Origin: Candidatus Xenobia bacterium
GTDB lineage: Bacteria; Vulcanimicrobiota; Xenobia; Xenobiales; QWHO01
Length of the DNA stretch: 38,844 nucleotides
NCBI GenBank assembly: GCA_045863235.1
Contig: BTUM01000076.1
Location: 1 to 38,844 of the forward strand
Direction of reading: 5' to 3'
The notes under the pieces were generated by a model. It was given only the letters and a program-made list of their open reading frames with translations, had not been told where the DNA came from and searched no databases. The translations under genes were made by a program, and so were the position numbers. Shown piece by piece: positions 1 through 38,844 of the stretch (positions are counted from its first letter, which is position 1; every line of letters starts with the position of its first letter).

Positions 1-417
1 ACGGTCAGCCTTACCGGGTGTTCCGCGACGACGTGAGGCTCGGGCGCCGTCGGTCTGGTTGCACCGGGGCACGCTGAAGGCCCGGCGCGAGCAGAGCGCC
101 TTCGGGCGACCTGGACCACTCGCGGCCTGCGAGTTCTGGCGGTCTTCGGGCGACGAGTGGGTACCCTGGCTGCCGCGACGTGAGCCACTCGCCCACGGAG
201 TGGCGATCAGCCCAGAAGCCTTGGGGCGACCTGGACACTCGAGCGGAGTGGCTAGCCCGGCCTTCCGCGCGTCCTGACGCCCTGGGCTGACCGGAACCAG
301 CTACCGCGTTCAGGGCAACTGGCAAGCAGCCGCTCGCCGGTTTCAGCAGGCAAGGCGAGGAATCGCACCCCCGTTCGCGAAACGCGCTCAGGAAAGCGAA
401 CCTACCGGGAGGGCCCC

Positions 418-1680
418 ATGCAAGTGGTCGATCTCAAGCAAAGCGCCCAGCGGGTCATCAGCGACCTGCGCGAGCTGGCCGGCAAGACCTCCACCCCCGA
501 AGGAGCCCAGCGCCTGTGCTGGGGCCCGGTCTGGCGCACGGCCCGGGAGTGGTTCAAGGCCAAGGTGGACGAGCTGGGCCTGAGCATCGAGACCGATGCG
601 GCCGGCAACAACTGGGTCGTCCTCCCGGGCGAATCCGAAAGATCGGTGCTGATCGGCAGCCACCTCGACTCGGTCCCCAACGGGGGCTGGCTGGACGGTT
701 GTCTGGGTGTCGTGGCCGGTCTGGAGGCGCTGCGCCGTTACTCCAAGACCAAACCCCCGGTTACCCTGCGCGTGGTGGACTGGGCCGACGAGGAGGGCGC
801 TCGCTTCGGGCGCAGCCTGCTGGGCTCGTCGGCAGCCGGGGGGTCGCTCAAGCCCGATGACGTGCGCCACCTCAAAGACAAAGAGGGCACCGCGCTGCCC
901 GACGCCCTCAAGGAGAACGGCGTCAACCTTGATACCATGGGCAAGGCTCACGAGCAGCTCAAGAAGATCCCGGCTCGAGCCTACCTCGAGCTGCACATCG
1001 AGCAAGGGCCGGTGCTCGAGTCGATGGGCAAGTCCACGGGAGTGGTGCTGGGAACCTTCGGGGTGGAGCGCCACCTGATGCGCTTCAAGGGCCAGGCGGC
1101 CCATTCCGGCTCGACCCCCATCCCGATGCGCAGGGACGCTTTCCTGGCAGCCGCCTCGACAGCCCTGGAATGTCGCGAGATCGCAAAGCGGCACTCCAAG
1201 CCGGGGGCCAACGTGGTCTGCACCGTGGGCACGGTCAAGGTGGAGCCCTGCATCGTGACGGCGGTGCCCGGAGTGTGCGAGATCTCGCTCGACCAGCGGG
1301 CCCTGTCGGCCGAGGTGCTGGCCCAGATGTATCAAGAAGCCCAGGACGCCTCGCGGCGTTTTGCGGCCGAGAACAATGTGACGGTGGAGTGGGAGCTGCT
1401 CTGGCAGATCGAGCCCCGGCCTTTCGACCCCGACCTGGTGCGCCTGTGTGAAGAGGCTGTGCGCGAGGTCACCGGGGATGCTCCCCGGCTGCCGTCCGGT
1501 CCCCTCCACGATGCCGCCGAGATGGTGCCTTCCATGCCCACCGTGATGATGTTTGCTTACTCGAGCAACGGGCTATCCCACTGCAAGGAGGAGGATACCC
1601 CCGAAGAGCACCTGGACAAGACCATCCAGGCCTTCCTGAAGCTGGTGGACAAGACCGTCGACCACGTGGCCAGGGGCTGA
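418..1680 (+). CDS. M20-family Zn-dependent amidohydrolase (allantoate amidohydrolase / N-carbamoyl-L-amino-acid hydrolase type)
   Basis: 420 aa; motifs GSHLDSVPNGGWLDG, DEEGARFG, ELHIEQGP, AHSGSTP and SGPLHDA; GGGAGG upstream of the ATG. Confidence 0.9.
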   Translation: MQVVDLKQSAQRVISDLRELAGKTSTPEGAQRLCWGPVWRTAREWFKAKVDELGLSIETDAAGNNWVVLPGESERSVLIGSHLDSVPNGGWLDGCLGVVAGLEALRRYSKTKPPVTLRVVDWADEEGARFGRSLLGSSAAGGSLKPDDVRHLKDKEGTALPDALKENGVNLDTMGKAHEQLKKIPARAYLELHIEQGPVLESMGKSTGVVLGTFGVERHLMRFKGQAAHSGSTPIPMRRDAFLAAASTALECREIAKRHSKPGANVVCTVGTVKVEPCIVTAVPGVCEISLDQRALSAEVLAQMYQEAQDASRRFAAENNVTVEWELLWQIEPRPFDPDLVRLCEEAVREVTGDAPRLPSGPLHDAAEMVPSMPTVMMFAYSSNGLSHCKEEDTPEEHLDKTIQAFLKLVDKTVDHVARG

Positions 1681-1690
1681 GGCCGGCGCC

Positions 1691-3064
1691 ATGCAGGTAA
1701 TGGAGCTCCTGACGGGGGACGGGCTCGACCACTTCCGTCATGCCCTGGAAGGCACGGGGGTCTTTCTCCTGCGCACCGGGCCCGAGGGCGAGCTGGCCGA
1801 GGGCTTCCTTCCCTGCCCGGGGCCGATCGCGACCTGCTGCCCCTCCCCCCCGCCCGGCGAGGCCCCCCTGACCCCCTGCCCCCACGGCTATGCCCGGGCC
1901 TGCTGGCCGCTGGCCGTGCCCGGCGGGGTGGCCGGCTATCTGTGGCAGCTCAAGGCTCCGGGAGCCACGGGTCCCGAGCTGGGTCTGGCGGTGGCCGACC
2001 TTTTGACCCGCGAGGCCCGCTCGCGCTACGAGCTGGAGAGCACCATCAAGGAGCTGCTCACCAAGTACGAAGAGCTGACAGTGCTCTACGACTCGGCTTC
2101 CACCATCACCACCGTGCTCGACCTGGACATGGCCTCCGAGCGTATCCTCGATCTCGCGGCCGAGATCCTGGACGTCGATCACGCCTCGCTGATGCTGGTG
2201 GACGAGTCGGGCGAGTTCCTGGAGGTCAAGGCCGCGCGGGGCACGCGCAGCGACGCCGTGGGCAAGGTGCGCGTCCCCCTGGGCGAGGAGATCTCGGGCA
2301 TCGTGGCCCGCGAGGGGAAGGCCATTCTGGTGGAGGACATCGAGACCCATCCGATCTTCCAGCGCATGGCCCGCACCGACGGCACCCGCTCGCTGCTCTC
2401 GGTGCCCTTGAAGGTGAAAGACAAGATCCTGGGCGTGCTCAACGTGAACAACAAGAACGACGGCACCCCCTTCCACTCGGGCGATCAGAAGCTCTTGATG
2501 GCGCTGGCCGACATGGCCGCCATCTCCATCGAGAACGCCCGTACTTACCGCAACGCCATCACGGACCGGTTGACCAGGCTTTACAACTACGGCTACTTCA
2601 AGGAGCAGCTCGAGAAGAAGGTGGTCGACTTCGGCTCGCACGATCTGCCCCTGTCGCTTTTGATGTTCGACATCGACCACTTCAAGAATTTCAATGACAA
2701 GAACGGTCACGAACTGGCCAACGTGGCCCTGGTCGGGGTGGCCAACATCTGCGTGCGCCACAGCCGCCAGAAGGGGGATCGCATCCCCGACCTGGTGGCC
2801 CGCTACGGCGGCGAGGAGTTCATGATCTTGCTCGAGGGGGTGGGCAAGCAGCAGGCGGCCGCCACCGCCGAGCGCATTCGCAAGCTGGTGGAAGATCAGC
2901 ATTTCGAGGGCGACCACAACCAGCCCCTGGGCAAGCTGACCATCAGCATGGGCGTGGCCGGATTTCCGGAAGACGCCACCAGTGCCGACGAGCTGGTGAA
3001 TCGGGCCGACCAGGCCCTCTACAAGGCCAAGCATGCCGGTCGCAACAACGTCCAGCTCGCCTGA
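1691..3064 (+). CDS. Diguanylate cyclase with PocR-like N-terminus, GAF domain and GGDEF domain
   Basis: AITDRLTRLYN, FDIDHFKNFND, RIPDLVARYGGEEF (RxxD I-site plus GGEEF), ADQALYKAK; GAF segment SLLSVPLKVKDKILGVLNV; N-terminal CPHG..WPLAVPGGVAGYLW resembles PocR. Confidence 0.92.
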   Translation: MQVMELLTGDGLDHFRHALEGTGVFLLRTGPEGELAEGFLPCPGPIATCCPSPPPGEAPLTPCPHGYARACWPLAVPGGVAGYLWQLKAPGATGPELGLAVADLLTREARSRYELESTIKELLTKYEELTVLYDSASTITTVLDLDMASERILDLAAEILDVDHASLMLVDESGEFLEVKAARGTRSDAVGKVRVPLGEEISGIVAREGKAILVEDIETHPIFQRMARTDGTRSLLSVPLKVKDKILGVLNVNNKNDGTPFHSGDQKLLMALADMAAISIENARTYRNAITDRLTRLYNYGYFKEQLEKKVVDFGSHDLPLSLLMFDIDHFKNFNDKNGHELANVALVGVANICVRHSRQKGDRIPDLVARYGGEEFMILLEGVGKQQAAATAERIRKLVEDQHFEGDHNQPLGKLTISMGVAGFPEDATSADELVNRADQALYKAKHAGRNNVQLA

Positions 3065-4184
3065 TCGCTGGGATGAGGAGTTCCCCGAGATCCCTCGTCC
3101 CGGGGGGCTCTGGCCCTGGCTGCTGGCGGCCTTTGTGCTGGCTGCCTGGGGCACCTACCTGGTGGTGACCCCGGGCGGTCCGCCCGAGACCAGCTATCGT
3201 ACCAGCGTTCTGCCCGTCCGCCCGGTTCCGGTGGCCAGCAGCCTCACCCCCGTGCCGGCCGGGGCCCGCCTGCTCGAGCTGGGCATCGTGGACAGCCAGA
3301 ACTCCACCTTCACCATCGCGGCCGAGTCCTTTGCCCGCAAGGTGGCCAATCGCACCCACGGACGGGTGCAGGTGCGCATTCTGCCCGGCCAGACCCGGCG
3401 CAACCTGGGCGAGCTCGAGCTGGTGCAACAGGTGGCCGCCGGCGAGCTGGAGATGACCTTCTGCACCACCTCTCCGCTGAGCAACCTGAACTCGAGCTTC
3501 GACGTGCTCGACCTGCCCTTTCTGTTCCAGAGCCTGGAGCAGGCCGACCAGGTGCTCGACGGGCCCATCGGTCGAGGGCTGTTCGAGGGCCTGGAGGCCC
3601 ACAACCTGAAGGGGCTGGGCTACCTGGAGCTGGGCTTTCGCATCTTCTCGTGCGGCGTTCCCATGCCGGATGCAGCCTCGTTCAAGGGCAAGCGCATCCG
3701 GGTGCTCGAGAGCGCCACCTGCATCCGGATGGCCCGGGCCTTTGGAGCCACTCCAGTGCCGGCACCGGTGGACAAGATCTACGAGATGGGCAAGCAAGGC
3801 CTGATCGATGCCGCCGACCGCACCTACCCCACCTACTGGGACTTTCAGCTCTACGACGTGCAGCGCTATATCACTGAGACCCTGCACACCTACTCGGCTA
3901 AGGTCATCCTGATCAACCGGCAGGTCTTCGACTCGCTCGACCCCGACGATCGGGAGGCGCTCCTGCAAGCGGCTCGCGAGGTGGAGATGGAGCAGAGACT
4001 GCGCCAGCGCGAGGAGGAGAAACGGGTACGCGAGCGCTGCCGCGAGCGCAAGATCACCATCTATACGCTGGACTCCGAGCAGCGCAAAGCCTTCGTCGAC
4101 CTGTGCAAGCCCATGTTCGAAGAGTACAAGAGAATGCGCGATCCCAGGCTGCTCGAGCAAATTCAGGCCACACCGGGAGGTTAG
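3033..4184 (+). CDS. TRAP transporter solute-binding protein (DctP family) with N-terminal membrane anchor
   Basis: VLDLPFLF, LGYLELGFR, FKGKRIRV, LYDVQRYITETLH; hydrophobic WPWLLAAFVLAAWGTYLVV near the N-terminus; start uncertain (overlaps the cyclase gene by 32 nt). Confidence 0.85.
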   Translation: MPVATTSSSPDRWDEEFPEIPRPGGLWPWLLAAFVLAAWGTYLVVTPGGPPETSYRTSVLPVRPVPVASSLTPVPAGARLLELGIVDSQNSTFTIAAESFARKVANRTHGRVQVRILPGQTRRNLGELELVQQVAAGELEMTFCTTSPLSNLNSSFDVLDLPFLFQSLEQADQVLDGPIGRGLFEGLEAHNLKGLGYLELGFRIFSCGVPMPDAASFKGKRIRVLESATCIRMARAFGATPVPAPVDKIYEMGKQGLIDAADRTYPTYWDFQLYDVQRYITETLHTYSAKVILINRQVFDSLDPDDREALLQAAREVEMEQRLRQREEEKRVRERCRERKITIYTLDSEQRKAFVDLCKPMFEEYKRMRDPRLLEQIQATPGG

Positions 4185-4186
4185 CC

Positions 4187-7100
4187 ATGTTCCATCGAGT
4201 CGAGTTCCAGGAGGGCACCTCGGACAAGTTCTGGGAGGTCGAGGTGCAAGACAACCAGGTGACCACTCGCTGGGGGCGCACCGGCACGGCCGGGCAGAGC
4301 AAGACAAAGGAGTATGCCAGCGAGGCGGCTGCCCAGGCCGATGCCCAGAAGCAGCTCGATGAGAAGCTGAAGAAAGGCTATCGTGAGGTCGTGGGGGCGG
4401 CCGTCAAGAGCGCTGCCTCTCCCAAGAAAACGGGTGCCGAGCCGCCTGAGAAGCTGGCCCAGCCCGAGAAGCCCGCCAGCCCCGAGAAGCCTGCCCGGTC
4501 CGAGATGCCCCCGGCCGACTGGCAAAGCGACTTCCGACGCCGCTACTGCCCCTGGCGAGCCGATGGCAGCAGTCTGAAGCTCCAACCCGCAGAGTCCCTG
4601 CTGGCTCCTCTGCGCAAAACGGCCAGTAAGGAGCTGGCCCGGTGGCGAAGCGGCCTGGGCCTCACCGTGCCCACCCTGCGTCCCGGGGCCCGATGGGCCT
4701 GCGAACTTCTGGCCGGACAGTCGGTGGATCCGCCCGACGCGTCGGCGCTGGCCTGCTTACTGGTGATGACCGAGGGTAAGGCCGGGGCCTACGTGGCCTC
4801 CTGCGGGGCGACCATGGCCATGGAGGCGATGCCCCTCACTCGCAACCTGGTCGGGGCGACCCGCTATTCAGGCGATGCCAGGTCCTACTGTCGCTGGGTC
4901 AGCCGCCAGCCTCAAAATCTGAACTATCATTTCGAAATCTCGGTGTGCCAGTGGGTTGCCCTGCGCCAGGCCCTGGCCACCTGCCCGGAGAGCGAATACC
5001 GGGCCTTGCTCGAGCAGTCCACTCACCAGTCCAGCCCCGAGGAACGCTACCTGGCCGCCTTCCTCTTCCCCGATGCCGGCTTGGCCGAGCAAGAGGCCCG
5101 CCACGCCCTGGCTCATCCCCTCACGCCCTTTCCTGGCTTCACCATGCTCTCGCCCTACGCCTGGTTCCTGCTGGGCAGCCTGAAAGACCCGGCCCTGGTC
5201 CAGGCCATGCTCGACCACGGGCCCTGTAACCCGGACGCGCTCTTTGGCCCCATGCTGCTGGGCAACCTGGGTCGGGCCGCCTTCCCCTTCCTCCTCAAGC
5301 ACTCTCCGTGGCGGGCGAGCCTTTGGGAGATCCCCGACCCCGAGCTGGCCCAGAGCTTTCGCTCCCTGCTCGAGGAGCGCTCCGAGCGAGCCCGGCTGAC
5401 CGAGTACTACACCCGCTTCCCCCACCTGGGTATACCGGTGCTGGCCCAGGTGGTGGCCTCCAATGCTCGCGGCAAGGACGTGGCCCGCACTCTCCTGACC
5501 ACGCTGCTCAAAGGGCTGAGCGAGCTGCCCCCCATGGGACAGCGCGAGGAAGCTCTCTGCCGCGAGCTGCAGGGCCGCCTCTCGGCGCCGCTCGAGGAAG
5601 CGCCGGCGCAAGCCCTTCCGGCGGTGCTGCGTGACCCGCCCTGGCTCAAGAAGCGCGTGACCCGCTCTTTGATCGAGCAGAAGGTGGAGTTGCCCGACTA
5701 CCCCGAGCGCATCCACTGGGAGGGCCCGCCTCCGCAGCCTTACTACCACGAGCTTCCTCCCCTACCCGGCCCGGCCGACGAGAAAGTCCGCAAATCGCTG
5801 GAGAAGGCGCTGGAGCGCCAGGACGCGGCTCTGTGGAACCTGGACCACCTGAGCGACCCGTCCGCGCTGGAAGTCTTCAACCAGACGCCGGCTAAATGCT
5901 GGCACAGCCCCTGGAACGGATTCCAGCCCATCCTGGCGCGTTTCGGGCTGGCAGCGATTCCTGGCCTGTTGCGCTGGGCCGAGCGCGAGCTGGCCACCGT
6001 GGTCAACGAGCTCGCCCGGGTCGAGTCGCCCCGCCTGGCCGCCATGATGGCCCTGGCCTTCTGCGGCCAGAAGGCCAGTAAAGCCGCCCGGGCCTGGATG
6101 CGCCGCTACCCCGAGGCGGCCGCCCTCGGCCTGGTGGCCCTGGCCGTCGGTCCCCAGGGGGCCTCGCGCGAGGCGGCCGAGTCAGCCTGCCGCTTCATGG
6201 CGGCCCAGGGCCTGGAGCCCCACCTGCGCAAAGCAGGCGAGACCTTGCAGTGCCAGAAAGCGCTGGAGGAGGTGCTGAGCTTTGATCTCACCCAGCTCTT
6301 CCCGGCCAGGCTGCCCAAGCTGCCTTCCTTCTTCGACCCGGCTGCGCTGGCGCGTCCCCGACTGAAGGAAGGCGCCCTGCCCCTGGAGGCCGTCAACCAC
6401 CTGGCCACCATGCTGGCCTTCAGCCCCCTCGACCCGCCCTACGCCGGGCTGTCGCAGATCAAAGAGTTGCTCGAAGCCGAAGAGTTCGCCTGGGACCTGT
6501 TCTCAGCCTGGCACACCTCCGGGGGACCTGCCAAGGAGAAGTGGGCCTTTTTCGCCCTGGGCCACCTGGGCGGGGACGAGTCGGCCCGGCGGCTGGCTCC
6601 ACTCATCAAGACCTGGCCCCAGGAGGGCCTCTTCGCGCGGGCCGAGCAGGGCCTGGACGTGCTGGCCGCCATCGGCAGCGACGTGGCCCTGATGCACATC
6701 CACCAGATGTCCCAGAAGCTCAAGAGCCGGGCGCTGCAGGAGAAGGCCCGTCTCAAGCTGGAGGAGATCGCCGCCCGCCGTGGCCTGACCAGCGAGGAGC
6801 TGGCCGACCGGCTGGTCAGCGATCTCGACCTCGAGGCCGATGGCAGCTGCCCGCTGGAGGTAGCCGGCAAGCGCTTCCGGGTGGTCTTCGATCAGGAGCT
6901 GAAGCCCTCGCTGCTGACGGCCGAGGGCAAGGCTGTGAAGGATCTGCCCAAACCGGCCTCGCCCTCCGACGAGCAGTCGGTGCAACGCTGGAAGGCTCTC
7001 AAGAAGGACGTGAAGACGGTCGCCTCGGGCCAGATCCTCCGCCTGGAGCTGGCCATGGGCAGCGAGCGACGCTGGGACGTGCCCACCTGGCGCCTGTTCC

Positions 7101-7711
7101 TGCTGCAGCACCCGCTGCTGGTGCACCTGGTGCGCCGCTTGATCTGGGCCACCTACCGCGACGAGAAGCTGGTGGCCACCTTCCGAGTGGCCGAGGATTC
7201 CAGTCTGGCCGACATCCAGGACGAGCCCTTCAGCCTGCAAGAAGACGTCCAGGTGGGCCTGCCCCACCCGCTCCACCTCGAGGGCGCGGTCCTGAGCCGC
7301 TGGGGGGAGCTGCTGGGGGACTACAACATCCTCCAGCCCTTTGCCCAGCTGGGCCGGCCCGTCTACCGGCTGACCGCGCAGGAGGCCAGTGCCGACAAGC
7401 TGACCCGCTTCGAGGGGATGAAGCTCCACCCGGGCAAAGTGGTGGGCATCGAGTCGCGCGGTTGGCGGCGGGGCCGGGCTGAGGACGGTGGGGCCATCCT
7501 GCACATGGAGAAGCCCGTGGGAGAGCAGCTGACGGCCTACCTGGAAGTGGAGCCGGGTCTCTTCGTGGGCGCCATCGCCCAGTCCGAGGAGCAAACCGTG
7601 GCCAGAGTTCAGGTGCGGCGGCCTGGGGAATACGTCAAAGGAGTGCCCCTGGGGCAGGTCAGCCCCATCGCCCTGAGCGACCTGATCGCCGACCTGGAGG
7701 CTTTGCGATGA
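4187..7711 (+). CDS. WGR-domain / DUF4132 protein (YehI/MolR-like)
   Basis: Start set at ATG 4187 after GGGAGG (4175-4180). WGR domain FQEGTSDKFWEV...TRWGRTGTAGQ; DUF4132-type C-terminus GLTSEELADRLV.DLDL, RLELAM, HPLLVHLVRRLIW, LPHPLHL, QPFAQLGR. Confidence 0.88.
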   Translation: MFHRVEFQEGTSDKFWEVEVQDNQVTTRWGRTGTAGQSKTKEYASEAAAQADAQKQLDEKLKKGYREVVGAAVKSAASPKKTGAEPPEKLAQPEKPASPEKPARSEMPPADWQSDFRRRYCPWRADGSSLKLQPAESLLAPLRKTASKELARWRSGLGLTVPTLRPGARWACELLAGQSVDPPDASALACLLVMTEGKAGAYVASCGATMAMEAMPLTRNLVGATRYSGDARSYCRWVSRQPQNLNYHFEISVCQWVALRQALATCPESEYRALLEQSTHQSSPEERYLAAFLFPDAGLAEQEARHALAHPLTPFPGFTMLSPYAWFLLGSLKDPALVQAMLDHGPCNPDALFGPMLLGNLGRAAFPFLLKHSPWRASLWEIPDPELAQSFRSLLEERSERARLTEYYTRFPHLGIPVLAQVVASNARGKDVARTLLTTLLKGLSELPPMGQREEALCRELQGRLSAPLEEAPAQALPAVLRDPPWLKKRVTRSLIEQKVELPDYPERIHWEGPPPQPYYHELPPLPGPADEKVRKSLEKALERQDAALWNLDHLSDPSALEVFNQTPAKCWHSPWNGFQPILARFGLAAIPGLLRWAERELATVVNELARVESPRLAAMMALAFCGQKASKAARAWMRRYPEAAALGLVALAVGPQGASREAAESACRFMAAQGLEPHLRKAGETLQCQKALEEVLSFDLTQLFPARLPKLPSFFDPAALARPRLKEGALPLEAVNHLATMLAFSPLDPPYAGLSQIKELLEAEEFAWDLFSAWHTSGGPAKEKWAFFALGHLGGDESARRLAPLIKTWPQEGLFARAEQGLDVLAAIGSDVALMHIHQMSQKLKSRALQEKARLKLEEIAARRGLTSEELADRLVSDLDLEADGSCPLEVAGKRFRVVFDQELKPSLLTAEGKAVKDLPKPASPSDEQSVQRWKALKKDVKTVASGQILRLELAMGSERRWDVPTWRLFLLQHPLLVHLVRRLIWATYRDEKLVATFRVAEDSSLADIQDEPFSLQEDVQVGLPHPLHLEGAVLSRWGELLGDYNILQPFAQLGRPVYRLTAQEASADKLTRFEGMKLHPGKVVGIESRGWRRGRAEDGGAILHMEKPVGEQLTAYLEVEPGLFVGAIAQSEEQTVARVQVRRPGEYVKGVPLGQVSPIALSDLIADLEALR

Positions 7712-8943
7712 GCGTTTTCAAGAAGACCGACAAGCTGACCCTGCACACGGTCGCCCCACCGGTGGCCCTGAAGGTAGAGCACCTGCCTCGCCTGCACCGG
7801 CTCAGCTGGTGGACCGATGGCGACTCCTGGCCGGCCGTGCGCCTCCTGTTGCCGGCCGGCAGCGCGCTCGAGCTGGATTGGGAGCGGGTGCTCTGCCAGG
7901 GAAAACAGACCGGCCAACAGCTCGAGATTACCTGCGAGAAGACGGCCGCCCGCTGGGAGCATCCCCGCCGCCTCGAGCGGCTGGGCGCAGCCCTCACCGC
8001 CGTGCCCGACGGCACGGAGCTGGAGCTGGCCATGGGCGGTGATGCTCCGGCCACGCGATATCGGGGCACGGTGAGCAAGGGAACCTGGCACATCTCCGAG
8101 AGCTCGCTGAGACTGACCGGCGAGGTGCTGGCCAGGGCCCTGGAGCTGTCTCGTCAGTGCGACGAGGAAGACTGGCTGGAGGCCGGTCCCGTGGCCGAGG
8201 AGGTGGCCCAGAGCTTTCAAGCCGAGTGGAATGACCCGTGCCAGATGCGCGTTCAGGGCACGCGCATCTTCTTCGAGGACCCTGACGAGGACCGCAGCTG
8301 GCTGCTCCTGTGCGGGGCCGAGGTCTTCCTGCGCCAGCCGAGCTTCCAGAAGCACTTCCCGGACCTGGAGAAGGTCCTGCGCGAGCGCGAGAAAGAGAGC
8401 CAGTCGCTGCAACAGAGCCTGAGCCAGCTGGGCGCGAGCCTGAGCCAGGCCATGGGGATCAAGACCGGGGAGCTGATCCTGAAGGGGAAGAAGTCAGCCT
8501 ATCATCGCTCCAGCCTGGTCGATCTCCCCTGGCTGACCGAAGAGGACGTGGAGCTGGCCGACCGCGAGTTCGCCGAGCTGGGCTATGTGCCAGTCGGCGA
8601 CCTCATGGCCGACGCCATGGCCGGGGCCATGCTGCGCGGCTATTGCCGTCCCGGCGGTACCGCCTGGGCCAGCGTCACCACCGGAGCCCAGGGCGAGTTC
8701 ATCCGAGAGTTCTTCAGTAACTGCGAGGACGGCTCGAGCCTGACCACCACCACCCTGCCCGAGGCCGAGGCCAAGCCGGCCCGCAAGCTGCTCAAGCTGA
8801 GCTGCCCCGAGTTGGAGGTCAGCGAGCTTCTGGCCGCCCACGAGGCCGAGCTGAAGAAGCTGGGGCTCAAGCCCGGCCCCACGGGCTCCGACCTCAAAGC
8901 CCTGGCCGCCGACGTGGACGCCTACCTGGTGCGCTGGATGTAG
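7708..8943 (+). CDS. Hypothetical protein, translationally coupled to the WGR-DUF4132 gene
   Basis: 411 aa; ATGA overlap at 7708-7711; GGAGG upstream; codon usage like neighbouring genes. Confidence 0.8.
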   Translation: MSVFKKTDKLTLHTVAPPVALKVEHLPRLHRLSWWTDGDSWPAVRLLLPAGSALELDWERVLCQGKQTGQQLEITCEKTAARWEHPRRLERLGAALTAVPDGTELELAMGGDAPATRYRGTVSKGTWHISESSLRLTGEVLARALELSRQCDEEDWLEAGPVAEEVAQSFQAEWNDPCQMRVQGTRIFFEDPDEDRSWLLLCGAEVFLRQPSFQKHFPDLEKVLREREKESQSLQQSLSQLGASLSQAMGIKTGELILKGKKSAYHRSSLVDLPWLTEEDVELADREFAELGYVPVGDLMADAMAGAMLRGYCRPGGTAWASVTTGAQGEFIREFFSNCEDGSSLTTTTLPEAEAKPARKLLKLSCPELEVSELLAAHEAELKKLGLKPGPTGSDLKALAADVDAYLVRWM

Positions 8944-9043
8944 CCTTCAGGCCGGCCGACGCAGCTGGGCCACCCGCCATCTGGAGCAGACAGCCTGGCA
9001 GAACGAAGGGTCGTTTGCCTGTGTCCGGTCATCGCGCCGACGA

Positions 9044-10879
9044 TCAGTCAACCTTGAACGAGCGCAAAATCTTGTCCAGCTCGCGCTCATTGCGGGGGTA
9101 CCCGACCCGGGTGGACATGACCGCGATCGAATAGCTGGCGTCCCGGCCCTGGACCAGCCGCTCGCGGCCCTCCACCTCGACGGGGCGGCCGCGAAGCTCC
9201 ATCTGCATCTTGAACGAGAGGCGCACCTCTCGGCCCCGCCGACTCAACGAGAGATCGCTGCCTGAATAGGCCCGAAACAAATCGAGGTGGTTGTCCCCCA
9301 GCTCGACGAGATCGACCGGCTCCATGCGCCGGCAGCGAACCACTCGCATGGTCTGAGGCTGGCGCACCACCCCGCCGTGAAAGAGCATCACATCGGACCC
9401 GGGAAGGCTGGGACTCACGAAGCTCTCCGGCACGGTCACTTCAAATCCATTCCCCTGCAGCCGCACTCCCCCGGCCACCACTTCGCCCTGGACCTTCTGC
9501 CAGCTCTGGGGATCCGAGCCCCGGACCTCACCGAGCCATTCGCGCAGGCTGGTCGGGGCAGGCACCGGAGGAGGCGGATCGGGGGTCCTGGCCTCCGGCG
9601 GGGGGACGGGAGGCGGAGCCGGGCGGACGGGCGCCGGCGGGGGGACGGGAGCCGGATCCGGGCGGACAGCCACCGGTGGAGGCACGCGTGACGGAGTCGG
9701 GGGAACGACCGGCGGGCGGGAAACGGGAGCCGGGGCCGGGCCAACGGCAGGCGGCGGGGGCGGGGGGACGGGCGGAGGGGCGACCGGCGCCGGCGGGGCC
9801 GCGGGAGGCACCACCGCCGCGGGAGTCGAGACCACCGGCGAGGACGCCACCCGGGGCGCGTTGCCCAGCCAGACGATGCCCAGCACCACCGCCGTGGCCA
9901 GGCCTCCCATCAGGGCCCACATCCAGGGGGGCGTGGCCGCGGGCCGGGCCACCGCCGGCTCATAGCGCAGGGGGACGGTCGTCTCCTCCCGCGGGACAGC
10001 ACGCGTGACAGGGGCAGCCCCTGCCCTCGTGGCGACGGGAGCGGGCCCGAAGCAGGAGGCCAGGGCCTGGTCGAACTCGGCCATGGTCTGCCAGCGGCGG
10101 GCCGGATCCACCTCCAGGGCCTTCATCACCACCTGCTCCAGGGCCGCCGACATGCGTGGGTTCACGCTGCGAGGCGGGTTGAACTCGAAGGGCGACTCGC
10201 GCGGACAGCGCCCGTTGGTCAGCAGATAGTGCAGCGTGGCGCCCAGGCTGTAGACATCCGAGCGCACGTCGGTCTGACCGGAGTAGTGCTCGGGAGAGGC
10301 GGTGAGGGCTGAGCCCAGGGCCTCGGTGTCTCGGGCCTTGCCCTCCTTGAAGAGGCGGGCGATCCCAAAATCGACCAGGTGCAGGCGGCCCTGACCATCC
10401 TTCACGACGTTGCGCGGCTTGAGGTCGCGGTAGATCACCACCGGCTCCTGCCGGTGCAGATAGCCGAGCACGTCGCACAACTGCCTGCCCCAATCGGCCA
10501 CCACCTGGTCTTGCAGGAAGTTGTCCGGGAAGGGTGAGACCAGGCAGTCGAGGCTCTTCCCTTCGACAAAGTCGAGCACCAGGTAGTAGAAGCCGTCCTC
10601 CTCGAACAGCTGGTGCACCTTGACGATAGCCGGATGGTCGAAGCGCTCGAGCAGAGCCTTCTCCTGGTTGAGAGCCATGACCTCGCGAGCATCCTGGGTG
10701 GAGACTTCCTTGAGAAAGAACACTTTGCCGTCGCGGTCACCCCGGTAGCACAGGCTCATCCCGCCCAGAGCCAGGAAGTGCACCCGGTAGCCCCGCCGCA
10801 TCACCGTGCCGGGCGGCAGGGCCAGCACCGGCAAGCCATCGGAGTCTTTCAGGCCAGGTACCGGCTCACGATAGCCCAC
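9044..10879 (-). CDS. Membrane-anchored Hanks-type Ser/Thr protein kinase with Pro-rich linker and extracytoplasmic C-terminal domain
   Basis: LALGGMSLCY, FLKE, DHPAIVKV, IYRDLKPRN, DFGIAR, SPEH, SDVYSLG; TM segment WMWALMGGLATAVVLGIVWLG; GTG start directly abuts the upstream stop. Confidence 0.92.
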   Translation of the reverse strand: MGYREPVPGLKDSDGLPVLALPPGTVMRRGYRVHFLALGGMSLCYRGDRDGKVFFLKEVSTQDAREVMALNQEKALLERFDHPAIVKVHQLFEEDGFYYLVLDFVEGKSLDCLVSPFPDNFLQDQVVADWGRQLCDVLGYLHRQEPVVIYRDLKPRNVVKDGQGRLHLVDFGIARLFKEGKARDTEALGSALTASPEHYSGQTDVRSDVYSLGATLHYLLTNGRCPRESPFEFNPPRSVNPRMSAALEQVVMKALEVDPARRWQTMAEFDQALASCFGPAPVATRAGAAPVTRAVPREETTVPLRYEPAVARPAATPPWMWALMGGLATAVVLGIVWLGNAPRVASSPVVSTPAAVVPPAAPPAPVAPPPVPPPPPPAVGPAPAPVSRPPVVPPTPSRVPPPVAVRPDPAPVPPPAPVRPAPPPVPPPEARTPDPPPPVPAPTSLREWLGEVRGSDPQSWQKVQGEVVAGGVRLQGNGFEVTVPESFVSPSLPGSDVMLFHGGVVRQPQTMRVVRCRRMEPVDLVELGDNHLDLFRAYSGSDLSLSRRGREVRLSFKMQMELRGRPVEVEGRERLVQGRDASYSIAVMSTRVGYPRNERELDKILRSFKVD

Positions 10880-12958
10880 TTACAGCTCCACGCGGGCCGG
10901 CTGGCCGTCCACGATGCGCAGGTACAGCTCCAGCAGTCGCGGTGGAGGGGGCAGATTGAGCTCGCTCTGCAGAGCGCGAGTGCACTGGTGATAGGTCTTG
11001 ATGGCCTCCGAGGTCTGCTCCTGGGCCAGCTGGCAGGCCATCAGTCCGAGGAAGGCCTCCTCGTTACAGTTGTCACGCAGGAGCATCTTGCGAAAGGAAT
11101 CCTGCGCCACCTCGGGTTTCCCCTGCCGGTAGAAATGGCGACCCAGGCAACCGAGCACTTCCAGCAACCGGGTCTTGAGGCTCAGGCGCACCGGCTCGGC
11201 CCACTCGGGATACTCGCCCTCCAGGAAATCGCCCTGGTAGAGCTGCTCGGCTTTCTGAAGGTCGCCCACGGCCTGGCCCCAAAGTCCTTGAGCCGCCAGC
11301 CGCCGGCCCCGGGCCTCGCATTCGAGGAACTCTTCCACGTCCACCCGCAGCGGGGCTTCGGCGGTCAGGAGGTAGCCGCCGCGCTTCTTGACCAGCCAGC
11401 CCGGCGTACCCAGCACCTTGCGCACCTGAGAGATGGCGTTATGCAGCGAGTGGCGAGCCTTCTCGGGACTTTGCTCCCAGAACAGGGCGGTCAGGGTTTC
11501 CTCGTCCTGAGGCCGACCGCGCTGCCAGGCCAGGAAGGCGAAGAGATGGCGCGTCTTGCGGGTGGGCCAGACCTCCTCCTCGAGCACCTCGCCCCCGCGC
11601 CTGAGCAGGAAACGCCCCAGCAGCCGCAGCTGCCAGCCGCTCGCGTCGGGCACTGCGGCCTTCTCGGGCACCAGCTCTTCGACCAGGAGGCGCACTCGCG
11701 GCTGAGGATGGCGCCGAAGCTCAGCCGCCAGGGGCTGCCCGGCACGCTTGAGAAAACGGCCGATCTCCTCCACCTTCTGGAATCGCTCCAGGGCCCGGCT
11801 CAGCACCTCCAGCAGCTCCTCACGCCACTCGCCCGACCAGTCGCTCAAAAGACCCAGCAGCTCTTCCAGCGGGGGCTCGCTCAGCAGCATCAGGGCTCTG
11901 GCCAGCTCGGACCGCGCCTCCCAGCGACGAAACACCTCGATGGCCCGAGGCAGCGAGGCTCCCTGATCCCCTAATCGAGCGCGCTGCAGCTCGGCCTGAG
12001 CGAAGACCAGATCGAGGCCCTGGGTGCTGGCCTGGCGAGACACCTCCTCCAGGCGCGCCAGGGCCTGGCGAGTCTGGCCTCGCAGCCGAGCGAGCTCGGC
12101 TCGCTCCAGCTCCAGGGGCAAGGCCTGCTCTGGCGCGGTCAAGAGTCGGGCTGCTTCCTCGTAAGCCCGCTCGGCCAGGTCGAGCTGGCCGGCGGCCCGG
12201 TAGGTGTCAGCGAGATGAGCCAGGCTCAAGCCAGGTTGCTCCTCGACCACCTGGTCGACCCGATCTCCCGGCTGTCCCACCGGCCCCCTCGCCTCGGCCA
12301 GGATCACGGCTTCCAGGGGCAGGTCGCTGGCCTGAGGCTGCTGGCTGAGGCGGAGCCAGCCGGCCAGGGGTCGCAACTCATCCAGGCGCTCGAGCAGGGC
12401 GGGATCGACGTCGTGCAGCAGGGCCAGAAGGTGCAGGCCCTGGGTGCGCTGATAGCTGAAACCGTGCTGGCGGGCGGCGCCGAGACAGCGCGCGACGATC
12501 TCCTCGGTGCGCTGCTGGCGGGTGGGATCCCCGATCTGAGCGGCCAGGGAGAGCAGAACCTCGCGCACTCCCAGCACCGACCGACTACCCCGGCGCAATT
12601 GCTCGAGAGCCGCCCGCACGCTGCGCAGCAGCTCGTCGGAGCTGAAAGGCTTGAGCAGGTAGTCGTCCACTCCCATCTTCAAGGCCGTGATGGGGGCGTC
12701 CGGGTTGGCGTAGCCGGTGATCACGATCTTCCGGGCCGCGGGTTGAAACTCGCGCATGGCCGAGAGGGCCTCCAGGCCACTCATGCCCTCCATGCGAACA
12801 TCCGACACGATCAGGTCGAAGTGTCGCTCGCGCGCGTGCTCGATGGCTTCCAGGCCGCTGGCGGCGCTGAGCACGCGGTAGCCGGCCGCCTCCAGCTCGA
12901 GTTCCAGGCTGGCGCGCATCAGCTCGTCGTCCTCGATGATCAGGATGGATTCGGCCAT
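10880..12958 (-). CDS. Response regulator: REC, degenerate HD-GYP-like segment, TPR, SARP-type wHTH/BTAD output
   Basis: REC: ILIIEDDE, FDLIVSDVRM, ITGYA, YLLKPF. Output: LRLLGRF, RKTRHLFAFLA, SLHNAISQVRK, LYQGDFLEG..EWAE. Confidence 0.88.
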   Translation of the reverse strand: MAESILIIEDDELMRASLELELEAAGYRVLSAASGLEAIEHARERHFDLIVSDVRMEGMSGLEALSAMREFQPAARKIVITGYANPDAPITALKMGVDDYLLKPFSSDELLRSVRAALEQLRRGSRSVLGVREVLLSLAAQIGDPTRQQRTEEIVARCLGAARQHGFSYQRTQGLHLLALLHDVDPALLERLDELRPLAGWLRLSQQPQASDLPLEAVILAEARGPVGQPGDRVDQVVEEQPGLSLAHLADTYRAAGQLDLAERAYEEAARLLTAPEQALPLELERAELARLRGQTRQALARLEEVSRQASTQGLDLVFAQAELQRARLGDQGASLPRAIEVFRRWEARSELARALMLLSEPPLEELLGLLSDWSGEWREELLEVLSRALERFQKVEEIGRFLKRAGQPLAAELRRHPQPRVRLLVEELVPEKAAVPDASGWQLRLLGRFLLRRGGEVLEEEVWPTRKTRHLFAFLAWQRGRPQDEETLTALFWEQSPEKARHSLHNAISQVRKVLGTPGWLVKKRGGYLLTAEAPLRVDVEEFLECEARGRRLAAQGLWGQAVGDLQKAEQLYQGDFLEGEYPEWAEPVRLSLKTRLLEVLGCLGRHFYRQGKPEVAQDSFRKMLLRDNCNEEAFLGLMACQLAQEQTSEAIKTYHQCTRALQSELNLPPPPRLLELYLRIVDGQPARVEL

Positions 12959-14208
12959 ATCAATCGCACCGCCGTTCCCTGACCCGGGGCGCTGTCAATC
13001 TCCAGCTTTCCGCCCTGAGCCTGCATCATCTGGTAGACCAGCGACAGTCCCAGGCCCACCCCCTGACCCACGGGCCGGGTCGAAAAAAACGGCTCGCAGG
13101 CACGCCTTCGGACCTCGTCGGTCATGCCCTCGCCGTTGTCCTTGACCTCGAGCACCCGACGACCTGGCTCGTGGCGGCCTTCGAGCCAGATTCGCTTTTC
13201 GGCGCGAGAAGCCAGAGCCGCCCTGGCGTTCAGCACCAGATTGAGAAGCGCCTGGCTCAAATCCTGGGGCTCTCCCGTCAGGCTCAAACCCGAAGCGACG
13301 CGCCATTGAAGGGTGATCCCCGCCACCCGCATCTCGGGCTCAACCAGAGCCGCCAGCTCCTCCACCAGGGGAGAGAGCTCGAATGTCTTGCCCGGCCCGG
13401 TGGGACGGCTCGAAAAACGGAGCAAGCGCTCGACGATGCTCTTGCAGCGCCCGACAGCCGAATCCATGATGGAGAGTCGTTTGACCAGGGTCACATCCTG
13501 GAGTTGCTGCTTCAGGGCCGAGATGTGCAGCGCGATGGCTCCCAGAGGGTTGTTGATCTCGTGGGCGACGCCCGCAGCCAGTTGACCCACAGCGGCCATC
13601 TTGGAGGCCTCCAGCAACTGGGCCTGGGTCTCGGCGAGCTCGCGGCGAGCTTTCTCCATGCTGGTCTCGTGCAAGCGCCGGAGCTGGTCGTACAGCATGG
13701 CGTTCTCGAGGGCCACCGCCGCCTGAGCCGCCACGGCTTCCAACAAAGCCCTCTCGCGCTTGCCGAAAGCGCCCGTCTCGAGCCGATTGTCGGCGTACAG
13801 GACGCCCAGCAGGCGACCTCCGGGCACGATCAGAGGCACGCACAGGATCGAGCGCAGGCTGTTGAGGCCGACACTGACCTGATCGCGGAAGCGCTCGTCG
13901 ACCAGGGCGTCGGAGGTGAGCACGCTGGTGCGCTCGCGCAGCACGGTTTCCACCACCCCTCGGCTGATAGCGAACTCGCTGCCCCGGGTTTCTTCGCGCG
14001 ACAGCCCGTGCCAGGCGGTCACTTCTTCCTCTTCCAGCAGCACGAAACCCCGCTCGGCGCCGATCGCTTTGACGGCCTGGGCCATCAACTGGTTTACCAC
14101 CGCCTGCACCTCGAGCGACGATCCGAGCATTCGCGAGGCTTCCAGCAGAAACTCGAGGTGCTCGCGGTCGAGATTGACGCCAGGAGCGGTGGTCACGGGC
14201 TCACGCAT
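12940..14208 (-). CDS. Soluble GAF-domain sensor histidine kinase
   Basis: GAF: SLRSILCVPL..GVLYADNR. H-box GVAHEINNPL, N-box QALLNLVLNA, G1 DNGEGM, F/G2 EPFFSTR..GVGLGL. Confidence 0.93.
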   Translation of the reverse strand: MREPVTTAPGVNLDREHLEFLLEASRMLGSSLEVQAVVNQLMAQAVKAIGAERGFVLLEEEEVTAWHGLSREETRGSEFAISRGVVETVLRERTSVLTSDALVDERFRDQVSVGLNSLRSILCVPLIVPGGRLLGVLYADNRLETGAFGKRERALLEAVAAQAAVALENAMLYDQLRRLHETSMEKARRELAETQAQLLEASKMAAVGQLAAGVAHEINNPLGAIALHISALKQQLQDVTLVKRLSIMDSAVGRCKSIVERLLRFSSRPTGPGKTFELSPLVEELAALVEPEMRVAGITLQWRVASGLSLTGEPQDLSQALLNLVLNARAALASRAEKRIWLEGRHEPGRRVLEVKDNGEGMTDEVRRRACEPFFSTRPVGQGVGLGLSLVYQMMQAQGGKLEIDSAPGQGTAVRLIWPNPS

Positions 14209-14257
14209 TCGTGTCAGCGAAGCGTTCTCCCCTCGTCTGGGACAGGGCGTGCTCGTG

Positions 14258-14266
14258 TGCTAAACT
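14258..14266 (+). promoter_or_regulatory. Putative extended -10 element (TGcTAAACT) 6 nt before the ATG; possible leaderless promoter
   Basis: tgcTAAACTcatgggATG with no Shine-Dalgarno sequence. Confidence 0.45.
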
Positions 14267-14272
14267 CATGGG

Positions 14273-15049
14273 ATGTCCCGTCGAGGTATCTCCCTGGCCG
14301 AGCTGGTGCTGTCCTTCTTCCTGCTGGCAGCCGGCATCATCGTGGTGGCCCAGCTCTTTCACGCCAGCCTGCGCCGCAACAGCGACTCGGCCCAGCAAGC
14401 CCGGGCCTGCCTGATCGCCGCCGCCAAGCTGGCCGAAGTGCGCGAGTGGGCCGCCGCGACCGGTGGCGGGGGGTACAACTACGACAACTGGGGCCCTTAC
14501 ACCAACGTGACCTCCAACGACCCGAACGAGCCCATGTTTCAGGTGACGGTCCGCTCGGCGGCCCACACGGTGGGAAGCCCGGCCACCGAGCTGGAGACCC
14601 CCCAGACCGAGCCCCGCACCCTCACGCAATCGCTGCGCAAGGTGGAGATCACCGTGGCCTGGGGGGCGGGCCGCACCTACCGCCTGGTTTCCCTGGTGGG
14701 CGACCCGGCTCGCCAGCTGGGGGCCAACCCGGTGCTCGTGCAGGCGACCGCCGGGCTGACCAACCCCGTGCCCTACGGTGCCACCGTGAGCTACCGGGCC
14801 ACCCTGCGCGACAGCTTCGGCAACCCCATTCCCGAGGTCGGCATGCTGTGGGGGGTCGAGCCGGGCACCGGGGACGGCGTGCTGGACTGGACCCACCGCG
14901 ACGGCCGCACCTGCCGCTTCCTCAACCGTTACTACCTCAGGGACGGAACCGCCGTGCCCGTGCCGGGCACCTGCTGGGTCCGGGCCACCTCCCTTTATGA
15001 CGGGCAGAACGCCACCGCACTTGGACCCCAGATGGTGCTGGCCCCGTGA
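14273..15049 (+). CDS. Prepilin-like protein (PilV/GspI-like minor pilin) with C-terminal beta-rich domain
   Basis: Class III signal MSRRG/ISLAELVLSFFLLAAGIIVV with Glu at +5. Confidence 0.8.
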   Translation: MSRRGISLAELVLSFFLLAAGIIVVAQLFHASLRRNSDSAQQARACLIAAAKLAEVREWAAATGGGGYNYDNWGPYTNVTSNDPNEPMFQVTVRSAAHTVGSPATELETPQTEPRTLTQSLRKVEITVAWGAGRTYRLVSLVGDPARQLGANPVLVQATAGLTNPVPYGATVSYRATLRDSFGNPIPEVGMLWGVEPGTGDGVLDWTHRDGRTCRFLNRYYLRDGTAVPVPGTCWVRATSLYDGQNATALGPQMVLAP

Positions 15050-15540
15050 GGCGAGGCACCAGCCTGCTGGAGCTGATCATGACCCTGGCCATGGTGGGGG
15101 TCATGCTGCTCCTGGTCGGCCAGCTCTCCTCGGGCTACTGGAAGGCCTACCACTCGGCCGACCGCTCCGAGATCTACCAGGGCAGCCTGATCGCCACCCA
15201 GATCGCCTGGGAGGTGGAGCAGGCCCTCTCCATCACCCAGCCCGCCAACGGCGCCACCGGCTCGATCCTCACCTTCCAGATGATCGATCCCCTTGACCCG
15301 ACCCGAATCAACCCGGGCACCGCGGTGGCCCCCTGGAACCCGGCCGGCAACGTGGTCACCCGGCGCTACGAGGTGATCAACGAGCAGCTGATCCGGACCG
15401 AGGGAGGCGTCAGCGAGGTGCTTGGCCAGGTCCAGGGCTTCAGCGTCGATCGACGCGATCCGACCCTGGTGGTGGCCGTCTCCGTGCAGCCCGACCAGGT
15501 GGTCTACCCCTGCCGCGCCCGGGCCTTGCTGCGCCGATGA
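15046..15540 (+). CDS. Prepilin-like protein (PilW/GspJ-like)
   Basis: MRRG/TSLLELIMTLAMVGVMLLLVG; GTGA overlap with the previous gene. Confidence 0.8.
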   Translation: MRRGTSLLELIMTLAMVGVMLLLVGQLSSGYWKAYHSADRSEIYQGSLIATQIAWEVEQALSITQPANGATGSILTFQMIDPLDPTRINPGTAVAPWNPAGNVVTRRYEVINEQLIRTEGGVSEVLGQVQGFSVDRRDPTLVVAVSVQPDQVVYPCRARALLRR

Positions 15541-16025
15541 AGAAGCGTGGCAGCATCATCATGTCCTTGCTGCTGCTGGCCATGCTACTGGTGCTGGGTA
15601 TCGGCATGGCCTCCCAGTCGGTCCGGCGCGGAGAGGGAACCCGCTCGCTCGGAGACGAGCTGGCCGCTCGGGCGGCGGCCGAGGCCGGGCTGGAGGATGC
15701 CCGGGTGAAGCTGCTCAAAGATCCGGGCTTTCTGCCCTCGGAAGCCCTCCAGGAGATGAGCTACTCGGAGGTGCTGACCGACCTGGCCGGCCAGCCCTAT
15801 GGACGCTACACGGTGACCCTCGACTTTCGTTTGCGCGGTGAGCCGCACCGCCTTCTGCGCATCATCTCGGTGGGCGACGTGGGGGCCGAGGGAAGCTCGC
15901 GCGTGCGCCGAACCCTGGAAGCGGAGGTGGATCTGTCCCCCCGGCTGCGCGACGACAGCGCCGTCAACCCGGACTACATGAAGATCATCAACTTCGCCGA
16001 TAAGGGAGCCTGGATCGAGCCATGA
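15537..16025 (+). CDS. PilX/GspK-like minor pilin
   Basis: MKKRG/SIIMSLLLLAMLLVLGIG lacks Glu+5, as PilX/GspK do; ARAAAEAGLEDA motif; ATGA overlap. Confidence 0.75.
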   Translation: MKKRGSIIMSLLLLAMLLVLGIGMASQSVRRGEGTRSLGDELAARAAAEAGLEDARVKLLKDPGFLPSEALQEMSYSEVLTDLAGQPYGRYTVTLDFRLRGEPHRLLRIISVGDVGAEGSSRVRRTLEAEVDLSPRLRDDSAVNPDYMKIINFADKGAWIEP

Positions 16026-18037
16026 AGAGGCAACCAGCCTTCAGCCTGATCGAGTTGATCGTGGTGGTCGCCCTGCTGGCCATCCTGGCCGGGCTGGGGC
16101 TGGTCCTGACGGGCGGGCAGAAGGCCTCCTCTTCCACCCGCTCAGCCGCCCTGAGCCTGGCCGAGGATTTGCGCTCGGCAAGGCGCCGAGCCGTTTCTCA
16201 GGGGATCCCGGTAGGGGTGGCCTTCCCCAGCCAGAACGGCGCCATGGCCCTGGCAGAAGGCTATTACCTGCTCGAGGGCGACGTCAACCCGCGCATCCGG
16301 CGCGTCGTCCGCGCCGCCACGGACGGCTCGGTGGGCTTTTTCACGGGCACCTGGGCCACCACCGACACGGTCACCCGGGCCATGCCCCCGGGCGGGACTC
16401 GCGTCGCCTTCGATACCTGGAACGCGCCGCAACCGGCTGACTCGATGCTGGTCTTCCTGCCCTCGGGACGGGTGGTCTCCAACGGGCTCGCTCGCCACGC
16501 GGACAACTTCCACGTCGTGGTCACGGCCGGCGCCACCACCGGCGGCACGGTCACGCCTCCGGGCACCCCGGGTCTTACCTCCCCGGCGGCCGTCTTCGAC
16601 CTGACCGGGGCTGCCTCGCCCAACACCGTCCTGATCAGCCCGGCCGGCGCGGTCAGCGTGGTGGAGGGCCTGCCCGGAGCCACCGCGGCCGTCACCATGG
16701 CCTCGGGCCGATTGAGCTCTGCGCTGGCCGCCCTCCCGGCCCTCTCTCCTCCCGTCAGCGCCGCCCCGGTCATCAGCAATGTGACCGTCGACCCTCCCGG
16801 CGGGGGCGGAGTGGAGGCCCTGGCCTCGGGCGAGCGCACCATCAGCCTCATCACCGAGGCCCAGAGCCCGGAGGGAGCCCTGCTCTTCTGCCGCTGGACC
16901 TGCGCCGAAGGAGGCGCCTTCGGCTCGTCGGAGGCGCAGCGCATGCAGTGGGACCCGGTCCGCGGCGCCTACGTAAGCTCGTGGTCGTATCGGCCCGTGG
17001 GGCTGGCGGCCTCGGCGGCTTTCAACTTGCAGTGCGAGGTGCGCGACGAATTCGGCAATCTCGCCACCGAAGCCACCGCCGGGCTGGCCAGCGTCACAGG
17101 CCAGGCCGGCGCCCCCACCGACGAGCTGGTGGTCAAGCGCACCGTGGGTGGCAAGGTAGGCATCTGGACGGTGTCCAGCGACCTCAGCAGCTGGAATCTG
17201 GTGGTGGATGAGACCAGCTTCCAGAACTTCAACGATTTCGAGTCGGCCATCGTCTCACCCGAAGGCGAGCGGCTGATCCTGGCCGTCCGAGCCCCCGCCC
17301 CCCGCGTCTACACGGTCAACTTTGACGGCTCGGGCCTCAAGCTGCTGGTACCCGCCCTGGGCAGCGCCTCGCCCCGCCCCTACGCCCTCTCCCCGGATGG
17401 GACCACGGTGGCGGCCACCACGAACTCCGGCATCTACTTCTACCCCCTGAACGGCGCCCCGACCTTCGCTGCCAACCTGGTTCGCAGCTCTCTGGCCTGG
17501 AGCCCGGACAGCACGAAGCTCTTCATCCTTCCCGCGGCGGGCGGTGGGGCCGTGATCATGGACCGGCCCACCAGCACCGTGACTCCGGTGACACTGCCCG
17601 CTGGAGTCACGTTTCCGTCCCAGGCCCTCTGGCCGGACCCCAACACCCTGCTGATGACCGGCTTGAGCACGGGCATCACGGTTTACAAGCTGGACGTATC
17701 CGCCGGTACGAGCTCGGTGCTGGTCAACCTGGGCAACACGCTGACCGACGCCATCAACCTCAGCCGCGACAACCTGGAGATCTGCGCCTCCGTCTCGGTG
17801 CCAGGCGGCCCGGTCATCCAGGCCGGCGACCGGCTCATCCGCCAGCCCATCGCGGGCGGCGCGGCTTCCTTCATCAACCCCACTCCGCTGGTGCACAACG
17901 GCCACTACACGAAGGACGGGCTGCGCCTCTACTGTTCGGCTGAGCAGGGCGGCAACTGGGCCGTCTATCGCTGCAACGTGGACGGATCGGCCGGCTCGCT
18001 CCTGCTCCCTGGCTGCAAGCTCTTCGGCATCAAGTGA
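16022..18037 (+). CDS. Large prepilin-type protein (GspH/FimT-like N-terminus) with Ig-like and TolB-like beta-propeller domains
   Basis: MKRQPA/FSLIELIVVVALLAILAGLG, DLRSARRRAVS, LVFLPSGR; propeller-type repeats SPEGE, YTVNFDGSG, LSPDGT, WSPDS, YRCNVDGS. Confidence 0.8.
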   Translation: MKRQPAFSLIELIVVVALLAILAGLGLVLTGGQKASSSTRSAALSLAEDLRSARRRAVSQGIPVGVAFPSQNGAMALAEGYYLLEGDVNPRIRRVVRAATDGSVGFFTGTWATTDTVTRAMPPGGTRVAFDTWNAPQPADSMLVFLPSGRVVSNGLARHADNFHVVVTAGATTGGTVTPPGTPGLTSPAAVFDLTGAASPNTVLISPAGAVSVVEGLPGATAAVTMASGRLSSALAALPALSPPVSAAPVISNVTVDPPGGGGVEALASGERTISLITEAQSPEGALLFCRWTCAEGGAFGSSEAQRMQWDPVRGAYVSSWSYRPVGLAASAAFNLQCEVRDEFGNLATEATAGLASVTGQAGAPTDELVVKRTVGGKVGIWTVSSDLSSWNLVVDETSFQNFNDFESAIVSPEGERLILAVRAPAPRVYTVNFDGSGLKLLVPALGSASPRPYALSPDGTTVAATTNSGIYFYPLNGAPTFAANLVRSSLAWSPDSTKLFILPAAGGGAVIMDRPTSTVTPVTLPAGVTFPSQALWPDPNTLLMTGLSTGITVYKLDVSAGTSSVLVNLGNTLTDAINLSRDNLEICASVSVPGGPVIQAGDRLIRQPIAGGAASFINPTPLVHNGHYTKDGLRLYCSAEQGGNWAVYRCNVDGSAGSLLLPGCKLFGIK

Positions 18038-19146
18038 AGGTTCTTCCCGATCAGCGTTACGACTGCCTGCAGTGCGGACGCTCGTGCCAGGGCTGGGCGG
18101 TCGAGGTCGACCCGGGCACCCGGGGTCGGCTGCGCGACAGCCCCATCGAGCTTCGAGTGCTGCAAGAGACCGGTTTGACGGCCACGCTGCTTCCTGGCGA
18201 TGGGCGCAAGGTGCTCATGGCGCGCCGTGAGGGCGCCTGTGTCTACCTCGACGAGAAGAACCTCTGCCGCATCCACGGCGAGATGGGCCCGGGGGCCAAG
18301 CCGCTGGGCTGCCGCCAGTTTCCCTTTCTGCCCGTGGAGACCCCCGAGGGCGTTTCCCTGGGCCTATCGTTCTACTGCACGGCGGTGCAGCAGAACTACG
18401 GCCGTCCGCTGGAGGAGCAGAGCGATGAGCTCTCGGCGCTGCTTCAGCGTCTGGCCCCGCGGCGAGTAGGCTTCGAGCCCCTCTGGCTGGACGAGGGAGT
18501 GCCCCTGGAGTGGCCCGAATACCTCCGCCTGGAAGCCTTCCTCCTCGAGGGCCTGAGCGGGCCCGATCCGGCCGAGACCCCCCTGGCAGCCAGCCTCTGG
18601 GGGGCCTGCCAGCCGGGCCTGCAGCTCGACCTGGCCCGGGCCGCCCTCTTTGACACCGCCCAGGAGCTGTGGGACATCCGCTTCATGTGCCTGGCCATCC
18701 TGGTGGCCAGCCAGGAAGCCCCCGACCCCGACTCGATCACTGCCATGGCCGAAGACCTCAAGCACGACCGCCCGGTCACCTTCGCCCGCCTGGGCTGGAG
18801 CGGCCGGCGCAGCACCATCGACGCCGAGTTCGCCGATCTGCCCGAGTGGGTCGAGCAGGAGATCCGCCGCTATCTCCGAGCCCTGGTTTTTCGCAAGTTC
18901 CTGGCCCTGGATCGCCCGGTGCTGCAGAACCTGGTCTGCCTCTTCATGCTGCCCGCGCTGCTGCGCTGCTTTACCCTGGTCTCGCGCCTGAGCCACGGGG
19001 GAGAGCTCGTCCGGGAGGACTACTTCCGGGCTTTAAGCCTGGTGGAGAAGGATCTCACCCACACCCGCCAGGGTGCCGAGGGTACCTGGGCCAGCTTTGC
19101 GCGCCTTTACCGGGAAACCATCGCGCTGGTCGCTCGATACGTCTGA
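18034..19146 (+). CDS. YkgJ/FliB-like cysteine-cluster protein
   Basis: YDCLQCGRSCQGW, CVYLDEKNLCRIH, KPLGCRQFPF, LSFYC; GTGA overlap with the pilin gene. Confidence 0.82.
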   Translation: MKVLPDQRYDCLQCGRSCQGWAVEVDPGTRGRLRDSPIELRVLQETGLTATLLPGDGRKVLMARREGACVYLDEKNLCRIHGEMGPGAKPLGCRQFPFLPVETPEGVSLGLSFYCTAVQQNYGRPLEEQSDELSALLQRLAPRRVGFEPLWLDEGVPLEWPEYLRLEAFLLEGLSGPDPAETPLAASLWGACQPGLQLDLARAALFDTAQELWDIRFMCLAILVASQEAPDPDSITAMAEDLKHDRPVTFARLGWSGRRSTIDAEFADLPEWVEQEIRRYLRALVFRKFLALDRPVLQNLVCLFMLPALLRCFTLVSRLSHGGELVREDYFRALSLVEKDLTHTRQGAEGTWASFARLYRETIALVARYV

Positions 19147-19244
19147 GCAAAGACGAATAGAGCCCAATACAACCGCTCCCGGCTTCGCTGGAGTTTCAGC
19201 GACGACAGAGGATACCATCTCCTGAACCAGGAATCTCTGAGCCC

Positions 19245-21419
19245 ATGGGGTCACGTCTTCGGTCTCTGCTACTCCTCTCGTTGCTCTTTCTGGTTGCATG
19301 CGGTGGAGGCGAAGGCCTCCAGGGCGGGCCACCGGTAGGTCCTTTGGATGACGGAATCCAGGCACCCGAGGATCCCGGCCCCTTTACAGCCACCACGAAA
19401 GGTGAGGAGGTCGAGGCGCTGATCGGGCCGGACGGCGGTCAGCTGGAGGTCGTCACGGAGACAGGCAACAAGTTCAGCCTGACGCTCCCCCCCGGCGCGT
19501 TGGAGGAAGAGACCACCATCACTCTGGCCCCGGTGACCTTGAGCGGTCTGGGCTTCGAGGTTCTCTACGCGGTTCGATGCCTGCCCGAGGGTACCGAGTT
19601 CATCGTCCCCGGAGAGCTGGCGCTCGAGCTCTCGGACGGGGCTGACCTGGCCGGGCTGGTCCCGTTCACCGTGAACGATGCGGGAACCCGGAGAAGCCTG
19701 TTGCTCGGGCGGGTCGAGGGGAATCGGCTGATCGTGCCGGTGCAGCACTTCTCGTTCTTTGGCTATTCGGGTGCGCTGAACTCGCTCGAGAGCTGGACCG
19801 ACTCCATCATCGCCAATCCAAACCTTCCCCCGCCTTCAGAAGAAGAGACGCTGGCAAACTCGCTGGCCGGACTGATCTTGTTCGATTCAACCCAGGTGGG
19901 AGGCCCCGCCGTCCAGAACCTGCTCAGCGACCACTTCAACAACTCCCTGCTTCCCTTCATGGAGGCTGCGGCAACCTCGGACGACCGGCTCGTCGTTTTC
20001 AGGGCCTTGCGAAGGTATCTCCACTTCATCCAGGCGGTCAGCTTTTCCGGAGCCAGCATCCAGCAATTCGAGCCCGCCGCCAACCCCCGGTTGGTGGCCC
20101 TGCTCAAGCGGATGATCCACCTGGAGGGCCAGCGAATGGTCCGGGCCAACAATCTCGACCACATGCCCAAGGTGCTTCGCTGGGCTGCCCTGGCCCAGCA
20201 GCTGGGTCTGGACACGCCCGAGAACGGCCTGGACATGGACTCGATCACGGCCAGCCTGCCGCTCAAACTCGTCACCCGGCCGGACAATGCTCACGGGAAC
20301 GGTCCACATCCTGATGACGAGCACTTTGGCACCTATCCAAACGGAGATACATCCCTCGATCTGATCCCGTTCCCCAAGATCCTCGACCAGGGTGAGGAGA
20401 AACTGCTCGACATTACTTGCGGCTATCAGTTGGGCGACAAGCAGCCCATGAGCGACCAGGTCGTCCGGATCTCCGTACTCCTGGAAGGCGGCGACCCGGG
20501 GTCGAGCCCCAACCTGGAAACCATCCCCGGTCAGAGAACCACTTCGGGTACCGTGGATGGCGTCGTAGAGGTGGTGACGGCGCCGCAATTTTCTGGGCAC
20601 GCGGGCACGCTGAGCACCAACCTTCTGGTCAAGCTGGCTGACAACTCGGATGGAATCAACATCATCGTGGACGCCAGCCTGCACGTGAAGAAACGATTCA
20701 CCCTGCGGGTCGAAGGCAAGCTCTTCATGGGGCCATTGCAGGGCCCGACGACCATGTCCGAGGGCTCGACGGCAACCATCAGGATGCCGCTGCTGCGCAA
20801 GGGAACCAAACGACTGGGAGGCAAAGCGGTCGAGTTCTCGGTGGTGGGAGGCGGCTCTCTGCCTGCCGGCCCGATTCTCACCGACTCGAACGGGGTGGCC
20901 GAGGTCCAGTACACGGCCCCCTCCACCGCCGGGGGGCAGGTCACCATCCAGGCCAGCTACGTCGACGGGGATCAGACGGTCACCGAGTCGATCACCATCA
21001 CCATCTTGCCCCCGCAACTGGGGACCACGTGGAATGGCACCCATACCGGAGTGACCACTACCTTCAACAACAATCCTCCAACGCCAGGCCCTCCTGGCGC
21101 TGCCTCACTGACGCTGCAATTCGGCAACGAGTTTCTGGGGGGAAGGACGATCTCTGGCGGGATGATGACCTTCGCAAACGATCAGGGAAACATCTATCGC
21201 ACCCTGGTCATCACCGGTGGCTCGTTCACCTACAGTTCCCGGGAACTCGATCTCAACTGCAGGGTCGAGCCCTTCAATTCATTCTCGCAGGGTGGATTCA
21301 TTCGAGCGGTGCTGTCAGCTGACGAGTCGACCCTGACGAACGGGACGTATCAAGAGGTGATTCAGACCCTGATCAATCGCATCATGTTTACCAGCACCTT
21401 CCAGCTCACCCGCAACTGA
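19245..21419 (+). CDS. Large lipoprotein with ZU5-like N-terminal domain and invasin-type (Big_1-like) Ig domain
   Basis: Lipobox LLFLVA/CGGG; IGPDGGQL...LTLPPGAL...HFS; VEFSVVGGGSL...TDSNGVAEVQYTAP. Confidence 0.75.
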   Translation: MGSRLRSLLLLSLLFLVACGGGEGLQGGPPVGPLDDGIQAPEDPGPFTATTKGEEVEALIGPDGGQLEVVTETGNKFSLTLPPGALEEETTITLAPVTLSGLGFEVLYAVRCLPEGTEFIVPGELALELSDGADLAGLVPFTVNDAGTRRSLLLGRVEGNRLIVPVQHFSFFGYSGALNSLESWTDSIIANPNLPPPSEEETLANSLAGLILFDSTQVGGPAVQNLLSDHFNNSLLPFMEAAATSDDRLVVFRALRRYLHFIQAVSFSGASIQQFEPAANPRLVALLKRMIHLEGQRMVRANNLDHMPKVLRWAALAQQLGLDTPENGLDMDSITASLPLKLVTRPDNAHGNGPHPDDEHFGTYPNGDTSLDLIPFPKILDQGEEKLLDITCGYQLGDKQPMSDQVVRISVLLEGGDPGSSPNLETIPGQRTTSGTVDGVVEVVTAPQFSGHAGTLSTNLLVKLADNSDGINIIVDASLHVKKRFTLRVEGKLFMGPLQGPTTMSEGSTATIRMPLLRKGTKRLGGKAVEFSVVGGGSLPAGPILTDSNGVAEVQYTAPSTAGGQVTIQASYVDGDQTVTESITITILPPQLGTTWNGTHTGVTTTFNNNPPTPGPPGAASLTLQFGNEFLGGRTISGGMMTFANDQGNIYRTLVITGGSFTYSSRELDLNCRVEPFNSFSQGGFIRAVLSADESTLTNGTYQEVIQTLINRIMFTSTFQLTRN

Positions 21420-21463
21420 CCTCACGGGACAGGATTCCTTTCCCCGGCTTGGAAGGGCCCGAA

Positions 21464-23674
21464 GTGATCAAAATCGGCGTCCTGACCAGCGGGGGCGATT
21501 CTCCGGGAATGAATGCCGCCGTTCGCGCGGTGACTCGCATGGCCGTCCGCCTGGGGGCCGAAGTCCTGGCCATCCGAGAAGGCTATCAGGGGATGGTGGA
21601 GGGCGGCAACTGCATCCAACCCCTGGCCTGGAGCTCGGTGGGGGGCTGTCTGCACGTGGGGGGCACCATCATCGGCACGGCCCGCAGCGCCCGCTTCCGT
21701 GAGCGCGAGGGGCGGCTGTGCGCGGCCGAAAACCTGCTGCGGCGGGGCGTGGATCGACTGGTGGTCATCGGGGGCGACGGGAGCCTCAGCGGCGCCCTGA
21801 TCCTGCACCAGGAGTGGCAGGGTCTGGTGGCCGAGTTGCTCTCCGCCGGCCGCGTCGACGAGGAAACCGCCCGGGCCCATCCCCACCTGGCCATCATCGC
21901 TCTGCCCGGCTCCATCGACAACGACCTGTGGGGCACCGACGTGAGCATCGGGGCCGATACCGCCCTGCACCGCATCGTGGAGGCGGTGGACTCGATCTTC
22001 AGCACGGCCAGCAGCCACCAGCGCACCTTCGTGATCGAGGTGATGGGCCGCAACTGCGGCTACCTCGCGCTCATGGCCGCCACGGCCATCGGAGCCGAGT
22101 GGGTCATGGTGCCCGAGGCGCCGCCGCCCGCCGGCGCCTGGGAGGAGCAGATGTGCCAGGTGCTGCAAGCCGGGCGAAAAGCCGGGCGGCGAGCCAGCCT
22201 GGTGCTGGTGGCCGAAGGAGCCCGCGACAGCAAGGGACAGCCGATCACTTCCCAGCAAATCCAGACCGTGCTCACCGAGCGATTGGGAGAAGACGTACGG
22301 GTCACCATCCTGGGCCACGTCCAGCGAGGAGGCTCGCCCAGCGTCTTTGATCGCAACCTTTCCAGCATGCTCGGAGCCGAAGCCGCCCGGCTGGCGGTGG
22401 AGGCCGCGCCCGAGACCGAGCCCGTGCTGGTGGGGTTACGGGGCAATCGCTGTCAAACCGTACCCCTGGTCGAGGCCCTGGAGCGCACCCGCGAGCAGAC
22501 CCGGGCCGTGGTGGAGCACGACTACGAGCAGTCGCTCAAGTTGCGCGGCGCCAGCATGCGCGAAGCCTGGAGCTCGATGCAGACCATCGTGATGGCTGCC
22601 CCGCGCACGCCCGGAGAGCAGCCCGGCTCGCTGCGATTGGGAGTGCTCAACGCCGGGCCGCCCGCTCCGGGCATGAACATGGCCGTGCGAGCCGCCGTGC
22701 GCCTGCTGGTCTCGCAGGGTCACCAGGTGCTGGGTATCCGCCGCGGCTTTCGCGGGCTCTTAGAGGGCGACCTCATCGAGCTGGACTGGATGAGCGTGAC
22801 GGGCTGGTCGCCCAGCGGAGGCTCTGAGCTCGGCACCGTGCGCTACGTCCCCAGCGGCCACGATCTCTACGCCATGGCACGCCAGCTCGAAGAGCACAAG
22901 CTGCAGGGCCTGCTGGTCATCGGAGGACTGTCGGGCTACGAGACGGGCTTTGCCATGCTGCAGCAGAGCAAGGTCTTCCCCAGCTTCAACATTCCCATCG
23001 TGTGCGTGCCCGCCAGCATCGACAACAATCTGCCCGGCACCGAGCTGAGCATCGGCACCGACACCGCTCTCAACAACGTGATCGATGTGGTCGACAAGAT
23101 CAAGCAGTCGGCCGTGGCCACCCAGCGCTGCTTCGTGGTGGAGGTCATGGGGGGAAAGTGCGGCTACCTGGCCCTGATGGCCGGTCTGGCCACCGGGGCA
23201 GAGAAGATCTACCTGCCCGAAGAGGGGATGACCGCTCAGGGCCTGCTCGACGACCTCAAGGAGCTGACGGCCGGATTTCGTCACGGCAAAAGGCTGGGAC
23301 TGGTCATCCGCAACGAGCACGCCAACACTTTCTACACCACGCCGTTCGTGGTGGCTCTCTTCGAGGAGGAGGGGGGCGAGCTGTTCGAGGTCCGCCAGGC
23401 CATCCTGGGGCATCTGCAGCAGGGGGGCAATCCCAGTCCCTTCGACCGGCTGCTGGCCATCCGTCTGGTGCGGCGCGCCGTGGAGCACCTGCTGCAGCAG
23501 GCCCGCGAAAGCCACCCCAGCAGCGCCTTCGTGGGGATGGAGGAGGGCAAGATCACCCTGGGCGACCTGGCCGATTACGACCGCCTGGTCGAGCGCCAGA
23601 CCCACCGGCCCAGGGAGCAGTGGTGGCTGCACCTTCGCCAGCTGGCCCGTGAGCTGAGCAGCGCGCCGAAGTGA
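21464..23674 (+). CDS. pfkA: 6-phosphofructokinase, tandem-duplicated (eukaryote-type) form
   Basis: N-half: IGVLTSGGDSPGMN, GGDGS, PGSIDND, EVMGR, LGHVQRGG. C-half: NAGPPAPGMN, PASIDNN, EVMGG, LGHLQQGG. GTG 21464 preferred over TTG 21449. Confidence 0.93.
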   Translation: MIKIGVLTSGGDSPGMNAAVRAVTRMAVRLGAEVLAIREGYQGMVEGGNCIQPLAWSSVGGCLHVGGTIIGTARSARFREREGRLCAAENLLRRGVDRLVVIGGDGSLSGALILHQEWQGLVAELLSAGRVDEETARAHPHLAIIALPGSIDNDLWGTDVSIGADTALHRIVEAVDSIFSTASSHQRTFVIEVMGRNCGYLALMAATAIGAEWVMVPEAPPPAGAWEEQMCQVLQAGRKAGRRASLVLVAEGARDSKGQPITSQQIQTVLTERLGEDVRVTILGHVQRGGSPSVFDRNLSSMLGAEAARLAVEAAPETEPVLVGLRGNRCQTVPLVEALERTREQTRAVVEHDYEQSLKLRGASMREAWSSMQTIVMAAPRTPGEQPGSLRLGVLNAGPPAPGMNMAVRAAVRLLVSQGHQVLGIRRGFRGLLEGDLIELDWMSVTGWSPSGGSELGTVRYVPSGHDLYAMARQLEEHKLQGLLVIGGLSGYETGFAMLQQSKVFPSFNIPIVCVPASIDNNLPGTELSIGTDTALNNVIDVVDKIKQSAVATQRCFVVEVMGGKCGYLALMAGLATGAEKIYLPEEGMTAQGLLDDLKELTAGFRHGKRLGLVIRNEHANTFYTTPFVVALFEEEGGELFEVRQAILGHLQQGGNPSPFDRLLAIRLVRRAVEHLLQQARESHPSSAFVGMEEGKITLGDLADYDRLVERQTHRPREQWWLHLRQLARELSSAPK

Positions 23675-25129
23675 TCAGCCCGGGCGGGTGCGCACGGGAA
23701 CCCCGCCCACGATCACCCGCCCGGCCTGCTCGTCGATGCCCGGGGCCGGGCCCTGCAGGGTGGACTGCACCGAGGCCAGCAGCTCTTTCTTGGAGAGGAA
23801 GCGCACCGCTTCGACCCGGTGGTCCTCGATGAGCCGGTTGGGCCCGGGCGGGGTGGGGTTGCCCGGCTGGTACAGGCTCCCGTAGCCCTGGCTGGCCCCC
23901 TGGGCCACACTGCGGGCGGTCTCCTTCAGGCCCTTGCGGCTGAGCAGGCCCTTGAGGGCCCCTCCCAGGGCCCCCAGCGCCCCTCCGGCCAGGCCCAGGG
24001 CCAGGTTGCCCTGACCGGCCAGGGTCGGCGGGGGCTCGGGCGAGAGGACCTGATACAGCATCCCCGAGCCGGAAGCGCGCACCGCGCCTTTCCAGGGGGT
24101 GGACTCGATCTCTCCAGAGGGGGGCAGGAAGCTGAGCTGGCCCCCGGTGTTGGTGTAGAAGTTGCCCTTGCCGTCAAAGGAGCCCTCCAGCACCGGGGCG
24201 GGGGCCTGGCAGCTCCAGGCCACGTCGCCCTCGGCCGAGAGGCGGGTGAGCGTCTTGCCGAAGACCGCCAGAAGCGAGCCGTCCGGCGACAGGAAGACGT
24301 CCTTCACGGGCCCGTTGTGACGCCAATTCTGGTGCAGGGTGGCGGCCTCGTGAGCGCTCAGTCTTCCCAGGCTGTCGCGCACGAAGACCTGCCCGTCCTG
24401 GCCCAGCCAGGCGGCCCGGCCGTGCTCGGGCACATCCAGCCCCTCGACCTTGCGTCCTCGCTCGTCGGGACGCACGAGCTGGAGATACTGCTCCGACTTC
24501 TCGCCGATGCCGGCCACCAGAAGCGTCCGGCCGTCCACCATGCCGACCACCTCTTCGCCCGGGGCCAGGGACAGGGGAAACTGCTCCTGGCCCGTGGCCG
24601 GTGAGCGAACCGAGACGCTCTGGCGCCCGTCGGCGGCGATGTTGACGGTAAAGAGCGCCTGGCCATCGGCTGACAGGCCAACCGGGTAGTAGCTCAGCCC
24701 CCCGATGGGCTGGCGCCACAGCTCCTGGCCATCGAGCTGGCGGGCCACCAGGTGGCCCTCGTCCGTGCGATAGATCAGGCTCTGACCTCCGGCCAGCAAA
24801 GGCTGGGACAGGTTCAGGGAGCCTTCCTGGCCCAGCTCGGTGGTCTGACCGGTGGGCTCCATCCGATAGAGCTTGCCCCCGGCCGCGAAGTAGGCCTCGT
24901 CGCCCGGGCCCGGAGTCAGCTGAGGCGGCACGGCGCCACGATGCACGAACGAGCCCGTGGCGGTCAACTGCGAGGTGGCCTCCGAGCCGAAGAAGCCGGG
25001 TTTGGGGATCAGCCCCGAGTCCTCGCTCTGGCTGGCGACGACCTGATCCACCGGCGCCGGCGCGCCGGGGGCGCCCGTTCCCCGGGTGGAGTGGGCGGTC
25101 GTGCCGCGATGAACCGGATGCAGTTGCAT
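23675..25129 (-). CDS. PQQ-like beta-propeller repeat protein with low-complexity N-terminus
   Basis: Blade-like segments DGQELWR, LSADG, LSPDGS, GDVAWS, FDGKGNFY; no Sec signal seen. Confidence 0.7.
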   Translation of the reverse strand: MQLHPVHRGTTAHSTRGTGAPGAPAPVDQVVASQSEDSGLIPKPGFFGSEATSQLTATGSFVHRGAVPPQLTPGPGDEAYFAAGGKLYRMEPTGQTTELGQEGSLNLSQPLLAGGQSLIYRTDEGHLVARQLDGQELWRQPIGGLSYYPVGLSADGQALFTVNIAADGRQSVSVRSPATGQEQFPLSLAPGEEVVGMVDGRTLLVAGIGEKSEQYLQLVRPDERGRKVEGLDVPEHGRAAWLGQDGQVFVRDSLGRLSAHEAATLHQNWRHNGPVKDVFLSPDGSLLAVFGKTLTRLSAEGDVAWSCQAPAPVLEGSFDGKGNFYTNTGGQLSFLPPSGEIESTPWKGAVRASGSGMLYQVLSPEPPPTLAGQGNLALGLAGGALGALGGALKGLLSRKGLKETARSVAQGASQGYGSLYQPGNPTPPGPNRLIEDHRVEAVRFLSKKELLASVQSTLQGPAPGIDEQAGRVIVGGVPVRTRPG

Positions 25130-25204
25130 ACACTGCTAGTTTACGCCGGGAGGGCTCAAAAAAACCTGCCCGGGCTCCCCGAACGCAGGCGCGATTCGCA
25201 CTTC

Positions 25205-25312
25205 TAAAGTGCAAGGCCTTTGGTCTTGCACTTTACAACGCGCTGGAACGCAGTTCCGGCGCGTTCGTCAGATTGTGCTAATGTGCAAAACCAAAGTGCG
25301 AGCACATTAGCA
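25205..25312. repeat. Composite inverted-repeat element: two inverted 31-nt palindromic units around a central hairpin
   Basis: Hairpin 25205-25235 (taaagtgcaag...cttgcacttta); hairpin 25237-25265 (aacgcgctggaac/gttccggcgcgtt); hairpin 25276-25312 (tgctaatgtgc/gcacattagca). Reverse complement of 25205-25235 matches 25279-25309 at 24/31 nt. Confidence 0.85.
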
Positions 25313-25423
25313 AAGAATTTGGGCCAGGAAGCGAAAGGTAACCCGGGTTAACAGTTCGTCTACAGACGAGGACCCTCCAATCCGCGAAGCTGGGGCAACG
25401 ATTCTCAAAGGGGCTGATTCCGC

Positions 25424-25807
25424 ATGCTGGTCGTTTCCTCACCCATCAAAGCAAGTGCCGCTGGCGGGCGTCGCGGCGGGCTCGACGTGCCCGGGACCGG
25501 CGTGCACGAAAACATGGTCGAGAAGCTCGAGAGCCTGAAAGACAACCTGGTCCTGGACGCCACTGAGCTGACCAGCCCGGATGCGCGCGCGCATCTGGCA
25601 GAGTTGGGCTTCAGGCACGAAAAGACGACCTCTGAGCAGGAGAGCTACGTGCTGGGCCGCGCTCACCTCTACGGGGCCGGCCAGCGCGCCCTTCTGGGGA
25701 CGGACGGAAGCTGCCAGCTGGTCACCTTTGCCGACAAGTGGGTGCAGTTGACCCGGCTCGACGACCAGGGGCGCCGGCTGTCCAACGCGGTCGAACGGCT
25801 CCCATGA
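25424..25807 (+). CDS. Small hypothetical protein; true start may be the downstream MVEKLE Met
   Basis: GC3-rich codon usage in the 3' part; no recognisable motif. Confidence 0.55.
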   Translation: MLVVSSPIKASAAGGRRGGLDVPGTGVHENMVEKLESLKDNLVLDATELTSPDARAHLAELGFRHEKTTSEQESYVLGRAHLYGAGQRALLGTDGSCQLVTFADKWVQLTRLDDQGRRLSNAVERLP

Positions 25808-25825
25808 GGGATGCCTGAAACCAGG

Positions 25826-25972
25826 TCAACCATCCGCATCCGGTCTGACCGGCACCAGGCGGACGACTGGCACCCCGTCCTTGCAGATCAGAACGTCTTC
25901 GCCCTCAAGCGCGGCATTGACCATGGAACTCAAGACAGCCTTCGCTCGGGAGAGCGCACTGAACCCGGCCAA
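25826..25972 (-). pseudogene. Phd/YefM (prevent-host-death) family antitoxin, short or truncated, no toxin partner
   Basis: Manual translation, not in the ORF track: (M)AGFSALSRAKAVLSSMVNAALEGEDVLICKDGVPVVRLVPVRPDADG*; fits the AK..LS....A..GE.V.I.K.G.P..RLVP pattern. Confidence 0.75.
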
Positions 25973-26043
25973 TGGCTGATTCAAGACCGGTGCTTGTCAT
26001 TGTATCGAGCAGGAGTGCAAAGCGGTGACCGGAAGCGCACACC

Positions 26044-26997
26044 ATGCCGGGTTCGCTGCTCCAGGCCGCCCACGAGCGCAGGCGCCCCCTGCTGGAAGCG
26101 CTCGCGCAGGAAGGCACCGACTGCTACCGCCTCTTCCACGGCGTGGCCGAGGGCTATCCGGGCCTGGCGGTGGACCGCTATGGCGAGCTGCTCTTCGTGC
26201 AAACCTTTCGTGAGCCGCTCGGCGACGAGGAACGCGCCGCCGTCGAGCGGGCCCTGGCCTGCTGGGAGCTGCCGGTGGTCTTCCGCCACCGCCCCGACGG
26301 ACCGGCCGCCCCGTCGAGCCTGGCCACCTGCCACGAGTTAGGGCGCCAGCTCACGGTGCGCACCCATCACTCGGGCCTGGATCCCTATCTCTTCCTGGAC
26401 CTGCGGGTGGCCCGCCGCTGGCTGGCCGGCCACCACCAGGGGAGTCTCCTCAACCTGTTCGCCTACACCTGCGCGGTGGGGGTGGTGGCTTCCGGCAGCG
26501 GCTCCAGCCTCAATGTGGACTTTAGCCAGCGTCACCTCGAGGTGGGCGCTCGCAACGCCCGCCTGAACCAGATCCCAGCCGACCGATTCGGGACCCTGTG
26601 TGAGGATGTGCTGCCGGTGCTCCGCCAGCTGGCCGGCCTGCCGGTCAAGGGGCGGGGAGCCCAACGGCCCTACAAGCGCGTGGAGCCGCGCCAGTTCGAC
26701 ACCGTGTTCCTGGATCCGCCCACCTGGTCGCGGGGTCGGTTCGGGGCGGTGGACATCGTGCGCGACTACGCCGCGCTGGCCCGGCCGGCCCTGCTCGCCA
26801 CCCGGCCCGGAGGCCGCCTGGTCGCGACCAACCATGCCCCCGAGGTAGCTCTGGCGGAGTGGCTGGAAGGCCTGAGGCGCTGCGCCCTCAAGTGGGGACG
26901 CCGGATCGTGGAGGTCGAGGTGCTCGCGCCGGACAGCGACTTTCCCTCGCTGGATGGCTCGCCCCCCCTTAAGATCGCGGTGCTGGGAGTTTCGTAA
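26044..26997 (+). CDS. Class I SAM-dependent methyltransferase, RlmI/RlmK-like
   Basis: YRLFHGVAEGYPGLAVDRYG, LFLDLR, LLNLFAYT, NVDFS, VFLDPP. Confidence 0.85.
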   Translation: MPGSLLQAAHERRRPLLEALAQEGTDCYRLFHGVAEGYPGLAVDRYGELLFVQTFREPLGDEERAAVERALACWELPVVFRHRPDGPAAPSSLATCHELGRQLTVRTHHSGLDPYLFLDLRVARRWLAGHHQGSLLNLFAYTCAVGVVASGSGSSLNVDFSQRHLEVGARNARLNQIPADRFGTLCEDVLPVLRQLAGLPVKGRGAQRPYKRVEPRQFDTVFLDPPTWSRGRFGAVDIVRDYAALARPALLATRPGGRLVATNHAPEVALAEWLEGLRRCALKWGRRIVEVEVLAPDSDFPSLDGSPPLKIAVLGVS

Positions 26998-27062
26998 CAA
27001 ATGCTTCACCTGTTTGGAAAGGTGTTCGAGGGATAAAGGCAATCAGAGGTGAAGTAGACCCC

Positions 27063-28694
27063 ATGAGCAAGCAGGTCATCTTGTCGGCAATGCTTTGTCT
27101 GAGCTTGTCTGGATTGAGTTCCTCCCAGAGCGAGGAGCCTGTTCAGGCCAGCAGGGACGCGTCCAATCCTTCGCAGATTCTTCAACCGATCGCCCCCGGG
27201 GCCATCCTCAAGCCCCTCCCGGCGACGGGCGCTCAAGCGCCCTCCAGCAATCTCGTGGACCTTCAGCCGGGCAAGACCCTGCAAGCCCTGCCAGCCGACA
27301 GCCCGAAGCCTGAGACCAGCAGCCTCGTGAACCAGAAACCCGCCCCGGCACTGCCCCCGGTCGAGCTGAAGCCGGGGGCTCTTCCGGCTGAGAGTTCGGT
27401 GACTGCCTCGGGCCTGCGCCAGGAGGGCGTGGGTCGAACCGGACGTCCCATCTTGAGGGGACCGGTTTCGCTCAGCAACGCCCTCGAGATCGGGCTGGCC
27501 AACAGCCTGGGAGTTTCCCTGGCGACCTCCGAGGTCGAGACGGCCCGGGCCAATACGTTGAAGGCCGGCTCCGAAGGCCAGGTGGCCGTCGCCACCGACT
27601 TCCAGAAGGTTCGTGGCGAAGCCGGCCGCATGTGGGATGCCTCCCCTACCCTCAACACCGGCCTGGTCACCGCCGGCGCTCCCGAGACTCTGGGAGTGGT
27701 TCGGGCCCGCGTCTCCTACCCGATCTGGGGCGGTGCCTTCGGCCAACGAATGGCCGCCGCAGACGCGGCCGAGAAGCGAGCCATGGCCCGCCTGGCCCTT
27801 TCGGTACGAGATTCGGCCCGCAAGATTCGCCGCGGCTATTTCCAGGTTCTGCTCGAGCGCGAACGCCTTCAGGTTGCCGTGGACGAGCTCAAAGCCCGCG
27901 AAGTGCTCGTGGAGCTGTCGCGCGAGAAGCTCAAGGCGGGCAAGGTAGCCCCCTTCGTGGTCAACCGCCACGAGAGCGAGCTGGCCGCCGCCGAGCAGCG
28001 ACTGAACGTGGCTCGAGCCGGTCTCACCTCGGCCGAGGCCGCCCTCAAGGCTACGCTCGGGATCGAGGTTTCCAGCATCCTGTCTTATCCCGACGAGTTC
28101 GAGATCCCGCCCCCCAGCGGCGCCCAGGAGCAGCTGCTGGCCGAAGCGCTGGACAATCGACCCGACCTGGTGGCAGCCCGCTATGGGGTCGAGGAGGGGG
28201 CTCACCGGGTGGATGCGGCCAGCGCCGACTACGGACCCCAGCTGAACCTGGGCGCCCAGTACAGCACCATCGGCAACGGCGGGCTGGCCGCCGACTCGAG
28301 CTACGTCGGCCAGTTCTCGACCGGGCTCACGCTCTCGGTGCCGCTCTTCGACGGCGGCAACCAGGAAGCCGAGGTCTCCCGGGCTCAGGCCCTCAAGAAG
28401 TCGCGCGAGCTGCAACTGGCCGACCTGGAGCTGGAGGTGACCCGCCAGGTGGTGGATGTCCAGGCCCGCTACCAGGCCGCCGAGGCCAACCAGAAGCTGT
28501 CCGAGGACGCCCGCCTGCGGGCCGAGGAGGATCTGCGCATCTCCACCATGCGCTACGAGGTCGGCCAGGGCGACCCGATGGAGGTGCTCGACACCCTCAC
28601 AGCCACCTCTCGCATGCGCCTGAGCGCGGTGCAGGCCGCATACGACGCCAATGTGCTGTATGCCGACCTGCTCTACTTCACCGGCCGACTCTAA
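27063..28694 (+). CDS. TolC-family outer-membrane efflux protein
   Basis: Signal peptide and Pro-rich N-terminus; ALDNRPDL, PQLNL, LSVPLFDGG, RYEVG. Confidence 0.88.
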   Translation: MSKQVILSAMLCLSLSGLSSSQSEEPVQASRDASNPSQILQPIAPGAILKPLPATGAQAPSSNLVDLQPGKTLQALPADSPKPETSSLVNQKPAPALPPVELKPGALPAESSVTASGLRQEGVGRTGRPILRGPVSLSNALEIGLANSLGVSLATSEVETARANTLKAGSEGQVAVATDFQKVRGEAGRMWDASPTLNTGLVTAGAPETLGVVRARVSYPIWGGAFGQRMAAADAAEKRAMARLALSVRDSARKIRRGYFQVLLERERLQVAVDELKAREVLVELSREKLKAGKVAPFVVNRHESELAAAEQRLNVARAGLTSAEAALKATLGIEVSSILSYPDEFEIPPPSGAQEQLLAEALDNRPDLVAARYGVEEGAHRVDAASADYGPQLNLGAQYSTIGNGGLAADSSYVGQFSTGLTLSVPLFDGGNQEAEVSRAQALKKSRELQLADLELEVTRQVVDVQARYQAAEANQKLSEDARLRAEEDLRISTMRYEVGQGDPMEVLDTLTATSRMRLSAVQAAYDANVLYADLLYFTGRL

Positions 28695-28713
28695 ATCTCG
28701 CGACGACCGACCT

Positions 28714-29064
28714 TCACTTCTGGGCTTTCGACCGGACCGGCGTGAACAGGATGGGCGGCTCGGGCATCTCGATCTCGTCGGCCACGAACAGGGCCCGACG
28801 GAAAATCTGCCCCTGGGCCGAGGGGTTGGAAGCCACCGCCTGGTGCAACGTGGGCGGATTTCTGACCAGCTCCTGGCTGAGCTGGCGCAACAGCTCCAGG
28901 GCGTGCTCCACCCGGTGCTCGTCGCGGGGGCGCTCCCGGGCGGCGGTCGGGGCCACGGGCTGAGGCTGGGGAGGGGGCTGAGGAACTCCCAGCATCTTGA
29001 GGAACTCCATGGCCGCTGGTAGGAGGTAGGGCGAGGGTGCGCGGCTCAGATCATAATCGTTCAC
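28714..29064 (-). CDS. Hypothetical protein, third gene of a three-gene operon
   Basis: 116 aa; GTGA overlap with the upstream gene at 29061-29064. Confidence 0.65.
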   Translation of the reverse strand: MNDYDLSRAPSPYLLPAAMEFLKMLGVPQPPPQPQPVAPTAARERPRDEHRVEHALELLRQLSQELVRNPPTLHQAVASNPSAQGQIFRRALFVADEIEMPEPPILFTPVRSKAQK

Positions 29065-30296
29065 TTGTTCTTCTTCCCGCTGCTCATATGGTTGTTAAAG
29101 TGGCGCTGGTAGACGTTGCGGGCCGGAGGAGGCGACTCAGGTCGGGCGGCTGGACGAGTATTGGCCGCCGCCGGCACCGAGGCCACCCCGCTTGACCGCA
29201 GGGGCGCAAAGGTGAATGCCGTGGTCAGACCCCGACCGCGCGTGTCGGTGCCGTCAAAACCGCGGGCCGTGCCATAGCTGTCGGTCGCCCGCACATTGTC
29301 CACGAACACGGCGTGACTCGCGTTCCAGGCCACGACCGAGTCCTGACCGCTCAGGGTGCGGGGGTCGACCTGGACCACCTGGTTCGAAAGGCCAAGGAAT
29401 CGGGCCGAATCGTAGGGATTGTCGCCATCGGCCAGCGAGTTGAGAGCCTGCGCGTAGCTGGTGGAGCCCTCGTGGCCCTCGAGTTGAGCCCGCTTGGCCA
29501 TGGCGGCGTAGGCCACGGTGGCCTGCTGCAGGCCCGGCCCGGACCCGGTGAAGTTGCTCTGCTGCTGGGCCATGGCCAGCTCCTGGCCGGAGACGTCCAC
29601 GGTCACGCCATCTTGCATGGTGATGCGGTAGCCGCCATCAGGCAGTTGGGTGACCTGACGGAAGAGCTGATCGCCGTAAGCGTCGGTGGCCGCCTTGATG
29701 GTGGCCACGGCGGCGCAGTTGCCCTCGGCCCCCTGGCCCCAGCCCTGCATGTCGGCCGGACCGCTGATGGCGTCAGGGGCCAGCGAGTTGCCCGAAAGCT
29801 GCTGGCTCTGGCCCTCGGAGAAGCTTGCGTTGCCGTTGCCATTGAATCCGCCCGACAGGGAGCCGGGCTGTGCCCCATTGCCCCCCGGCTGGGCCGAGGA
29901 CCCCGAGGACCCCGAGGATCCGGCCGACCCCTCCTGGGCCTGGGAAACGTCGTCTGCGTCTCCCAGGGCGGCGCGCACCAGCGACTCCACTACCGGGCTG
30001 AGCTGCACCTGCTGCTGCACGGCCCGGCCGTACTCGGAAGACAACCCGGCGCGAAGGTCGGTGACCACCTCCGGGGGGGCCTTGATCAGCTGGTGGCGCA
30101 GCACGTTCTGAGCGCTCTGGCCCAGCTTCAGGTTCCAGCCGTCCTGCGAGCTCCAGGTGGCGGCCGGGCCGGCCGGGCTTCCGGGAACGGCCATGGGTGC
30201 AAACATGCGGCTGGCGTTGGCCAGTATGGCATCCATCTCGTCCATGCGAGCAACTCCGGGAGTCTCGCTATCGGACCGGTTGGAAAGGATCTCCAT
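29061..30296 (-). CDS. Hypothetical protein with putative papain-like cysteine peptidase domain
   Basis: Start re-called at ATG 30296 after AAGGAGG; Gly/Ser/Asn low-complexity linker, then QGAEGNC...HAVFV...D. Confidence 0.7.
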   Translation of the reverse strand: MEILSNRSDSETPGVARMDEMDAILANASRMFAPMAVPGSPAGPAATWSSQDGWNLKLGQSAQNVLRHQLIKAPPEVVTDLRAGLSSEYGRAVQQQVQLSPVVESLVRAALGDADDVSQAQEGSAGSSGSSGSSAQPGGNGAQPGSLSGGFNGNGNASFSEGQSQQLSGNSLAPDAISGPADMQGWGQGAEGNCAAVATIKAATDAYGDQLFRQVTQLPDGGYRITMQDGVTVDVSGQELAMAQQQSNFTGSGPGLQQATVAYAAMAKRAQLEGHEGSTSYAQALNSLADGDNPYDSARFLGLSNQVVQVDPRTLSGQDSVVAWNASHAVFVDNVRATDSYGTARGFDGTDTRGRGLTTAFTFAPLRSSGVASVPAAANTRPAARPESPPPARNVYQRHFNNHMSSGKKNK

Positions 30297-30927
30297 CGTG
30301 TGCCTCCTTGGATCGTTGCCTGCCGGGGCGCACGCGCGGGGGACGCCCAATGGGCAGATGGAAGTATTCCAGCGTCTCCAGGTCGATGAGGTGCGTGCCG
30401 GTATCGTCGGTGAAGTTGTAGACGTAGCGAGAAGAAAGTCCCTGGCGCAGCATGCTGACCCGAGCGATGACCGGCTCGATGCCGCCCCTGGTATCATAGA
30501 CCAGCAAAGGCTCGCCCGGGTTGTCCTGGTAGATGATGCGGCCATTGGGAAGGGAGATGAGCATCTTGCCGGTCAGGCGCTCTTCTTGAATGACGCCGCT
30601 CTGGTTGTTGATCAGGCGAATCTTGCCGTCTTCGTAGTTGCGCAACGAGCGCCCGTCCTGCAAAGAGGACTCGTCGTACTCGCTAAAGGCGTCGCGAATG
30701 TTGTCGAGGTGGGTTCCGGGAGCGTCCTGCAGAGCTTCGGGCCCGCTCGACCCGGCCTCGGGCTCAAACTGAAGTCCGAAGAAGTCGCGTTGACCGCGGT
30801 CGCTGCGGGAGGTCTCACTGGCCGGCATCATCCGGGCCGCCTGCTCGAGAGCGGTCAGGAGAAAGGCGAAACCTCTCAAGAGGTCTCGCTTGTCGATGAC
30901 CGAGCCGGACTGGGTTGCGTTTCTCAT
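30268..30927 (-). CDS. Hypothetical protein, first gene of the operon
   Basis: 219 aa; GC3-rich codons; follows an AT-rich intergenic region; overlaps the next gene by 29 nt. Confidence 0.7.
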   Translation of the reverse strand: MRNATQSGSVIDKRDLLRGFAFLLTALEQAARMMPASETSRSDRGQRDFFGLQFEPEAGSSGPEALQDAPGTHLDNIRDAFSEYDESSLQDGRSLRNYEDGKIRLINNQSGVIQEERLTGKMLISLPNGRIIYQDNPGEPLLVYDTRGGIEPVIARVSMLRQGLSSRYVYNFTDDTGTHLIDLETLEYFHLPIGRPPRVRPGRQRSKEAHDGDPFQPVR

Positions 30928-31015
30928 CCGCTATCAGGATGCGTCACGCGCAGGACTCAAAGCAACCTGTTCAGGTTTCTTAAATGATCCAAACCTTGCT
31001 CGAATATTAACTCAA

Positions 31016-31031
31016 GTTACGACCTCGTAAC
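31016..31031. promoter_or_regulatory. Palindromic operator-like site GTTACGA-cc-TCGTAAC
   Basis: Perfect 7-2-7 dyad in an AT-rich intergenic region upstream of the 30927 operon; second dyad AACCTG-tt-CAGGTT at 30964-30977. Confidence 0.5.
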
Positions 31032-31050
31032 ATCTGATTTCATAAGCCGT

Positions 31051-31932
31051 TCACATTCCGCGCTTTCGGGCCACCAGAAAGCGAGTCGCCCCCTCGAGGT
31101 AGCCCGCCCGCACGAGCATGTCGTCGAGCAACTTCCACCAGGGCAGCTCGTAAAAGGCGTCCCCCGCGGTCATGTCCTTGACCTTGAGGTCCACAAACGC
31201 GCGCTGGCGGCTGTGGTGAAGTACGTCCAGGTGGCGAGCCAGAAAGGCGTACACGTCGGCCTCGGGTGGGGCCGCGGTCGGGCGATGGCCGCGAGCGAGA
31301 TCGTGCAGGTAGAGATCCTCGAGTTTGCGGCGCTCGCTCCAGGCATCGCTCATCTTGCCTCGGAAACGGGCCCGGCGAAACATCAGGCGACTGAGCTTCT
31401 CGAGGTTGCGCGCGGGGGGCTCGGTGGCATCATAGTAGATGAAGAGGCCACCGGGTCGAAGCGCCTCCAACAAGCGCTCCAGCAGCTCCAGCGGTTTTTC
31501 CAGCGAGCCCAGCACGAAGAATGCCACCGCTACGTCCAGCGAGCGAGGGTCGAACTCCAACTCGGCCAGATCGGCTGGCACATACTCGATGTGACCTTTC
31601 AGGCTGCGCCGCCTGGCGGCGTAGGAGCGGGCCCACTCGAGCGCCTCGGGATCTTTGTCGATGGCGCGAATGCGGGCCTGCGGGTTGCGCCGAGCCACTT
31701 CCAGCGAGAACCAGCCCGAGCCGCAGCCAAGGTCGGCCACGTCGGGAGCGCGGGAGGCAAAGTCCAGAGCCATGTTGACCAGTCCCGGACCGTACAGGGC
31801 CGAGCGCATGAGCACGACCGGATTGTGCAGGTCGGGATTCTGCAGACCGAAGAACTTCTTCAACCCGTGCATGAAGCCCGAGCCCTCGGGCGGGTGCTCG
31901 AGCAAGAAGGTGGATTTGGCTTCCTGAACCAC
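31051..31932 (-). CDS. Class I SAM-dependent methyltransferase
   Basis: Motif I VADLGCGSG, AIDKD, LRPGG; start uncertain (GTG 31932 or ATG 31872). Confidence 0.85.
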   Translation of the reverse strand: MVQEAKSTFLLEHPPEGSGFMHGLKKFFGLQNPDLHNPVVLMRSALYGPGLVNMALDFASRAPDVADLGCGSGWFSLEVARRNPQARIRAIDKDPEALEWARSYAARRRSLKGHIEYVPADLAELEFDPRSLDVAVAFFVLGSLEKPLELLERLLEALRPGGLFIYYDATEPPARNLEKLSRLMFRRARFRGKMSDAWSERRKLEDLYLHDLARGHRPTAAPPEADVYAFLARHLDVLHHSRQRAFVDLKVKDMTAGDAFYELPWWKLLDDMLVRAGYLEGATRFLVARKRGM

Positions 31933-31948
31933 GCCGCGAGCCTTCGAG

Positions 31949-32587
31949 CTAAGGTTTGCGCACTTCCTTCCAGAAGTCTTCCAGTTCCCGACCGATGGCC
32001 TCGCCCGCCTCGCGCATTCCCTCGCGGATCTGATCCAGACCCTCTTGAATCTGCCGCTTGGCATCCTGACGGGCCACGTGGCTCTGCAACTGGTCGAGTT
32101 GCTGGAAGGTGTCGATGCGCAGCGGCTGGGCCCCCTCGGCATGCACGTAGAAAACGGGATCACCCTGCATCAGCTCCTGAAGAGCCCGCTCGGGGGTGGC
32201 CGCTCGGGTGCCGATGATGGCTTCCTGACGCAGGCCCCCGCCATACTTCGCCGAGATCTCCTGCAACGAGCGCAGGTCGCGCAGGGCGCCGCGCTGCTGG
32301 CTGCTGAGCTGGTCCATCTGCAAAGGAGGGGGCTCACGAGTCTGAATGACCACCCCGGCCCCGATCAAGCCGACCAGGGTCAGCCCTACCCCCAGAGCCA
32401 GTCCCTTCCCAAAGCCGCTGCGGGCCTGGGCGGGCGGCTCGTGCACCTTCGGAGGCGGGATCAGTTGCGGTGGCTGGACGCCGGTCTGGTAACTCTCGTG
32501 CGGTCCAACAGAGCTCTGGAGGGCGCTGCGGCGGGGAGGCGGATTGTGTTGAATCTGGCTAACGCCAGGGATCGTGCTGTCGGCCAT
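31949..32587 (-). CDS. Hypothetical single-pass membrane protein
   Basis: Pro/Gln-rich N-terminus, TM segment GLALGVGLTLVGLIGAGVVI, helical C-terminus. Confidence 0.75.
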   Translation of the reverse strand: MADSTIPGVSQIQHNPPPRRSALQSSVGPHESYQTGVQPPQLIPPPKVHEPPAQARSGFGKGLALGVGLTLVGLIGAGVVIQTREPPPLQMDQLSSQQRGALRDLRSLQEISAKYGGGLRQEAIIGTRAATPERALQELMQGDPVFYVHAEGAQPLRIDTFQQLDQLQSHVARQDAKRQIQEGLDQIREGMREAGEAIGRELEDFWKEVRKP

Positions 32588-32602
32588 GGGCGGAGTATAT
32601 CA

Positions 32603-33892
32603 TCAAACCGGCCGGCGAGCCAGGGGCATGGTCATGCAGTGGGGTCCTCCCCGGGCCCGCGAGAGCTCGTGGCCCGGGATGAGGATCTGATACTTCTTCC
32701 CCTCCTCCAGCCGCTGGCCGCCTCCGATCAGCTCCTCGGCGTGCACCGGCAGATAACCTCGCTTGGCGAGCTCTTCGGTGGTGCGCTGGTTGCGCTCGTA
32801 CATGGTGATGACCCCGGGTGCCAGGGCGAAGGCGTTGGCCCCGTCGGTCCACTGCTCGCGCTGCTGCAAGATTCGGTCTTCAGGCCCGCCGCAACAAACC
32901 GGCTCGAGCTCGATCCCTTCTTCGTGCAAAGCCTCGAGCAAGGACGACTTGAGCTCGGAATGCACGTGCCCGCGCCGCAGGTCCTTCTTGATCACGGGCA
33001 GAAGCTCGGCCCCGCCGGGCATGAACATGGGGGGGTAGACCAGGCACTCGTGCTCGCTGATCTGGCTGAAGACCGTATCCAGATGCATGGCCGCCCGCTG
33101 CTTGGGCATCAGCACCATCAGAATCGTCTCGATGGAGGTTCGCCCGATCAGGGCGTTGGCCACCAGCTCGATGGAGCTCTCGTAGGTGCGCTCGCTGGCC
33201 CCGATCGCCAGCACCTTGTCGCTCAAAACGGCGATATCGCCACCTTCCAGCCCCGGAATCACCCTTCGTCGGCGGAACACCGGGTGGTGGGTGGCCCGGA
33301 AGAAGAAGCGGTCTCTCTCGACCAGCATCAATCGCGGGTGGAAGGCGTAGATGTAGTAGAGGATCAAGGGCTCGCGGCGCCGGGCCGGCATGGCCATGGA
33401 GCAAAGGATTGCGCCATCTTGAGTCACCACCAGGGGATCGCGGGTGAACAGCAGGTTGGGCAGCGGGGTCAGCACGTAGGGCACGTCGGGAGTGACCAGG
33501 TGAGCCACCACCTCGGGATCGACCTCGAGCCCCCCCACCGCTACGGCTGCCAGTTCCCGGGCGGGCAGCTCCTTCAGGCGATCCACCGTGGGGATGGCCA
33601 GCCTCTCGAGGAAGGCCAGCTCTTCCAGAAACGAGGTGCGCACGCTCTCTTGCTCGAGCGCCTCGGCCAGCATGTCCTGCAGATCGACCACCTCGTCGGC
33701 AACCAGGGCCAGCACCTGGCGAAAGATATCGTGCTCCTGGCGAGCCCGGGGGCCGTGCAGGATGTCCTCGAACAACAGCTCCTCCATCATCGAGGGCACC
33801 ATGCGGTCCACTTCAGGCCCCGGACGGTGAAGCATGACCTGCTTCAGCCGGCCGATCTCGGAAGTAACGCTCAGTTGAATGGGAGGAGCCAT
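32603..33892 (-). CDS. arcA: Arginine deiminase
   Basis: VTSEIGRLKQVMLHRPG, LLFEDI, PLPNLLFTRD, LEGGD, MHLDTVF, EQWTDGAN, ELSRARGGPHCMTMP (catalytic Cys); start re-called at ATG 33892. Confidence 0.93.
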   Translation of the reverse strand: MAPPIQLSVTSEIGRLKQVMLHRPGPEVDRMVPSMMEELLFEDILHGPRARQEHDIFRQVLALVADEVVDLQDMLAEALEQESVRTSFLEELAFLERLAIPTVDRLKELPARELAAVAVGGLEVDPEVVAHLVTPDVPYVLTPLPNLLFTRDPLVVTQDGAILCSMAMPARRREPLILYYIYAFHPRLMLVERDRFFFRATHHPVFRRRRVIPGLEGGDIAVLSDKVLAIGASERTYESSIELVANALIGRTSIETILMVLMPKQRAAMHLDTVFSQISEHECLVYPPMFMPGGAELLPVIKKDLRRGHVHSELKSSLLEALHEEGIELEPVCCGGPEDRILQQREQWTDGANAFALAPGVITMYERNQRTTEELAKRGYLPVHAEELIGGGQRLEEGKKYQILIPGHELSRARGGPHCMTMPLARRPV

Positions 33893-33984
33893 GATTTGGG
33901 AGTATCGGCACGATCCTGAAGGATCCTCCGCGCCGGAGCGGAACACGCAGAAGGATTTCATCGCGAGGGAGAGGCTGACAGGCT

Positions 33985-34905
33985 TTGCCGACATCTTTGA
34001 TCTGGGGAGGGTTCGCCCTCTTCGTGCTGGGGATGCTGGCACTGGATCTGGGGGTCTTCCATCGCAAACCCCGTAAAATCTCCGTCCGCGAGGCGGTGGG
34101 CTGGAGCATTTTCTGGATCGCCCTCGGGGTGGCCTTCAACTTCTGGGTCTACCACAACATGGGCCCCAAGGCGGGCCTGGAGTTCCTGGCCGGCTATTTG
34201 CTCGAGAAGGCCCTCAGCGTGGACAACCTGTTCGTCTTCCTGCTGGTCTTCAACTACTTCTCGGTGCCCGCCCAGTACCAGCACCGGGTGCTCTTCTGGG
34301 GCATTCTGGGGGCCCTGGTCATGCGAGCCGTCTTCATCTTGCTGGGCGTCTCCATCGTGGCCACCTTCCACTGGGTGCTCTATCTCTTCGGGATGTTCCT
34401 GGTGTACAGCGGCATCAAGATGGCCTTCTCCAAGGACGAGGAGATCAACCCCGAGGACAATCCGGTGGTTCTGTGGGTCAAGCGCCACATCCCGGTCAGC
34501 ACCAGCTACGACGGCACCAAGATGTTCACCCGCATCGACGGCAAGCTGCACGCCACTCCCCTCTTCATCGTCCTGCTGGTGATCGAGACCACCGACGTCC
34601 TTTTCGCAGTCGACTCCATTCCGGCCGTGTTCGGTGTGACCACCAACCCCTTCATCATCTTCTCCTCCAACGTGATGGCCATTCTGGGCTTGCGGGCGCT
34701 CTACTTCGCCCTGGCCGGGTTGATGGATCTGTTCGCCTACCTTAAAATGGGTCTATCGCTCGTACTGGTCTTCATCGGCGCCAAGATGCTGATCGAGCAC
34801 TGGTTCGACATGCCAACGCCCTGGGCCCTGGGAGTGATCGGGATGGTGCTGGTGGTCTCCATCGGCGCCTCCCTGTTATTCCCGCCCCGCAAGGAGGAAG
34901 AGTGA
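33985..34905 (+). CDS. TerC/Alx family membrane protein
   Basis: LALDLGVFHR, GYLLEKALSVDNLFVF, QHRVLFWGILGALVMR, ETTDVLFAVDSIPA, AILGLRALYF. Confidence 0.95.
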   Translation: MPTSLIWGGFALFVLGMLALDLGVFHRKPRKISVREAVGWSIFWIALGVAFNFWVYHNMGPKAGLEFLAGYLLEKALSVDNLFVFLLVFNYFSVPAQYQHRVLFWGILGALVMRAVFILLGVSIVATFHWVLYLFGMFLVYSGIKMAFSKDEEINPEDNPVVLWVKRHIPVSTSYDGTKMFTRIDGKLHATPLFIVLLVIETTDVLFAVDSIPAVFGVTTNPFIIFSSNVMAILGLRALYFALAGLMDLFAYLKMGLSLVLVFIGAKMLIEHWFDMPTPWALGVIGMVLVVSIGASLLFPPRKEEE

Positions 34906-35777
34906 AGCGACCGACCTGGTGCTTGCTCCTGCTACTCTCACTGGCCTTGCCCGGCCTGGCCCGGGAATGGTTCCGCCCCCTCTACGTGGGACGCGAGTTC
35001 GTCAACCCCGACCTGACCCCCCAGCGAGCCCTGAGGCACTACCGGCCGGCCTGGCAGGGCCAGCTCGTGCTGTGGGAAGGGGTGGTCAAGAGCCATGCTC
35101 CCGGCCGCCTGGAGCTGAGCACCGGGGCCGGACCGGTCGTCGTCCGCTTTGCCAAGGAGGCCCGCAACCTGGAGCTCGACCGTACCGGCTACCGGGTCGC
35201 CGTCAAGGGCACCTGCCGCTACGACAAGGAGGCGTTTCAACGTTTGGATGGCCAGTCCGTCATCCTGCTTGGCCCGCCCCGGGGGCACACCCGTCCGGGC
35301 ACCGGACCGCAGGCCTTCTTCGAGTGGTGGGTGAGCTTCCACAACCCCAAGGACCCGCCCGAGCGGGTGCGCCAGATCGCTTCCACGCTCGTGGCCGAGG
35401 CCGCCAGGAACAACCTGGACCCGTACCTCTTCGCTTCGCTGGTGCAGATCGAGTCGGCCTTTGACGTGGACGCCGTTTCCGTCAGTGGCGCCGTGGGGCT
35501 GGGCCAGCTGATGCCGGGCACGGCCCAGGGGCTGGGCGTCGATCCCAACGATGTAACCCAGAACCTGGCCGGATCGGCCCGCATGCTGCGCGGGCTGATT
35601 CAGAGCTGGCAGGGCAGCTCGGACAACCCGGTAGCCCTGGCCCTGGCGGGCTACAATGCCGGGCCCAACCTGGTCGCCGAGCTTGGCACCGTGCCGGCCT
35701 ATCCTCAGACCACCAACTACGTCTACTTCATCGGCTACGTGCACCAGCGCATGAGCAAGTTCGCCGGCGTTCGCTAG
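34902..35777 (+). CDS. Exported lytic transglycosylase (SLT domain)
   Basis: Signal peptide; IESAF, AVSVSGAVGLGQLMPGTA, ALAGYNAGP, TTNYV. Confidence 0.9.
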   Translation: MKRPTWCLLLLLSLALPGLAREWFRPLYVGREFVNPDLTPQRALRHYRPAWQGQLVLWEGVVKSHAPGRLELSTGAGPVVVRFAKEARNLELDRTGYRVAVKGTCRYDKEAFQRLDGQSVILLGPPRGHTRPGTGPQAFFEWWVSFHNPKDPPERVRQIASTLVAEAARNNLDPYLFASLVQIESAFDVDAVSVSGAVGLGQLMPGTAQGLGVDPNDVTQNLAGSARMLRGLIQSWQGSSDNPVALALAGYNAGPNLVAELGTVPAYPQTTNYVYFIGYVHQRMSKFAGVR

Positions 35778-35780
35778 GAC

Positions 35781-37235
35781 TTGCAGACAGCCTGGATCCT
35801 GGGCGATCAGCTGAGCCTGCGCAACAGCGCCCTGGCCGCCCTGGACAGGGCCCACGACCAGGTGCTCTTGATCGAGTCCTTGGAGCGCGCGCGAGTGCTC
35901 CCTTACCACAAGCAGAAAATGGTGCTGCTCTGGTCGTGTATGCGACACTTCGCAGACGAGCTGCGCTCACGGGGTTATCAGGTCGACTACCACGCTGCCT
36001 GTCCCGACTATGCCGGGGCCGTGGCCCGCCATCGCGAGCGTTTTCGACCCCGGCGCATCTTGATGATGGAGCCGGCCGATTACGGGGTAGCCGAGCAGCT
36101 CGGGGCCGACGAGATCACACCGGACAGCCTGTTTGTCTGCCCACCGGGCCAGAAGCCCTACGCCCGGCTCGAGCACTTTTACCGTGCCATGCGGCGGGCC
36201 ACGGGCCTCTTGATGGACGGCGACGAGCCGCACTCCGGGCGCTGGAACTACGACGCTGAGAACCGGGAGGTGCCCGAAAAGGGGCACCGCTTCCCTCCTC
36301 TCCCCACCTATCCGCCCGATGCGATCACCCGCGAGGTGATGTCCCTGGTCGAGCGCGAGCTACCCGGCCACTTCGGCCAGTTGGAGGATTTCAACTGGCC
36401 CGTGACCCGCTCGCAGGCCGAGCACTTCCTGGAGGACTTTCTCGAGCACCGGCTCGACCTGTTTGGCCCCTACGAGGACGCCATGGTCACGGGAGAGCGG
36501 GCCCTCTATCACTCGCTCCTCTCCCCGCTCCTGAACCTGGGCCTGCTCGACCCTCTCGAGGTGTGCCGGCGGGCCGAGCAGCGCTATCGCTCCGGCCGGG
36601 CCCGGCTCAGCTCGGTGGAGGGCTTCATCCGCCAGGTGCTGGGCTGGCGGGAGTTCGTACGCCAGGTCTACCGACAGCGCATGCCCGGCTACCTGGAGAG
36701 CAACCACCTCCATGCCGACCTGCCTCTGCCAGTTTTCTACTGGGATGGAGAAACCGACATGGCCTGCCTGCGCGAGGCCGTCACCAGCCTGATGCGCCAC
36801 GGCATCAACCACCACATCCAGCGCCTGATGGTGACCGGCAACTTCGCCCTGATTGCCGGGGTAGAGCCGCGCCAGGTCAACGACTGGTATCTGCTCGCTT
36901 ACGCCGACGCCTACGAGTGGGTGGTCAGCCCGAACGTGCTGGGGCTCTCGCTGTTTGCCGACGGGGGGGTGATCGCCAGCAAGCCCTACGCCGCCTCGGC
37001 CAACTACCTCAACAAAATGAGCGACCACTGCGCTGGCTGCCGCTATGACCCCAAAAGCGACTGCCCCTTCAACGCCCTCTACTGGGACTTTCTGGCCCGC
37101 CACCAGGACGAGTTTCGTTCCAATCCCCGCATGGCGCTGATGGTCAAACAGCTCCAGCGCAAGAGCGACCTCGAGGCCTTGCGGACCCGGGCGGCCGAGC
37201 TTCGCTCCCGGCTGCGGGCGGGCGGGCGCCTGTGA
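35781..37235 (+). CDS. Photolyase/cryptochrome, FeS-BCP (PhrB/CryB-like) type
   Basis: ILGDQLS, HKQK, GRWNYDAENR, FGPYEDAM, VEGFIRQVLGWREF, HHIQRLM, KPYAAS; four Cys (DMAC, HCAGC, DCPFN). Confidence 0.93.
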   Translation: MQTAWILGDQLSLRNSALAALDRAHDQVLLIESLERARVLPYHKQKMVLLWSCMRHFADELRSRGYQVDYHAACPDYAGAVARHRERFRPRRILMMEPADYGVAEQLGADEITPDSLFVCPPGQKPYARLEHFYRAMRRATGLLMDGDEPHSGRWNYDAENREVPEKGHRFPPLPTYPPDAITREVMSLVERELPGHFGQLEDFNWPVTRSQAEHFLEDFLEHRLDLFGPYEDAMVTGERALYHSLLSPLLNLGLLDPLEVCRRAEQRYRSGRARLSSVEGFIRQVLGWREFVRQVYRQRMPGYLESNHLHADLPLPVFYWDGETDMACLREAVTSLMRHGINHHIQRLMVTGNFALIAGVEPRQVNDWYLLAYADAYEWVVSPNVLGLSLFADGGVIASKPYAASANYLNKMSDHCAGCRYDPKSDCPFNALYWDFLARHQDEFRSNPRMALMVKQLQRKSDLEALRTRAAELRSRLRAGGRL

Positions 37236-37319
37236 TCGGGCGGGGGTAGGGCGGCGCCCGCGAGCGTTCACTCTCGTATCGTCGGGTCAAAGCCCACCTT
37301 AACAGCCGCTGGCAGGATC

Positions 37320-37571
37320 TCATCGGATCGTGTATCTGGCGCTCATGTCGGACGAATTGATGTTGCTCAGATCGAAGGACTGGATTCCGACGTCCTGAAC
37401 GCTTCTCAACTCGCCACCCTGGGTGACTCCATCACCGTTGGCGTCAGCCCAGACCGACAGTCCGTGAAGCTCGTCGCCGGCCACCTGGCCGTCATTGTTC
37501 TTGTCGAAGTTTTGCCTGAGCTTTTCGTAGCCGTTGGCGTACCTCATCAAGTTGTTGCCCTGCACGTCCAT
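37320..37571 (-). pseudogene. Fragment of a Ca-binding (EF-hand-like) secreted protein
   Basis: FDKNNDGQV and LSVWADANGDGVTQGGEL motifs; in-frame stop six codons upstream of the Met, so probably 5'-truncated. Confidence 0.55.
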
Positions 37572-37690
37572 CGTGGGCCAGCCCGACTACCGACTACTCG
37601 ACGACTCGCCGATGGTCGAGGCGATCATCCAGACCGGCGAAGGCTTGGCGGCCGACCTGTGGGACCTGGACGGCCTGGATGCAGCCGGCC

Positions 37691-37940
37691 GATCTGAAAG
37701 AAGCGGTCTACCTCGGCCTTCCCCCAGGTGCCGATCTCGACCGACCGAGGCACCACCACGGTCCTCCATGCGCTGGAAGTGTCGGTCCAGATGAGCCCAG
37801 CAGGTCTGTAGCCTTTCGACCGGGTGAAACGAGTAGGTTGTGGCGCGGTCGGCCCCGAGTATCCCCTCGAAACAGTCGCCGAGTAGCCTTCGGGCGCTGT
37901 CGTGGTCCTTGCGAGAAGAGATCATGAAGATGGCCAGCCG
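37691..37940 (-). mobile_element. IS66-family transposase fragment, frameshifted
   Basis: SR...ARRLLGDCFEGILGADR..Y...QTCWAHLDRHF; continues as EIGTWGKAEVDRFFQI if one 4-nt unit at 37741-37748 is removed. Confidence 0.8.
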
Positions 37941-38016
37941 GCAGTACAGCACTTTTTCATTTTCGCGAAGAAGTTGGCGTCTTCCCTTGCGTTGGCTCGG
38001 TGGATTACCGGCCTCG

Positions 38017-38045
38017 TTGCCAGGATGAGGCTGATCTGCTATCCT
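38017..38045 (+). promoter_or_regulatory. sigma70-type promoter TTGCCA-N17-TATCCT with extended -10 TG
   Basis: -35 at 38017-38022, 17-nt spacer, -10 at 38040-38045. Confidence 0.7.
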
Positions 38046-38169
38046 AAAAAAGTGCTCGGTCCCGCTGTAACGAGACCGAGCAGGGGTTCAACCGGCTACC
38101 AGGCGGGCTGCGTGTCAGCAGCAACACCAGGAGCAGGACGAGAAGGATGAACAAGGTCCAAGCTCTCAT
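38044..38169 (-). CDS. Small hydrophobic peptide, Ibs-like type I toxin candidate, probably frameshifted
   Basis: AAGGAGG (38177-38183) 7 nt before the ATG; MRAWTLFILLVLLLVLLLT...; removing one duplicated AC gives ...TQPAW* with TAG at 38096-38098. Confidence 0.65.
   Translation of the reverse strand: MRAWTLFILLVLLLVLLLTRSPPGSRLNPCSVSLQRDRALF
38046..38082 (-). terminator. Intrinsic terminator downstream of the small peptide gene
   Basis: Minus-strand stem tgctcggtctcg/cgggaccgagca followed by CTTTTTT. Confidence 0.75.
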
Positions 38170-38218
38170 CGTAGCCCCTCCTTTCCGAGCCTGCGTTGCT
38201 GCGCAGGCTCTTCGTTTT
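38052..38218 (+). ncRNA. Putative cis-antisense RNA (Sib-like type I antitoxin), about 165 nt
   Basis: Bounded by the 38017-38045 promoter and the 38187-38218 terminator; complementary to the peptide ORF and its RBS. Confidence 0.55.
38187..38218 (+). terminator. Intrinsic terminator of the putative antisense RNA
   Basis: Perfect 9-bp stem gagcctgcg/cgcaggctc with 6-nt loop, then TTCGTTTT. Confidence 0.7.
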
Positions 38219-38357
38219 GGAAGGGGTCCACTCTGAACGGGCTCAGTGTTCCTTGCCCACCTGTCCCCGTGAGGGAGATTCAATGTGCATTGAAACTTCT
38301 CCTCATGAGCCCGAACCTTGTATTCTGAGCATCAGCACCAGTGGCGGCCCACGTCGC

Positions 38358-38703
38358 CGGCCGCGGGGATGGTAGCGACGCACCAGGCCGAGCAGCTCGC
38401 CAGGCCGAACCCGCGTGTAGATCTCCGTGGTCGCTGAGCATAATGCCCGAGCAGGCGGCTGGTGGCCACCACGTCCTGCGTGCGCTCGACGAGCTGAGTG
38501 GCGAAGAAGTGCCGGTTGCCGCATCGAGTGAGGCGTGGCCGAGCCCGCTTTCTGGCGCAACTCCTGCATAATCTGCTGGACCAGCCGGATGCTGATGCGG
38601 CGGTGCTGGCGGACCACCAGGAGCGGCGCTTCGGAGGGGTGGAGAAGCCGCGTTTGGCGAGGAAGTTCGCGAGGTGACGAAACGGCTTCAGGGCAACGGG
38701 CAC
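38358..38703 (-). pseudogene. XerC/D-like tyrosine recombinase, C-terminal remnant with several frameshifts
   Basis: Stitched frames: VP..LANFLAKR / APLLV..RISIRLVQ..ATPHSMR / HFFATQLVERTQDVVATSRLLGH / ATTEIYTRV...YHPR (HxxR, LGH and catalytic Tyr). Confidence 0.85.
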
Positions 38704-38844
38704 GCCACTGCCTCGGAGACGAGGCCCTGTCTCCGGACGGGCTAAAAAGAGTGAGCTTTCGGCAAGCGCGCTTGGAACGGGTGGAGGCGGGTGAAAATTC
38801 CGGTCAAGAACTGGACATGGATCCGGGGTCAATCCGGTTTAAAA

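Follow-up and report, generated by a model that had tools for sequence, protein, structure and literature searches.

A putative type I toxin-antitoxin cassette of Ibs/Sib architecture and its apparent spread on mobile elements of Vulcanimicrobiota

A short locus near one end of the DNA analysed here (the window, meaning the whole stretch of 38,844 nt) is best read as a type I toxin-antitoxin cassette with the architecture of Ibs/Sib, a reading that its sequence and predicted RNA folds make about 80% probable. At least 17 copies of the cassette occur in 9 of 44 genomes of the same class, and the best explanation of their distribution appears to be a family that mobile elements have spread through one order of Vulcanimicrobiota. 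A preliminary description of this DNA had proposed an Ibs/Sib-like type I module far from Enterobacteria that standard annotation would miss. The distance is borne out by a comparison of ribosomal proteins, by which the host reads as Vulcanimicrobiota, and the oversight by the lack of any Pfam, NCBIfam or Rfam match. As for the module itself, its architecture has stood up, being conserved across two families, whereas its membership of the known family has failed at the Pfam and Rfam cut-offs.

The preliminary description had placed a promoter, two hairpins, a ribosome binding site (RBS) and a hydrophobic frame in this part of the window, and promoter and terminator scans together with translation find all of them where it had put them (Table 1). 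The plus-strand promoter, TTGCCA-17-TATCCT, is the sole promoter-like site between 37400 and 38844 (one, against a mean of 0.1 in shuffled sequence), and the two hairpins of the cassette are the strongest of four terminator-like sites in the same interval (shuffle mean 1.1). The hairpin that would end the plus-strand RNA is as first described, its U-tract only in part so, reading TTCGTTTT and being imperfect. The predicted antisense RNA of 167 nt is close to the 165 nt originally estimated and covers the whole ORF and the RBS. For the mRNA, no promoter above the scan threshold was found at the cassette. The ORF, which starts at the minus-strand ATG at 38169, contains the most hydrophobic 13-residue stretch among 2,806 short SD-led ORFs of the genome.

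Table 1. Features of the cassette and its flanks in the window
Feature	Position	Strand	Basis
IS66 transposase fragment	37587..37952	-	NF033517, E 3e-10
Antisense (antitoxin) promoter, sigma-70-type, extended -10 TG	38017..38045	+	promoter scan; conserved position and score
Predicted antisense RNA, about 167 nt, complementary to whole ORF and RBS	38052..38218	+	ends inferred
Peptide ORF as assembled, 41 aa; stop 38046-38044	38044..38169	-	translation
mRNA 3' hairpin and U6 tract, terminator-like	38046..38082 (hairpin 38082-38053)	-	terminator scan, folds
Second, 3' anti-SD element; may pair with RBS region	38082..38088	-	predicted folds, inference
Two extra bases shifting the frame, this assembly only	38112..38113 (about)	.	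alignment with homologues and contigs
RBS GGAAAGGAGGGG	38175..38186	-	core invariant in alignments
Antisense terminator hairpin and imperfect U-tract	38187..38218 (hairpin 38187-38210)	+	terminator scan, folds
5' anti-SD GTGGACCCCTTCC, predicted to pair with RBS in mRNA leader	38219..38231	-	predicted leader folds
Weak candidate mRNA promoter CTCACG-17-AACACT, speculative	38245..38273	-	by eye, below scan threshold
Xer-type tyrosine-recombinase remnant	38303..38617	-	TIGR02224, E 0.002

The folds of the two RNAs have z scores against shuffles of -3.5 for the antisense RNA and -5.0 for the mRNA, and much of their structure is shared between the strands. The inverted repeat of the antisense terminator doubles as the inner hairpin of the mRNA leader, and the reverse strand of the mRNA 3' hairpin forms the 5' hairpin of the antisense RNA. 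In the predicted antisense fold the anti-SD segment CCUUUC is single-stranded just 5' of the terminator, as in SibC, and the complement of the 3' anti-SD element closes a P1-like stem by comparison with SibC and SibD. An unstranded RNA library (X16) yields a contig of a related allele over 38063-38407, whose strand is unreadable and which may derive from DNA; a second RNA run (X15) gives no coverage of the cassette. Neither run is counted as evidence, the end of the X16 contig at 38063 coming from a single study.

As assembled, the peptide frame of the window reads MRAWTLFILLVLLLVLLLT and then RSPPGSR..., departing from the expected sequence after residue 19 and running through the 3' hairpin, with extra bases at about 38112 that are absent from every homologue compared. 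The 23-aa Leu-rich peptide originally proposed survives here as its first 19 residues at the head of a longer frame, and its TQPAW-stop tail is present in the sequence but thrown out of frame by the extra bases; the stop codon of the intact version would be equivalent to 38098-38096. The preliminary description had suggested searching related genomes for intact copies with the same flanks, and such copies exist: a metagenome copy (L076), 96% identical over 37939-38454, encodes exactly the proposed 23 aa, MRAWTLFILLVLLLVLLLTQPAW. In all three runs whose contigs span the site, the entire contig depth is without the two bases (27 of 27 in X1, 25.4 of 25.4 in X6 and 4.8 of 4.8 in X16), and all these contigs have C at 38087, where the window has T. 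Run X1 also holds exact matches to the window flanks 37300-37971 and 38292-38615. The two bases are either a strain-specific break or an assembly error, alternatives that contig data cannot separate because contigs drop rare variants. A real break is plausible given that the host element has decayed on both sides of the cassette. The new stop of the shifted frame shares its position with the last bases of the U-tract, so that a transcript terminated there might carry no stop codon. IbsC, which depolarises the membrane, is described as needing at least 10 hydrophobic residues plus its C-terminal residues (PMC8309996), so that the loss of the native C-terminus in the window suggests a loss of activity; a frameshifted IbsC has been reported as still toxic (PMC7192591). 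Judged by its sequence, and barring an assembly error at the two bases, the window copy is most likely disarmed; its antisense promoter and terminator are intact. Its probable inactivity lowers its standing as a single locus.

The family was gathered by DNA, peptide-profile and RNA-model searches. Eleven copies are intact, five broken and one cut by a contig edge, and the total is a lower bound because inspection covered 25 of 52 matches to one RNA model (R2), the other 27 having E 0.01-0.05. Six copies lie in genome G025, two each in G001, G003 and G019, and one each in G007, G009, G011, G027 and the genome of the window itself (G000), where no second copy was found, though contig ends may hide collapsed repeats. 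All belong to two families (f1 and f2) of one order; no cassette turned up among the inspected matches in 19 genomes of a third family (f3), nor outside the class. Peptide profiles run against 401 genomes of the phylum gave none outside the order, as judged by E-value and frame length, weak matches (E above 0.003) being assessed without reading each. Model R2, run on 150 genomes of the phylum, gave two matches outside the class, both at N-termini of long ORFs. The five breaks differ: a frameshift in the window, a deleted start in G003:C185, a frameshift in G025:C342, an internal stop in G009 and a lost stop in G011. At the other extreme, G025:C396 carries a tandem array of five units, about 270 bp apiece, and every unit has an antisense promoter.

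The most independent test of the family comes from a leader-only RNA model (R1), because nothing of the coding sequence past the start codon enters it. It returned nine new weak matches; in three of these a frame for a hydrophobic peptide and then a 3' hairpin come after the leader, and two of the three have a fair antisense promoter. The cassette peptides resemble signal peptides, and among 14 weaker matches to R2, 11 are not cassettes. A pattern search of metagenomes gave 15 matches, of which five are such cassettes (two identical to genome copies) and eight are due to chance. Proteins of the window and ribosomal proteins fall into 90% clusters with 'bacterium CPR1', and of the 120 best L4 homologues the seven that bear an organism name are labelled Vulcanimicrobiota or Eremiobacteraeota (three), Ca. 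Bruticola (two), UBP9 (one) and Armatimonadetes (one), which we read as Vulcanimicrobiota, class Xenobia. One record that carries the cassette (L016) is labelled Burkholderiales bacterium, contrary to a Vulcanimicrobiota host. Searches of Pfam, NCBIfam, Rfam and PDB sequences with the peptide or the RNA gave nothing meaningful, and tblastn and blastn against phages and plasmids gave no match. A pattern search of viral contigs produced nine matches, none confirmed, and a pattern for the tail alone produced five viral matches, all by chance.

The copies have several parts in common: a covarying helix that hides the RBS, the terminator of the antisense RNA, a short ORF for a hydrophobic peptide and a hairpin at the 3' end. 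Most also have an antisense promoter. When 11 leaders were folded alone, the SD was predicted in all 11 to pair with an upstream anti-SD, enclosing the antisense-terminator hairpin. At six positions of this helix the pair type differs between copies, with two or three types at each; these changes amount to about three lineage-level events rather than eleven, since the copies are kin. In an unedited MAFFT alignment the inner hairpin is partly out of register, 75.8% of positions are paired and two pairs are changed on both sides; on this last measure 442 of 500 shuffles score as high, and only some measures beat shuffles. Of 14 copies tested, 13 have an antisense promoter that scores 9-10 of 12 and lies 35-52 nt beyond the stop codon, a placement and score matched by at most 1.5% of shuffles. 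Six copies found later score 10, 9, 9, 8, 7 and 7. The weak promoters are those of the second G001 copy (score 6) and of the G011 and G007 copies (7), and the 3' U-tract is poor in the first G001 and the second G003 copy.

Intact peptides range from 19 to 25 aa, varying in frame, and have 23 aa in the window's lineage. In the L076 peptide 18 of 23 residues are hydrophobic, and seven of nine aligned intact copies end in an aromatic residue. Replacements among five intact 23-aa ORFs are confined to codons 3, 5, 6, 7 and 19; synonymous changes are as many as replacements, with no excess.

The following picture of transcription, repression, toxicity and target is what we infer from sequence, conservation and predicted folds. 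A minus-strand mRNA would encode a single-helix hydrophobic peptide of 19-25 aa; while nascent, it would hide its RBS in a helix with the 5' anti-SD, and at full length it could additionally use the 3' anti-SD. A stronger, convergent promoter would make an antisense RNA of 140-170 nt with an exposed anti-SD segment, which would pair over the RBS and ORF, block initiation and probably feed RNase III. Sib RNA is described as acting in this way, seeding on the RBS and ORF loop, blocking initiation and triggering RNase III (PMC4147584). Were the antisense RNA to fall, the peptide would enter the inner membrane and depolarise it or block a membrane complex, which would stall growth and favour keeping the element. 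Salmonella IbsA is reported to bind the a and b subunits of ATP synthase (bioRxiv 10.1101/2025.05.26.656083), making that enzyme, by analogy, a possible candidate target of the cassette peptide.

The same layout could instead control a small membrane protein that is no toxin, for example a transporter regulator or an accessory peptide of a phage or other element. This is the best of the alternatives, but a rather unlikely one. In its favour, the peptide matches no family library, and in the phage relatives described below an RHH-like gene comes next on the same strand, so that the locus may do more than maintain itself. A double lock, with both SD sequestration and a full-length antisense RNA, nevertheless fits a costly product, as do the tandem duplication, the scattered mobile contexts and the broken genes in 5 of 17 copies, and of the families scored, Ibs_toxin comes nearest to the phage relatives. 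Considerably less probable still is a noncoding RNA as the functional product, whether a trans-acting sRNA or the terminator of a recombinase operon, with the peptide frame incidental. Its appeal lies in a promoter-terminator unit that stays intact where the peptide gene is broken (the window, the second G003 copy, G009 and G025:C342, the last with the promoter GTGACT-17-TATAAT) and in the three loci (the window, L064 and L076) where the cassette directly follows an XerC/D-like gene. Against it, a strong SD is kept at fixed spacing, ORF length varies in frame, hydrophobic residues are retained while the DNA diverges, and the cassette also occurs without an Xer gene (G001, G025 and L069). Least credible of all is debris of a signal peptide or secreted-protein gene with ordinary terminator hairpins, an idea invited by the signal-peptide anatomy of the peptide and of several weaker RNA-model matches and best Ibs-profile decoys, and by the transposase and recombinase remnants around the window copy, but largely refuted by the conserved antisense promoter (the non-cassette R2 matches have none, with scores of 4-7) and the tandem array, and opposed by a PAW-type tail and stop conserved across genera, by the absence of that tail combined with a hydrophobic core from all 179,692 stop-ended frames of the genome, and by the lack of a mature-protein remnant past the stop in any copy read.

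The surroundings of the putative toxin-antitoxin cassette are those of mobile DNA. The preliminary description had set the locus between IS66 and Xer remnants, and both fragments have been identified (NF033517 and TIGR02224). From 37938 down, the IS66 fragment takes the place of the relatives' downstream gene, and over 38303-38454 the recombinase remnant corresponds to the 3' end of an XerC/D-like gene, the one that stands ahead of the cassette in L064 and L076. Elsewhere the cassette adjoins a Tn3 transposase (L069) or lies within a small integrase element with DUF4258 and DUF2283 genes (G001:C169), and some cassettes stand after Uma2 genes. An integron reading was dropped, as the recombinase scores best as XerC/D-type; it is of the tandem kind seen in L096 (G002:C375) and L098 (G003:C313), where two or three XerC/D-like genes stand in a row, in L098 after an ORF that by eye resembles a primase-helicase tail.

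Several further features of these neighbourhoods were recorded. The recombinase remnant at 38454-38844 looks chimeric, in that the L076 match ends at 38454 and the part further on matches G000:C141, and 38750-38844 matches six other contig ends, the contig stopping in a repeat. A conserved segment of 55-60 bp (window 37939-38000; also L010, L064 and L076) lies 3' of the cassette, before differing cargo genes; a second copy in the genome of the window (L097, G000:C20:746-803) stands without a cassette, before a fragment that by eye resembles an Rhs core, and the segment is possibly an element end or a shared leader. Downstream of a G003 cassette (L010), a transglutaminase-like gene is flanked by a 20-bp direct repeat at about 432-452 and 1693-1712, as if inserted as a unit. 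In L014 (G003:C185) a HicB/RHH-like gene is inserted at 1279-1680, upstream of the broken cassette, and is absent from the matching G001 locus (L011). Beyond the IS66 fragment, an 83-aa ORF with EF-hand-like repeats (window 37320-37571), 76% like a stretch of G000:C8, is probably a gene fragment. Finally, a long-hairpin leader with the same GGAAAGGAGGG RBS precedes a non-hydrophobic ORF in L149 (G012:C4), which could be an unrelated antisense-controlled gene.

Ibs has been listed from one phylum and three families (PMC5367252) and described from Enterobacteriaceae, Pasteurellaceae and apparently H. pylori (PMC2887945), and type I systems in general are on record for three phyla (Proteobacteria, Firmicutes and Tenericutes) plus a single cyanobacterial case from 2025 (PMC12390103). 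Whether so narrow a range is real or reflects search bias is put as an open question in PMC12390103 and PMC5367252. The literature searched contains no prior type I report for Vulcanimicrobiota; subscription journals and the supplementary tables of T1TAdb and Fozo lie outside it and may bear on the range of Ibs. The occurrence of the complete Ibs/Sib layout in a phylum that is distant and mostly uncultured speaks for search bias, and a family invisible to Pfam, NCBIfam and Rfam yet found by an RNA-leader model offers a search recipe. A bolder reading, tentatively held and at somewhat less than even odds, would make Ibs/Sib a single branch within an ancient superfamily that crosses phyla, its members being signal-peptide-like type I toxins that have their antisense architecture in common and a tail of the form S/T-x-P-A-aromatic, present in Vulcanimicrobiota and many phages and carried on tyrosine-recombinase, Tn3 and phage elements; the Vulcanimicrobiota branch would have gained the 5' anti-SD as a second, co-transcriptional lock. 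If true, this would contradict published accounts, in which each type I family is confined to a single phylum and rarely mobile. The natural series of intact alleles, five broken copies and an array with variable hairpin loops lets cognate specificity be probed, and suits asking whether these peptides, as has been reported of Salmonella IbsA (bioRxiv 10.1101/2025.05.26.656083), act on the F-type ATP synthase.

Among known or newly found systems, a set of phage peptides stands between the cassette and Ibs. A pattern of SD plus tail gave eight viral matches, six of them phage peptides ending SFPAW or SSPAW and two due to chance, and a second pattern gave 38 matches with 13 distinct phage peptides. 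PF13956 (Ibs_toxin) is the only Pfam match for five of six phage peptides tested, the best score being 25.7 bits where the cut-off is 27, a link to Ibs that is partly circular because the patterns demand the tail. Like the cassette, these IMG/VR loci run hairpin, SD, ORF, hairpin, with tails SFPAW, SSPAW, SYPAY and TQPAW, and 12 of 13 representatives have an antisense promoter scoring 9 or more. Unlike it, they are AT-rich, their antisense promoter lies about 60-70 nt past the stop, and a small ORF follows on the same strand (RHH-like in L017). The hosts of the phage contigs may be Neisseriaceae-like. IMG/VR and metagenome records together hold a large unannotated Ibs-like set (L017, L054-L060, L067, L075, L101-L138), all tested members falling below the Pfam cut-off.

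AapA of Helicobacter pylori is a cationic peptide of about 30 aa, and in AapA/IsoA the SD is sequestered by more than one anti-SD. There, as predicted here, the antisense RNA lies within the mRNA and over the ORF (PMC8594479), but IsoA does not span the whole of it. SymE/SymR is a type I module whose mobile island has primase-helicase and Rhs genes close by (PMC1891008). The setting of the window cassette is comparable, since it follows an XerC/D-like gene in what looks like a similar element; neither Pfam nor NCBIfam confirmed that the gene downstream of it in L076 is of Rhs type. SymE differs from the short hydrophobic peptide here in being a non-hydrophobic protein of 113 aa (PMC4147584).

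The closest parallel remains Ibs/Sib, and the cassette quite probably works in the same way as far as sequence and folds can tell of its architecture, while falling short of the curated cut-offs for the family. PF13956 matched none of the intact peptides and no cassette in four genomes. Rfam gave no match at gathering score in the window, and none of 12 matches at E up to 10 in six loci is to a Sib or QUAD family (RF00113). Peptide similarity to Ibs is suggestive of a weak, remote relationship, bridged by the phage peptides: hhalign gives 86.9%, or 54% with a wider alignment, a measure limited by low-complexity sequence. The same low complexity limits the decoy tests, in which the intact peptide, scored against an E. 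coli-only profile, is matched by 2 of 1,475 membrane decoys (the best decoys against the Ibs profile being signal-peptide-like N-termini); the reverse test, which is weaker, gives 4-81 of 1,475. The cassette peptides differ in their greater length (19-25 aa, against 18-19 aa in Ibs), longer core and mostly QPAW or RPAW tail, the strong 5' anti-SD helix around the terminator hairpin is absent from E. coli leader folds, and the host phylum and frequent carriage on mobile elements are also distinct. The order of parts, which runs from the terminator hairpin of the antisense RNA through the SD and a short ORF rich in Leu/Ile to the 3' hairpin and the antisense promoter, matches all five E. coli K-12 loci (ibsA-E/sibA-E), as the preliminary description had it, and the sib promoters lie 42-46 nt past the stop, compared with the 35-52 nt of the Vulcanimicrobiota cassettes. 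The predicted antisense RNA has its own promoter and terminator and spans the entire ORF and RBS, and an antisense spanning the whole ORF is specific to Ibs/Sib according to T1TAdb (PMC8594479). The folds of SibC and SibD each combine a closing stem, an anti-SD left single-stranded and the terminator, as in the published arrangement of P1, J1/7 (TRD2) and P7 (PMC2943612), and the predicted folds of the antisense RNAs of the window, L076 and G025 have the same three elements. Ibs peptides end in a small residue, any residue, P, A and an aromatic, as the cassette peptides mostly do, the AQPAY of the G007 peptide coming close to the SFPAY of IbsB, and the tandem copies of the G025:C396 array repeat what has been described as a hallmark of ibs/sib loci (PMC2887945).
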